DNA of 64,000 nt from an uncultured Candidatus Binatia bacterium (GTDB lineage Bacteria > Desulfobacterota > Binatia > UBA9968 > JAJDTQ01): assembly GCA_964291295.2 (NCBI GenBank), contig OZ219754.1:1024001-1088000 (forward strand), in the 5' to 3' direction. The position numbers and the translations under genes are program-made. The notes beneath the pieces are model-generated. The model saw only the letters and a list, made by a program, of their open reading frames with translations. It was not told where the DNA came from and ran no database searches. Shown in pieces: positions 1-64,000 of this stretch. Each line of letters begins with the position of its first letter. The first letter of the stretch is position 1.

Positions 1-250
1 ACAGAATGTCTGCGCAGGTTGGTGCGGTTGGTGGTATCTTCATCGCTGGCGGCTACAACATCGCTGGCGGCCAAAAAACCAATCGAGTTCAAATTAGTTT
101 TTTGCCCTTGTCCCTGTCAAGACAGGGTTCCGGGAAGGGGCATGAGGACCCGCGGGCGTCTGGAGGGCCGCCACGGCCATCGGGTGACGGGGTTCCGGGC
201 GGCAGCCGTTCTTGTATTCCGGGATCGCCTCATGTAAGAGTAGCCCCTTG

Positions 251-336
251 AAATTTCCCTCGTAAATTTCCGTGCAAGTTTCCGTGCAAGTTGCCGTGCA
301 AATTTCCGTGTAACTTTCCCTCGTAAATTTTCCGTG
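251..336. repeat. degenerate 12-13 bp tandem repeat (~7 copies, consensus AARTTTCCGTGC) just upstream of an RBS
   Basis: aaatttccctcgt aaatttccgtgc aagtttccgtgc aagttgccgtgc aaatttccgtgt aactttccctcgt aaattttccgtg, then GGAGGAG and ATG at 351. Confidence 0.85.
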
Positions 337-350
337 ATTCGGAGGAGCAT

Positions 351-1448
351 ATGGCCAAACCCGCGCAAGAGATCGAGACCACGATGGACAACATCCCCTT
401 CTATTACAAATGGCAGAAGGGTGAAGGGATTCCTGTCGTCGACACGTTCTTCATCAAGGATCTGAAGGAGGTGCCGCTCAAGTGGTGGGACCGCATGGGC
501 GGTGACGGCACCCTGTTCAACATGGAGGGAGCGGGCGATGCCACCGGCGCCTATCTCGTCGAGATCGCGCCGGGGAAGAGCCTCAACCCCATGCGCCACA
601 TTTACGAAGAGTTGATACTGGTGGTGCAGGGCCGCGGCGCCACCACCATCTGGAACGACAAGGGGGCCAAACAGACCTTCGAGTGGCAGGAAGGGAGCCT
701 CATTTCGGTCCCGTTGAACGTGCATCACCAGCACTTCAACGGTCAGGGCGACAAGCCGGTGCGGCTGTTCTCGGTCAACAACATGCCCATTGTCTTCAGC
801 CTGTTCCACAACGACGACTTCATCTTCAACACGCCCTACGACTTCCTGGACCGCTTCGACGGGCGGCCGGACTATTTCTCAAGCAAGGGCACGCAGCATC
901 CCGGCCGCATCTGGGAGACCAACTTCATCGCCGACACGCGCAACTTCAACCTCCAGGAGTGGAAGGAGCGCGGCGCGGGCGGCAAGAACGTTTTCCTGGA
1001 GATGTGCGACGGCGTCATGGCGGCGCACATCTCCGAGTTCCCGGTGGGGACCTACAAGAAGGCCCACCGCCACGGGCCGGGTTTCAACGTGATCATCATC
1101 AAGGGACAGGGTTTCTCGCTGTTCTGGTGGGAAGGCGAAGAGCCCAAGCGCTACGACTGGCAGGATGGCAGCGTGTTCGTGCCGCCGGAGATGATGTTTC
1201 ACCAGCACTTCAACCTCGGCCCCACCGGCGCCCGCTACCTGCCGCTGCGTTTCGGCGGCATCAAGCACAGCATGGGCGAGGGTTACGGAGACATCTCCAA
1301 GGTAGACAAGGACGTCAAGTCCGGCGGCAACCAGATCGAGTACTACGACCAGCCGGCGTACATCCGCGAAATGTTCGAGGCGGACATGGCCAAGGCCGGG
1401 GCCGGGTCGCGGATGGACCCCGGCGTGTACGTGAGGCCCGCGGTATAG
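351..1448 (+). CDS. bicupin protein (gentisate 1,2-dioxygenase-like cupin)
   Basis: 365-aa ORF with strong RBS; two cupin motif pairs (RHIYEE..HHQHFNG; KAHRHGPG..MFHQHFN). Confidence 0.75.
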   Translation: MAKPAQEIETTMDNIPFYYKWQKGEGIPVVDTFFIKDLKEVPLKWWDRMGGDGTLFNMEGAGDATGAYLVEIAPGKSLNPMRHIYEELILVVQGRGATTIWNDKGAKQTFEWQEGSLISVPLNVHHQHFNGQGDKPVRLFSVNNMPIVFSLFHNDDFIFNTPYDFLDRFDGRPDYFSSKGTQHPGRIWETNFIADTRNFNLQEWKERGAGGKNVFLEMCDGVMAAHISEFPVGTYKKAHRHGPGFNVIIIKGQGFSLFWWEGEEPKRYDWQDGSVFVPPEMMFHQHFNLGPTGARYLPLRFGGIKHSMGEGYGDISKVDKDVKSGGNQIEYYDQPAYIREMFEADMAKAGAGSRMDPGVYVRPAV

Positions 1449-1732
1449 TGACCCGGGAGAGCCACGGTTTGCACGGAAAACGGCGAGGCATCCGCCAAGC
1501 ACGGAGCGAGGAGCGGTAACGCGGGCCGTGTTCGAATGACGGACAACGCCGTCCGGACAGCAGAGATAGCCGGTTGACCGCAGCGGGGCTCCCGCCCCGG
1601 GCGGCCAGGGGAGCACCGAACACCCCCGAGTTCGCTGGATTTGACTCAGTAAAATCAAAAGGTTGCGAGCAGTGCCCTGTCGTGCCGCCGCTTGGTTCAG
1701 GCCTTCCGTGGAGAACGGGCGGGCCGTGCGGC

Positions 1733-1767
1733 AGAGGGAGGAGGCCCCGCGCTTCCTCCCTCTTTTT
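1733..1767 (+). terminator. intrinsic terminator-like hairpin upstream of plsY
   Basis: AGAGGGAGGA-N11-TCCTCCCTCT followed by TTTT. Confidence 0.6.
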
Positions 1768-1842
1768 GTCCGGGCAAGGGAGGTGTGCCCGACCGGAAGC
1801 CCCCGGCCACAGCCTGCCGGTCCTGTTCAACACCATGACACC

Positions 1843-2448
1843 ATGATGGTTCCAGTCATCCTGACGATACTGTCCTATCTCCTGGGATCGATTCCCGCCG
1901 GCTTCCTGGTGGGGTCGTCCTCGGGCGTGGACGTTCGCAGCGCCGGCAGCGGCAATATCGGCGCCACCAACGTGGCGCGGACGCTGGGCCTGGCGAAGGG
2001 GCTCGTCACGTTGTTCGCCGATGTCGCCAAGGGCTTCCTGCCGGTCCTGGCGGCCCACCTGCTGGACCTCGAGCCGGCCGCGGCCGCGGCGGCCGGTCTG
2101 GCCGCCTTCGCCGGCCATCTCTTCCCCGTGTTCCTGGGATTCAAGGGCGGCAAGGGCGTGGCCACCGCCGCCGGCGTCTATCTCGCCGCCATGCCCCTGG
2201 GCCTGCTGGTCGTGCTGGGTTTTTTCGTCCTGGTGATCCTGGCCAGCCGGCGGGTCTCCGCCGCCTCCATGGCCGCCGGCATCCTCGCCCCCGGGGTGGC
2301 CTGGGCGCTGTCCTATCCCGCGGAAATCGGCTGGATGAGTCTCGCCATCGGGATTCTCGTGGTAATCCGCCACCGAGACAACATTCGCCGGCTGAGGACC
2401 GGGGAGGAGCCCCGATTCGATCTGCGCCGCTCGGGCTCCGGGGAATAG
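1843..2448 (+). CDS. plsY: glycerol-3-phosphate acyltransferase PlsY
   Basis: YLLGSIP, GSGNIGATN, GHLFPVFLGFKGGKGVAT, RHRDNI motifs. Confidence 0.93.
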   Translation: MMVPVILTILSYLLGSIPAGFLVGSSSGVDVRSAGSGNIGATNVARTLGLAKGLVTLFADVAKGFLPVLAAHLLDLEPAAAAAAGLAAFAGHLFPVFLGFKGGKGVATAAGVYLAAMPLGLLVVLGFFVLVILASRRVSAASMAAGILAPGVAWALSYPAEIGWMSLAIGILVVIRHRDNIRRLRTGEEPRFDLRRSGSGE

Positions 2449-2550
2449 CAGGACCGGCGGTCCGGCGGATCTGCCTGGGTCGCCCTTGCCCCTCGCCGGA
2501 CGCGAGCCTGCCCCCTGCCCCCGTTCCGTGGACAGGTGCACGCTTTCCGC

Positions 2551-3351
2551 TCATCTCCGGGGTTCGACTCCGGCGAAGAAGTGATTCACCGGGCTGTGTC
2601 CCGCTCCGATGGAGCGGGCTTGGCGGATGGCCTGGGTGACGAATTCCTTTGCGTCGGCGACCGCGGCTTCCACAGGCCTGTTCCGGGCGAGGCTGCATGC
2701 CAGGGCGGCGGCGTAGGTGCAGCCGGTGCCGTGGGTGTTCTTCGTCCGTATCCGTGGGGCGGAGTACTCGTGAAAGACGGCGCCGTCGTGGAAGAGATCG
2801 GTGGCGGCTCCTCTTCGATGACCCCCCTTCACCACGACGCTTGCGGCCCCTAGACCCACGATGTGTCGGGCCATCTCCCGGATGGCGCGTGAACCGGTGC
2901 CTTCGATGCCCGTCAGCGCCTGTGCCTCGGGGAGGTTCGGCGTGACTACGGTGGCCAGCGGGAACAGGTGGATCCGAAGCGTTCGGATGGCGTCCGGGTG
3001 CAGCAGCGCGTGGCCTCCCTTGGCCACCATGACCGGGTCGACCACCAGGCGCTGGACGCCGTGCTGCCGGACCCTGTCGGCGACCGTGCGGATGGTGCGG
3101 GCGTTGGCGAGCATGCCGGTCTTGACCGCGTCGGCGCCGATGTCGTCGAGGACGGCATCGATCTGGGCGGCGACGACGGTCGCGGGGGTTTCGAGGACCC
3201 GCGTGACGCCGGTCGTGTTCTGCGCGGTGATGGCCGTGACGGCCGACGTGCCGTAGACTCCCAGCGCCGCAAACGTCTTCAGGTCGGCTTGCAGCCCCGC
3301 GCCGGCGCCCGAATCCGAACCCGCGATGGTGAGTACTCGGTAGATCGTCAC
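2551..3351 (-). CDS. thiD: hydroxymethylpyrimidine/phosphomethylpyrimidine kinase
   Basis: VLTIAGSDSGAGAGLQADLKT, AVKTGML, VVDPVM, TPNLPEA, THGTGCT; start (GTG 3351) approximate. Confidence 0.92.
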   Translation of the reverse strand: MTIYRVLTIAGSDSGAGAGLQADLKTFAALGVYGTSAVTAITAQNTTGVTRVLETPATVVAAQIDAVLDDIGADAVKTGMLANARTIRTVADRVRQHGVQRLVVDPVMVAKGGHALLHPDAIRTLRIHLFPLATVVTPNLPEAQALTGIEGTGSRAIREMARHIVGLGAASVVVKGGHRRGAATDLFHDGAVFHEYSAPRIRTKNTHGTGCTYAAALACSLARNRPVEAAVADAKEFVTQAIRQARSIGAGHSPVNHFFAGVEPRR

Positions 3352-3713
3352 GGCAGTGCCGCCTGGTCCCGCGCGCCTGGCCACGCCCTTGTCCCCTTCA
3401 GTGTCCCCCGTCCTGGTCTTGCACCACGTCGAATGGATGTCGCTCCGCCCCGGCTCCCGGTCACCGTGTCGCCGCGCGGCGCCCGACCGTGACCGCCCGG
3501 CGTCCGGTCGCTTTGCAGCCATCGGCGTCAGCCCCGGTGGGCCGACCGCTACGCTACACCCCAACCATGCGGTGTGCAATGATGATGTCGGACGTGCGTG
3601 CGCCGTTGCGGGACGGGTCGCCGCTGCGGGAGCGTGCGGTCACTGCCCGGTGGCGCGGAATTCTGTTGACATCCCCGCCGTTTCCTGTTGGCATACGATG
3701 CTGCGGTGATGCC

Positions 3714-4286
3714 ATGTCGAAGGTGCTTTCAAGAGATCGACTGCAAGGGTTCTTCCTCGACATGACGCAGCGCTGTTTCGACGAATTGGGGATCCGCGAT
3801 GCCGCGGTGACGGACTATGTGGCGGACGTGCTGGCGGAGTTTGCCCGCAGCGACCGGCTGTATCGCATGCGGTCCCGCAGGAACCAGAGGCTCGACAGCG
3901 TGGTCGAGATGCTGGTGGCGGACGACGCGACGGTTTCGCGTGAGAACCCACTCATGCAGGAACGGCGAATGCGGAAGCATCTCGGAGACTATACCTTGTT
4001 CATGAGCGGAATCTTCCGTTCCTACGTCGAGCGGGGCGGTTTCCTGGACTACTACCTGCGGGAGGGAAGCCGGTCCTACTGGAAGGTTTCCGAAGTGGAC
4101 CTGGCCCTCTACCGGACCGGTTTCCTGCTTTTCCAGGAGCTCTCGGAGAAGTTCGAATACCTGTCCGGCGCCCTCGACTACATGCACAAAGCCTACTTTG
4201 CGGCCTCGCCCAAAAGGGATGATCCATTCTCCGGTTTCCTGAAGCAGATCGAAGGTTGGATGAAGGTGAACGTAACCGACAACTGA
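3714..4286 (+). CDS. hypothetical protein (190 aa)
   Basis: clean ORF with host-like codon usage, ends 2 nt before mltG. Confidence 0.7.
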   Translation: MSKVLSRDRLQGFFLDMTQRCFDELGIRDAAVTDYVADVLAEFARSDRLYRMRSRRNQRLDSVVEMLVADDATVSRENPLMQERRMRKHLGDYTLFMSGIFRSYVERGGFLDYYLREGSRSYWKVSEVDLALYRTGFLLFQELSEKFEYLSGALDYMHKAYFAASPKRDDPFSGFLKQIEGWMKVNVTDN

Positions 4287-4288
4287 CG

Positions 4289-5323
4289 GTGCCGGAGTCT
4301 CCGCCTGACAGTCGCAGAGGCCTCCTCATCGCCGGCGGTCTCATCCTGTTCGCCGCGCTCTTCGTCCTCGGTTACATGGCCGCGTTTCTCCTGACCCCCT
4401 ATCACGGCCATTCATCGGTTGCGGATATCGAGATCCGGCGCGGCGCCGCGTTCTCGGCGGTGGCCCGAGAGCTTGCCGACAAGGGGGTGGTCTCCCAGCC
4501 GCGACTGTTGGGGTTGTGGGCCTGGCTTCAGGGGCTCGATACCCGAGTGCAGCGCGGCCTCTATCGTTTCGAGGGCGCGGTGTCGCCGCGGTCGCTGCTG
4601 AACAGCCTCGTCCGTGGTCGGACCGTTGTCAGGAAGGTCACGATTCCCGAGGGTTTCACGGTCCGGCAGGTCCGCGGCCGCCTGGAGCAGCAAGGACTGG
4701 CGACCCCGGCTGGGTTCGCCGCGGCGGTGCGGGAAACCGCGGTCTTCGCATCCCTGGGGGTCGAGAGCCTGGAGGGCTACCTGTTCCCCACCACCTATCT
4801 TTTCCGCGCCTCGGCTACCGAAGAAGAGATCGTCAAGACCATGTTCGCCGAGTTCGAGGAGACTTTCACCGCCGCAATGGAGAGCCGCGCCCGGCAACTG
4901 GGCATGACGCGGCACGAGTTGGTGACGTTGGCGTCGATCATCGAGAAGGAAAGCGGCTCCACCGACGAGATGCCGGTGATTTCCGCGGTCTTCCACAACC
5001 GCCTGAAGCGGGGGATGCGGCTTCAGAGCGATCCGACGGTCATCTACGGTCTGGAGAACTTCAACGGCGACCTGACGCGCGCGGACCTGCGCCGGCCCAG
5101 CCCCTACAACACCTACGAGGTCCACGGCCTGCCCCCGGGACCCATTGCCAACCCTGGCTTGGCAGCCATGAAGGCCGCGCTCCATCCGGCGGAAGTCGAT
5201 TACCTCTACTTCGTGTCCCGGAATGACGGCAGCCACCACTTTTCCGGAAGTCTCCGGGATCACAACATGGCGGTCCGGAAGTATCAGAAGACGCGCCGGC
5301 GGGCGGCGCGCACGGCGCCGTAG
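4289..5323 (+). CDS. mltG: endolytic transglycosylase MltG (YceG)
   Basis: N-terminal TM helix; TIPEG, LEGYLFPTTY, LASIIEKE, LQSDPTV, SPYNTY, GLPPGPIANPG. Confidence 0.92.
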   Translation: MPESPPDSRRGLLIAGGLILFAALFVLGYMAAFLLTPYHGHSSVADIEIRRGAAFSAVARELADKGVVSQPRLLGLWAWLQGLDTRVQRGLYRFEGAVSPRSLLNSLVRGRTVVRKVTIPEGFTVRQVRGRLEQQGLATPAGFAAAVRETAVFASLGVESLEGYLFPTTYLFRASATEEEIVKTMFAEFEETFTAAMESRARQLGMTRHELVTLASIIEKESGSTDEMPVISAVFHNRLKRGMRLQSDPTVIYGLENFNGDLTRADLRRPSPYNTYEVHGLPPGPIANPGLAAMKAALHPAEVDYLYFVSRNDGSHHFSGSLRDHNMAVRKYQKTRRRAARTAP

Positions 5324-5362
5324 GGAACACCCGGGACAGGGAACTGGGGACAGGCACCATCC

Positions 5363-6007
5363 TTGGCTTCGCCGGCGCTTCAGATCGACCGTCTTACCGT
5401 TCGCCTTGGCGGGCGGACCGTCGTCGACGGGCTCTCCCTGGCCCTCGGGCACGGCGAAAGGGTTGTCATCACGGGCGACTCCGGCTCCGGCAAATCCACC
5501 CTGCTGCGCTGCGTCCTTGGCTTCGTGCCCGGGTTCGAAGGACAGATCCGGGTGGACGGCGAGCGGGTTGACGCCGCCTCCATCTGGAAGCTCCGCACGC
5601 GCATGGCTTACGTGGCTCAGGAGCCGCAGCTCGGAACCGAACGGGTCCGGGTCGTCCTGGAGCGGCCCTTCGGCTACCGGGCCAACAAGGCGTTGCGGTC
5701 CAACCTGTCGCGCATCCCCGACCTGTTCGAACGCCTGTTGCTCTCCACGGACCTGCTCGACAAGGAGATGGCCACGCTTTCGGGCGGCGAGAAGCAGCGG
5801 GTCGCCATTGCCTCTGCGCTCTTGCTGGGGCGTGGCATCCTGCTGCTGGACGAGCCGACCTCGGCGCTGGACAAGTCGGCCCGGGCGGCGGTGGCCGATC
5901 TCCTGTCCGCACCGTCGGGGCCGGCCGTGCTGGCGGCGGCCCACGACGTGGCCGATCTGCCCGTGTCCGCCCGGGTGCTGGCACTGCCGGGGGGAAGCCT
6001 CGGATGA
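5363..6007 (+). CDS. ABC transporter ATP-binding protein (FetA/YbbL-like)
   Basis: GDSGSGKST, LSGGEKQR, LLLDEPTSALD. Confidence 0.85.
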   Translation: MASPALQIDRLTVRLGGRTVVDGLSLALGHGERVVITGDSGSGKSTLLRCVLGFVPGFEGQIRVDGERVDAASIWKLRTRMAYVAQEPQLGTERVRVVLERPFGYRANKALRSNLSRIPDLFERLLLSTDLLDKEMATLSGGEKQRVAIASALLLGRGILLLDEPTSALDKSARAAVADLLSAPSGPAVLAAAHDVADLPVSARVLALPGGSLG

Positions 6008-6798
6008 ACATCGCGGACATCGATTTCGTCCGGCTCGCCGCCGGCTACGCCCTGCTGCTGGCTCCCCTCGCCTTTCTCCTGTGGTACCGGGTGCCGCTGT
6101 TCAGGGACAGCCTGATCGCCATTCTCAGGATGACCGTCCAACTGCTGTTCGTGGGGTTCTACCTGCAGATCGTCTTCGCCTGGAACAACGCCTGGCTCAA
6201 CGCCGCCTGGCTGCTGGCGATGATCGCCGTGGCGGATGCGTCGATCATACGCGGTTGCGGCCTCCGGTTCGGCCGGTTCGTGCTGCCGGTCTTTCTCGCC
6301 CTGCTGGCGGGCACGCTGGTGCCGCTGCTGTTCTTCATGGGTGCGGTTCTCCGCCAGCCCCGTTGGCTGGAGGCACAGTACGTGATTCCCATCTGCGGCC
6401 TGATCCTCGGCAACTGCCTGCGGGCGGACATCGTGGGAGTCAGCCGTTTCTACCGTTCCGTCCGGGACGGCGAACCCCTTTTTCTGCATCATCTGGCCCA
6501 GGGCGCGCGGTTGGGAGAGGCGGTGACACCGTTTCTGCGCGAGGCCAGCCAGGCTGCGCTGGCGCCAACGGTCGCGTCCATGGCCACCATCGGGCTCGTC
6601 TCGCTGCCGGGAATGATGACGGGAGCCATCCTGGCCGGCGCCGATCCCATGACCGCCATCAAGTACCAGATCGCCGTCATGATCGCGATCTTCTCCGGCA
6701 CGGCCATCACCGTGCCGCTGGTCATATGGCTCACCATGAAGGGCAGCTTCAACGGCGGCGGCGTGCTGGACCGCGGCATCTTCGCACAAGGCCGCTGA
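6004..6798 (+). CDS. UPF0014/FetB-type ABC transporter permease
   Basis: RMTVQLLFVG, YVIPICGLILGN, GLVSLPGMMTGAILAG, AIKYQI; 4-nt overlap with the ATPase gene. Confidence 0.88.
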   Translation: MNIADIDFVRLAAGYALLLAPLAFLLWYRVPLFRDSLIAILRMTVQLLFVGFYLQIVFAWNNAWLNAAWLLAMIAVADASIIRGCGLRFGRFVLPVFLALLAGTLVPLLFFMGAVLRQPRWLEAQYVIPICGLILGNCLRADIVGVSRFYRSVRDGEPLFLHHLAQGARLGEAVTPFLREASQAALAPTVASMATIGLVSLPGMMTGAILAGADPMTAIKYQIAVMIAIFSGTAITVPLVIWLTMKGSFNGGGVLDRGIFAQGR

Positions 6799-6876
6799 GG
6801 GTGCCGCGGCGCGGTCACCACGGTCACCACGGTCAGTTTTGACAGTGCTCCCCGCCGGCGGACCCGCGGGCAGGGG

Positions 6877-7044
6877 GGACACGGACACGGACACGGACAC
6901 GGACACGGACACGGACACGGACACGGATACGGACACGGACACGGATACGGACACGGACACGGATACGGACACGGACACGGATACGGACACGGACACGGAT
7001 ACGGATACGGACACGGACACGGACACGGACACGGACACGGACAC
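6877..7044. repeat. hexanucleotide microsatellite (GGAYAC)x28
   Basis: 168 bp of GGACAC with occasional GGATAC, ending directly at the GGAGGA RBS. Confidence 0.97.
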
Positions 7045-7057
7045 GGAGGAGACACTC

Positions 7058-7360
7058 ATGGATGCATCCGATATCGCGCGGGTCTACGGCCTGGCGGCCA
7101 GGGCGGGCTCCCTGGAGGGGTATCTCTACACCGGGTCGGGCATCGAGATGGAGTACCTGCCGGGCTGGCTCGGCAACATCGAGCGGGAGTTCGACGCGTT
7201 GCCGCCCGAGGCGCGGCGCGCCTGTGCCGAAGCCCATCATGAGGTGCTGCGCAAGGTGGCGGGCTACCTCCGGCGGTCGTGCGGCAACGGCGACCCCAAC
7301 GCCCTCAAGGCGCAGATGATGGTGGATGTGGTCAAGGGTGTCATGGAGCCGCAACGCTGA
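7058..7360 (+). CDS. hypothetical protein (100 aa)
   Basis: GGAGGA RBS then ATG 7058; MDASDIARVYGLAARAGSLEGYLY... Confidence 0.7.
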   Translation: MDASDIARVYGLAARAGSLEGYLYTGSGIEMEYLPGWLGNIEREFDALPPEARRACAEAHHEVLRKVAGYLRRSCGNGDPNALKAQMMVDVVKGVMEPQR

Positions 7361-7416
7361 TAGTGTAGACTGACAGCGTGGACGTGGATGGACGTAGAGT
7401 CCGGGGGAGCGAACCG

Positions 7417-7779
7417 ATGACCGTCGCGCGGCGGCGGGGCCGGACCCTTGAGCCGGTGGGTGCGGACGACCTTGAGGGGGTGCCCGGGGAGCTTGCGCGC
7501 AGCCCGGACACGTGCGCGTGGCGCGTGAGGGGCGATTTTTCCGTCGAGGAGGAGGTCCGCGACGGCGACGTGATCCTGGTGCAGTCGGCGCCCCCGGCGC
7601 GGGACGGCGACACGGTGGCGGTGCTGGTCGAGGGCGAGGCCATGGTCAGGCGGTTCTGCCGGCGGGACGGCAAAGTGATGCTGCGGGCCGCCGGCGAGGG
7701 GCTCGCCGCCGTGGTGGCGAAGGAAGAGGACGTGGATATCCGCGGCGTGGTGGTCGCGGTGGTCCGGAAGTACGAGTAG
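7417..7779 (+). CDS. stand-alone LexA/peptidase S24-like C-terminal domain with degenerate catalytic residues
   Basis: [50 protein letters not shown] resembles the LexA C-terminal domain; no HTH. Confidence 0.75.
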
Positions 7780-7796
7780 ACGAGGAGAAACTGTCG

Positions 7797-9839
7797 ATGA
7801 ACCGCCTGGTCAACGAGACGAGCCCCTACCTGTTGCAGCACGCCGGCAACCCGGTGGACTGGTACCCTTGGGGCGAAGAGGCCTTTGCCAAGGCACGGTC
7901 CGAGGACAAGCCGATCCTCCTGAGCATCGGCTATTCCGCCTGCCACTGGTGCCACGTGATGGAGCACGAGTCGTTCCAGAACGAGGCCATCGCCGCATTG
8001 ATGAACGAGAACTTCGTCAGCATCAAGGTGGACCGGGAGGAACGGCCCGACCTGGACGAGGTCTACATGAACGCCGTGCAGATGCTCACCAAGCGCGGCG
8101 GCTGGCCCATGACGGTGTTTCTGACGCCGGAGTGCAAGCCCTTTTTCGGCGGCACCTACTACCCGCCCGAGGACCGGCACGGCATGCCCGGCTTTCCGAG
8201 GGTGCTGCAGGCGGTGGTGGAGGCTTACCGCAACAAGCCCGAGGATGTGGCCCGGAGCGTGGATCGGATCGTGGCGGCGCTGGACCGCATGAGCGTACTC
8301 GGCGAGACGACCGACGAACTGAGCGTGGACATCGTCACCCGCGGGGCGGAGGGCCTGGCGCCAGCCTACGACACCGCCAACGGCGGCTTCGGCCGGGCGC
8401 CCAAGTTCCCCAACGCCGGCGTGTTCAATCTGTTCCTGCGCGCCCACCGGCTGTCGGGTAACCGACGCTATCTCGAAATGATCACCGAGACGCTCCGGAA
8501 GATGGCCGAGGGCGGCGTGTACGACCAGCTCGGCGGCGGCTTCCACCGCTATTCCGTGGACGACAAGTGGCTGGTGCCCCACTTCGAGAAGATGCTTTAC
8601 GACAACGGCCAGCTCGCGCAGGTCTATGCCGAGGCGTACCGCATCACCGGGGACGGATTTTTCAGGCGCATCGCCGTGGAGACCGTGGAATACGTGCTGC
8701 GGGAAATGTGCCAGCCGGAAGGCGGATTCTACTCCGCCCAGGACGCGGACAGCGAGGGAGAGGAGGGCAGGTTCTTCGTATGGAGCCGTGAGGAGGTCGT
8801 CGAACTCCTAGGCAAAGAGCACGGCGACGTCTTCTGCCGGGTCTACGACGTCTCGGACCTCGGCAATTTCGAGGGCAGGAATATCCTGCACCCCATCCTG
8901 ACCGTGGAGCAGGCCGCCCGGTACTTCAACAAGGACGCGCAAGAGGTCGAGACTGTCCTGGCCGAGTCCCGCGCACGGCTCTTTGCCGAGCGGGAGAAGC
9001 GGATCAAGCCCTTTCGCGACGAGAAAGTCATCGTCTCCTGGAACGGCCTGATGCTGTCGGGGGTGGCCGCGGCCTACGCCATCACCGGCGACGCGCGCAT
9101 CCGGGAGGCAGCCGGCCGGACCGTGGACTTCGTCTTCAACCGCATGTTCGAGAACGGTCTGTTGCTGCACACCTGCAAGGATGGGCAGGCCAAGCTGCCG
9201 GGCTACCTGGACGACTATGCTTTCCTCATCGCCGGTCTGCTGGACCTGTTCGAGGCGACCTTCGACGCGGACCTGTTGGAACGGTCCCGGAGCCTCGCCC
9301 GGATCATGGTGGCGGAATTCCGGGACCAGGAGAACGGTGGGTTCTTCTACACGGGCAAGTCCCACGAGCAGCTCATCAGCCGCACCAAGCCCGGGTTCGA
9401 CAGCTCCATCCCGTCGGGCAATTCGGTGGCGGTGCAGGTGCTCCTGCGGCTCCACCACTACACCGGAGAGCGCGACCTGCTCGAATACGCGGAGAAGACG
9501 CTGCGCCTCCACTTCGACGCCATGACCCGGGAGCCCTTCGGACTCGCCAACATGCTCGGGGCGCTGGACTTGCATCTCTCGAAGCCGGTGGAAATCGTCA
9601 TGGTGGCGGGCAGGGACGACCCGGATGCGCGCGGAATCATGCAGCGGGTGCAGGACAGCTACCTGCCCAACAAGACGCTCCAATGGGTCGATCCGGACGC
9701 CAGGCTCGAGGAAGTCTCGCCGCTGTTGGCGGGGAAATCGCAGCTCGACGGCAAACCGACGGTCTTCGTATGCCGAAACTTCACCTGTGCCCCGCCGGTG
9801 ACAAGCTGGGAAGCCCTGCGGCCACTGCTGGAGCCGTAG
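7797..9839 (+). CDS. thioredoxin domain-containing protein (YyaL/DUF255 family)
   Basis: [57 protein letters not shown]. Confidence 0.93.
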
Positions 9840-9889
9840 GGTCCGGGGGACTCGACACGGAACCGGGCCGTTGAGCGGGTGGGTGCCGC

Positions 9890-9926
9890 GATTCAGCAAA
9901 AGCTCCAGGATTCGGCAAAGCTCCAG
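9890..9926. repeat. imperfect 18-19 bp tandem duplication at the left edge of the R-M cassette
   Basis: GATTCAGCAAAAGCTCCAG / GATTCGGCAAAGCTCCAG. Confidence 0.75.
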
Positions 9927-10891
9927 TGATGGCGGTCAACAGGGACAAACCGGACCGGTGGAAACGGGATATCGTGCGGTCAGTGGACATGTACAATGAC
10001 TGGCTCGTGCGATTTGCGCCAAAGGCATACCGGACAACGCGAGTGCGGACCACGAAGGACGTCGAGGCGACACTTGAATCGACCCGGAACCTGACGAATA
10101 TGGGGGTGGAACTGCTGAGGACGAATCCCTCGGTGTTGCCGACATTGCGAATGTCAACCTGTCCGCCCCTGGCTGCGGACCGGCTGATCGGGCTCACGGG
10201 CGTCCCGGGGAATCTGGTCAAGGTAATGGAGAAGCACAACCGGCTTCCTTTGCGGATGGCCGGACGTGAGATCGACAAGGACCTTGAGAAGATCGCGAGG
10301 ACCATCGAAAAGATGGCTGATCCGGATGTCTTTGTCTGGCTGAAGCGCGGGGATGATTCATCCGAACAGGAACTATATCGGGCTGCGACGATTGTGGCGG
10401 ATCGACTGTGCGGTGTCGTTGCCAACCCGATCATCCGCAATGCACAGGAGAAGCGTCAACTGACCGCGATTGGCAACTGGTTGACGGCTCTCGGATACGA
10501 AAACCTGCCGCCGGGCGAAGGCACGAAATACGGCCAGATGCAGCCGGGGACGTATTCGTATCGGCTCAACGTCCCGGTAGAACAGGATGGGACCGCAAAG
10601 AGGGTCAATATTCCTGTGGATGCAGTGGTGATGCCCAAAGCGCCGAAGGCAGGCGAACTGCCGTTGCTGATTGAAGCAAAGTCGGCGGGAGATGTCACAA
10701 ATGTCAACAAACGACGCAAGGAAGAAGCCGCGAAGATGAGCCTGCTGCGACGTACTTATGGTGACGCGGTACGTTACATCCTGTTCCTGTGCGGATACTT
10801 TGACAGTGGCTATCTCGGTTACGAGGCTGCGGAGGGTATCGATTGGGTGTGGGAGCACCGTGTCAACGATCTGGGCGAGTTCGGGTTGTAG
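9926..10891 (+). CDS. type II restriction endonuclease, XamI-like family
   Basis: NPIIRNAQEKRQL and IEAKSAGDVTNVNKRRKEEA motifs; adjacent methyltransferase. Confidence 0.8.
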   Translation: MMAVNRDKPDRWKRDIVRSVDMYNDWLVRFAPKAYRTTRVRTTKDVEATLESTRNLTNMGVELLRTNPSVLPTLRMSTCPPLAADRLIGLTGVPGNLVKVMEKHNRLPLRMAGREIDKDLEKIARTIEKMADPDVFVWLKRGDDSSEQELYRAATIVADRLCGVVANPIIRNAQEKRQLTAIGNWLTALGYENLPPGEGTKYGQMQPGTYSYRLNVPVEQDGTAKRVNIPVDAVVMPKAPKAGELPLLIEAKSAGDVTNVNKRRKEEAAKMSLLRRTYGDAVRYILFLCGYFDSGYLGYEAAEGIDWVWEHRVNDLGEFGL

Positions 10892-12484
10892 ATGATGGAG
10901 AAAGCCGTTGCAGAATTGGAGGCGCGGCGACTGGCCCTGCAGGATCTGCTTGACGGGCAACGGGACTCCTCTGTTCGAAACCGAATGGGGCAATTTGCGA
11001 CACCGACCGGGCTGGCCGTCGATATTCTGCGCTATGCGAGAAAGCACTTTCAAAGGGGCGAGAAAGTGTGGTTCATGGATCCGGCCATGGGAACGGGATC
11101 GTTCTATTCGGCTTTGCTGGCTGTTTTTCCGCGAACTCACATCGGTACGGCCGTGGGATACGAGATCGACCCGCATTATGGAAGGCCGACAGAGAGACTG
11201 TGGGGCAAGACGGGACTGGACATGCACCTTGAGGATTTCACGCGGGCGGAGGCCCCGGTTCCCGCTGAAAGGTTCAATCTGCTGATCTGCAATCCGCCCT
11301 ATGTGCGGCATCACCACATTGCCAATGACGAGAAGCAAAGATTGAAGACGCGCACGCGGAGCGCCTGCGGGGTGTCGATCAGCGGGCTGGCCGGCCTCTA
11401 TTGCCACTTTTTGGGTATCAGTCATGCGTGGATGGCCGACAATGGGCTGGCAGGGTGGTTGATTCCGAGCGAGTTCATGGATGTGAACTACGGTGTCTCT
11501 GTGAAGCATTATCTGCTCGACAAGGTAACGCTTTTGCATATTCATCGCTTCGATCCGAAGGATGTGCAGTTCGGCGACGCGCTTGTGTCGTCGGCCGTTG
11601 TGTGGTTTCGAAACAAGCCCCCTCCTTTGGGTGGAAACGTAAGATTCACTTATGGCGGAACACTGGAACGACCGTCGCTGGAGCGGTTCGTTTCGGTGGA
11701 GGCTTTGCGTCACGATACAAAGTGGACGCGCTATCCGGCAAAAAAATCTCATGAAGCGGCAGACGGACCGGTCCTGGGCGATTTCTTCAGGATCAAGCGG
11801 GGCCTTGCTACCGGCAACAACAGATACTTTATCCTGTCGGAACGGGAAATCGAGTGCCGTGGATTGCCCATTGAGGCATTCAAGCCAATTCTGCCGAGTC
11901 CACGATACGTTCCGGACGACGAGATCATGTGTGATCGTGGTGGCAATCCGGTTCTGGAACGGCGATTGTTTCTGCTCGACCCGCCTTGGGCGGCAGACGA
12001 GATCAGGGAGCAATATCCGAGTCTGTGGGCCTATCTGGAACAGGGCAAGGCGGAGGGCATCGCGGATCGCTATGTCTGCCGCCATCGGGCGACCTGGTAC
12101 ACACAGGAATGCCGCCCGCCCGCACCGTTTGTCTGTACGTATCTCGGGAGGAGCGACAAGAAGAGTGGCAGCCCCTTTCGCTTTATTCTGAACAATTCCA
12201 AGGCAACGGCGGCAAACGTGTATTTGATGCTGTACCCAAGGGAACCATTCGAACGCGCCCTGCGGGGCAGGCCCGAGCTTAAACGGCGAGTGTGGGAGTA
12301 CCTTAACCGGATTTGCCCCAAGGCCATGCTTGGTGAAGGCCGGGTCTACGGGGGCGGGTTGCACAAACTGGAACCGAAGGAACTTGGCAACGTCCCGGCG
12401 GAAGCATTGGCCGGGCTGTTTCCCACACGGGTGCGGCAACGACCGGAGAGGCAGGGCGAGTTGTTCGAAGGATCGATCGCATAG
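10892..12484 (+). CDS. N6-adenine DNA methyltransferase (gamma class), cognate of the XamI-like endonuclease
   Basis: GQFATP, DPAMGTGSF (motif I), ICNPPYVRH (motif IV), GRVYGGGLHKLEPKEL. Confidence 0.88.
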   Translation: MMEKAVAELEARRLALQDLLDGQRDSSVRNRMGQFATPTGLAVDILRYARKHFQRGEKVWFMDPAMGTGSFYSALLAVFPRTHIGTAVGYEIDPHYGRPTERLWGKTGLDMHLEDFTRAEAPVPAERFNLLICNPPYVRHHHIANDEKQRLKTRTRSACGVSISGLAGLYCHFLGISHAWMADNGLAGWLIPSEFMDVNYGVSVKHYLLDKVTLLHIHRFDPKDVQFGDALVSSAVVWFRNKPPPLGGNVRFTYGGTLERPSLERFVSVEALRHDTKWTRYPAKKSHEAADGPVLGDFFRIKRGLATGNNRYFILSEREIECRGLPIEAFKPILPSPRYVPDDEIMCDRGGNPVLERRLFLLDPPWAADEIREQYPSLWAYLEQGKAEGIADRYVCRHRATWYTQECRPPAPFVCTYLGRSDKKSGSPFRFILNNSKATAANVYLMLYPREPFERALRGRPELKRRVWEYLNRICPKAMLGEGRVYGGGLHKLEPKELGNVPAEALAGLFPTRVRQRPERQGELFEGSIA

Positions 12485-12489
12485 GCCGT

Positions 12490-12517
12490 GATGGGCGATT
12501 CCAGATGGGCGATTCCA
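12490..12517. repeat. perfect 14-bp tandem duplication at the right edge of the R-M cassette
   Basis: GATGGGCGATTCCA x2. Confidence 0.85.
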
Positions 12518-12660
12518 CCTTGTGCAGCGAGGGCTTTGTGTGACCCTCTGTCGCCTGACAGACGACTTCGTGTTTGGCGTCGTATGCAACGGAAGGCATC
12601 GCAGGGTTGCCGGGGCTGTCATCGACAGGTGGACGTATTCACATGAACAAAGCTTGATGC

Positions 12661-13173
12661 ATGCCAATACCAGGGTCCCGTGAAGAACTCCTTGATGCCA
12701 TCGAGACCAACTTTGAGCGTCTTGACAAGGAGCTGCGGACAGTGCCTGCGGCAAGAAGCAACGAAGCGACCCTTGAGGGACATGCCAAGGGTACGGTCAT
12801 GAGTGTCCACGATCTGGCGAGCTATCTCCTGGGTTGGAACAGGCTGGTGCTGAAGTGGATTGAAAAGGATGCGGGGGGCGAGCCGGTGGATTTTCCTGAA
12901 ACCGGTTTCAGATGGAACCAGTTCGGCGAGCTTGCGCAAAAGTTCTACGATGATTTCGACGCCGTTCCCTTTGATCGGCTTCTGGATGATCTCGAAGTCA
13001 CAAAACGGGACATCGTCACGTTCATCTCCGGTCAGACCAACCAATGGCTGTACGGTGAACCATGGTACAGGGAATACACCATGGGCCGAATGATCCAACT
13101 CAATACCTCCTCGCCGTACGCGAACGCCCGCAAGCGGCTGCGGCAATGGAAACGGCAGCACGACATCGTGTGA
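12661..13173 (+). CDS. ClbS/DfsB family (DUF1706) four-helix-bundle protein
   Basis: 170 aa; LEGHAKGT, SYLLGW (Tyr55), FPETGFRWN, LAQKFY, GRMIQLNTSSPY resemble E. coli ClbS as recalled. Confidence 0.85.
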   Translation: MPIPGSREELLDAIETNFERLDKELRTVPAARSNEATLEGHAKGTVMSVHDLASYLLGWNRLVLKWIEKDAGGEPVDFPETGFRWNQFGELAQKFYDDFDAVPFDRLLDDLEVTKRDIVTFISGQTNQWLYGEPWYREYTMGRMIQLNTSSPYANARKRLRQWKRQHDIV

Positions 13174-13224
13174 TGGAGGCCGCAGGCGACGGACTGGGAT
13201 CGACAGGCCGCACCACATGACGAT

Positions 13225-14548
13225 TCAGCCCGGCGGCAGCTCCTTGGTGTGAGCGAGACAGGCGGTTGGCTCGGTCGGAAGTTGTCCGGGGGGCTGCTGC
13301 AGACCGGATTCCAGAGTCAGGTGCCCCAGGACGGGCAGAAACCGCTCCTGCATCCAACTGCGCATCTGCTCCCAATCGGACCGCTGCACGGGGTGAAAGC
13401 CGTGGGCGAGGATCGAGTTGTTGCGTCTGAAAAGGAGGTCGCGGAGTTTTTCGCCGTGACCGGTGATCAGTTCCCGTGCCGGTCCTTGGAGTTTCCCTCC
13501 CACGACCTGCCATGCAAACCACAGGCCGAGCTTGATCTTGCCGTCATGGTCCGGGGACGGGGCGACGCTCGCGGGCAACAGCTCACGGGGAAAGTTGGCG
13601 GTGTCGGCATCAGGTCCGAGTCTGGTGAGAAGCTGCCACTGAGCGGTCCATTCGAGCAAGCGATACACGCGGGCGGTCGCGTCATCGAAACGGCCTTGGC
13701 TGGCGCGCCGCTCGGCATTCCGCCAGAGGTCCCACAGGCGGGCCGCTTCACGCCGCTTGTCGCTTTCTTGTGTCAGGTATCTCAAGGCCGGCAACATCGT
13801 CGGCCAGCAGGGCTTAATCCGACTGCCGTAGTCCTTGAGTAAATCGAATGCGCCGGCATGGTCGAAGTCGTCCCAGCGAGCCAGCCCTCGGCTGAGCGCA
13901 CGGGCGAGTCCGAGGCGCTCCCTTCCGGGGGTGTCTGCGGTAATCTGGATAGAGTCCAGCCCTTCCTTCCGCGGCTTCGTGGTATGCGCACCGGCGCCAA
14001 GCGGCGAGATAGGGCCTCATCGCACGCTCCAGGCGCAGGCGAGCCACGCTCGCGGTCATTACCTGCTCTGTTCCGCTCCGCACCCGGACGAGGTCGGCGC
14101 GTGCGCCGGCCACCAGCTGGAGTTCCATGTCGTCCCGCTCCAGGGCTGTGCAGACGAGCGCCGCCGTCATCGTCTTCGTGCCGCCGGAATAGTCGGCGAC
14201 CAGCTGCGCGCCGGGGAACCGCTGGGCCAATTCGTCGGCTGCGCGGCGCATGGCGTCGTACGCTCCGTCGAGATTGTCGGCCGGGACGATGTGGTGCTCG
14301 AAACCGTGGTCGTCGAGACCCGCTTGGGTCGGGATATTCGGCAAGGTGGGGTTCTCGTCGTTGTAGCCGGCCTTGATGACCTTGCCTGTGCCGGTTATCT
14401 GTGTGATGGATCCGGACTTCCCGGTCTCCGGGTCCCGGTTCGTGCAAAAGAAACAGACATGGCGAGGTGCGGCAGTTTTGATCGCCCTGAGGATCGGCTG
14501 ATGCGAGCCGCCTACGGTGCAAAGTAGAACAGGCTTGTCTGTCGTCAT
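13225..14548 (-). pseudogene. CRISPR-associated CARF-HEPN effector (TIGR02710 family), frameshifted by a 4-bp duplication
   Basis: N-terminal CARF (LLCTVGGSHQP; ADYSGGTKTM); removing one GGAA at ~13961-13970 joins the frames (AEGLDS..WDDFDH..NAERRA..RNNSILAHGF) into a 439-aa ORF. Confidence 0.85.
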
Positions 14549-14908
14549 CTACGACTCCTCGTTTGATGCACGTTGAATCATGCGCTCGATCGCGGTCGCG
14601 AGTTCGGGCAAGTCACGTTCAACGACGTTCCAGACGACCTCGGCATCGATCTCCCGATAAGTGTGGGTCAAAACGTTGTGAAATCCCGCTGGCTCGTCCC
14701 ACGGAATATCCGGTTCGGTGGCCTTGAGCGGTGCCCCGAGTCGTTGTATGGACTCCGCAAGGGTCTGGAGGTTGCGCACTACGGCATCCTGTACCAAGTG
14801 CGAACGTTCGAACGTTTCCCACCGATTGTCGGTGTATTCCCGAATACGCTGGACGTACAGCCGGATATGATCCAGCAATATGAGGTCCGACTCGCGATGG
14901 GCCTTCAC
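14549..14908 (-). CDS. HEPN/DUF86 toxin (HepT-like) with altered RX4HXY motif
   Basis: QDAVVRNLQTLAES, PDIPW, FHNVLTHTY; overlaps the MNT stop. Confidence 0.85.
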   Translation of the reverse strand: MKAHRESDLILLDHIRLYVQRIREYTDNRWETFERSHLVQDAVVRNLQTLAESIQRLGAPLKATEPDIPWDEPAGFHNVLTHTYREIDAEVVWNVVERDLPELATAIERMIQRASNEES

Positions 14909-15189
14909 AACGGCTCCGCTTCCCGCAGGATGCGTTCGCGGAGTGCCGGATGCAGAGCGCGTTCTGTCACGACGTCCACTTGGCGCTGCAGGAGTTTCCG
15001 AACATCCATCAGGAGTCCGCCCAGCGCCAGCCCTGTCCTGTCCGGCGGCAGCATCACCAACAGGTCCACATCGCTCGTCTCGTCCGCATCACCCCGGGCC
15101 ATGGAGCCGAACACGCGAACGTTGCGAACGCCGCGTCGCTCAGCCAGTGCGAGAATTTCGGCGCGATGGGCTTCAATGAGCGGGTGCAT
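14905..15189 (-). CDS. minimal nucleotidyltransferase (MNT) antitoxin
   Basis: VRVFGSMARGD..SDVDLLV, VDVVTE..LHP..RERIL. Confidence 0.9.
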   Translation of the reverse strand: MHPLIEAHRAEILALAERRGVRNVRVFGSMARGDADETSDVDLLVMLPPDRTGLALGGLLMDVRKLLQRQVDVVTERALHPALRERILREAEPL

Positions 15190-15330
15190 TCTCAGACCGA
15201 CTCTTTCATCGTGAGTTGCATGACCCACTTCGCTTGCTCGCCTGCGGCGTCATCGTTGCGGCCATGATCCGTCTCGGCATGCGGCACCTTTTTCATGAAC
15301 GAAGGTGCCATTCACGTCGTTTCCCGCGGA

Positions 15331-15474
15331 TCAGGAGACCCGCCAGTTGCGTTCCCATTTCTTTTCGCCCTCGGGAGAGCCCATCATCCGAAAGATCCGT
15401 TTGACCAGATCGGCAGTCTGCAACTGCGGGGCTTCGGGCCTGCCTTCATGCCCCCCGGTTTCACGGAGTTTCAT
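15331..15474 (-). CDS. putative 47-aa small protein overlapping the cmr6 end
   Basis: MKLRETGGHEGRPEAPQLQTADLVKRIFRMMGSPEGEKKWERNWRVS; no recognised family. Confidence 0.3.
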   Translation of the reverse strand: MKLRETGGHEGRPEAPQLQTADLVKRIFRMMGSPEGEKKWERNWRVS

Positions 15475-16528
15475 CCCTTGCTGCCGACCAGGAGTCGTAG
15501 ATGGCCTTGGCTTCGCGCGCTGATCGGCCTAGTGGAATGTCTTCCGACCATCCTTTCTCCTGCCAGCGCCACTGAATGTCGGAGAAGGCCGCACCCTTGA
15601 GTTCGGGGTCTTCGATCGTCTCCCATTCTTTTGCCAGCGCCCTGCCGCGCAGGATGTCATCCTCCGGGGCGTTGTGTGCGTCCTTCAGTCTGGCAATGGT
15701 CGTATCCACCCATACACAGCGCTGTACGGGCGGGGAAACGGGTTGCGCCGAGAAACGCCCGTAGCCGGCTCGGGTTCTGGCTCCGCCGCCGCGTGTGCTC
15801 AGGGCGGAGATCAGTATCTCTTCCGTCAGTGCGAGCCAGTCGGCCGATCCCTCCATCACGAACCGAAATGCGCCGTGCGCCGCGATCTGGGCATTCGGAA
15901 CCGGGCTGTCGCAGTCGGTAGCCGGTTTGGCACCATCCTGACTGTAGTAGTCGGGATGGTGTGTGGTGACGACCTCCGGCACCAGAGGGAAATCCGCCGA
16001 ATCGGGGACCCACCAGGCATCATGGAAAGCAACCAGCCCTGACAGCCCGGACGGCCGCTTCTCGGTGGCGGGAGCGCCGAACAGTTCGCCGCAGACCGCC
16101 GGACCTTTGTCCGTGTCGAATCGTTCGCGCGCATGCGCATGAACGACGCCCTTGACGCTTGAGCCGGGGATATACGGCATCCCGTGGCTGTGGCTGATGA
16201 CGCAGCCGGTCTCAAGCATGCCGCCGCCCGTGAGTCCGATGAACAAGCGGGTTTCGATTGCCAGATGCACGGAGCGAAAACGCGCCGGATCCGTGGTCGC
16301 TCGCCTCCAGCGTGCGTAGGCCCGCCGATAAAAGTCACCCGCGATGCTCCGGCATACCTGGGCAACGTGTCTCGACTTGCTGTCGGCGTCTCCCCCGGAC
16401 TCGACAAGACCTCGTTGGAGCAGCAGCCCCGGATGGGGCTCGCCGACGAGGGAGTCTTTCTCAAGAGAGTCTTTCGCGATCTTGTCGTAAAGGGGACGCA
16501 AAGCGTCGCGCATCAGCGGCACCGTCAT
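15461..16528 (-). CDS. cmr6: type III-B CRISPR RAMP protein Cmr6
   Basis: LETG..HSHGMPYIPGSSVKG, FHDAWWVP, EVVTTHHPDYY, GARTRAGYG. Confidence 0.92.
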   Translation of the reverse strand: MTVPLMRDALRPLYDKIAKDSLEKDSLVGEPHPGLLLQRGLVESGGDADSKSRHVAQVCRSIAGDFYRRAYARWRRATTDPARFRSVHLAIETRLFIGLTGGGMLETGCVISHSHGMPYIPGSSVKGVVHAHARERFDTDKGPAVCGELFGAPATEKRPSGLSGLVAFHDAWWVPDSADFPLVPEVVTTHHPDYYSQDGAKPATDCDSPVPNAQIAAHGAFRFVMEGSADWLALTEEILISALSTRGGGARTRAGYGRFSAQPVSPPVQRCVWVDTTIARLKDAHNAPEDDILRGRALAKEWETIEDPELKGAAFSDIQWRWQEKGWSEDIPLGRSAREAKAIYDSWSAARDETP

Positions 16529-16926
16529 GATGCCTCCTCCCCGCTGTCGTCTCCGGTCGCGTTTACGCGGAGCACGCCCTGCACGTAGCGCTTCAGCCAG
16601 CCGCTCGCTTCCAGGGAACGGCGGGTAAGATGCAGGGTCCGGCGGAGGTCGCTTTCGACGATCATCTCGTGAAGACCTTGACCATCGCCGGCGGTCGTGG
16701 CCCCAGTGGCCCGCAATACCGCGTTCAGATCGTCGAGCAGGGCGCGATGGGCGCCCGTCCCCTTCGCGAGCAGAAAGCCGGTGGCGTGCGCCAGGCCATT
16801 CTCAAGGATCATGCCTGGCAGTCCGTGCGCCAGAGCTCCATATTGCTTCTTTTCCAGGCAATCGCGGCGTGCGGCGATGCACTCGTAAGCCTTTCGGGCG
16901 ATGGCATGGGTGCGGAGCCGGATCAT
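16525..16926 (-). CDS. cmr5: type III-B small subunit Cmr5
   Basis: YGALAHGLPGMILENGLAHA..WLKRY; position between cmr4 and cmr6. Confidence 0.88.
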   Translation of the reverse strand: MIRLRTHAIARKAYECIAARRDCLEKKQYGALAHGLPGMILENGLAHATGFLLAKGTGAHRALLDDLNAVLRATGATTAGDGQGLHEMIVESDLRRTLHLTRRSLEASGWLKRYVQGVLRVNATGDDSGEEAS

Positions 16927-17810
16927 GCCGAAGCCTCCGCGGTGAGGAAGCGAACCAGCCCACGGCCGACGCCGGTCTTGCCGCCGAGCTGCAGCAGCGT
17001 ACCGGAGCCCGGCATTGAAAGCGCGAGCTCATCCGTCGAGCGCATATCGTCACCGTTCCCGGATGCGGAAAGCGCGAACAGTCCCCAGAGGACAGTTTCG
17101 GCGGGGAGATTCTCTTCATACCAGAGCGCACCCTTGTGGACGGTGCCGGTTTCGGGGTCAAGGGCAATACGGGATCGTATCTCGGTGGCGGTCTCGGCAA
17201 GAAAGCTCATGATCTCATCGGGGAGCAGCGCAACGCGGCAAGCCACGTCGTTCCGGTCTTCCACATCGTCAGTGTCGGGATACAGGGCCTTCACGATGAG
17301 CGTTGCCCATTCTTGCAGGAGTGCTCCGTCGTCGCGGGTCCGCAGGTCGAGATCCTCGAGCACGAGCTTCCCGTCGGCACGGTTGACGGACTCTGCCGGC
17401 ACCAGCGCCTCATCCGCGGATGGCTCGGGCGGTATTTGGGGTGCAGAGATGCCCGCGTGTTTCAGGTCGCGCGCGTAACGACGCAGGATGAATGGCGCGG
17501 TCACGTAGCTCACGATGCCGGCCAGGCAGCGCACCGGCAGAAGCAAGAGGTGTGCGTCCCCGATAGCCAGAGATCCGGCGAAGGTGTCCTGATCACCGCT
17601 GATGGACTCGGGGCCGAACAAGGTTCGGGCGGCGGCCGCGTCGCTGTCGGTCACCTGCTGGCGCAGGACGCCGCGCAGCGACGAGCCGGGTACGATGGGA
17701 AGCTTGGTCGCCCGGGCTCGGGCGATGGGCAGATCCACCACGCCGGCAGACTGCCCGGTTCCGCAATGCAGCGCGGAGAGGGCGTGAAGATGAAAGAGCT
17801 TCGGGTGCAT
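16923..17810 (-). CDS. cmr4: type III-B RNA-cleaving backbone Cmr4
   Basis: LHCGTGQSAGVVDLPIAR (catalytic Asp retained), PGSSLRG, GALWYEENLPAET, QLGGKTGVGRG. Confidence 0.95.
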   Translation of the reverse strand: MHPKLFHLHALSALHCGTGQSAGVVDLPIARARATKLPIVPGSSLRGVLRQQVTDSDAAAARTLFGPESISGDQDTFAGSLAIGDAHLLLLPVRCLAGIVSYVTAPFILRRYARDLKHAGISAPQIPPEPSADEALVPAESVNRADGKLVLEDLDLRTRDDGALLQEWATLIVKALYPDTDDVEDRNDVACRVALLPDEIMSFLAETATEIRSRIALDPETGTVHKGALWYEENLPAETVLWGLFALSASGNGDDMRSTDELALSMPGSGTLLQLGGKTGVGRGLVRFLTAEASA

Positions 17811-17846
17811 GGTGCCGTCCTTCCGAAAGTCGGGCCGTGCAATGCG

Positions 17847-19115
17847 TCAGGACGGCGACGTCCATGCGCTTGGCAGGATGAGTCCGAAGCCGTCGCGCCG
17901 GTCCTGTTCAAGGTCGCTGATGCTGGCCAGCCAGAGCGCATCAAGCAGGCCGGGATCGTTTGGATCGATTTCGTCCAGGATGCGAAACCAGTACGTGGTG
18001 CCGGCCCCGGCAAGCTTGCGGGTGGCGCGAGGGCGGCGCCTTGCAAGGTCCCAGCCCGAATGCGGCTGCCAGCGGTCTACCGCGGCCGCCCGCAGTTGCA
18101 GCCGCAGCCGGGGCGCGGCGGGCGGGCTTCCGGTCAGAGTCTCGCTGTCGAGCCAGTCCGGGCGGTATCCGGCCGAAAAGATCCCCGGCGTCAGCAGCGT
18201 CAGACAGAGACCGCCGGCGGTGGCGATCTCCTTCAGCCAGCCCGGAGGCGGTGCGGGCCAGAGCCGTTCGGCCTCCGGCTGCAATGCGGCCAGACGGCGC
18301 TTGCCGCCGAGGTGCACCAGCGTTTCGCCCAGTGCCTCGCCGCAGCGTACCAGGAGCCTCAGCCCGCCTGCAGACGGCCCGGCAGCCTGATCCGGCGCAT
18401 CAAGGTCCAGGCCCTCGGTCTGGAACAGCCCTCCCGTGTGCGCGGCATCCTTGTCCGGTTTGACGGTGACGTGAGTCCGACGATCACCCGGCGGCGGCAC
18501 CCAGCCGTGTTGGTACGGCATCTCTTCTCCCCGGCGGAATGCCAGAAGGTCGCACCATTCCCACCAGGTCGGGCCGGGCACGGGCTTGCTGGCAACGGGT
18601 TCGGTCAATCGCACCGGCAGCAGGCCGCCAGGCAGATCGGCACCGGCTCCGGGGTCGAACGGACGCGGCTCGGTCCGCGTGCAACGCTTCTTGTCGCCAG
18701 CACCGAAGTAGAGAGCGTCGGCGGGCTTCGGTGCCAGCACCTGGTTGGAACGAGTCAGGAGCAACGGCCCCGCCACCGTCAGTTCCGCGAGTTCCGGTCC
18801 GAAGGGCCTGCCCGTTGATCGCGCCCAGGCGGTCCGCAAACATCCGGCCGTGGTCGACGGAGGCGGGAAGCGCGCCGGGTCGGCATCGAAACGGCCCTCC
18901 ATGGGGCGAGCGGAGCGCACGATGATGGGCGCAAGCGGATCCAGGCTCACGACCGTGCTGGAGACGCATGGTTCATCGGGACGGACGGGTGCCGCGCCGC
19001 GCTCCTCGGCCTGTGGTGTCTGGCTGGCGTTCGCTTGTTGCGGCGCGCGCCCTGCCTGGGCCTGCTCGCGGTGTTTCGATCGCGAACGCTTTCTCTTTCT
19101 TCCCCGGGGGCTCAT
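17847..19115 (-). CDS. cmr3: type III-B Cmr3 with basic N-terminal extension
   Basis: FPPPSTTAG, LGGKRRLA, LLTPGIF, SGWDLA, AGTTYWF, DGFG; ATGA overlap with cmr2. Confidence 0.88.
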   Translation of the reverse strand: MSPRGRKRKRSRSKHREQAQAGRAPQQANASQTPQAEERGAAPVRPDEPCVSSTVVSLDPLAPIIVRSARPMEGRFDADPARFPPPSTTAGCLRTAWARSTGRPFGPELAELTVAGPLLLTRSNQVLAPKPADALYFGAGDKKRCTRTEPRPFDPGAGADLPGGLLPVRLTEPVASKPVPGPTWWEWCDLLAFRRGEEMPYQHGWVPPPGDRRTHVTVKPDKDAAHTGGLFQTEGLDLDAPDQAAGPSAGGLRLLVRCGEALGETLVHLGGKRRLAALQPEAERLWPAPPPGWLKEIATAGGLCLTLLTPGIFSAGYRPDWLDSETLTGSPPAAPRLRLQLRAAAVDRWQPHSGWDLARRRPRATRKLAGAGTTYWFRILDEIDPNDPGLLDALWLASISDLEQDRRDGFGLILPSAWTSPS

Positions 19116-20953
19116 GTACGTTCTCCCGTCTCCCCGGCCGAGCGCGCCGAAAGCCAGCGCGCGATGATCAACGTATCCGCCAGTTCGTTCAGCGGCTGAA
19201 CCGCGGTCCGTTTCTGGATGAGGCACCGCAGATCGGCGGGAATGCGCTTGCTGCCGCCCTCGCCGCGCGCCCGGTCGAGCAGGCGGTCCACCTCCGCGGC
19301 CCGCATGCCCCGGACAGTTTCGTCTTCGCGCAGCTCGGCAAGGCGCAGGCCAATGGCGCGCAGGTCATAGGCAACGCGGGACGGCAGCAGGCCGTCTCGA
19401 AAGGCGTCGGTCAGCCGGTTGAGTGCCTCGAACGCCGCGTCATCAATCCACTGTGCTCGCCACTGGATCTCCGCCCCGGACCGGATGCCGAGCACTATGG
19501 CGAGTGCATTGCGCGGAGTGCACGTGGAGTCTCCCTTCGCCGCATTCTCGGCCCGTTCGGCGCGTGCCCGGAGCGCCCCCAAGGGCTCCATTACATGACC
19601 GATGCCGAGGCCCACCGACAGGCTGGGCCGCTCGTCGCGTCCAATTTCCAGATCGGCGGCGATTCCCGCGAGGGAATCCGCGAACACATCCGCCAAGGTG
19701 CGGGAGCAGGCTGTGGCATGGGCGAGCGGGACCAGTGCCAGGACATCGTCGCCGCCCGCATAGACCGCGTGGCCACGATACTCGCGTACGATCCCGCGCA
19801 CCTTGGATGCGAAACCATGCAGCGCGCGGGAGATCTTCCGGGACTGCTCTGCGTTCCGGGCCTTCGCCAGAAAGGCACCCATGCGGTCGCCGTCAGCCTT
19901 CAGGACGGCGGCGTAGGGGACAGGGGCACCCGCCGGAAGTCCGTCCGTGGTCGCCTCGCGGGAGATTCGATTGATGCACTGTTGCAGCTTTTGAAGTGCC
20001 TCACGTTCCTTTTCGTCCGGTTCGCAGGCCAATGCGTTGCTCAGGCGGAACGCGTAGAGCATCTGTGCATCGAAAGGGAGCGTCCGATAGATCCCGTCGT
20101 TGCCTTCGACTCGCGTCGCAAGGTCCAGGCCGACCAGCGCTTCGCAGGCGCTGTGCAAGCGCTGTTGCTGATCGGCTGTGAGCCGCTCGATCCAGGAGTC
20201 TGCGGCAATGCGCGGCCATGCGGTGAACTGCTCCGGATCACCAGCCAGGCGTTTGATGACGCCAAGCGCATCAAGTTGCTCGCCGTCCGTCAGTCCGAGC
20301 TTGCGCTGCGCGCGGTCACCGGCCGGCCAGTCCCGCCGGTCCGGCAAGACGGTCTCGAATGCTCCGTCGAGAGACGATTTCGGCAGGCCGGAGGTCGATA
20401 GCGGCTTGCACGCCCGGAAGTCGCGGGTCGCCTTGCGCGCGGCCAGCACATCGCCGAGTTGTTGGCTGACTTGTGCATATCCGTCCGCATCCGACCCGGA
20501 GTCGCACTGCACCCAGGCCGCGAAGCCTTCGAGGATGTCGTCGATCTGAGCCTGCCAGACGTCGCTCCGCAACGGCCTTCCCATCCGTTCGAGTTCGCCT
20601 CTTGCGGATTCCCCGATCTCCGTCAAGCGCTTCGCGGCCGCGGACTTCGCTTCGTCGCAGAGCTTGCGGGCGGCCGCGGCATCCGGCAAGTCGACCTCCG
20701 CGCGCAGGATATTGGCGATGTTGGCGGCGTCTCCCGGATGGTTCTGTGGTTTCAGGTCTTCCGCCGGATCTTTTGGGCACGGAAAGACGAGACAGCCGGG
20801 CTGCTGTTCATGCATCCATCGGGCGGCGGCCCGCGCCGCTTCCGACAGGAGCCAGGAGCCGCCCCAGAGGTCGCGGGTGCGGCGCGCGGCACCGATGAGG
20901 CTTTGCACCGGCCCCAGAGACAGGGTGACGAGGAACCGCGCCATCGGTGTCAT
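19112..20953 (-). CDS. cas10: Cas10/Cmr2 (HD-less, GGDD palm intact)
   Basis: LSLGPVQSLIGAARRTRDLWGGSWLLS, YAAVLKADGDRMG, VYAGGDDVLAL; 613 aa with no N-terminal HD domain. Confidence 0.95.
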   Translation of the reverse strand: MTPMARFLVTLSLGPVQSLIGAARRTRDLWGGSWLLSEAARAAARWMHEQQPGCLVFPCPKDPAEDLKPQNHPGDAANIANILRAEVDLPDAAAARKLCDEAKSAAAKRLTEIGESARGELERMGRPLRSDVWQAQIDDILEGFAAWVQCDSGSDADGYAQVSQQLGDVLAARKATRDFRACKPLSTSGLPKSSLDGAFETVLPDRRDWPAGDRAQRKLGLTDGEQLDALGVIKRLAGDPEQFTAWPRIAADSWIERLTADQQQRLHSACEALVGLDLATRVEGNDGIYRTLPFDAQMLYAFRLSNALACEPDEKEREALQKLQQCINRISREATTDGLPAGAPVPYAAVLKADGDRMGAFLAKARNAEQSRKISRALHGFASKVRGIVREYRGHAVYAGGDDVLALVPLAHATACSRTLADVFADSLAGIAADLEIGRDERPSLSVGLGIGHVMEPLGALRARAERAENAAKGDSTCTPRNALAIVLGIRSGAEIQWRAQWIDDAAFEALNRLTDAFRDGLLPSRVAYDLRAIGLRLAELREDETVRGMRAAEVDRLLDRARGEGGSKRIPADLRCLIQKRTAVQPLNELADTLIIARWLSARSAGETGERT

Positions 20954-22146
20954 CCGTGCTCGAAGTAGTGCATGAATGCGGACAGTGGATCGACGCCGTG
21001 ACTCTGCATCGGTTTGATCTTTTGCGCCAATTCCTTTCGCTGAGCACTATCCGATGGCCATGCAGACCCCACCGATCCGGCCGCGCCCGATCCAAAACCG
21101 ACGCGGACACTCAAGCGGTCCTCCCAGCCGGGCAGCAGCAGCGCGAGGGGATGATACTGTTCGCCGTCGAACCACGGCCGCAGGATCAGCGGGCTCGCCA
21201 TGCGGTCATGCCCGTCGGGAGCGAGCTCGCAGTCGTGTGGATCCCCGCGCCCACGATCCTTGAAGTGAAAGACGACCGGCAGTCCGAACGCGGCGCGGGG
21301 GTAAAAGCCCTCCACCGGGTGTTGCGGTTCATGCCCTTGGGCGTTATGACGGGTTCGGCGTCGGATGGCATCCGGCTCCGGCCAGCGGCTGCGGCCGGGG
21401 CGATTCCCCGCGCCAGGATTCCGCCCGATCCCCGGACCCTGCCGGAATCGTTTCAGCCTGTCGACGGCTTTGTTCCATGCCTTGACCGCGTCTTTGCCGG
21501 GCTGACGGTGAAGAACCATCCAGCCGCCCTGCTCCTGGACTTCCTCAAGGGATACGGGCTTCAGTTTGGCCTCGTTACCGGCCACCCTGATGGCGCCCAG
21601 TCCGCGCCGGGTTCGCGCACCTACGCCGCCGAAGCTCGCCCACCAGCGAAGAGCATTGACGACCTGAGCGTGTTGCTGCTCCGTCACCGTCCGGGCGAAG
21701 TGCAGCACCAGATCGAATTTGTAACCATCCTTCAGAAGATCGGGATTGTCATTCTGTTCAAGAATCAGCGCATAGTCGGCAATCTCGGACTTTTTGACAA
21801 AGCGTTGGCCGTCGGCGGGAGTGGCCTTGACCTCCAACGTTACTCGACTGGCCCGCGGCCCCTGGCTCGATATGCCGCCCCACAGTTCCAACTCTTTGTT
21901 GAAGAGTTCCCGAGAGGTCCGCCCCGCTCCGTTGAGCAGACGCCACCAGAAACGCAAATGGCCACGAAGAGCACCGGGCCGGATGGGGAGTTCGCGGTCA
22001 ATCTCGCCGGGCTTGACACCGCCTCCATACATGGGAGTGATCAGTTCGCACCGGGCAGTCACCGGATCGGGTCCGGCCGGAGGCCGCTTCGCCTCCCAGG
22101 CTTTCCGGGCCGCATCGGGGCAGAGTGTCGGATTCGGTCGTCTCAT
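20950..22146 (-). CDS. cmr1: type III-B RAMP Cmr1
   Basis: LITPMYGGG, LRGHLRFWWR, FGGVGARTRRGLG, PRAAFGLP, RMASPLIL. Confidence 0.93.
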   Translation of the reverse strand: MRRPNPTLCPDAARKAWEAKRPPAGPDPVTARCELITPMYGGGVKPGEIDRELPIRPGALRGHLRFWWRLLNGAGRTSRELFNKELELWGGISSQGPRASRVTLEVKATPADGQRFVKKSEIADYALILEQNDNPDLLKDGYKFDLVLHFARTVTEQQHAQVVNALRWWASFGGVGARTRRGLGAIRVAGNEAKLKPVSLEEVQEQGGWMVLHRQPGKDAVKAWNKAVDRLKRFRQGPGIGRNPGAGNRPGRSRWPEPDAIRRRTRHNAQGHEPQHPVEGFYPRAAFGLPVVFHFKDRGRGDPHDCELAPDGHDRMASPLILRPWFDGEQYHPLALLLPGWEDRLSVRVGFGSGAAGSVGSAWPSDSAQRKELAQKIKPMQSHGVDPLSAFMHYFEHG

Positions 22147-22441
22147 GCAGGAGATGCTCCGAGACCCCGGCGTCACCACTGCCGAAGCCGAGCATCTGGC
22201 AGCGGAACGCCAAGAGGCGTCAATAATGCCATGGGAACCCTATGCCGGACAAGGCGAAATTCGCTTTTGATCAGAAACATGTCTGCGCGAGGGTGCCTGC
22301 GCGAGGGGAGATGTCGGAAGTGCCGTAGCCGGATAGTCGATGCCTCGCACGGTTGACCCTGAGCATGGTATGGCTTCGCCGCCATCGCGGATGCGTTGGG
22401 CGGCGCGCGGGCTGCCGGGGGGCCGGAGTCTGCTGGGATGT

Positions 22442-23500
22442 TCAGGGGCGCTGTTTGGCCGCGGCGCGGGCGAGGTTTTCGAACAGGGGAAGGGTGGCTT
22501 GCCAGTCGATGCAGGCGTCGGTGACGCTCTGGCCATAGGTGAGCGGGATGTCGGGCTTGATGTCCTGGCGGCCTGCCACGAGGTGGCTTTCCATCATGAC
22601 GCCGCAGATGTTGTCGGATCCGGAGCCGACCTGTGTGCAGATGTCGGCGCAGACCTCGGGTTGACGCCGGTAGTCCTTCTGGCTGTTGCCGTGGCTGCAG
22701 TCCACGAGCACGCGGTGCGGCAAATCGGCGCCGCGCAGGGTCCGGGAGGCCTGGTCGATCACGGCGCGGTCGTAGTTGGGGCCGAGGTTGGAGCCGCGCA
22801 GGATGACATGGCAACTCGCGTTACCGGAGGTGGAGATCACCGCGGCGATTCCCTGATGGGTGACCCCCAGGAAATGATGCGGGTGCGCGGCGGCACGCAC
22901 GCCGTCGATGGCGACCTGGATGGAGCCGCCGGTGCTGTTCTTGAAGCCGACGGGCATGGACAGCCCGGACGCCAGTTCCCGGTGCACCTGGCTTTCGGCC
23001 GTGCGCGCCCCGATGGCGCCCCATGAAACCAGGTCGGCGGTGAATTGCGGGGTGATGGTATCAAGGAACTCGCACCCCGCGGGCATGCCCATGTTCGCCA
23101 AGTCCAGCAGCAATCCCCGGGCGAGCCGAAGTCCCTTGTTGATGTTGAACTTTCCGTCGAGGTCCGGGTCGTTGATGAGGCCTTTCCATCCCACCGTCGT
23201 GCGCGGTTTCTCGAAGTAGACGCGCATGATGACGAGCAGATCGTCCGCCAGGCGTTCGGCTTCGTGCTTCAGGCGGCCGGCATACTCCAGGGCCGCGTCC
23301 GAGTCATGGATGGAACATGGGCCGGAGACCACCAGAAGCCGATGGTCGCGGCCGTCAAGGATCGCTTCGATCTCCTTGCGAGCCCGGGTGACCGTGGCCG
23401 TTGCCTGCGCCGTGATCGGCAACTCCTCGTTTACCAGGATCACCGGCGGCAACAGCGGGCGCAGGTTTTCGATTCTCAGGTCGTCGGTGGTCTGGTTCAT
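22442..23500 (-). CDS. aroG: 3-deoxy-7-phosphoheptulonate (DAHP) synthase, class I alpha
   Basis: GPCSIHD, RVYFEKPRTTVGWKG, IGART, VGFKN, VDCSHGNS, SVTDAC. Confidence 0.92.
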   Translation of the reverse strand: MNQTTDDLRIENLRPLLPPVILVNEELPITAQATATVTRARKEIEAILDGRDHRLLVVSGPCSIHDSDAALEYAGRLKHEAERLADDLLVIMRVYFEKPRTTVGWKGLINDPDLDGKFNINKGLRLARGLLLDLANMGMPAGCEFLDTITPQFTADLVSWGAIGARTAESQVHRELASGLSMPVGFKNSTGGSIQVAIDGVRAAAHPHHFLGVTHQGIAAVISTSGNASCHVILRGSNLGPNYDRAVIDQASRTLRGADLPHRVLVDCSHGNSQKDYRRQPEVCADICTQVGSGSDNICGVMMESHLVAGRQDIKPDIPLTYGQSVTDACIDWQATLPLFENLARAAAKQRP

Positions 23501-23533
23501 GGCATCCCTATCCAAGTCGGTTATTTAACACAG

Positions 23534-23542
23534 TTTTCCACA
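23534..23542 (+). promoter_or_regulatory. single DnaA-box match in the aroG-mnmE divergent intergenic region
   Basis: TTTTCCACA fits TTWTNCACA; TATAAT at 23614-23619 nearby. Confidence 0.3.
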
Positions 23543-23706
23543 GGAGGCGAGTACGCGGCGGCGAGACCTTTCGGAGTGGGGCCGGTCCGGACGCAAGGCG
23601 ATGTCGGATAGGTTATAATGGCCGTCCAAGACTCCTGCGGTCGAACGCGGTCGGGTCGGATGCGTGCGAATCGGAATGCGTGCGAATCGTAGTTTCGGAA
23701 AGTCTC

Positions 23707-25074
23707 ATGTACCAGGCGGACACGATAGCGGCGGTGGCGACGCCTCCAGGGGAGGGGGGCGTGGCGGTGGTGCGGTTGAGCGGGCCGGACGCCCGGCGTA
23801 TCGGCGGAGAGATCCTCACCCGCAAGGACGCCGAGTGGGAATCGCACCGGTTGTACTACGGCAGGGTGTGCGATCCGGACGGCGGGGCGGTGTTGGATGA
23901 GGTGATGTTCGCGTACCTGCGAGAGCCCCGGAGCTATACGGGCGAGGACACGGTGGAGATCCATTGCCACGGCGGCCCCTTCGTGGTCCGGCAGGTGCTG
24001 GGTCTCACCTTGGCGCGCGGCGCGCGGCACGCGGAGCCAGGCGAATTTACCAGGAGAGCATTCTTGAACGGACGGTTGGATTTGGCGCAGGCGGAAGCTG
24101 TGCTGGATCTGATTCGGTCGCGCACCGACAAGGCGGCGGGCGTGGCGCTGGGACAGATGGAGGGCGGCCTGTCCCAGGCCGTGCAGGTGCTGCGGGAACA
24201 ACTGGTGGACACTTTCGTGCAGGTGGAAGCCGCGATAGACTTCCCCGAGGAGGAGATCGAGCTGCTCCGGCGTGACGATCTGTCCCGGGGAATCGTCGGC
24301 ATAATCGATAGTATATCAACGATTCTGGATAGTTATGCTTGGGCCCGGTTGATTCGGGAGGGTGTCCGGGTGTGCATTGTCGGGCGGCCGAACGTCGGCA
24401 AGTCGAGCCTCATGAATGCGTTGTCGGGCGTGGATCGAGCCATTGTCACGGCGACGCCCGGGACCACGCGGGATTTTCTGGAGGAGTCCTTGAATCTTGA
24501 CGGGCTGCCCGTGGTTCTGTGGGACACCGCCGGCATCAGGGAGACGACCGAAGGCGTGGAGCAGTCCGGCATTGATGTGACGCTCAGGAGGCTCGCGGAT
24601 AGCGAGGGCTGCATGTTGGTCCTGGATGGATCGTCGCCGCTCGTTGCGGAAGACCTGGAAGTGATGGAGAAGGCGCGGGACAAGCCCGGTCTCGTGGTCA
24701 TCAACAAGTCGGACCTGCGGTCGAGGATCGATCGGGCGGCCGTTTCGAATCGTCTGCCCGGCTTGCGGCAGGTTGAGGTCTCCGCATTGATCCCCCAAGG
24801 TATCGACGTGTTGAAGGTTGCCCTCCGCCAGTGTTTTCTGGATTCCGTGGAGGAACCGGAGGTGGTGGTGACCAACATTCGCCACAAGGCCGCTCTGGAG
24901 CGGGCGCGGGCAAGCCTGATGGAGGTTCATCATGCCATCAATGACGGGATGCCTGCCGACATTCTGGCGGTGGATCTGCAGGACGCCCGGCACAGCTTGG
25001 AGGAGATCATCGGCACGGTGACCAACGACGAGATTCTCAAGCGTATCTTTTCCCAGTTCTGCATCGGAAAGTAG
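23707..25074 (+). CDS. mnmE: tRNA modification GTPase MnmE
   Basis: DTIAAVATP, PRSYTGED, GRPNVGKSS, GTTRD, DTAG, NKSD, C-terminal FCIGK. Confidence 0.96.
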   Translation: MYQADTIAAVATPPGEGGVAVVRLSGPDARRIGGEILTRKDAEWESHRLYYGRVCDPDGGAVLDEVMFAYLREPRSYTGEDTVEIHCHGGPFVVRQVLGLTLARGARHAEPGEFTRRAFLNGRLDLAQAEAVLDLIRSRTDKAAGVALGQMEGGLSQAVQVLREQLVDTFVQVEAAIDFPEEEIELLRRDDLSRGIVGIIDSISTILDSYAWARLIREGVRVCIVGRPNVGKSSLMNALSGVDRAIVTATPGTTRDFLEESLNLDGLPVVLWDTAGIRETTEGVEQSGIDVTLRRLADSEGCMLVLDGSSPLVAEDLEVMEKARDKPGLVVINKSDLRSRIDRAAVSNRLPGLRQVEVSALIPQGIDVLKVALRQCFLDSVEEPEVVVTNIRHKAALERARASLMEVHHAINDGMPADILAVDLQDARHSLEEIIGTVTNDEILKRIFSQFCIGK

Positions 25075-25169
25075 TGAATTCGTTGATAATGCGTTGCGGC
25101 CGCATGCAAATGGCCACATGAGGTCCGTTCGGCAAGCTGGCACAGTGCCGCCCGGCACGTCGGTGAAGG

Positions 25170-27068
25170 ATGTTTCACGTGAAACAGTCAGTTAAAGGAA
25201 AAGGCGGGAGCTACGATGTCATCGTCGTCGGGGCTGGTCATGCAGGCATCGAGGCGTCCTTGGCGGCAGCCCGCATGGGTCTCGACACCTTGATGTTGAC
25301 CCTGAATCTCGACCATATCGGCCAGATGTCCTGCAATCCGGCCATTGGCGGCATCGGCAAGGGGCATCTGGTCAAGGAGATCGACGCCCTCGGCGGCGAG
25401 ATGGCCCGGGCCATTGATGAGACCGGGATACAGTTTCGCATGCTGAATACCAAGAAGGGGCCGGCCGTCCGGGCTTCGAGGGCCCAAGCTGACAAGGCTC
25501 TCTACCGCCAACGAATGAAGCGCGTGCTGGAGAACTGCGAGAATCTGACTCTGAGGCAGGCCAGCGTCGAGTCTCTCTTGTGCCGTGACGGGCGGGTCAC
25601 GGGGGTCGATTCCCAGATCGGGGAAGTATTCGAGGCAAGAAAGACCATATTGACTACCGGGACGTTTCTGCAGGGTGTCATTCACGTGGGCGAACGCAAC
25701 TATTCCGCAGGCCGGGCCGGGGATTTCGCGGCGCAGGGGCTGAGCGGGTCGCTAATCGCACTGGGCCTGGAACTGGGCCGGTTGAAGACCGGGACGTGTC
25801 CGCGGCTGAACGCCCACACCCTTGATTATTCGAGACTTTCCGTTCAGTACGGCGATGAGAAGCCGATTCCGTTCTCCTTCGCGACGAATCAGATCGAGCA
25901 GCGGCAGATTCCCTGCCACATCACCTACACGAACCCAAGGACCCACGAGATCATCCGCGCGGCCCTTCACCGCTCGCCCATGTACTCCGGGGTCATCAAG
26001 AGCCAGGGGCCACGCTACTGCCCCTCCATTGAGGACAAGGTGGTGCGGTTCGCCGACAAGCAGCGGCACCAGATCTTTCTCGAGCCGGAGGGCCGCGACA
26101 CGGTCGAGGTCTATCCCAACGGTATCTCCACGAGTCTTCCGCTGGACGTTCAGGCCGAAATGGTCCGCAGCATTGAGGGCCTGGAGGAGGCCGAGATCAT
26201 GAGGCCCGGCTATGCCATCGAGTATGACTACGTCGAACCGACTCAACTGAAGCCGACGCTGGAGACCAAGGCCATGGAAGGTCTCTATCTGGCGGGTCAG
26301 ATCAATGGGACCACGGGATACGAAGAGGCTGCGAGTCAGGGTCTCATGGCGGCCATAAATGCCGTCCTGAGCATCCGCGGCGAAGAACCGCTCGTGCTGT
26401 CACGAGATCAGGCGTACATTGGTGTCCTGATCGACGATCTGGTAACCAAGGGAACGGACGGCGAGCCCTACCGGATGTTTACGTCCCGGGCCGAGTACCG
26501 CCTGCTGCTCCGGGAGGACAACGCGGATCTCCGCCTTGCGGACCTGGGCCACCGGATCGGGCTGGCCACGCCGGAGGCGCACGCGCGAACCTCGGGAAAA
26601 CGGGAACGGATCAACGAACTCACCGAAAGACTCGAGACCACACGCATCAAACCGTCACAATCGGTGCAGGCCCGACTCGATGCCTTGAAGACCGCACCCA
26701 TCCGCAACATCTCATCGTTGGCGCAACTGCTTCGCCGGCCCGAGGTAACGTTCGGGGACTTGGCGGTTTTCCGTCCTGATCTGGCGGAGGTGCCGCAGGA
26801 TGTGGCGTTGCAGGCCGAAGTATCCATCAAGTACAGCGGCTACGTCGATCGCCAGGCCCAGGGAGTCAAGCGCTTCCAGAAAATGGAGAACGTATCGCTC
26901 CCCGAAGATCTGGACTACGGGAGGATCGAGGGACTTTCCCGTGAAACAAGGGAAAAGTTGATCCGTGTACGGCCGTGCTCGCTGGGACAGGCCTCCAGGA
27001 TCTCGGGCGTGACGCCTGCGGCCATCTCGGCGCTTTCCCTCTACATCTACAAGATGAACGCCGGCTGA
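25170..27068 (+). CDS. mnmG: tRNA uridine-5-carboxymethylaminomethyl synthesis enzyme MnmG
   Basis: [46 protein letters not shown]. Confidence 0.96.
25171..25186. promoter_or_regulatory. parS site (inside the mnmG start)
   Basis: perfect palindrome TGTTTCACGTGAAACA. Confidence 0.92.
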
Positions 27069-27115
27069 GTCATGCGAGCCGCGCCGGTCTCACTTCTCTG
27101 ATCGCGCCATGCCCC

Positions 27116-27802
27116 GTGCCTGACTGCAGCCACGCCAGGAACGAGGAATTGCTGGCCGCCGGCGCCAAGGCTCTCGGGCTTGCACTTTCATCGAATCAGG
27201 TCGAAGCGTTCCGCTACTATCGTGAGCTTCTGGCGTTCTGGAACCGGAAATTGAACCTCACCGCGATCCTCGATCCGGAACTCGTGGTGCGCCGCCATTT
27301 CCTGGATTCGCTTGCCGTGGTGCCACTCCTGAGCGGCAATGGGAGACTGCTGGACGTCGGCAGCGGCGCGGGTCTGCCGGGTATCCCGATAAAGCTTGCG
27401 CTTTCCGACAAGCCCGTGTGCCTGCTGGAGCCGCGCCGCAAGCGCGCGAACTTCCTCAGGCAGGTTGCCCGGGAGTTGAATCTCACCGGTGTCCATGTGA
27501 TCGAGAGTCGGATGGAGGAGCTGTCTGCGGAGCCACTGCCGCCGATGACGGAGACCATCACCCGGGGGCTCACCGATATTCGTGGGTTTCTGAAGGCGAG
27601 CGCAGGGGCGTTGGCGGCTGGCGGCCTCGCCATACTCATGCAGGGACCCAAGGGAAAGGCCGTCCTTGAGAAAATGCGCCCCTCCCTTCCTGGCCTTGGG
27701 CTCGTAGCGGGGGAGTGTCTGAACTTCGAGCTTCCCTTCGGGCTGGAGGCGAGGAGCGTGCTGTCGTTTCAGAAGACCGGACAAGCGCGCCTCCGGGGGT
27801 AG
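27116..27802 (+). CDS. rsmG: 16S rRNA m7G527 methyltransferase RsmG
   Basis: WNRKLNLTA, HFLDSL, LLDVGSGAGLPG; start approximate. Confidence 0.9.
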   Translation: MPDCSHARNEELLAAGAKALGLALSSNQVEAFRYYRELLAFWNRKLNLTAILDPELVVRRHFLDSLAVVPLLSGNGRLLDVGSGAGLPGIPIKLALSDKPVCLLEPRRKRANFLRQVARELNLTGVHVIESRMEELSAEPLPPMTETITRGLTDIRGFLKASAGALAAGGLAILMQGPKGKAVLEKMRPSLPGLGLVAGECLNFELPFGLEARSVLSFQKTGQARLRG

Positions 27803-27813
27803 TCCGGCGCGGG

Positions 27814-27829
27814 TGTTTCACGTGAAACA
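27814..27829. promoter_or_regulatory. parS site upstream of parA
   Basis: perfect palindrome TGTTTCACGTGAAACA. Confidence 0.93.
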
Positions 27830-27908
27830 TGCACTTTCTTTCGCGCATCGGGCATGATAAGAAACAAGGAGTGTGGCAATTCTATAACATATTGAAAATA
27901 AAGGGATA

Positions 27909-28691
27909 TTGGGAAAGATCATCGCCATAGCCAATCAGAAGGGCGGGGTTGGAAAGACCACCACGGCGGTGAATCTCGGTGCTTCACTGGCGGACGCGAT
28001 GAAGCGGACCCTGCTCGTGGACATGGACCCTCAGGCGAACAGCACGACCGGGTTCGGGGTCGACCCGAAGTCTCTCAACAAAAGCATCTACGACGTGATG
28101 CTCGAGAACTGCTTCGTCACCGAGGCCATCTGCGCCACGGAGTTGCCCTCGCTGTTTCTGCTTCCCGCCACCCGCGACCTGGTGAGCGCCGAGCTCCAGA
28201 TGATCGACATGGAAGACCGCACCGGGCGGCTGAGGCAGGCGCTGGAGACCGTCAGGTATCGGTTTGACTACATCCTGCTGGACTGTCCGCCTTCTCTGGG
28301 GCTCCTCACGCTCAATGCCCTTGTGGCGGCAGATTCGTTGCTGGTCCCGCTTCAGTGCGAGTACTATGCCCTCGAAGGCCTCAGTGCGGTTCTCGACACC
28401 ATGAAACGCGTCCGAACCGCGTACAACCAGCGTCTCCGGTTCGAGGGAGTCCTGCTCTGCATGTACGACGGCCGCAGCAACCTCTCGGCCCAAGTGGCGC
28501 AGGACGTCCGCAGCCACTTCCCCGACAGCGTTTTCGAGACCGTCATTCCTCGAAACGTCCGACTGAGTGAGAGCCCCAGCCACGGAAGGCCGGCACTGCT
28601 GTACGATGCCCGTTCGACCGGGGCACAGAGCTACCTGAGCCTCGCCGCCGAACTGATGGGTCGGAAGGAGCGAAGCCATGCAGAAGAATAG
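27909..28691 (+). CDS. parA: chromosome partitioning ATPase ParA/Soj
   Basis: [46 protein letters not shown]. Confidence 0.95.
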
Positions 28692-29541
28692 ACTGGGACG
28701 GGGTCTGGACGCCCTGCTTCCTCAGGCCGAACCGGTTGTCCACGATCCCCGGCCGGGCACCCCGCCCACCTCGGTTCACCCTTCGTTGATCGTGCCGAAT
28801 CCGAACCAGCCCCGGCGCGCCTTCGACGATGTGAAGATCGAGGAACTAGCCAACTCCATCAAGGCCAGCGGCATGCTTCAGCCTCTGGTTGTCCGTGCCA
28901 CGGCCGCCGGCTATGAACTGATCGCCGGCGAGCGCCGCCTGCGTGCCGCGCGCCTTCTGGGAATGTTAGAAGTCCCTGTAATCGTTCACGAAACAACCGA
29001 TTCGAACTTGCTGCTCCTGGCCCTGATCGAGAACCTCCAGCGGGAGGATCTGAACCCCATCGAAGAAGCCGCGGCCCTGTCCGAACTGCAGGAACAGTTC
29101 AATCTCACCCAGGAGCAGGTGGCGGACAAGGTTGGCAGGAGCCGCTCCGCGGTTGCCAACTCGCTGAGGCTCCTGTCACTGCCCGGGCAGATCAGGGAGC
29201 ATGTGGCCCGAGGTGAACTTGCCGCCGGGCAGGCCCGGGCGCTTCTCGGTCTGGACGACCGTGCGACGCTGGCCTCGGCGGCACGCGAAGTCATGGGCAA
29301 GGGCCTGTCAACCCGTGACACCGAGGGCCTGGTCAAGCGGCTCAACCGTCCCAGGAGCGACAGGTCAAGGGACCGTCTCGACCCGGATCTGTCAAGTCTC
29401 GTCGAAACGTTGCAGCGCCGCCTCGGCACCCGGGTAAGGATCATGCACCGGGCCCGGGACGACAAGGGAAAGCTGGAAATAGAGTACTATTCTCAGGACG
29501 ACCTGGGTCGTATCACCGACATGATGATGGGCAACCGGTAG
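28678..29541 (+). CDS. parB: chromosome partitioning protein ParB
   Basis: [48 protein letters not shown]. Confidence 0.95.
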
Positions 29542-29894
29542 ACGCCGCCGCCCGGCGCCGGCGGCCTTTCCCGGGGCTCGCGCGCGGCGAGGGGCAATGC
29601 GGAGCCAGTCCGGTGATCCGGTCCATTTCCGCTGCTCCATCGCCCGGTTGGATCTGTTCGAGGCGACCTTTGCCGCGGGCAGATCCGGTGGTTCCGCGGG
29701 CAGGCCCGGGCGGTCCGTCCGTTCCTGGTGTTTCATTTCCAGCGGTCCATGCGGGACCGGTTTTTACTGTCGACGTGCCGGTTTCGTCCTCGAAATGCCG
29801 CTGTCAAACTCCACGACGGCACAGCAGCGGTCGGTCGCGACAGTTTCCCGCGGCCTCCGACGGCCAATTGTTCCGGCGGCCGGGGCCGCTCTCT

Positions 29895-29923
29895 TTGACA
29901 TGGATGGGTGCGGATGCTATAGA
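29895..29923 (+). promoter_or_regulatory. sigma70-type promoter for the atp operon
   Basis: TTGACA-N17-TATAGA with extended -10 TG. Confidence 0.6.
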
Positions 29924-30291
29924 CCTGCGTTGGTCGGCAGTTGAAAGAGGTTCTCCTTTCCTCGAACTGCGAGCAGACTCATCCGGCGCGCCAGCGGGGC
30001 CGCGCTTTCGTGGAACAACCGGGCAGACGGCAACCGGGCGGATTATCGAAGCTTTCCCTTCCGGGAACATTTTTTCGGGAGCGTTCTTTTCGGAACGCGT
30101 CATTGCACGACGGGCTTCGTGACAGCTTTCGTTCGCGACAGCGTTCGTGACGGATTTCGTCGCGCAGACACGGGAAAGGAAACGAGTTTTTTTACAGGCT
30201 GCTGGCGGCATCCTGGTTCACGGCCTCTCCGCCTCTTCTCGAGACAGGGCTCCCCGTCCGAATCCGGCGTCGACGGCACCGAGTGCGAAGC

Positions 30292-30720
30292 ATGATCAGC
30301 GTAGACTTTTCCCTGGTGGTCCAAATCGTCCTGTTCCTGGTCCTCTGGAGCATCCTGCGCCGGGTTCTGTTCGGTCCCGTCGGGCGCCTGATGACCGAAC
30401 GGGACCGTCGCACCGAGGGTGCCCACGCCGAGGCCCGCTCCATGGTTCAGGAAGGAAAGGAATTGCAGGAGCGATACGACGCCGCCATCGACAAGGCGCG
30501 CGCCGAAGGGGAAGCGGTCAAGAGTCAGATCCGGGAGGAGGCGCTCAAGGCCCGCAACGTCATCCTGTCCCAGGGGCGCGACGCCGCCACCCGGAAGGTG
30601 CAGGAGGTCCGGGACGAGGTCCGCAAGGAACTTGAGGCGGCACGTCAGGTCGCCTCGGTCAACGCTGACGCGCTGGCGCGGCAGATGGCGGAAAAGGTTC
30701 TGGGCCGGACGCTGACATGA
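30292..30720 (+). CDS. atpF: ATP synthase F0 subunit b'
   Basis: N-terminal TM helix then charged coiled coil; first gene of the atp cluster. Confidence 0.88.
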   Translation: MISVDFSLVVQIVLFLVLWSILRRVLFGPVGRLMTERDRRTEGAHAEARSMVQEGKELQERYDAAIDKARAEGEAVKSQIREEALKARNVILSQGRDAATRKVQEVRDEVRKELEAARQVASVNADALARQMAEKVLGRTLT

Positions 30721-31259
30721 CCCGATTGAGCGACATCCTGGTATCCGCGGCATGGGCCGCAACAGGGGCCGAGGCCCACACTCCGTCCATTACGGAACTG
30801 CTGTTCCCGCTGATCAACTTCCTGATCTTCGCGTATCTGGTCAAGCGCTACGGCCTTCCGCTGATCCGACAGCACCTGAAGCAGCGCCGCGAAAGACTCG
30901 TCGAGGCGGTGACCACGGCCTCCCGGGCCAAGGGCGAGGCCGAAAAGTATGTTCGCAAGTACCAGGAATCCTTGGAGGTTCTCGAGAGCCAGTGCGAGCG
31001 GATTCGGGAGGCGCTGAGGGCCGAGGGCGAGCGCGAGCGTTCCCGGATCATGGCCGAGGCGGAGGAAACCGCGGCCAAGCTGAAGGCCGACGCGGACTTT
31101 CTGGCGGATCAGGAGATCAAGATGGCGCGCCAACAGGTTCGCGCCGAGATGGCGCTGCTGGCCGAGGCCGCCGCAGAACGGGTGATTCGGCAGCACATGG
31201 CGGCTGCCGACCAGGACCGCATGGTCGATAGCTTCGCGCGGCAGATACGGGAACTCTGA
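30717..31259 (+). CDS. atpF: ATP synthase F0 subunit b
   Basis: LINFLIF TM segment and coiled coil. Confidence 0.88.
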   Translation: MTRLSDILVSAAWAATGAEAHTPSITELLFPLINFLIFAYLVKRYGLPLIRQHLKQRRERLVEAVTTASRAKGEAEKYVRKYQESLEVLESQCERIREALRAEGERERSRIMAEAEETAAKLKADADFLADQEIKMARQQVRAEMALLAEAAAERVIRQHMAAADQDRMVDSFARQIREL

Positions 31260-31274
31260 CGGAATTCGCAGCCG

Positions 31275-31811
31275 ATGATCGAAGGAAAGCTGAGCCGCCG
31301 TTACGCAAAGGCCGTTTTCGGGCTCGCCGCCGGCCGGCAGGAGGCCATCGGAGCCGAGCTCGACGGTTTTCTCGAAGCCTTCGAGAACCCCAGCCTCAGG
31401 AAGGTACTGGGAAACCCGGCGTTCCACCAGGAGCGTCGCAAGGATATCGTGGTGGATGTGGCCGCGCGGCTCGGTCTCTCGGAGTTGACCACCCACTTTT
31501 TCTCGCTGCTGGTGACCCGGGACCGCCTGGACGGATTGTCTTCCATCGTGCGCCAATACCATCGCCTTCTGGACGATTCGGCGGGCCGGGTGAACGCCAG
31601 GGTGGTGGTGGCCCAACCCTTGGGCGACGAACGGCGGGACAGCTTGGCCGCGGTGGTTGGCGAGAGGACCGGCAAGACCGCCGTTCTCACGGAAGAAGTG
31701 GATCCGGCCATCATCGGCGGCATCATCGTCGAGGTCGGCGGCAAGGTCTACGACGGGAGCGTGCGCACCCGTCTTCAGAACCTCAGGAAGAACATCGAAC
31801 GGACACTCTAG
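31275..31811 (+). CDS. atpH: ATP synthase delta subunit
   Basis: RRYAKA, VDPAIIGG, YDGSVR. Confidence 0.93.
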   Translation: MIEGKLSRRYAKAVFGLAAGRQEAIGAELDGFLEAFENPSLRKVLGNPAFHQERRKDIVVDVAARLGLSELTTHFFSLLVTRDRLDGLSSIVRQYHRLLDDSAGRVNARVVVAQPLGDERRDSLAAVVGERTGKTAVLTEEVDPAIIGGIIVEVGGKVYDGSVRTRLQNLRKNIERTL

Positions 31812-31862
31812 CGGAGCGATGGCGGGCGCGGTCCCGCCCGTGAAGTCCAAGGGAGCGACGCC

Positions 31863-33371
31863 ATGGAGATCGGCACTGCCGAGATAACCCGCATCATCAG
31901 GAAGCAGATCGAAGACTACGACAAGGGCGTGACCGTCGAGGAGATCGGCACCGTCCTGTCCACCGGCGATGGTATCGCCCGGGTCTACGGGCTGGACAAC
32001 GCGGCCGCCGGCGAACTCCTGGAGTTTCCCGGCGAAGTTTACGGCATGGCGTTGAACCTTGAGGAGGACAATGTCGGTGCGGCAATCTTCGGCGAGTCCC
32101 ACCTCATCAAGGAGGGTGACCGCGTCAACCGCACGGGTCGTATCGTCGAGGTTCCGGTGGGCGACGCCCTGCGCGGCCGTGTCGTGAGTCCCCTGGGGGA
32201 GCCCATCGACGGCCGCGGCCCCATCGAGACCACCGAGCGGCGCCGGGTCGAGATCAAGGCCCCGGGCATCGTGCAGCGCCAGCCGGTGACGCAACCGCTG
32301 CAGACGGGACTCAAGGCCATCGACTCCATGATCCCCATCGGTCGGGGCCAGCGGGAACTCATCATCGGCGACCGCCAGACCGGCAAGACCGCGGTCTGCC
32401 TCGATACCATCATCAATCAGAAAGGCGGCGACGTCACCTGCATCTACGTGGCTGTGGGCCAGAAGCGTTCCACCGTGGCCCAGGTGGTGGACCAGCTCCG
32501 GCAGTACGGCGCCATGGACTACACCATCGTGGTGGCCGCCACCGCTTCGGAGTCGGCCCCGCTCCAGTACATCGCGCCGTACAGCGGCTGCACCATGGGC
32601 GAGCACATCCGGGACAACGGCGGCCACGCCTTGGCCATCTACGACGACCTGTCGAAGCATGCGGTGGCGTACCGGCAGCTCTCGCTGCTGCTGCGGCGCC
32701 CGCCGGGCCGCGAGGCGTTTCCGGGCGACGTCTTCTACCTGCATTCCCGGTTGCTGGAGCGCGCGGCGAAGATGAGCGACGAGCAGGGCGGCGGCTCGCT
32801 GACGGCGTTGCCGATCATCGAGACCCAGGCGGGCGATGTCTCGGCCTACATCCCCACCAACGTCATCTCCATCACCGACGGCCAGATATATCTCGAGTCG
32901 GACCTCTTCTACTCCGGCGTCCGCCCGGCCATCAACGTCGGCCTGTCGGTTTCCCGCGTTGGCGGCAACGCCCAGATCCGGGCCATGAAGCAGGTCGCCG
33001 GCGGGCTTCGGCTGGACCTTGCCCAGTACCGCGAGATGGCGGCCTTCGCACAGTTCGGATCGGACCTTGACGTGGCAACCCAGCGGCAGATCGCCCGCGG
33101 CAGCCGCCTGGTGGAGATTCTCAAGCAGGGACAGTACCAGCCCATGCCCGTGGAGAAGCAGGTGCTCATCATCCATGCGGGCACCAACGGCTTCGTCGAC
33201 CAGGTGGAACCGGAGAATCTGCGGCGGTACGAGAATGAGTTGTTCGAGTTCGTGGAGTCGCGATATCCGGACCTGCTTCCGGCCATCGTCGAGAAGGGCC
33301 GGATCGACGATGACAACAAGGCGGCGGCGGAGAAGGCGCTGCAGGAGTTCGGTCAAGGGTTCGAAGCGTAG
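31863..33371 (+). CDS. atpA: ATP synthase alpha subunit
   Basis: [29 protein letters not shown]. Confidence 0.98.
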
Positions 33372-35659
<2,288 letters not shown>

Positions 35660-35662
35660 GTC

Positions 35663-36067
35663 ATGGCCATCGCCCTGAAAGTCGTCACCCCGGTCCGGCT
35701 GGTGCTCGACGAGCAGGTGGACGAGTTGACCGCGCCCGGTCCTTTGGGCCAGCTCGGTATCCTGCCCGACCACGCGGCGTTGATGACCACGCTGGACATC
35801 GGACAGCTCCGCTACCGGAAGTCCGGCGCCAACCCCGCCATCACCATCACCGGAGGCTACGCCGAGGTGCTCGCCAACGTCGTCACCGTGCTCGCCAACG
35901 CCGCCGAGTTCCCGGACGAGATTGATGTCGCCCGAGCCGAGAACGCCCGGGTCCGGGCCGAACGCATCCTCGAAGACCGCGCCAACGCTGGCGAGGAGGC
36001 GCTGCTGGCCGCGGAGGCCGCGCTGCGCCGCGCCCTGGTTCGCCTCGAAACCGCCCGACGCAGCTGA
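35663..36067 (+). CDS. atpC: ATP synthase epsilon subunit
   Basis: VVTP, GQLGILPDH, GGYAEV. Confidence 0.94.
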   Translation: MAIALKVVTPVRLVLDEQVDELTAPGPLGQLGILPDHAALMTTLDIGQLRYRKSGANPAITITGGYAEVLANVVTVLANAAEFPDEIDVARAENARVRAERILEDRANAGEEALLAAEAALRRALVRLETARRS

Positions 36068-36180
36068 GCGGCCCGCAGCGCGGTCCATGCGGAGCACGGG
36101 CGCCTGCCCGGAAAGGTGGCCGCGGTTTTGCGTAGCCTTCCCGCATGGAAGGACGCACCCCCACATGGCGGCAGACCGAG

Positions 36181-37068
36181 ATGCCTGGATTGACAACAAC
36201 GGCGTCGGACCCGATCCGGACTTCTCCGATTCCGGCAGTGAATGTCGCCGCGGTGCCCCAACGAAGTCCGCTGCGATACCCTGGCGGCAAAACATGGTTG
36301 ATTCCCCACATCCGGCATTGGCTCAAAGGCATCCATCCACGGCCCGCTCTGCTCGTGGAGCCGTTTGCCGGCGGCGGTATCGTTTCCTTGTCAGCAGTGA
36401 TGGAAGGACTGACGGAGCGGTGTATCATGGCCGAACTGGACCATGACGTTGCGGCGTTCTGGCATGCCTCCTTGAACCATGGTGTGAAGCTGTGCGACCG
36501 TGTCGCCACATTCGAGGCTACACGGGAGTCGGTAGATCGACTGTCCCGTAGCTGTCCCCGCGATGTGGTTGAACACGGGTTTCGTACGCTTGTGCTGAAC
36601 CGAACGCGACGCGGCGGCATTCTGGCACAGGGTGCGTCCTTGAATCGCATGGGGGAGAATGGCAAAGGTGTGGCGTCTCGCTGGTACCCGGACACCCTCA
36701 CAAGGCGTTTGCAGGAAATCGCCAACTACGCGGACCGCATCGGGTTCTGTGAAACCGATGGAAACAAGCTGCTGGATTTGCTTCCATCCGGTGGTGATGC
36801 GGTCGTGTTCGTCGACCCGCCCTACACGGCTGGCCGCAAGCGGGCGGGAAAGCGACTCTACGCCTGTCATGAAATGGACCATGACGGACTGTTCCAGCGC
36901 CTTGCGGACAGCGGCATGGATTTTCTGATGACGTACAATCGGGCGCAAGAGATTGAGGCCCTGATTCGAAAGCACGGGTTCCACGCCGTTCAGGTGATGA
37001 TGAAGAACGCGCATCACGCTCGCATACCGGAACTGGTCATTACATCGCGGAAAGTCTTCGTGGAGTGA
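36181..37068 (+). CDS. Dam/D12-class amino-DNA methyltransferase
   Basis: SPLRYPGGKTW, VEPFAGGG, FVDPPY; start 36145 or 36181. Confidence 0.88.
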   Translation: MPGLTTTASDPIRTSPIPAVNVAAVPQRSPLRYPGGKTWLIPHIRHWLKGIHPRPALLVEPFAGGGIVSLSAVMEGLTERCIMAELDHDVAAFWHASLNHGVKLCDRVATFEATRESVDRLSRSCPRDVVEHGFRTLVLNRTRRGGILAQGASLNRMGENGKGVASRWYPDTLTRRLQEIANYADRIGFCETDGNKLLDLLPSGGDAVVFVDPPYTAGRKRAGKRLYACHEMDHDGLFQRLADSGMDFLMTYNRAQEIEALIRKHGFHAVQVMMKNAHHARIPELVITSRKVFVE

Positions 37069-37931
37069 ACCCTCGTCACGGAATCGCGGAATGGTAGGGC
37101 AGGGCCTTTCCTGGTCTTTCCGCGGACGAGCGTTGGCAGCTGGCGGAGTCGTCGCTCCGGCCCATCCAGGTTGCACCACCGTGTCCGTTTCAGAAAACCC
37201 GCCCGCCGTGTCGGAAACGGGGCGGCGTCTGTTCCCTCCAGCGTTACGAGGCGGGTGAAGATGGTCAGATCGGCCTGCCGGCCATCGTGTGCCCGGTCAG
37301 ATTCGAAGCCGGGCAAGTGATCGTCGATTGGCTTGCAGAGATCGTCGGGTTTTCCTCGGGGGAGGCGATGTTGGCGCGAGAAGTGCCGTTCATGCAGAGT
37401 ACCAGCACGGGTAAACCTGCCGGGAAGATCGATCTTGTCGTCGCCAAGACTTCCCGGAGCGCTGTCTCGTGGTACGGTTTGGAGATTCAGGCCGTTTACT
37501 TCTCCGGTCCTTCCATGGAGTCCGGGTTCGAGAGCATCCGAAGCCACGGGAAACCGAAGCCGCCGTTTCCGAGTGCAGTCCGGCGACCGGATTGGCGGTC
37601 TTCGAGTGCGAAGCGCCTGATGCCGCAGTTGCAGATCAAGGTCCCTACGCTTCGGCGTTGGGGGTCGAAGATCGCAGTGGCCGTAGATCGTCCCTTTTTT
37701 GAAGCAATTGGTGGGCCGGGTTCGTCTCCGAACCGCGACCTCAACGACGGTGACGTCATCTGGCTGGTCCCGGAGATGACTCTCGACGACACGGTTCAGT
37801 ATCGGTTCTCCCGAGGGCATTGGGAAGTCCTGACGTTGGAGGAGACGGTCACGAAGTTGCTGGCCGCTTCCACCGTTCCGCGCGAGGCATTCGAACGGGA
37901 GCTTCTGAACAAGCTGGAGCCGCTGGCCTGA
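37065..37931 (+). pseudogene. NotI-family restriction endonuclease with in-frame amber stop at codon 11
   Basis: GTG overlaps the methyltransferase stop; IAEW*G (TAG 37095-37097), then CPF..C..GGVCS..CPVRF Cys cluster, LEIQAVYFSG, RPDWRSSSAKRLMPQL. Confidence 0.8.
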
Positions 37932-37998
37932 CGGCTGATGGATCGGGCGGGGCCGGCGTTATTGGCCGGGGACGCGCATTTGGGCTAGGATGTGAACC

Positions 37999-39192
37999 AT
38001 GTTGCGTTATTTCACGGCAGGCGAGTCCCACGGGCCGTGCCTCACCACCATCGTCGAGGGGGTGCCGGCCGGGTTCGACATCAGCATCGACAAGGTCAAT
38101 CACGATCTCTGGCGGCGCCAGCAGGGCTACGGCCGGGGCGGCCGGATGCTCATCGAGAAGGATGAGGTGCAGGTACGGTCCGGGCTCCGGTGGGGCAAGA
38201 CCCTGGGTTCGCCGGTGACCTTCGGCATCGACAACCGCGACTGGAAGAACTGGACGCGGAAGATGTCCCCTTACGCGGAAGACGAGGGCCAGGCCATCCC
38301 GGTCAAGAAGCCTCGTCCGGGCCACGCGGACCTCGCCGGCATCCTCAAGTACGGCCATTCGGATATCCGCAACATCCTCGAGCGCGCCAGCGCCCGGGAG
38401 ACCGTTTCCCGGGTGGCGGTGGGCTCCTTCTGCAAGCAGCTCATCGCGCCCTTCTCGATCACGGTGCGGGGCTACCTCCGCTCCCTCGGCGGCATCGCCG
38501 CGGACGTGGACGGGAAGAGCTACGACGAGATCTTCGAACGGGCCGAGAACTCGCCGGTGCGCATGGCGGACCCGGAAGCCGAGAAGAAGGCCATCGCGCT
38601 GATCGACGAGTGCAAGAAGGAAGGGAACACTTTGGGCGGCGTCTTCGAGGTAGTGGCGACCGGGGTGCCGCCGGGCCTCGGGAGCCATGTGCACTGGGAC
38701 CGGAAGCTGGACGGCCGGCTGGCCCGGGGCCTCATGAGCATCCAGGCCATGAAGGGGGTGGAGATCGGCCGCGGCTTCGACATGGCCATGCGGCGTGGCT
38801 CCGAGGTGCACGACGAGATCTTCTTCGACCCCCGGCACGCCAGTTCCGACCCCCGGCGCATGTACCCCACCGACTTCTACCGCGGCAGCAACAACGCGGG
38901 CGGGCTGGAAGGCGGCATGACCACGGGTGCTCCGCTGGTGGTGAGGGTCGCCATGAAGCCCATTTCCACTCTCATGAGCCCCCTTCAGTCGGTGAATCTC
39001 GAGACCCGGCAGCCCGAGGACGCTTCGGTGGAGCGCTCGGATGTCTGTTCCGCGCCGGCGGCGGCGGTCATCGGCGAGGCCATCGTCTCCTTCGAGTTGG
39101 CGCGGGCGTTCCTGGAAAAGTTCGGGGGCGACTCGCTGGCGGAGATCAACCGCAACTATGACGGTTACCTGGAGCAGATCAAAAGCCTCTGA
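37999..39192 (+). CDS. aroC: chorismate synthase
   Basis: TAGESHG, PRPGHAD, ERASARET, GGLEGGMT, MKPIST. Confidence 0.96.
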   Translation: MLRYFTAGESHGPCLTTIVEGVPAGFDISIDKVNHDLWRRQQGYGRGGRMLIEKDEVQVRSGLRWGKTLGSPVTFGIDNRDWKNWTRKMSPYAEDEGQAIPVKKPRPGHADLAGILKYGHSDIRNILERASARETVSRVAVGSFCKQLIAPFSITVRGYLRSLGGIAADVDGKSYDEIFERAENSPVRMADPEAEKKAIALIDECKKEGNTLGGVFEVVATGVPPGLGSHVHWDRKLDGRLARGLMSIQAMKGVEIGRGFDMAMRRGSEVHDEIFFDPRHASSDPRRMYPTDFYRGSNNAGGLEGGMTTGAPLVVRVAMKPISTLMSPLQSVNLETRQPEDASVERSDVCSAPAAAVIGEAIVSFELARAFLEKFGGDSLAEINRNYDGYLEQIKSL

Positions 39193-39198
39193 GAGCGC

Positions 39199-39717
39199 GT
39201 GACAGCGGTTCACGGAAACATCGCGCTGGCGGGTTTCATGGCCGCCGGCAAGACCGTCGTGGGCCAAAGGCTGGCACGGGTCCTGGGCTGGCCGTTCGTG
39301 GATCTGGACGCCGTCATCGAGGCCGGCGAGGGCCGTTCCATTCGCGAGATCTTCGCCGGCCCCGGAGAAGGATACTTCCGCGAATGCGAGAAGGCGGCCC
39401 TCGGAGAGGTGCTGGCAGGGGCCGGCCAGGTCATTGCCCTGGGCGGCGGCGCGGTGGTGGACCCGGACAATCTGCGGCTGCTCAAGGAGCGCAGCCTGCT
39501 GATCTGGCTCAAGGTGTCGCCGCGGACCGTTCTGAGCCGGCTCGGAACCGCCGGAGACCGCCCCCTGCTGCAGGGACCCGGCCGGCTCGAGCGGATCCGG
39601 GAGCTGTCGGCGCAGCGGGAAGAAGTCTATGCCGAGGCCGCCGTCACCGTGGACACCGACGCGTTGACCGTGGAACAGGTGGTTCAGCGCATCCGTCGGG
39701 AGCTATGCAGACCATAA
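39199..39717 (+). CDS. aroK: shikimate kinase
   Basis: GFMAAGKT, FVDLD, GEGYFR, LGGG, RPLL. Confidence 0.93.
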   Translation: MTAVHGNIALAGFMAAGKTVVGQRLARVLGWPFVDLDAVIEAGEGRSIREIFAGPGEGYFRECEKAALGEVLAGAGQVIALGGGAVVDPDNLRLLKERSLLIWLKVSPRTVLSRLGTAGDRPLLQGPGRLERIRELSAQREEVYAEAAVTVDTDALTVEQVVQRIRRELCRP

Positions 39718-40790
39718 ACGTTGATCTGGGGCGGCGGTCGTACCCCATAGAGTTGGGCGAGGGGCTCCTTTCCCGCGTGGGCAAGCTCATGAAGGCCCGG
39801 GGAATCGGCGGCCGCATCGCCGTGGTGTCCAACCCGCCGGTGGCGGCCCTCTACGCCGAGGAAGTCCGGGAGTCGCTCCAGGATGCGGGTTACGAGACCG
39901 TGCTGGTGCTGATCCCGGAGGGCGAGGCGCACAAGAACACGGCGTCCCTGGGGTTGATCTACGATGCGCTGGTGGCGCACCGCTTCGACCGCGGCGCCAC
40001 GCTGGTGGCCTTGGGCGGCGGGGTCATCGGCGACGTCACGGGATTCGCCGCCGCCACTTTCCTGCGCGGCATCGGCCATGTCCAGATCCCCACCACCCTG
40101 CTGGCGCAGGTGGACGCCAGCGTGGGCGGCAAGACCGCGGTCAACCACGATGCGGGCAAGAATCTCATCGGTGCCTTCCATCAGCCCCGGCTGGTGGTCA
40201 TCGACATGAAGACCCTGCGGACACTGCCGCGGCGCGAATTCGCCGCCGGGATGGCGGAGGTGATAAAGCACGCCATCATTCGGGACGCCGGGTACTTCGG
40301 GTTTCTGGAAAAGGAGATGGACTCGCTGTTGCGCCTGGCCCCGGGGGTCGTGGAGCAAGCCGTGGCCGTCTCCTGCCGCATCAAGGCGGCGGTGGTGGAG
40401 CGGGACGAGCGGGAGCAGGACCGCCGCGCCATCCTCAACTTCGGCCACACCATCGGCCACGCGCTGGAGGCCTTCACGGGATACGAAAGGTTCCTCCACG
40501 GCGAGGCGGTAGCCATCGGCATGATCCAGGCGGCGGTCCTGTCTGCGGGCCGGGAGCTGCTGAGCGCCGGCGACCTGGAGCGCATCAGGAGGCTGGTGCG
40601 CAGAGCGGGCCTGCCGTGGCAGGTGCCGGACGACGTGGCCCTGGAGGATCTCGTGGCCGGCATGGCGCTGGACAAGAAGTCCCATGCCGGCAAGATCAGG
40701 TTCGTGCTTTGCGAAGGCATCGGCGGGACCCGGTTCCAGTGGTTCTCCGCACACGAGATCGTCCGGGAGCTGGCGTCCGCGCGTTCCTGA
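39705..40790 (+). CDS. aroB: 3-dehydroquinate synthase
   Basis: [38 protein letters not shown]. Confidence 0.95.
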
Positions 40791-40854
40791 GCAGTGGCCC
40801 GAAGACCGGCGCCACCATCGGCGGTGCCGGGCGGAGCGGAGTCGAAGGACAACC

Positions 40855-41313
40855 ATGCCCGACATCAGGATCCTGGTCCTCCACGGACCGAATCTGAACC
40901 TTCTTGGCTCCCGGGAGCCGGAGATCTACGGCCGCGGCACCCTGGCGGACATCGACGCCCGGCTGGGCTCCCTGGCCGCGGAGTTGGGGGTGGCCGTGCA
41001 GCCTCGACAGTCCAATCACGAAGGCGAGCTTGTCACCTGGATCCAGCAGGCCGGCGCCGAAGGATTCCACGCGCTGCTCATCAATGCCGGCGCCTACACC
41101 CACACCAGCATCGCGTTGCGGGACGCGCTGGCCGCAAGCGCTCTCCCGGCCGTGGAGGTCCACCTCTCCAACCTCCACAGGCGCGAGGCGTTTCGCAGGA
41201 CCTCCCTGATCGCGGAGGTCGTCGTGGGCCAGGTGGCGGGATTCGGTCCCCACAGCTACCTCCTCGCACTGCGCGCCGCGGCGGCGCTGGCGGCGGCGGA
41301 AGAGACGGGCTGA
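40855..41313 (+). CDS. aroQ: type II 3-dehydroquinate dehydratase
   Basis: [29 protein letters not shown]. Confidence 0.95.
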
Positions 41314-41353
41314 CAGCGGCAGGCACCGGTGGAGGCATCGGCGCCGGAACATC

Positions 41354-42562
41354 ATGCCTTCTTCCCTCCTGTCGATCCTCGTCCTGGTCACCGCCACCCA
41401 CATCATCGGGGCCTCGGCGCAGTACGGCATCAATACCTTCGCCCCCTTCTATCAGCAGGAGCTCGGCCTGAGCCGCGCCCAGGTGGGGCTTTTTTTCACC
41501 GCCTTCTACATCGGAATGGCCGGGTTCTCGTTTGCCGCGGGATGGTTCAGCGACCGCCTGGGCGTACGCCGGGCGTCGTTCATCGGCCATGTGTTCGCGG
41601 GCACGGCGGTGGTCTTCGCTTCCGCGGCGGGGACTTTCGGCTGGGCCTTCGCCTGTTTTCTCCTGGCCGGCCTGGGCTACAGTTTCCTCAACCCCGCTTC
41701 CACCAAGGGGGTGCTGATGTGGTTCCGGCGCCACCGCGCCACTGCCATGGGCGTCAAGCAGACCGGCGTACCCGCCGGCGGCGTGCTGACGGCGCTGGCG
41801 GGCGCACCCCTGGCGGCGCTCTTCGGGTGGCGCGCCACTCTCGCCGGTCTGGGCGTGATCAACGTGCTGTTCGGTGTGGCGTTCCGGTTTCTCTGGCACG
41901 AGCCGGCGGACGCCGACGGCGGCGGCGGCGTCCGCTCCGGCGCGGCCGGCCGCGCCAGGCTGCGCATCCGGAGCCTGCTGGCCCTGAGCTGCGGCACCGC
42001 GCTGCTGCTCATCGGCCAGATGTCCCTGCTCACCTACCTGCCGCTGTTTCTCAAGGAGAAGCTGGCCTTTTCCACGGTCCACGCCAGTCAGTGGCTGTCC
42101 ATCACCCAGAGCGGCGCCGTGTTCGGCCGCATCGGCTGGGGCACGGTCAGCGACCGTCTCTGCGGCGGCCGGCGCAAGATCGTTCTGGTGTGCATCGGTG
42201 TCATCTCGGTGCTGCTGGCAGCGGCGTTGAGCATCGTGGACCAGGGGGTCTCGCCGTTCGTCCTGGTACCCCTGACCTTCCTCGCGGGGTTCACCATGAT
42301 CGGCTATCAGGGCGTGTCCTATTCCCTCATCAGCGAGATCGCCGGACAGTCGAGGGCCGGAATGGCCCTGGGCCTGATGATCACCATCAACGCCCTGGGG
42401 ACGGTGGCGGGCACGCCCACGTTCGGCTACATCGTCGACGCCACCGGCTCTTACGCCGCGGCGTGGCAGGCGCTGGCGTGCGTGCTGGCGTTGGGAACGG
42501 TCAACATCGCCCTGTTCGTGACGGAGGCCCGCGGCGGCGATGCGGCGCCATCCCGCGGCTGA
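41354..42562 (+). CDS. MFS transporter
   Basis: ~12 hydrophobic segments; GWFSDRLGVRR, GTVSDRL. Confidence 0.88.
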   Translation: MPSSLLSILVLVTATHIIGASAQYGINTFAPFYQQELGLSRAQVGLFFTAFYIGMAGFSFAAGWFSDRLGVRRASFIGHVFAGTAVVFASAAGTFGWAFACFLLAGLGYSFLNPASTKGVLMWFRRHRATAMGVKQTGVPAGGVLTALAGAPLAALFGWRATLAGLGVINVLFGVAFRFLWHEPADADGGGGVRSGAAGRARLRIRSLLALSCGTALLLIGQMSLLTYLPLFLKEKLAFSTVHASQWLSITQSGAVFGRIGWGTVSDRLCGGRRKIVLVCIGVISVLLAAALSIVDQGVSPFVLVPLTFLAGFTMIGYQGVSYSLISEIAGQSRAGMALGLMITINALGTVAGTPTFGYIVDATGSYAAAWQALACVLALGTVNIALFVTEARGGDAAPSRG

Positions 42563-42582
42563 CCCCGGGGCCGCCGGTGCGT

Positions 42583-42611
42583 TTGGCTTGATGGCCGGCG
42601 GATGCTATCAT
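42583..42611 (+). promoter_or_regulatory. putative sigma70 promoter for gyrBA
   Basis: TTGGCT-N17-TATCAT with extended -10 TG. Confidence 0.5.
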
Positions 42612-42662
42612 TTGTCAGGCGCGGTGTTCTGCCGAGCCACTCCGTGATACCGGAATCCGTGA

Positions 42663-45185
<2,523 letters not shown>

Positions 45186-45288
45186 ACCGTTACCCTCGTG
45201 TCGAACATGAAACGACAGGCGCCGGTGCCGCGGGCCTCCTCCCTGCCGGCGTCGTGCCGCACGCAGTTCTTCGGTTGAGCCTGCCGCC

Positions 45289-47724
45289 ATGGAACCCGGA
45301 ACGAGACAGCAGAAAGTCCCCGTCTATATCGAGGACGAGATGCGCCAGTCCTACGTGGACTACGCCATGAGCGTCATCGTGGGGCGGGCGCTGCCCGACG
45401 TGCGGGACGGATTGAAGCCGGTGCACCGGCGGGTGCTCTTCGCCATGCACGACATGGGCAACCACTGGAACCACGCCTACCGCAAGTCCGCCCGGGTCGT
45501 GGGCGACGTCATCGGCAAATACCACCCCCACGGCGACGCCGCCGCCTACGACGCCATCGTCCGTCTCGCCCAGGACTTCTCCATGCGCTACTGCCTGGTG
45601 GACGGCCAGGGCAACTTCGGCTCCATCGACGGTGACCCGCCGGCTGCCATGCGCTACACGGAAATCCGCATGGCGCGCATCGCGCAGGAACTGCTTGCCG
45701 ACATCGACAAGGAGACCGTTGACTTCCTGCCCAACTACGACGACTCCCTGGAGGAGCCGTCGGTGCTGCCGTCGCGCCTGCCCAACCTGCTCATCAACGG
45801 CGCGTCGGGCATTGCCGTGGGCATGGCCACCAATATCCCGCCGCACAACCTGGGAGAGGTCATCGACGGTCTCATCGCACTGGTGGAGCGGCCCGGGCTG
45901 ACCATCGACGAGTTGATGGAGTACATTCCCGGCCCCGACTTTCCCACCGGGGGGTTCATTCACGGCCGTGACGGTATTCGCCAAGGCTACAAGACCGGGC
46001 GCGGCAGCGTGCAGATGCGCGCGCGAATCTCCACCGAAACCGTCAAGCGTACGGGCAAGGAGCAGATCATCGTCTCCGAGATCCCGTACATGGTGAACAA
46101 GACCCGGCTGCTGGAGCAGATCGCCAGCCTGGTCAACGACAAGAAGATCGACGGGATCGCTGACTTGCGGGACGAGTCCGATCGCGACGGTATGCGCATC
46201 GTGGTCGAGCCCAAGCGCGATGCGGTGCCGCAGATCGTCATCAACGCCCTCTACAAGCACACGAGCCTTCAGGAATCCTTCGGCGTCAACATGCTGGCCA
46301 TCATCGAGGGCCGACCCAAGCTCCTGAACCTGAAGGAGATTCTTCATGCCTTCCTCGATCACCGCCGGGAAACCGTCACCCGGCGGACGGTCTACGACCT
46401 GAGGAAGGCCGAGGAGCGGCTGCACATCCTCGAAGGGCTCAGGATCGCCCTCGACAACCTCGACGCGGTCATCACCCTGATCCGCGAATCGTCGGACCCG
46501 CGCTCCGCCCGGGAAGGCCTGATGGCCCGCTTCGGCCTTTCCGACGCTCAGGCCCAGGCGATCCTGGAGATGCGCCTGCAACGGCTTACCGGTCTGGAGC
46601 GCGACAAGATCATCGACGAGTACCGGGCCACCGCGGCCACCATAGCCGAACTGCGGGGGATTCTGGCCGACGAGCGAAAGGTGTTCGGCATCATCGTCGA
46701 GGAGCTTCGGGCTGTCAGGGAGGCTTACGGCGACGGGCGCCGCACCGCCATCGTGGACAAGGCCGAGGAGATATCCATCGAGGACCTGATCGTGGAGGAG
46801 GACATGGTGGTGACCTTGTCCCACGAGGGGTACATCAAGCGCAATCCGATCACGCTGTACCGCGCGCAGCGCCGCGGCGGCAAGGGCAAGATCGGCACCA
46901 CCACCAAGGAAGAGGATTTCGTCGAATATCTGTTCGTCGCATCCACCCACTCCCACATCCTGTTCTTCACCACCATCGGCAAGGTCTACCGTATCAAGGT
47001 CCACGAGCTGCCTCAGGGCGGCCGCGCCGCCAGGGGCCGGCCCGTTGTGAATCTGTTGCAGCTTCAGGACGGCGAGAAGGTGTCGGCGTTCCTGCCCGTA
47101 CGGGAGTTCCAGCAGGGCCGCTACGTGATCTTCGCGACCCAGAACGGGCTGGTCAAGAAGACCGCCCTGATGGCCTATTCGAGTCCCCGGGCCACCGGCA
47201 TCCGCGCCATCGCGCTGGACGAGCGCGACTCGCTGATCGCGGTCCGCCTCACCGACGGCGATCAGGATATCCTGCTGTCAACCATGGACGGCCAGTCCAT
47301 CCGCTTCAAGGAGGGTCAGGTGCGCGCCACCGGCCGCGACACCATGGGGGTCATCGGGATCCGGCTGGAAGAAAACGACCAAGTGGTAAGCATGGAGGTG
47401 CTGCGCCCCGGCGCATCGATCCTCACGGCCTCCGACAAGGGCATGGGCAAGCGCACCGGCATCAACGAGTACCGGCTGCAAGGGCGCGGCGGGCGGGGCC
47501 TCATCACCATGAAGACCACCGAGCGGACCGGTCGCGTGGTGGGCGTGCAGCAGGTGGTGGACGAGGACCAGTTGATGCTGATCACCGACGGCGGCAAGAT
47601 CATTCGGCTCCGGATCGGCGACCTCCGCGTCATCGGCAGAAACACCCAGGGCGTCCGCCTCATCGATCTCGACAACGGCGAGCGGGTGGTCTCCCTGACC
47701 CGGTTGGCCGAAGACGACAATTAG
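45289..47724 (+). CDS. gyrA: DNA gyrase subunit A
   Basis: [21 protein letters not shown], GyrA box QRRGGKG. Confidence 0.98.
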
Positions 47725-47821
47725 CGGCGTGCGCCGCGGAAAATGCCGCAAGTTCCTGTTGGCGGTATTGAAGAACGGGAACCGATGGACGATTCACTGT
47801 TTGAATCTCTAGAATGTCCTT

Positions 47822-48664
47822 ATGGTTGAAATCAACAAAATTCATAAGGCAGATACCTTTGCCGTATTGCATCAGATAGAAGATGATTCCATCGATCTGG
47901 TTGTTTGTGATGGGCCTTATGGAGTGACGGTAAACGAATGGGACAGGATTGACGGCATCCAGGAATTCAATTTGAAACTTGTCAAGTTGTTCTCTTCCAA
48001 AATGAAGATGGGAGCCGCCCTGTATCTTTTTGGAAAACCCGATTGTATTGATTTTATTGATTACCGTCCGTTTCTCAGCCTGAAACGAAAAATCGTCTGG
48101 TATCAACCAGGTCGACTTGCCCAGGGTAGAATAAACTATACGAACAATTACGATGTGATCTGCTATTTCATCAAAGGGAAAGGGGCGAGAGCCTTCAATC
48201 TGGATGATATCCGGATTCCTCAGCTTGTCGAGTTGAGTCATCGGCAGCGGTGTGAACGGGTCCCGTCCGTTACCAATGGCAGATTCGGCAAAACCAGGTT
48301 CAATGGGAACGGAAAGAACCCGGGGGATGTCTGGGGGGATATCAAACAACTCACTTACAAATCAAAGGAACTTGTGAGTCGCGATACTCTGAATACCATC
48401 CAGAAACCGGAGAAGCTTATCGAGAGACTTGTCAAAGCCAGTTCCAATGAAGGGGATCTGATTCTCGATCCGTTTGCAGGGGTTGGCACCTGTCCTTTGG
48501 TATGCAGGAAATTGAACAGAAATTTCATAGGAATTGAACAGAAGGAGGATTTTGTTCGAAAGGCAAATCAGAGATTGTCCGATTATGCTCAATCATTGGC
48601 AGGTGTCCATGAAACGCAAAATTCATTCTCATATGATTCGCTTGATCATCAAGGCGGCAAATGA
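47822..48664 (+). CDS. beta-class N4/N6 DNA methyltransferase (AT-rich insert)
   Basis: IDLVVCDGPYG (motif IV), QKPEKLIERL, LDPFAGVGT (motif I). Confidence 0.88.
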   Translation: MVEINKIHKADTFAVLHQIEDDSIDLVVCDGPYGVTVNEWDRIDGIQEFNLKLVKLFSSKMKMGAALYLFGKPDCIDFIDYRPFLSLKRKIVWYQPGRLAQGRINYTNNYDVICYFIKGKGARAFNLDDIRIPQLVELSHRQRCERVPSVTNGRFGKTRFNGNGKNPGDVWGDIKQLTYKSKELVSRDTLNTIQKPEKLIERLVKASSNEGDLILDPFAGVGTCPLVCRKLNRNFIGIEQKEDFVRKANQRLSDYAQSLAGVHETQNSFSYDSLDHQGGK

Positions 48665-49117
48665 AGCTCGAAAATCAGGTATTGTCAACTTGCTCCAACC
48701 GGGCTTGGTGAAGGAGATGATAATTGCGGACCTCTTGGTCATAAGCTGATTGTTTCAAAAAGAGATGCGGATGCGTGTTCATTTTTCGATGAACATGAAA
48801 AATATGAATACCTTTCGTGTTTGGAGGGAGGGTCGGGTCAGCTTGACAGAATGTTCAGTAATCCTCCTGAAAAAAGAGGGGATTCACTCCACAGAATTAC
48901 AAGAAATTCCATGTTTTATCTTGCTGTGTTCTACGGAGACAACCGGACAAGATGTAAAATCATATATGAAATCAGGGTGGACGATGTTCTGAATGAGGCC
49001 AATCGCCAACTTGATGCCAGTCGAAACGACATATCTCATATTGGTTTTTCAGTAGATTGGGCAAGAAGCAAGGGCAAGGTTGTTCATGAAGACAAGACAT
49101 CTTTGCCAGGGCTATAA
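48609..49117 (+). pseudogene. putative cognate restriction endonuclease, frameshifted by a 1-bp deletion
   Basis: ..KEMIIADLL then shift to GHKLIVSKRDADAC..YEYLSC..; adding 1 nt near 48737 gives a 169-aa ORF; nuclease function inferred from context. Confidence 0.6.
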
Positions 49118-49318
49118 TCCCCAGGATTTTTGCAGAACGGATATCCACCAGAGTCCCAGTTCCCAATTCGTGACCCATGATGGAACGAGGCGGCACATTT
49201 CCGGAATTTCGGACGAAAGTCTGGCCGTGTCCCCCGTCCGCCGCATCCCGAAGCGTCCTGTGAGTCACGCTCCCGGGAGCCTGTCCGGACGACGCTCCGG
49301 CCTCTTTGGATTCCCGAA

Positions 49319-50350
49319 ATGGCCATCGGCATCATAGGCGCGGGCGGCTGGGGAACGGCGCTGGCTGTCCTCCTGTGCCGGCGCCACCATCGGGTGGCCC
49401 TGTGGTGCCATTCCGCGGACACTTTCGCGCGGATGCGGGAGACCGGCGAGAACGCCGTCTACCTGCCCGGCGTCAGGTTGCCGGAGCGCCTGGAGGTCAC
49501 CCGTTCGCTGGAAAACGCGGTGCGCGGCCGCGAACTGCTCATCGGCGTGACGCCGTCCCACTTCCTGCGCGAGGTCATGGGCCGGGCGGCTCCCTACGTG
49601 GCGCCCGAAGCCATCGTCGCGTGCGGCTCCAAGGGAATCGAGGAGTCGACCTTGATGACCATGGGCGGCGTTCTGGAGGAGATCCTGGGTCGCCCGGAGC
49701 GGCACGCGTTCCTGTCCGGACCGACTTTTGCCCTGGAGGTGGCCCGGGGGCGGCCCGCCGCCATCACCGTGGCAAGCCGCGACCGGGAGGTGGCCGCCCG
49801 GGTGCAGCGGAGCCTCGGCTCTCCGGAGTTCCGGGTCTATACGTCCACCGATGTGGTGGGCGTCCAGATGGGCGGCGTGATCAAGAACGTCATCGCCATC
49901 GCCGCGGGCGTCAGCGACGGCCTGGAGCTCGGCCACAACGCCAGGGCCGCGCTCATCACCCGGGGGTTGGCCGAGATGATCCGCCTGGCCGTGAAGATGG
50001 GCGCCGAGCCGGCCACCCTCTCCGGCCTTCCGGGCCTTGGCGACCTCGTGCTCACCTGCACCGGCCAGCTGAGCCGCAACCGCGGGGTCGGCCGCGAGCT
50101 GGGCCGGGGGCGCCCGCTTGCGGAAGTGGTCGGTGCAACCCGGGCGGTGGCGGAGGGTATCCGCAATACCCGCTCCGTGCGCCTCCTGGCCGGGAGTCAT
50201 CATGTCGAGATGCCCATCGTGGAGCAGATGTACCGCGTGCTCTACGAGGGCAAGGATCCCATGCAGGCCGTCCGCGACCTCATGGGCCGGACCCTGAGGC
50301 CGGAGGCCGATGAAGAGTCGGCTGCCGGTCTCTTCCCCTCGGGGGATTGA
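49319..50350 (+). CDS. gpsA: NAD(P)H-dependent glycerol-3-phosphate dehydrogenase
   Basis: GAGGWGTALA, SKGIE, LSGPTFA, KNVIAIAAG, GLGDLVLTC. Confidence 0.95.
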   Translation: MAIGIIGAGGWGTALAVLLCRRHHRVALWCHSADTFARMRETGENAVYLPGVRLPERLEVTRSLENAVRGRELLIGVTPSHFLREVMGRAAPYVAPEAIVACGSKGIEESTLMTMGGVLEEILGRPERHAFLSGPTFALEVARGRPAAITVASRDREVAARVQRSLGSPEFRVYTSTDVVGVQMGGVIKNVIAIAAGVSDGLELGHNARAALITRGLAEMIRLAVKMGAEPATLSGLPGLGDLVLTCTGQLSRNRGVGRELGRGRPLAEVVGATRAVAEGIRNTRSVRLLAGSHHVEMPIVEQMYRVLYEGKDPMQAVRDLMGRTLRPEADEESAAGLFPSGD

Positions 50351-50428
50351 CGGGATTCCGCCCGCCGCAAATTGACAAGCCATCCGCCGTGTGCTTGAAA
50401 TAGAACACCGAAAGATGAAGGTGCGGAA

Positions 50429-50590
50429 ATGAAACGGACGTATCAACCAAGCAATCTCAGGCGAAAGAGAACGCACGGTTTCTTCGCGCGAATGGAGACC
50501 CCCGGCGGACGCAACGTGCTGAGGCGCCGGAGGGCCAAGGGAAGAAAGCGGTTGACCGTCGTCATCCCACCGAAGGGTCCTCGCACCTAG
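50429..50590 (+). CDS. rpmH: 50S ribosomal protein L34
   Basis: [22 protein letters not shown]...RRAKGRKRL (absent from the ORF track, 53 aa). Confidence 0.97.
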
Positions 50591-50599
50591 GACGGGCTG

Positions 50600-50974
50600 T
50601 TGTCCGTTGCCCGCGAGGGTTTCCCCAGGGAAGCCCGCCTGACCAGACGTTCCGACTTCCTGCTGCTGTCCCGCAGGGGCAGGAAGGCCTACGCGCCGCA
50701 CTTCATTATCATCCGACGAGACAACGACCACTTGGGCAGGCGGCTGGGAGTCACGGTCAGCGCCAAGGTGGGGAAGGCGGTGGTGCGCAACCGCGTCAAG
50801 CGGGCGTTGCGCGAGTTCTTTCGCCGCGGGCGGGAGCACTTCAAGCCCGACATGGATATGGTCATCATTGCCCGCCGGGGAGCGGGTGAGTTGAGTCACG
50901 CGGCCATGACCGCGGAGCTTCGCAAGCTGGTCGGCTCCGGCGTCCGGCGCGACGCGGGCCCGCCGCCTCGGTGA
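50600..50974 (+). CDS. rnpA: ribonuclease P protein component
   Basis: [21 protein letters not shown]. Confidence 0.95.
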
Positions 50975-50978
50975 CCCC

Positions 50979-51200
50979 ATGACGACCATGGCCGGCACCG
51001 CCGTGCGCGTCTGCATCAGGGCCTACCAGCGGTTTCTCTCACCGCTGCTGCCGCGCACCTGCCGGTACCATCCGACATGTTCCGCCTACGCGTTGCAGGC
51101 GGTGCACCGCCACGGCGTGGTCAAGGGCCTTGGCTTGGGTGCGTGGAGGCTCCTGCGCTGCAATCCGCTTACAGACGGAGGGTACGACCCGGTTCCATAG
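50979..51200 (+). CDS. yidD: membrane protein insertion efficiency factor
   Basis: [25 protein letters not shown]. Confidence 0.95.
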
Positions 51201-51206
51201 GTATCC

Positions 51207-52826
51207 ATGGAAAAGCGAGCCTTCATAGCAGTCATCTTCTCGATTCTCATCATCATCCTGTACCAGGAGTACGTGAGGCGGTTCCATCCGCCGGCGCCGC
51301 CGCCCGCCCGGGAGGAGACCGCGTCCGGCCCGGGGAAGGCGGCCCCCGCGCCGCGGGTGACGCCTCCAGTGCCAGCCTCGGCTCCCGCCGTGGAGACTGC
51401 CCGGACGGTCCCGGTGCGGGATGTGACGGTGGAGACCCCCGACTATATCGCCCGCTTCACCAATCAGGGAGCCCGGCTCAAGAGCTTCCGCCTGAAGCGG
51501 TACCGTTCAGGAGTGGCCGCCGGCAGCCCGTTGATCGAAATGGTCTCTCCCGGGCCGGGGATGGAATACCCCCTGGGGCTCCGTCTCGACGACACGCCCG
51601 CGGGTACCGATCAGGCGCTGGTCTACGAAGTCCGGGGCGCGGACCTGAGTCTGAAGGAAGGCGGTGCCGGGAGCCTCGTCTTCGTCGGTGCGACGCCGTC
51701 CGGCCGCCGCGTCGTCAAGCAGTTCGACTTCAGCGGCTCCAGCCATGCGGTGGAGGTGGAAGTGTCGATGGCGGGTTCGCCGCAGGGCGCCACGCTGCTC
51801 TTCACCACCGGCGGCGAGAACAAGGGAGTCAAGGGCGATGCCTTGTTCGAGGGTGTCATCGCGTTGCGCCAGGGGGAACTGACGCGCGAATGGCCGGACG
51901 ACATCGAAGGCCGGGTGAATTTCAACGCGCCGCTTTCATGGGCCGGCTTCGGCTACACCTATTTCGTTTCCGCGCTCATCCCGGCGGAAGGCGTCGAGGC
52001 CGATGCCACCGTGATGCCGGGCCCCGGCCGGGCGCGAGGGTTTGTCCTGGAGGTCCGCGGCCGGGTTCTCCCGGCCGCGGAGCGTGTTGCCCGCTACCGG
52101 CTCTTCATGGGCCCCAAGGTGCTCAGTCTGCTCAAGTCCTTCGACCGGGGTCTCGAGGAGTCCATCGACTTCGGCTACTTCGCCTTCATCTCGGTGCCGA
52201 TGCTTCAGGCGCTGCATTTCTTCCAGACGTACACGGGCAACTACGGCCTCGACATCATCCTGCTTACCCTTGTCATCAAGCTGCTGTTGTGGCCGCTGAC
52301 GCAGAAGAGCTTCGTTTCCATGAAGCGGATGCAGAAGCTCCAGCCGCAGATGCAGCGTCTCAAGGACAAGTTCGGGGACGACAAGCAGCGCCTGAACAAG
52401 GAGATGATGGATCTCTACAAGCGGAACAAGGTGAATCCGTTCGGGAGCTGTCTGCCCATGCTCCTGCAGTTCCCTTTCTTCATTGGCTTCTACAACGCGT
52501 TGCTGACACCCATCGAGTTGCGTCACGCCAGCTTCCTGTGGATCAAGGATCTGTCCCGCCCGGACTGGGAATCGCTCCCCTTCTCGGCCTTCGGTTACGA
52601 CGTGGGCATTCCCGTGCTGGTGCTGCTCATGGGAGCGAGCATGTTCATTCAGCAGTGGATGTCGCCCGCTGTGGGCGACCCCAACCAGCGGCGCATGATG
52701 ATGCTCATGCCGCTGATCTTTACCGTGATCTTCGTGAGCTTTCCGTCGGGACTCACGATCTACTGGTTCGTGAACAATATCCTGAGCATCGCCCAGCAAT
52801 ACCTGATCAACCGGAAGGAGCGTTGA
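51207..52826 (+). CDS. yidC: membrane protein insertase YidC
   Basis: GNYGLDIILLT, SMKRMQ, VNPFGSCLP, GLTIYW. Confidence 0.95.
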   Translation: MEKRAFIAVIFSILIIILYQEYVRRFHPPAPPPAREETASGPGKAAPAPRVTPPVPASAPAVETARTVPVRDVTVETPDYIARFTNQGARLKSFRLKRYRSGVAAGSPLIEMVSPGPGMEYPLGLRLDDTPAGTDQALVYEVRGADLSLKEGGAGSLVFVGATPSGRRVVKQFDFSGSSHAVEVEVSMAGSPQGATLLFTTGGENKGVKGDALFEGVIALRQGELTREWPDDIEGRVNFNAPLSWAGFGYTYFVSALIPAEGVEADATVMPGPGRARGFVLEVRGRVLPAAERVARYRLFMGPKVLSLLKSFDRGLEESIDFGYFAFISVPMLQALHFFQTYTGNYGLDIILLTLVIKLLLWPLTQKSFVSMKRMQKLQPQMQRLKDKFGDDKQRLNKEMMDLYKRNKVNPFGSCLPMLLQFPFFIGFYNALLTPIELRHASFLWIKDLSRPDWESLPFSAFGYDVGIPVLVLLMGASMFIQQWMSPAVGDPNQRRMMMLMPLIFTVIFVSFPSGLTIYWFVNNILSIAQQYLINRKER

Positions 52827-52881
52827 GGGGCGGCGGCCGGCTGAGCCGGGACGGATGCGCCCCGTGGAGGAGAGGTTTGTC

Positions 52882-53757
52882 ATGAAGCAAGTGGAAACGG
52901 AAGGAGAGACCCTTGACCAGGCCATCACCAGGGCGCTGAATCTGTTGGGGGTCGAGCGGGACAAGGTTTCCCTGGATATTCTGGCTGAACAGAAAATGGG
53001 GCTGCTCGGTTTCGGCCGCCAGAACCCGCGGGTGCGCGCCACCATCCGGGACGCGGTGGTGCCGGAGGAGGATGCCGGAAACAAGGATGATGCCGGAAAC
53101 AGCCGCGCTGCGGACGAGCCTGTCGGCGAACCGGCGGCGAGGGTGTCCCCGGCGGTGGAGCCTGCCGCGGTGGAGCCTGCCATGGATGAGGGCGTCGCCG
53201 GCGAGCCCGAGGAAGGCGAGCCGGTCGAGGAGTTTCCGCAGACGGCTCAACGCATTGCGGAGGTTCGGGCGGTCAGCGTCGAGGTGCTGACGAAGATACT
53301 CGGGCTTATGGGCATGGATGCCGAGGTGGTGGTCAACCCGGGTACGGATTCTTCGGAGTTCGTCCTGGACATTCAGGGCGACAGCAGCGCGCTCCTCATC
53401 GGCCACAGGGGCCAGACCCTGGAGTCCCTCCAGCACATCGTCGGCCGTATCGTGGCGGAAAGGGTCGGGGCCGGCGCTCCCAAGCCTGTCGTCGACGCGG
53501 AAGACTACCGCGGAAGGCGGGTGCGGTCCCTGGAGGACATGGCGCTGCGCATGGGCGAGCAGGCCAAGCGCAGCCGGAAGACCCAGGGGATCGACACCCT
53601 CAGCGCCCGCGAGCGGCGCATTGTCCACATGGCCCTCAGGGACGACCCGTGGCTCACCACCCGGAGCCTCGGCCAAGGCGCCTGCCGGCGGCTCCTGATC
53701 ATCCCCGAAGGGGATCGCAAGGCATTGGAAACCGACCCGGCAGGCGACGGTTCGTGA
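52882..53757 (+). CDS. jag: Jag/EloR (KH-R3H) RNA-binding protein
   Basis: Jag_N, LLIGHRGQTLESLQ, ERRIVHMAL. Confidence 0.92.
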   Translation: MKQVETEGETLDQAITRALNLLGVERDKVSLDILAEQKMGLLGFGRQNPRVRATIRDAVVPEEDAGNKDDAGNSRAADEPVGEPAARVSPAVEPAAVEPAMDEGVAGEPEEGEPVEEFPQTAQRIAEVRAVSVEVLTKILGLMGMDAEVVVNPGTDSSEFVLDIQGDSSALLIGHRGQTLESLQHIVGRIVAERVGAGAPKPVVDAEDYRGRRVRSLEDMALRMGEQAKRSRKTQGIDTLSARERRIVHMALRDDPWLTTRSLGQGACRRLLIIPEGDRKALETDPAGDGS

Positions 53758-53770
53758 TGCCGGTGGTGCA

Positions 53771-53824
53771 TTGATTCCGGCGAATCCCGGTTTATAATGT
53801 GTAGTTGACCGGCTGACCGGTCAA
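53771..53824 (+). promoter_or_regulatory. promoter and TetR operator
   Basis: TTGATT-N16-TATAAT, then palindrome TTGACCGG-N4-CCGGTCAA (53805-53824). Confidence 0.75.
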
Positions 53825-53832
53825 GGAAAGCC

Positions 53833-54432
53833 ATGCCCATCGTTGTCGACAAGGAACGCAAGCGCGCGGAGATCCTGGAAGCGGCCATGACCGTCGTGGC
53901 CCAGAAGGGTTTTCATCACTCCAAGATGGAGGATGTGGCCAGTGCCGCCAGGATCGGCAAGGGAACCATCTACGAATACTTCGAGAGCAAGCACCAACTG
54001 CTCCAGGCGCTTCACGGTTACATGCTGGGCAAGCTCAAGGAATACTACGAGGAGAAGTTGCGGGGCATCGAGGAACCGCCGCAGATCATTGCGGGGTTCC
54101 TGGCCGCCGCCCTCGCAAGCTTCCGCCAATGGGAGCCCTTCTTCTACGTATTCTGCGACGTCTGGGCGGAGGCGGGCCGGGACGAGCAGCAGAGCCTCCT
54201 GCGCACGCAGTTGCGGGCCGCCTACCGATCCTCCATCAACGATCTGGTCCGGGTGATCGAGGCGGGCGTGGCCGGCGGCTTTTTCCACTGCGACCAGCCC
54301 AGGCTCGCGGCCGAGCATCTGCTGGCTTGCGTCGACGGGCTGGCGCTGCACTGGCTGTACGACCCGGAGGTCTTCGACCTGGAAGCGATGACGGAAGCCC
54401 TTACGCGGGCGGTGATGAGGAGTCTGCAATGA
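53833..54432 (+). CDS. TetR/AcrR family regulator
   Basis: ILEAA..KGF..MEDVA..IGKGTIYEYFESK HTH. Confidence 0.93.
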   Translation: MPIVVDKERKRAEILEAAMTVVAQKGFHHSKMEDVASAARIGKGTIYEYFESKHQLLQALHGYMLGKLKEYYEEKLRGIEEPPQIIAGFLAAALASFRQWEPFFYVFCDVWAEAGRDEQQSLLRTQLRAAYRSSINDLVRVIEAGVAGGFFHCDQPRLAAEHLLACVDGLALHWLYDPEVFDLEAMTEALTRAVMRSLQ

Positions 54433-55682
54433 AGGTTCGCATCGCCTTGTCGATATTGTTCATTCTTCTCCTGAGCGCCGTGACCGCGGTGGGCGTCTAC
54501 GTCATCAGCGACGTCAAGGAACCGCCCCGGGTCCAACCGGCGGCCGTACCCGTGCCGGTGGAGGTGGCGCCGGTGGTGGCCGCCGATTTCGTGCACCGGA
54601 TCGAGGCGCTGGGGACCCTGTCCGCCGGCCGCGAAGGGTCCGTCAGCGCGGACATCAGCGGCCGGGTGGTGGGGATCCCCGCGGCCATCGACCTCGGCAG
54701 CGTGGTGCGGGCCGGTGACGTGATGGCGCAGGTGGATGCCAAGGATTTCAGGATCGCGGTCCGGAAGGCGGCGGCGCAGGTGGCCGGCGCCAGGGCGCGG
54801 GTGCGCAAGGCCTCGGTGGACATTGAACGACAGCGGAAGCTGGTGGCTCTCAACCGGGAACAGCTGCGGCTGGCTCGCGCGGAGCACCAGAGACTCACCC
54901 GGCTGCTGAAGCAGGGGCTGGTTTCCAACCAGGAGGCGGAGCGGCAGGAGCTGGCCTGGCGGCGCATCGAGGAGGAGCTCGAGTCGGCCAGGAGCGGGGA
55001 GCGGGGGACGGAAGCGCTGCATGCCATCGCCGAGGCGGAGCTTGCCCTGGCCGAGGTTCAACTGGAACAGGCGCGGGAAACTCTGAGGGATACCGATATC
55101 CGCGCGCCGTTCGCCGGCGTCATCGCGCAAAAGAACGTGACGCTGGGGGAGCGTGTCGCTCCCGGGCAGGTGCTGTTCCAACTGGCCGACATCGAGACGG
55201 TCAAGCTCGATGTGCGCATTCCGGCTGCCGACATCCACCGGCTCGGCCCCCGGATCACGGCCAACGTGCGCGTGCGCGGGCTGGAAGAGGACTTTACCGG
55301 ACAGGTGGCCAACATCGGTCCGCAGGCGGACCGACAGACTCGCTCGTTTCCGGTGGAGATCTTCATGTCCAACGCTTCCGGCGGCAAGCTGCTTCCCGGG
55401 ATGTTCGCGCGGGCCTTGATCCCGGTCGGCGACTATCCGGGGGCGATCCTGGTTCCGCGCGACAGCGTCCTCTTCGAGGATGGCGGGCCTGCGGTCTTCG
55501 TGGCGGACCCGGATGCCGGTCGGGCCGGGCGGCGCGCCGTGCGCGTCGCCCGGCGGTTCGGGGCCCGCTACATGATCGCCTCCGGGCTTGAACCCGGGGA
55601 GCTTCTGGTAACCGCCGGACAGCGCCTGCTGCTGGACGGCGCCCGCATTCGGGTGGTCAAGCGCCGGGATCTGTCCTCATGA
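54429..55682 (+). CDS. RND efflux periplasmic adaptor (membrane fusion protein)
   Basis: N-terminal TM helix, lipoyl-like halves, IRAPFAG, LLPGMFA. Confidence 0.9.
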   Translation: MKVRIALSILFILLLSAVTAVGVYVISDVKEPPRVQPAAVPVPVEVAPVVAADFVHRIEALGTLSAGREGSVSADISGRVVGIPAAIDLGSVVRAGDVMAQVDAKDFRIAVRKAAAQVAGARARVRKASVDIERQRKLVALNREQLRLARAEHQRLTRLLKQGLVSNQEAERQELAWRRIEEELESARSGERGTEALHAIAEAELALAEVQLEQARETLRDTDIRAPFAGVIAQKNVTLGERVAPGQVLFQLADIETVKLDVRIPAADIHRLGPRITANVRVRGLEEDFTGQVANIGPQADRQTRSFPVEIFMSNASGGKLLPGMFARALIPVGDYPGAILVPRDSVLFEDGGPAVFVADPDAGRAGRRAVRVARRFGARYMIASGLEPGELLVTAGQRLLLDGARIRVVKRRDLSS

Positions 55683-58600
55683 GAAAGATCATCGAGTTCT
55701 CCATCGGCAACCCCGTCATCGTCAACCTGTTGGTGCTGCTGATCCTTGTCCTGGGCGCGATTTCCTACGTCAAGTTGAAGCGTGAACTGGCTCCCGACAT
55801 CTCCCGCGGGGTGATACGGATCGATACGGCTTACCCGGGTGCGTCGCCCGAGGAGGTGGAGGAGCTCATCACCGCCAGGATCGAGGATCAGGTCCGCAAC
55901 GTCGACGGTGTCGACGACATGCTCTCCACCTCTCGCGAGGGCCATTCCACAATCCGCCTGCGATTGCAGTCGGACACCGACATGAGCCGCGCCCTGGGCG
56001 ACGCCAGAGCCGCCCTGGACCGGGTCGTCGGCCTGCCGGAGGAGGTCGACGAGCCCCGGGTGGCGGAGGCCCAGTCCACTGTCCCGGTGATCACCGTCGC
56101 GCTGAGCGGCGACATACCCGAACAGGAGCTGCGCGAGATCGCCAAGGATGTGCAGGAACAACTCAGGCGGGTCGACGGTGTCGCCGCCGTGTCGATATTC
56201 GGCATGCGGGAGAGCCGGATTCTCATCGAGATCGACCCGGAACGCCTCGACCAGTACAGCTTGAGCCTTGATGAGGTGCGCGCCGCCGTGAACAATCAGA
56301 ACCGCAACGTGCCCGGCGGCGCGCTGAAGACCGCCCGGGGCGAGATCCTGGTGCGGACCCTGGGTGTGGCCGGAGGCGTGGCCGATCTGGAGCGCATGAT
56401 CCTGCGTTCCACCGATACCGGCCATGCGCTTGTCGTGGGAGACGTCGCGGCGGTGCGCGAGTCCTTCGAGGACGCCACCACCCTCGCGCGCTTCGACGGC
56501 AAGCCTTCGCTCAACCTCGTGGTCATCAAGGAGCGAAACGGCGACATCATCAGCGTGGCGGAACGCGTCCGCGCCGCCGTGGCGGAGATTCGCAAGACCC
56601 TGCCGGGGACCGTTTCCCTCGGCCTCTTCAACGACTTCTCGGTGTTCATCCGAAACCGTCTGGGCACCCTGGGCGAGAGCGGCGCCATCGGCCTGGCCAT
56701 CGTGCTGGCGACGCTCTGCATCTTCGTCCGCGGGCGGACGGCGCTGTTGACCGCCTTCGGCATTCCGTTCGCGGTGCTGGGCTGTCTGTTCCTGATGTCG
56801 GTTTACGGCTTCAGCCTCAACATGATCTCCGCCTTCGGCCTGATTCTGGTCATCGGCCTTCTGGTGGACGATGCCGTCATCGTTACCGAAAACGTGTACC
56901 GCTACGTCGAGCAGGGCTTGCCCGCCAAGGAGGCCGCTCTTGAGGGTACCTGCGAGATCGCCTGGCCGGTGGTCACCACCGTGCTCACCACCGTCGCGGC
57001 GTTCGTTCCGTTCCTGCTGGTGCCGGGAACCACGGGCGCCTTCCTGAGGCCCCTCCCGGTGGTGGTGACCTTCGCGCTGCTGTTCTCGCTGCTGGAGGTC
57101 CTGCTCATCCTGCCGTCGCATCTTTCGGACGTCATCACGCCCGCCTATGCGGACAAGGTGCGCCGCGGCGGGCGCCGCTGGCTTCCCGGCCTGCGCCGTC
57201 GCAAGCGGCCGAGCGGCCCCGGCCCCGGCAAGAGTTCGTGGTTGACCTGCTTGCGCCATCGCTATGAAAGGATCCTGGGACTCGCGGTCCGCTGGCGTTA
57301 CGTGGCGGTAGCCGTGATCGTGGCGGCAAGCGTGCTGCTGGCCGCGGCGGCCCGGTATCGGGTGCCCTTCGTGCTCTTTCGCGACTTCGAATCGAGCCAG
57401 TTCTTCGTGAATTTCGAAACCTCTACCAACGCCAAGCTGGAAGATACCGAGGCGGTGGCGGTTCAGGCCGAAGAGATCGTTCTGGGCTTGCCCGACGATG
57501 AGCTCAAGTCCCTGTCCACGACCGTCGGCGCCGCCTTCCTCGACCTGGACCGCGTGGTGACGGGAAGCAATGTGGGACAGCTCACGCTGGAGCTCCACGA
57601 CGACCGGAGCCGAAACTCGGCGGAGATCGTTGCCGATCTCCGGGGGGAACTGGAACGGATACCGGGCATTACCAAGCTCCAGTTCCTCAGTCTCCAGGCC
57701 GGACCCGGTGGTCCCGACATCGAGATTCGGGTCATCGGCGAGAACCTCGAAAGCCTCCGGCGTCTGACCGACGAGGTCAAGGGATTCCTGGCCACTCTGC
57801 CCGGGGTACGGGACATCCGCGATGATCTGGTTGCGGGCAAGGAGGAGCTCCGCATCAGCCTCAAGCCGGAAGGCCGCACCCTGGGGCTCGACCTGAGGGG
57901 CGTCGCGCGCCAGGTGCAGCAGGGCTTCCAGGGGGTCGAGGCCTCAAGCATCCAGCGGGGGGACGAAGACGTGCCCATCGTCGTCCGGTTCCCCCGGGAC
58001 CGGCGCAGCCACGTCGACACCGTGTCGCGCATGAAGTTCACGCTGCCTTCCGGGGAGCGGGTTTTCCTTCGCGACGTTGCCGACATTGGCACCGGCATCA
58101 GCCCGAGCCAGATCAACCGGGATGACCGCAAGCGGACGCTGAGCGTCTATGCCGAGGTGGAGGCGGGAAAGACCACCGTGGTGGAGGCCACCGACGCCCT
58201 GCGCCGGGAGTTCGCCGATGCCGGCCGGCGCTACCCCGGGCACAGGGTCGTGACCAAGGGGGAACGGCAGGAAATGGAGGAGTCCCTGGCCGCCCTGCCG
58301 CAGATCTCCCTGCTCACGTTGTTCGTCATCTACTTCTTGCTGGGTTCCCTGTTCAAGTCGTTCATACAACCGATCATCGTCATGGCCACGATTCCCTTCG
58401 CCCTGGGCGGCGTCGTCATCGGCCATCTCGTCATGGGCGAGAACCTGAGCTTCCTGTCCATCCTGGGCTTCATTGCCCTTGCCGGAGTCGTGGTCAACGA
58501 TTCCCTGATCCTGGTGGACTTCATCAACCGCAGCCGGAGAAGCGGCATGTCGGCATACGACTCCATTGTCCGGTCCGGAGTCGTGCGGCTGAGACCGGTC

Positions 58601-58843
58601 ATGCTGACCACGGTCACCACCGTCGGTGGTCTCGTTCCGCTGGCCTTCTTCGCCACCGGCCAGGCCCGGTTTCTCTCGCCCATGGCCATCTCCGTTGTCT
58701 GGGGGCTGTCCTTCGCCACGGTGCTGACGCTGATCCTCACCCCCTGTCTCTACGCCATTCTGGACGACGCCAAGGGATTCGTCCGGCGGTGCTTCCGCAC
58801 CGGTGCCGCGACGCCGGAAGGTGCCGCGGCGGAACATTCCTGA
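55679..58843 (+). CDS. RND efflux permease (AcrB/HAE1-like)
   Basis: YPGASPEEVE, GLLVDDAVIVTEN, GVVVNDS, RLRPVMLT. Confidence 0.93.
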   Translation: MRKIIEFSIGNPVIVNLLVLLILVLGAISYVKLKRELAPDISRGVIRIDTAYPGASPEEVEELITARIEDQVRNVDGVDDMLSTSREGHSTIRLRLQSDTDMSRALGDARAALDRVVGLPEEVDEPRVAEAQSTVPVITVALSGDIPEQELREIAKDVQEQLRRVDGVAAVSIFGMRESRILIEIDPERLDQYSLSLDEVRAAVNNQNRNVPGGALKTARGEILVRTLGVAGGVADLERMILRSTDTGHALVVGDVAAVRESFEDATTLARFDGKPSLNLVVIKERNGDIISVAERVRAAVAEIRKTLPGTVSLGLFNDFSVFIRNRLGTLGESGAIGLAIVLATLCIFVRGRTALLTAFGIPFAVLGCLFLMSVYGFSLNMISAFGLILVIGLLVDDAVIVTENVYRYVEQGLPAKEAALEGTCEIAWPVVTTVLTTVAAFVPFLLVPGTTGAFLRPLPVVVTFALLFSLLEVLLILPSHLSDVITPAYADKVRRGGRRWLPGLRRRKRPSGPGPGKSSWLTCLRHRYERILGLAVRWRYVAVAVIVAASVLLAAAARYRVPFVLFRDFESSQFFVNFETSTNAKLEDTEAVAVQAEEIVLGLPDDELKSLSTTVGAAFLDLDRVVTGSNVGQLTLELHDDRSRNSAEIVADLRGELERIPGITKLQFLSLQAGPGGPDIEIRVIGENLESLRRLTDEVKGFLATLPGVRDIRDDLVAGKEELRISLKPEGRTLGLDLRGVARQVQQGFQGVEASSIQRGDEDVPIVVRFPRDRRSHVDTVSRMKFTLPSGERVFLRDVADIGTGISPSQINRDDRKRTLSVYAEVEAGKTTVVEATDALRREFADAGRRYPGHRVVTKGERQEMEESLAALPQISLLTLFVIYFLLGSLFKSFIQPIIVMATIPFALGGVVIGHLVMGENLSFLSILGFIALAGVVVNDSLILVDFINRSRRSGMSAYDSIVRSGVVRLRPVMLTTVTTVGGLVPLAFFATGQARFLSPMAISVVWGLSFATVLTLILTPCLYAILDDAKGFVRRCFRTGAATPEGAAAEHS

Positions 58844-59011
58844 CGGTCGAGGGTGGCATCGGAACAACGGACGGGAGACACCGCCGAAGCGGACGCGCAC
58901 GGTGCCGCCCGGGTCATTCCCGCGCACCCGGAAGGCCGGGGTGGCGCGCGGAGTCCCGGCGCGGAGGGTCCCGATTTGACAGTGTTCGGGGCGCTTCCTA
59001 TAAGTGATCGC

Positions 59012-60730
59012 ATGCGTTGGCGCACGTCCTTCATACCCACCCTCAAGGAAGAGCCTGCGGACGCGGAGGTGACCAGCCATCGCCTGCTGGTCCGCGCCGG
59101 CATGATCCGGCAGGTCAGCCGCGGCGTGTACGATTTTCTGCCGCTGGCGCTCCGCACGCTGCGCAGGATCGAGACCATCGTGCGCGACGAGATGAACCGG
59201 GCCGGCGCCCAGGAACTGCTGATGCCGGTCACGTCGCCGGCGGAACTGTGGCGGGACAGCGGGCGCTGGGAGGTCTATGGCAAGGAGCTGCTGCGTTTCA
59301 GGGACCGCCACGAGCGGGACTTCTGCCTCGCCCCCACCCACGAGGAGGTGATCACCGATCTGGTGCGCCGGGACGTCCGCTCCTACCGCGAACTCCCCAT
59401 GAACCTCTACCAGATCCAGACCAAGTTTCGCGACGAGGTGCGTCCGCGCTTCGGCCTGATGCGCGGGCGCGAGTTCATCATGAAGGACGCCTACAGCTTC
59501 CATCTCGACCGGGACGACGCCGAGCGCGAGTACCGGAACATGTACGACACCTACCGGCGCATCTTCACCCGTTGCGGCCTCAGGTTTCGGGTGGTGGAAG
59601 CCGATTCGGGCGCCATCGGCGGAAGCCTGTCGCACGAGTTCCAGGTGCTGGCGGAGTCGGGAGAGGACGCCCTGGCCACCTGCAGCGCCTGCGACTACGC
59701 GGCCAACGTGCAGAAGGCGGAATCGCGGCTGCCCGCACCCCACCGCGACGGCGCTTCCGCGGCTCCGCTCGAGACCGTGCCCACGCCCGGCCTCAGGACG
59801 GTGCCGGAAGTTTCCGGGTTCCTGAAGGTTCCGCCGGAACGGTTCATCAAGACCCTGATCTACCGGATGCCGTCGGGAGGGTTGCTGGCGGTGCTGGTGC
59901 GCGGCGACCACGAAGTCAACGAGACCAGGCTCGGCAATCTTCTGGACACCATCGCCGTGGAGCTGGCGGATGAAGAACAGATTCGGCAGGCCGTCGGGAC
60001 GACGCCGGGTTTTCTGGGGCCGGTGGACCTGCCGCTGGAGATGTGGGCCGACCACGCCGTCCGGGGCATGACCGAGGCCGTGACCGGGGCCAACCAGGCC
60101 GACGCCCACCTCATGCACGTGAGCCAGCCGAGGGACTTCGCCCCGGCACGCTTCGAGGATCTGCGCCGGGTCCGGGCCGGGGACCTGTGCCCGCGCTGTG
60201 ACGAGGGAGTCATCGAGGAGCACCGCGGCATCGAGGCGGGCCACGTGTTCTACCTGGGGCGCAAGTACAGCAAGGCCATGGGGGCCACAGTCCTCGACTC
60301 CGAGGGGCACGAGCGCGCCATGGAGATGGGTTGCTACGGCATCGGCATCACCCGGCTGATGGCCGCCGCCATCGAGCAGAACCACGACCGGGACGGCATC
60401 ATCTGGCCCTTCTCCATCGCCCCTTTCCCGGTGGAGTTGGTGCCCCTCAACTACCGGGAGGGGCCCATCGGCGAGGTTGCCGACCGGATCTACCAGGGGC
60501 TCGTGGATGCCGGGCACGAAGCGCTGCTGGATGACCGTGACGAGCGGCCGGGCGTCAAGTTCAAGGACGCCGACCTGGTGGGCATCCCGCTGCGGGTCAC
60601 CATCGGCGCCAAGGGTCTGGCCAGGGGCAATGTGGAGTTGCGCCGGCGCGGGCAGCAGGCGACGACGGAGATACCCGCGGCGCAGGCGGTGGAGCGTATC
60701 GTCGCGGTACTGGAGAACGGCGGGGCATGA
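59012..60730 (+). CDS. proS: proline-tRNA ligase
   Basis: LAPTHEE, FRDEVRPRFGLMRGREFIMKDAYSF, MGCYGIG. Confidence 0.97.
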   Translation: MRWRTSFIPTLKEEPADAEVTSHRLLVRAGMIRQVSRGVYDFLPLALRTLRRIETIVRDEMNRAGAQELLMPVTSPAELWRDSGRWEVYGKELLRFRDRHERDFCLAPTHEEVITDLVRRDVRSYRELPMNLYQIQTKFRDEVRPRFGLMRGREFIMKDAYSFHLDRDDAEREYRNMYDTYRRIFTRCGLRFRVVEADSGAIGGSLSHEFQVLAESGEDALATCSACDYAANVQKAESRLPAPHRDGASAAPLETVPTPGLRTVPEVSGFLKVPPERFIKTLIYRMPSGGLLAVLVRGDHEVNETRLGNLLDTIAVELADEEQIRQAVGTTPGFLGPVDLPLEMWADHAVRGMTEAVTGANQADAHLMHVSQPRDFAPARFEDLRRVRAGDLCPRCDEGVIEEHRGIEAGHVFYLGRKYSKAMGATVLDSEGHERAMEMGCYGIGITRLMAAAIEQNHDRDGIIWPFSIAPFPVELVPLNYREGPIGEVADRIYQGLVDAGHEALLDDRDERPGVKFKDADLVGIPLRVTIGAKGLARGNVELRRRGQQATTEIPAAQAVERIVAVLENGGA

Positions 60731-61458
60731 CTGCCGCCGACGTTCGGCAGCGCCTGATCGTGGCCCTGGATCTGGCTGATCCGGCGAAGGCGAAGACCCT
60801 GGCCACCCGCCTGGCACCGGAGGTGGGGATGTTCAAGGTGGGCAAACAGCTCTTCCTGCGTGCCGGGCCGGACATCGTCCGCACGATCCGCGGTCTCGGC
60901 GGCGAGGTCTTTCTCGATCTCAAGTTCCACGACATCCCCAACACCGTGTCGGCGGCGGCGGTGGAAGCCGCCTGGCTCGAGGTGAAGCTGTTCAATGTGC
61001 ACATCGCTGGCGGCGGCGCGATGATGCGGCAGACCGCGGCGGCGGTGGCGGATGTGTGCGCGAAGGAGAGCCTGCGGCGGCCGTCGATGCTGGGCGTGAC
61101 GGTTCTTACCAGTCTGGATGGAACCGACCTTGAGGCGCAGGGGATTGGAGGAGGCGTGCCCGCCCAGGTTGTCAGGCTGGCGCGCATGGCCCGTGATTCG
61201 GGTCTCGCGGGCGTGGTCTGTTCCGCCCGGGAGGTCCGGGACATCCGGCGCGCCTGCGGCGACTCCTTCATGCTGGTGACGCCGGGCATCCGTCCCGCGG
61301 GCCAGCAGTCCGGCGACCAGAAGCGGGTCATGACCCCGGGCGACGCGGTTCGCGCCGGCGTCGATTACATCGTCGTGGGGAGGCCCATCACCGGTGCCGG
61401 CGACCCGGTCGGGGCGGCACGGTCCGTGGTCGCCGAAATGGCGGAGGCGGCGGGTTGA
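60727..61458 (+). CDS. pyrF: orotidine-5'-phosphate decarboxylase
   Basis: LIVALD, FLDLKFHDIPNT, VTVLTS, TPGIR, GDQKRV. Confidence 0.96.
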   Translation: MTAADVRQRLIVALDLADPAKAKTLATRLAPEVGMFKVGKQLFLRAGPDIVRTIRGLGGEVFLDLKFHDIPNTVSAAAVEAAWLEVKLFNVHIAGGGAMMRQTAAAVADVCAKESLRRPSMLGVTVLTSLDGTDLEAQGIGGGVPAQVVRLARMARDSGLAGVVCSAREVRDIRRACGDSFMLVTPGIRPAGQQSGDQKRVMTPGDAVRAGVDYIVVGRPITGAGDPVGAARSVVAEMAEAAG

Positions 61459-61543
61459 GACCGCCGGCGCCGGGCTGGCCGCCCGCGGGCGACCTCGTGT
61501 CCGTCTTTTGAACTTGCCTGTCGAAGTGCTAGGTTAGGAACCC

Positions 61544-62656
61544 ATGCCGGCAGCCACCATCGAAGAGGCACTGGAGGAGATTCGTCAGGGCAGGATGGTC
61601 ATCCTGATGGATGACCAGAACCGCGAGAACGAGGGCGACCTCACCATGGCGGCGGAGCGGGTCACGCCGGAGGCCATCAATTTCATGGCCACCTGGGGAC
61701 GGGGCCTGATCTGCCTCTCGCTCACCGAAGAGCAGGTGGCCCGGCTCGGTCTCGCCATGATGGTGCGCGACAATACCGCTCCTTTCGGCACCGCGTTCAC
61801 GGTCTCCATCGACGGTGTGAAGAACGTCACCACCGGCATATCGGCGTCCGACCGTGCCGAGACCATCCTGGCGGCCATCGCGGACGGCGCCGGCCCGGCG
61901 GATCTGTGCACGCCCGGGCACATCTTTCCGCTGCGCGCCCGGAACGGCGGCGTGCTGGTGCGCACCGGCCAGACCGAAGGCTCCGTGGATCTCTGCCGGC
62001 TGGCCGGGCTCAAACCCGCCGGAGTGATCTGCGAGATCATGAAGGACGACGGCACCATGGCGCGGCTGGCGGACCTCGAGGAGTTCGGCGAGAAGTACGA
62101 CCTCAAGATCTGTACCGTCGCCGACCTGATCCAGTACCGCCTCAAGCACGACTCGCTGATTCACCGGGTCGCCGCCACCCGGTTGCCGACCCGGTACGGC
62201 GGCGAGTTCGAAGCGGTGGTCTACAACACCCACGTGGACTCGAGCGAGCATCTGGCGCTCATCAAGGGAAAGATCTCCGAGAAGCGGGAGACCCTCGTAC
62301 GGGTGTGCACCAAGTTCCTTCCCGGCGACGTCTTCGGCTTCGAGTTCTTCGACACCGGATCGGTCATCAGGCAGTCCATGGAACTCATCGCCAGCGAGGG
62401 CGCCGGCGTCCTGCTCTATCTCCAGCCCGAAGGCAAGGGGCTGCGTCCCGCCGAGGCCGGGGAGGAGAGGAGCTTCCGCGACTTCGGCATCGGCGCCCAG
62501 ATCCTGCGGGATCTGGGCGTTCGCAAGCTCCGGCTCGTCACCAACAACCCCAGGAACCTCGTGGGCCTGTCCGGCTACGGCCTTGAGGTCACCCGTTCCG
62601 TACCTTTCCCCATGCGCGAGGGCACCATCCGGCGGGGTAGCGCGATCGGGGGCTGA
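61544..62656 (+). CDS. ribB: DHBP synthase fused to a degenerate GTP cyclohydrolase II domain (RibBX-type)
   Basis: DDQNRENEGD, GLIC, PGHIFPL, GQTEGSVD, CEIM; C-terminal domain lacks the Zn-binding cysteines. Confidence 0.9.
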   Translation: MPAATIEEALEEIRQGRMVILMDDQNRENEGDLTMAAERVTPEAINFMATWGRGLICLSLTEEQVARLGLAMMVRDNTAPFGTAFTVSIDGVKNVTTGISASDRAETILAAIADGAGPADLCTPGHIFPLRARNGGVLVRTGQTEGSVDLCRLAGLKPAGVICEIMKDDGTMARLADLEEFGEKYDLKICTVADLIQYRLKHDSLIHRVAATRLPTRYGGEFEAVVYNTHVDSSEHLALIKGKISEKRETLVRVCTKFLPGDVFGFEFFDTGSVIRQSMELIASEGAGVLLYLQPEGKGLRPAEAGEERSFRDFGIGAQILRDLGVRKLRLVTNNPRNLVGLSGYGLEVTRSVPFPMREGTIRRGSAIGG

Positions 62657-62691
62657 GGCTCTCGTCTCGGAGGGCGAGTCTCTCGCCGCCG

Positions 62692-63270
62692 CTATGACGG
62701 CGCCTCGGTCGGACCTTGGCGCAGATATGGGTGAATCGCGTTTCGCAGGCGTCTGAGGGCGTCGTCGACGGAGTGGAAAAGCTGCTCCCCGACGAGTTCG
62801 CCGTGGGCCCAGCAGTCCATCGAAGGGGCATCGGTGAAGTTGATGTCCAACACCTTCTCGCCCGGAGGGCTGCCGGTAACGAGGATGCGCACCGAGTAGC
62901 CTGCGTCAATGGCAGCGGCCCGGGCGTAGCGCGGGATTCGCAGCGAATCCCTGATGTAGCCGAGCCGCTTCCGGGGAAACTCGCCGACTCCCAGGGAGAT
63001 GTAAACCCAGTGGTCCGTGTTGTCGGCGAGCTCCCGCAGGACCTTGCCGTTGATGTCCACGATGTTCTGCAGCGCCTGTTCCTGCCGGTAGTCCTTCAGG
63101 AGCTCGAAGGCCCAGCGCTCGATCACCCCGGTGGGCTCCCGTTTGCCCCCGTCCGGCTGCCGCCTGGTCCCGGTATCGATCCACCACTTCACCTCCTGGA
63201 TGTGGTCGCCGGCAGGCGCCGCCACATCGGTGGCCGGCGGTTCGGTCCCGGGCTTTTCGGCAGCGGCCAT
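62692..63270 (-). CDS. hypothetical protein (192 aa)
   Basis: ATG 63270 lies 8 nt after the upstream stop; host-like codon usage. Confidence 0.65.
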   Translation of the reverse strand: MAAAEKPGTEPPATDVAAPAGDHIQEVKWWIDTGTRRQPDGGKREPTGVIERWAFELLKDYRQEQALQNIVDINGKVLRELADNTDHWVYISLGVGEFPRKRLGYIRDSLRIPRYARAAAIDAGYSVRILVTGSPPGEKVLDINFTDAPSMDCWAHGELVGEQLFHSVDDALRRLRNAIHPYLRQGPTEAPS

Positions 63271-63278
63271 GGCGGAGC

Positions 63279-64000
63279 CTACACCTTGAACTCGTTGAGC
63301 GTACTGGGGGCGAACAGGCTTTCCACCTCGAGCCGCTGCCTGGTGAGGCCCTGCTCGTGGGCGTAGCCCGCCAAGGTCTCCAGGACATGGCGGTTGGGCT
63401 CCAGCCCGTAGGCCCAGGGATCGGGACCCAGGATCTCCCGCTCCCGCTCCATCTGCTGGACCGACCAAGCCAGCATGTACTTGAGGGCGGAGTACTCGTA
63501 CATGGCTTCGGCACAGAGCCGCTTGGACTCGCAGAAGGCCTTGTAGAGGTTCTGGGCGACCCAGGGATGGCGTTCGTGCACGTCTTCCCGGAGCACCAGG
63601 GTGTGCATGATGGGAAAGATGCCGGTCTTACGGAAGTAGTCTTCCTCCACCGTGCGGAAGTCCGGGAACAGTCGCGCCACCCTGGGCGAGCGGCGCACGA
63701 ACGGCGACGGCATGTGGGCCGAGATCAGCGCGTCGATGTCGCCGTTCTCCAGCATGGAGGAGAGTGTCTGCTCCGGTCCGATGGGAGTGATGGAGAGGTT
63801 TTCGGGCAGATCCGGACGCAGCTTCTCCTCCCGGCCGGGCGTCTCCTCCCCGCCGGTGAACCAGTTCACCTTCTCGAGCTCCACGCCGTACTCGTGCTGC
63901 AGGATGCCCCGTTGCCAGATGGCCGCGGTCATCTGGTACTCGGGGACGCCGACCCGCTTGCCGGTGAGGTCGGCGGCCTCCGTGATGCCGGAGCCGGCAT
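63279..64000 (-). CDS. 4,5-dihydroxyphthalate decarboxylase-like / substrate-binding-fold protein (5' end outside the window)
   Basis: KRVGVPEYQMTAAIW, YFRKTGIFPIMH, DPWAYG..NR. Confidence 0.8.
   Translation of the reverse strand, partial: AGSGITEAADLTGKRVGVPEYQMTAAIWQRGILQHEYGVELEKVNWFTGGEETPGREEKLRPDLPENLSITPIGPEQTLSSMLENGDIDALISAHMPSPFVRRSPRVARLFPDFRTVEEDYFRKTGIFPIMHTLVLREDVHERHPWVAQNLYKAFCESKRLCAEAMYEYSALKYMLAWSVQQMEREREILGPDPWAYGLEPNRHVLETLAGYAHEQGLTRQRLEVESLFAPSTLNEFKV

Follow-up and report, generated by a model that had tools for sequence, protein, structure and literature searches.

A type III-B (Cmr) module with an MNT-HepT-like gene pair and a frameshifted CARF-HEPN gene

Organization of the Locus

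The locus lies in a 64-kb stretch of DNA (the window), and all positions given below are coordinates of this window. Gene content was called by NCBIfam and Pfam profile searches. The minus strand carries all genes of the locus: cmr1, cas10, cmr3 to cmr6, a minimal nucleotidyltransferase (MNT) gene, a HepT-like gene and a CARF-HEPN gene of TIGR02710 (Csm6-family). This gene order and shared strand had been put forward in a preliminary description of the DNA, and are borne out by the profile searches, with the junctions read from the sequence. Neighboring genes overlap by 4 nt at cmr1/cas10, cas10/cmr3, cmr4/cmr5, cmr5/cmr6 and MNT/HepT, the HepT-like and CARF-HEPN genes abut, and gaps are found between cmr3 and cmr4 (36 nt) and between cmr6 and the MNT gene (271 nt).

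The cmr6-MNT spacer (15190-15460, minus strand) contains small, non-conserved ORFs of 21-47 aa. One of these, sORF47 (47 aa, 15331-15474), has no match but itself in a comparison of 45 related loci, so the “small ORF” once listed here as an operon gene has no counterpart in any of them. A promoter and terminator scan of 13000-15600 returned 0 sites, and neither Rfam nor tRNA scanning gave a match in the window.

The Cmr Effector Core

The first gene, cmr1 (20950-22179, minus strand), encodes a RAMP protein that matches TIGR01894 (4.4e-12) and PF03787 and is 55-60% identical to Cmr1 of the related loci L019 and L021. It is followed by cas10/cmr2 (19112-20953, minus strand), the 613-aa product of which scores 142 bits against TIGR02577 (cut-off 79.4). 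Two domains are recognized by Pfam, Cmr2_N at residues 8-113 and palm2 (PF22335) at residues 347-476, with no HD-family match at E up to 0.01. The Cmr2_N domain thus begins at residue 8, compared with residue 217 in the 908-aa Cas10 of L094, and the nearest solved chain, 9arw_A, is 612 aa long. The GGDD cyclase motif is retained, the sequence reading VYAGGDDVLALVP. The earlier view of a Cas10 without HD domain but with GGDD is therefore upheld, and because this motif is kept, the cyclase should be competent. From the GGDD motif and the adjoining CARF effector gene, we infer that Cas10 would make cyclic oligoadenylate (cOA) upon target RNA binding.

The remaining core genes follow on the minus strand. 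The cmr3 gene (17847-19115; 422 aa; PF09700, 6.4e-50) is the only one of the six to fall short of its NCBIfam cut-off (58.8 against 100.4 bits). Its ATG at 19115 overlaps the cas10 stop codon, and the basic N-terminus of the protein is like that of its orthologues. The RNA-cleaving backbone subunit is encoded by cmr4 (16923-17810; TIGR02580, 206.7 bits). Its Asp26 aligns with the Asp of GVVDQPIQRER in the solved Cmr4 chains 4wnz_A and 4w8w_A, which we take to be the catalytic residue. Cmr4 accordingly looks catalytically intact, as had been claimed. The small subunit gene cmr5 (16525-16926; PF09701, 2.2e-26; TIGR01881) and the RAMP gene cmr6 (15461-16528; TIGR01898, 73.6 bits) complete the set. 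All six genes are full length against orthologues, and the order cmr1-cas10-cmr3-4-5-6 is identical in 20 or more related loci. With a Cas10 and Cmr1 and Cmr3-Cmr6 encoded in one operon, the locus is a type III-B (Cmr) effector module.

The CARF-HEPN Effector Gene

The TIGR02710 (Csm6-family) CARF-HEPN gene occupies 13225-14548 on the minus strand and is split into two frames, 13814-14548 and 13225-13797. The N-terminal part matches positions 6-149 of the TIGR02710 profile and the C-terminal part positions 239-376 in a different frame; the latter part also matches PF09670 in Pfam. When both frames are joined, the gene aligns end to end with orthologues of 424-439 aa, and its HEPN motif RNNSILAH (R-x6-H) is intact. 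Three-frame translation and inspection of the sequence place the break at a GGAA GGAA GG run (13961-13970), a 4-nt tandem duplication that leaves the CARF and HEPN parts in separate frames and not in one polypeptide. The duplication is seen identically in contigs of two runs, X1 and X2, which are identical to the window. In a further run of the same organism label, X3, which is 90-95% identical, the four letters at 13961 are missing and the effector is in frame.

The CARF-HEPN gene of the window strain is thus a pseudogene of a TIGR02710 family member, inactivated by a frameshift, which agrees with the earlier statement that the gene is broken. The two strains form a natural pair that differs by a 4-nt duplication in a Csm6-like effector. 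Sequence searches with a TIGR02710 orthologue and with the profile gave no meaningful match among solved structures.

The MNT and HepT-Like Pair

The MntA-like MNT gene (14905-15189, minus strand) encodes 94 aa from an ATG at 15189. The protein passes the Pfam cut-off for PF01909 (56.4 bits, 4e-15) and matches PDB 1wot_A (8.6e-18), and its score of 45.9 bits against NF047752 is under the 60-bit equivalog cut-off. The nucleotidyltransferase motif GSMARGD...SDVDLLV is intact and GSMARGDADETSDVDL is present. At 74-81% identity to the copies in L019 and L021, the MNT is the best-conserved protein of the locus; the Cmr proteins reach 54-74% and HepT 62-63%.

The HepT-like HEPN protein (14549-14908, minus strand; 119 aa) passes the Pfam cut-off for PF01934 (2.8e-22) and scores 56.1 bits against NF047751, also under a 60-bit equivalog cut-off. 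The pair is the only minimal MNT and the only HepT-like gene of the genome. It has the layout of a type VII MntA/HepT system, the MNT lying just upstream of HepT with a 4-nt overlap, but lacks the catalytic R-x4-6-H of HepT and stays under both equivalog cut-offs. In place of RNxxxH the window HepT reads HNVLTH, with its first His aligned at the Arg of RNIAVH in 5yep and 6m6u; the codon concerned lies at 14678-14680. The motif is PNVLAH in L019 and RNVLTD in L021, so that all three HepT copies of the subclade are altered and each differently (R to P and H to D in these two, R to H in the window); two of the three copies come from MAGs, the consensus accuracy of which could not be judged. Among the 120 closest HepT homologues, R and H are kept in 118. 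The nearest homologues of HepT and MNT, P0004-P0012, show 69-75% identity, P0004 being one whose motif is intact. The L021 copy also has N-terminal frame changes. The Tyr that canonical HepT has after its motif His, the site of AMPylation by MntA, is kept in the window (HTY) and in L019 (HDY); in L021, where the His is lost, the sequence reads DGY.

MNT searches found 152 homologues; among the 120 longer ones listed, an integrase domain occurs in 15 and a fusion to CARF, Csm6 or PF09670 in none, which fits a mobile cassette. A HepT search of 400 genomes from the class of L021's genome found a best other match of just 45% identity, and a search of a plasmid collection gave only matches of 36-37%, in cyanobacterial plasmids.

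Neighborhoods of Related Loci

Two of the three closest full-length relatives contain the MNT-HepT pair, one of them with the same gene order. A random insertion in the window strain is ruled out by this presence. Across the clade, 22 loci have a sequence that extends 1 kb or more beyond cmr6; an MNT follows cmr6 in three of these and is absent from 19. A conserved cmr6-MNT-HEPN-TIGR02710 order, which the preliminary description had proposed to look for, holds for one relative, with another having the pair, but not for the clade at large. The stronger claim that the pair is “wired into the effector arm” is not sustained, given its absence from 19 of 22 clade loci, the mutated HepT motif in all three copies and the lack of any CARF or Csm6 fusion among the 120 listed MNT homologues (of 152).

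In the window and L021, which are of the same family, and also in L049 and L094, an MNT lies right between cmr6 and TIGR02710. The MNT of L049 is accompanied by a HEPN of a different family, PF05168, and that of L094 is a solo MNT with no HEPN gene, in a locus whose Cas10 is only 21% identical; in L108, a HepT-like gene precedes TIGR02710. L028 and L033 have TIGR02710 directly after cmr6 with no MNT. Of 39 TIGR02710 loci sampled outside the clade, 36 have no MNT, where the counts of MNT presence are lower bounds, as the motif scan missed one MNT. The supplements of a survey of type III accessory genes (PMC6546367) may list MNT or HEPN clusters beyond those named in its main text.

Supply of crRNA

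The window contains no CRISPR-like repeat chain and no cas1, cas2 or cas6, and the module has neither its own array nor its own Cas6. Repeat, Rfam and cas searches thereby confirm what was first reported for the 64 kb. The repeat of the genome's type I-G array (array B), solitary or degenerate, has 0 matches in the window at up to 3 mismatches, and no meaningful repeats were found in 12500-23600.

Elsewhere in the genome, arrays are found only at two type I loci, to which cas1 and cas2 are also confined. The type I-E system has an array of 21 repeats (C1:459092-460351) with cas3, cse1, cas7e, cas5e, cas6e and cas1e. The type I-G system has an array of 146 repeats (C1:3505877-3516530) with cas4g/cas1g, cas2, cas3g, cas8g1, csb1 and csb2, the product of the last being a Cas5-Cas6 fusion. 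A second III-B locus, which encodes a TIGR02221-like protein, is also array-less, and no stand-alone cas6 was found in the genome. The standard cognate array with cas6 that might have existed elsewhere is thus represented by arrays and processing enzymes of types I-E and I-G, not of a cognate type III system.

As it has no array of its own, the Cmr module must use crRNAs made elsewhere. This much of the early proposal of crRNAs supplied in trans stands; the borrowing itself is what we infer from the gene content. Such an arrangement is not new: in the account of Silas et al. 2017 (PMC5576922), array and Cas6 are often missing at III-B loci, many III-B, C and D loci have no cas1, cas2, cas6 or arrays, and array-less III-B modules using type I crRNAs are already described.

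The likeliest source would be the 146-repeat I-G array, with repeats cut by the Cas5-Cas6 fusion Csb2. Its repeat ends in ATTGAAGT, which resembles the ends ATTGAAAC, ATTAAGAC and ATTGAGAC of related Cmr-attached arrays. There are points against this borrowing. Of the 8 positions of the ATTGAAGT tag, 1-3 are different in the tags of the related arrays, the I-G locus is interrupted from its array to cas3g by two IS transposases, and Csb2 may stay bound to its crRNAs.

Origin and Proposed Function of the Module

The best Cas10 match in 40 related genomes, 24 of them of the same genus, is 29-34% identical. The nearest relatives of the protein (60-67%) come instead from Gammaproteobacteria and Latescibacterota MAGs and from Allochromatium plasmids, and the G+C content at 10-16 kb of the window is 57-62% compared with 66% for the genome. 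These Cas10 relatives and the G+C content suggest that the module was horizontally acquired and is most likely mobile.

The reading favored here, which is considered reasonably probable, is that of a horizontally acquired, interference-only III-B module that obtains its crRNAs from another system and carries a captured, decaying type VII-like toxin-antitoxin pair. The Cmr complex would be loaded with crRNAs from another system of the same genome. Once a complementary transcript is bound, Cmr4 would cut it and Cas10 would make cOA, for which the effector in cis would be the TIGR02710 CARF-HEPN RNase. This effector appears to be dead in the window strain through the 4-nt duplication and is in frame in the sister strain. 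The MNT-HepT pair may be a type VII-like cassette that the module captured in the ancestor of the small subclade and has carried along since; the HepT toxin is apparently decaying across the subclade. Because the toxin, with its altered RX4H, seems to be decaying, the pair would be baggage or a former addiction module as opposed to a working part of the signaling arm. The net activity today may be continued RNA-guided RNA cleavage together with a cOA signal that has no cognate effector in cis, although the TIGR02221-like protein encoded at the second III-B locus might still receive this signal. Further observations count against this reading. An MNT, alone or together with a HEPN gene, or a HepT-like gene recurs just upstream of TIGR02710 in the unrelated L049, L094 and L108, and the strong conservation of the MNT looks odd if its partner toxin is dead.

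It is unlikely that the whole locus is a dying remnant with no crRNA supply and no effector, heading to loss, the intact cmr ORFs of which merely reflect a recent arrival. The locus does lack cas6, a TIGR02221 protein, an NE0113 ring nuclease, cas1/cas2 and an array, accessories frequent in the related loci examined; both RNase genes of its accessory arm are damaged, and in L019 the matches to cmr6 and cmr3 are split and a second MNT is broken. However, six full-length cmr genes with their catalytic residues kept do not resemble a remnant, and the MNT-HepT-TIGR02710 stretch is 90-95% identical, with the effector in frame, in a second lineage of the same organism label. Array-less Cmr modules have also been described as working with type I crRNAs (PMC5576922). 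The least probable proposal, to which little credence is given, is that the pair is an active addiction module which stabilizes the island, with HNVLTH as a tolerated HEPN active-site variant. The 4-nt MNT/HepT overlap as in canonical pairs, the intact MNT motifs and the retained Tyr (HTY, HDY and, with the His lost, DGY) are compatible with it, as is the statement in a HEPN survey that RNA cleavage may persist in some HEPN versions whose motifs deviate (PMC3710099). Three different changes in three orthologues would not be expected of a conserved alternative active site, though; R and H are kept in 118 of the 120 closest homologues, and the L021 HepT is frame-disrupted at its N-terminus.

The MNT could also be a working part of the signaling arm. 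It would hold back or adjust the Csm6-family RNase, perhaps through nucleotidylation or through the synthesis or consumption of an adenylate signal, with HepT dispensable or an adaptor. This is regarded as quite unlikely. Its attraction lies in the position of the MNT between cmr6 and TIGR02710 in the window, L021, L049 and L094, the HepT-like gene before TIGR02710 in L108, the conservation of the MNT above all other proteins of the locus alongside the loss of RX4H in three of three HepT copies, and the status of the two genes as the sole MNT and sole HepT of the genome. Against it stand the absence of the MNT from 19 of 22 clade loci and, with MNT counts as lower bounds, from 36 of the 39 TIGR02710 loci sampled beyond the clade, the loci L028 and L033, where TIGR02710 comes right after cmr6, and the 0 fusions to CARF or PF09670 among the 120 longer MNT homologues listed (of 152). 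Moreover, the TIGR02710 HEPN motif RN.SILAHGF has no Tyr where HepT has one, and toxin-antitoxin pairs are generally enriched in defense islands. A still more doubtful version holds that the MNT serves not as an antitoxin for HepT but solely to regulate the TIGR02710 CARF-HEPN RNase or its adenylate signal. This would explain why an MNT recurs between cmr6 and TIGR02710 in unrelated Cmr loci, can occur there with no HepT and remains best conserved although every HepT copy has lost its active site, and, if true, type III signaling would be controlled in a way not described before. If the MNT has no such action on the RNase or signal, the three independently inactivated HepT copies provide a small, clean example of toxin decay in a defense island.

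Comparison with Known Systems

Under the favored reading of an acquired interference-only module, the locus is one more mobile, array-less, HD-less Cmr module beside type I systems. A close parallel is the type III-B module of Marinomonas mediterranea (Silas et al. 2017, PMC5576922), in which type I-F crRNAs are used. The two would share a horizontally acquired Cmr interference module, a genome with type I systems and crRNAs matured by another system, the last being probable for the window. RT-Cas1 adaptation genes and an array belong to the Marinomonas locus itself, whereas the window locus has neither. The window further differs in its HD-less Cas10 and in the I-G array as candidate donor.

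The Cmr loci of plasmids from Allochromatium vinosum DSM 180 (pALVIN01) and A. tepidum (pAt1) are also close. Their Cas10 proteins belong to the HD-less clade of the window protein, with 60-62% identity over the whole protein, and their order is likewise cmr1-cas10-cmr3-4-5-6. They differ in their flanks, where cas6 (pAt1) and another CRISPR-associated gene lie upstream and radical SAM genes lie downstream, and in having no MNT, HepT or TIGR02710.

The accessory genes have relatives of their own. The window pair resembles the type VII MntA/HepT pair of Shewanella oneidensis (PDB 5yep, 6m6u) in that the MNT gene comes first and its stop codon overlaps the start of HepT, the MNT carries a GS...D.D motif and HepT belongs to fold family PF01934. 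Unlike that pair, it has His for the RX4H Arg, scores under the NCBIfam equivalog cut-offs and is embedded in a Cmr operon. The effector gene has the CARF N-terminal part, helical middle and HEPN R-x6-H of TIGR02710 Csm6-family RNases and follows a type III effector operon as theirs do, but is frameshifted; a search for this family among 14 control genomes matches Thermus thermophilus.

Addiction modules of the CreTA type safeguard CRISPR effector genes, CreTA being a pair of RNAs that the effector complex keeps under control. The window likewise has a toxin-antitoxin element inside a cas operon, for which stabilization of the locus is an idea. In contrast to the CreTA RNA pair, the pair described here is protein-based, with a toxin that looks inactive.

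Organisation of the Cmr operon

A complete Cmr operon occupies 13225-22179 of the window on the minus strand, and its gene content agrees with the preliminary description. It comprises cmr1 (20950-22179), cas10/cmr2 (19112-20953), cmr3 (17847-19115), cmr4 (16923-17810), cmr5 (16525-16926) and cmr6 (15461-16528), all on the minus strand and assigned with NCBIfam and Pfam. The start of cmr3 was set at the ATG overlapping the cas10 stop, which gives a basic N-terminus resembling that of the orthologues. The Cas10 protein has 613 residues, with Cmr2_N starting as early as residue 8, as opposed to residue 217 in the 908-aa Cas10 of the distant locus L094, so that the HD region is absent. GGDD is kept. 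Asp26 of Cmr4 corresponds, in alignments with solved Cmr4 chains, to the Asp of GVVDQP, the catalytic residue. An HD-less Cas10 with GGDD and an intact Cmr4 aspartate had both been read from the sequence, and both readings hold. A “small ORF” described between cmr6 and the next gene is not counted as a gene: the small ORFs of this 271-nt gap had a counterpart in none of 45 related loci.

Beyond the gap lies the gene for a minimal nucleotidyltransferase (MNT, MntA-like), 94 aa from an ATG at 15189. It is overlapped by 4 nt by a gene for a HepT-like HEPN protein, HepT being the toxin of the type VII toxin-antitoxin pair. This gene abuts that of the TIGR02710 protein, a Csm6-family CARF-HEPN effector, which is divided between two frames, as its description as broken had it. 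The first frame ends ...HEAAEG, and the second picks up at EGLDSIQIT... and stops at 13225. Read together, the two parts cover unbroken orthologues of 424-439 aa from end to end, and the HEPN motif RNNSILAH is intact. The frameshift falls within a GGAAGGAAGG run (13961-13970). Contigs from two public runs with the same organism label, one of them possibly the assembly’s source, match the window exactly across this site, while a third run, 90-95% identical to the window, leaves out 4 letters at 13961. The break is thus a real 4-nt tandem duplication specific to the window’s lineage, and the gene is in frame in the sister lineage that the third run represents.

Supply of crRNAs

Scanned in full for repeat chains, the 3.70-Mb genome yielded two arrays, both outside the window. 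The array at C1:459092-460351 (C1 coordinates refer to the host genome) has 21 repeats of 28-29 nt and stands beside cas3, cse1, cas7e, cas5e, cas6e and cas1e, a type I-E system. The other, at C1:3505877-3516530, has 146 repeats of 35-36 nt and is flanked by cas4g/cas1g and cas2; two IS transposase genes follow, then cas3g, cas8g1/csx17, csb1 and csb2, a Cas5-Cas6 fusion. This is a type I-G system. The transposases, of the IS1634 and IS4 families (C1:3516640-3521020; L002 142-4518), may affect expression of the I-G locus. In family searches of the genome, cas1 was confined to the two type I loci and PF09827 cas2 to the I-G locus, which upholds the view of a module with no array, cas6, cas1 or cas2 in the window. 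The suggested supply of crRNAs in trans is matched by arrays elsewhere, but these are type I-E and I-G, and no stand-alone cas6 was found in the genome.

In the arrays that accompany related Cmr loci, repeats are 36-37 nt long and end in ATTAAGAC, ATTGAAAC or ATTGAGAC; the corresponding ends in the host are ATTGAAGT for I-G and ATGAACCG for I-E. On this comparison of repeat ends, borrowing from the I-G array would be the likeliest supply for the Cmr module.

The genome has one more Cmr locus without an array, at approximately C1:3224500-3233250 (L017, L018, L109). Its mapped genes are cmr6, cmr5, cas10 and cmr1, excluding cmr3 and cmr4, and a TIGR02221-like DxTHG protein of 610 aa adjoins them. 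Its Cas10 (682 aa) is 32% identical to that of the window.

Relatives of the operon and its neighbours

Cas10 identity peaked at 29-34% in the 40 related genomes searched, of which 24 belong to the same genus. The nearest relatives occur in more distant organisms: two MAGs of Gammaproteobacteria and one of Latescibacterota (66-67%), followed at 60-62% by plasmids of Allochromatium tepidum and A. vinosum; 40 metagenome loci hold further relatives. Directly beside the operon are a XamI-type restriction endonuclease (PF09572, 1.6e-111) and, after it, an Eco57I-like methylase (9926-12484, plus strand), and G+C is down to 57-62% at 10-16 kb. The XamI-type pair and the Cmr operon form a small, mobile defence island of lower G+C.

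Other members of the Cas10 clade (loci with a related HD-less Cas10) carry alternative effector arms after cmr6: a TIR-SAVED with a ThsB-like TIR protein (L054 8510-10402) and STIV B116-like proteins (L045 15458-16174; L048 5903-6301). Radical SAM/SPASM proteins are a recurrent feature 3′ of cmr6, present in three clade loci, two of them on the Allochromatium plasmids (L025 11823-13580; L118 16571-17596; L119 10197-13776).

Distribution of the MNT-HepT pair

Window proteins were mapped onto all related loci by tblastn, flanking ORFs were searched with Pfam and NCBIfam, and a nucleotidyltransferase-motif scan and a HepT profile were applied as well. The relative L021 has the window’s order, cmr6, MNT, HepT and an intact TIGR02710. 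In L019 the pair lies 5′ of the operon, with a second, broken MNT after cmr6; 3′ of the latter are four similar ORFs approximately 370-500 nt apart (16330-18261; MPGERALLAAGVHGRP...), with no Pfam match. L049 (Cas10 55% identical) has MNT and a HEPN of PF05168 between cmr6 and TIGR02710.

The window’s order is kept in L021 and the pair itself also in L019, but of the 22 non-redundant clade loci that extend 1 kb or more past cmr6, just 3 have MNT there (20 listed, L034 being left out as a duplicate of L033, and the two plasmids). TIGR02710 occurs in five of the 22, directly after cmr6 in L028 and L033. Outside the clade, TIGR02710 loci were sampled. The family was found in 41 of 401 genomes of the window’s phylum, with MNT or HepT within 1.5 kb in 2 of 30 loci examined (L073/L095 and L078/L094), and in 9 of 401 genomes of the class of L021’s genome, with a HepT-like gene 5′ in one of nine loci (L108; L021’s own excluded); these MNT/HepT counts are minimum values, since the MNT of L095 escaped the motif scan. 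In L073/L095 the MNT-HepT pair adjoins cas2 and is convergent with cas6 and TIGR02710. A solo MNT lies between cmr6 and TIGR02710 in L078/L094, where Cas10 is just 21% identical. L094 (442-4211) also carries cas6, a NE0113-like CARF-adenosine deaminase fusion and a NUDIX protein 5′ of cmr1, and a YhcG-type PD-(D/E)xK nuclease after TIGR02710.

From this distribution, the pair is inherited within a small subclade. MNT near TIGR02710 recurs more than expected of a random gene, yet in a small minority of loci.

Probable toxin decay and the possible role of MNT

Alignment to the solved Shewanella HepT places a His at the catalytic Arg of RNIAVH in the window protein. The three Cmr-linked copies read HNVLTH (window), PNVLAH (L019) and RNVLTD (L021); in L021 the N-terminal part of HepT also carries frame changes, and the MNT stop is lost. 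RN..xH is kept by 118 of the best 120 HepT homologues (53-100% identical), all but the window and L019 proteins, and also by the HepT copies that lie near TIGR02710 in L095 and L108. The MNT motif is kept, and MNT is 74-81% identical among window, L019 and L021, above the Cmr proteins (54-74%) and HepT (62-63%). No other HepT or minimal MNT was found in the genome.

Of 152 MNT homologues found, the 120 longer ones listed include 15 with a tyrosine-recombinase domain (PF00589), five with a HepT domain and none with a CARF or PF09670 domain, which points to a probable mobile cassette as opposed to a Cmr-specific partner. The recombinase-bearing homologues (P0127-P0155, 67-75% identical), each predicted as one protein of 409-508 aa, may reflect MNT cassettes adjoining integrases, or fused gene calls.

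Most simply, an ancestor of window, L021 and L019 would have acquired a mobile type VII-like cassette between cmr6 and the effector gene, and each line would since have inactivated HepT independently. Jointly with a signalling-only core that would borrow its crRNAs, this is moderately probable. Less probably, MNT may serve the Csm6-like RNase or its signal, a reading that draws some weight from its recurrent placement, the solo MNT in L094 and its high conservation. Also less probably, the whole locus may be heading for loss; against this stand the six intact cmr genes and a second lineage that carries the accessory stretch as well. The earlier interpretation of an extended, signalling-only operon is supported in part.

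Defence islands collect toxin-antitoxin pairs. A survey of type III accessory genes reports that such pairs border type III modules, yet that no accessory family emerged from them (PMC6546367), and array-less III-B modules using mature type I crRNAs are already described (PMC5576922). The locus is of a known kind and of modest interest, its loose thread being a conserved MNT beside a dead HepT.
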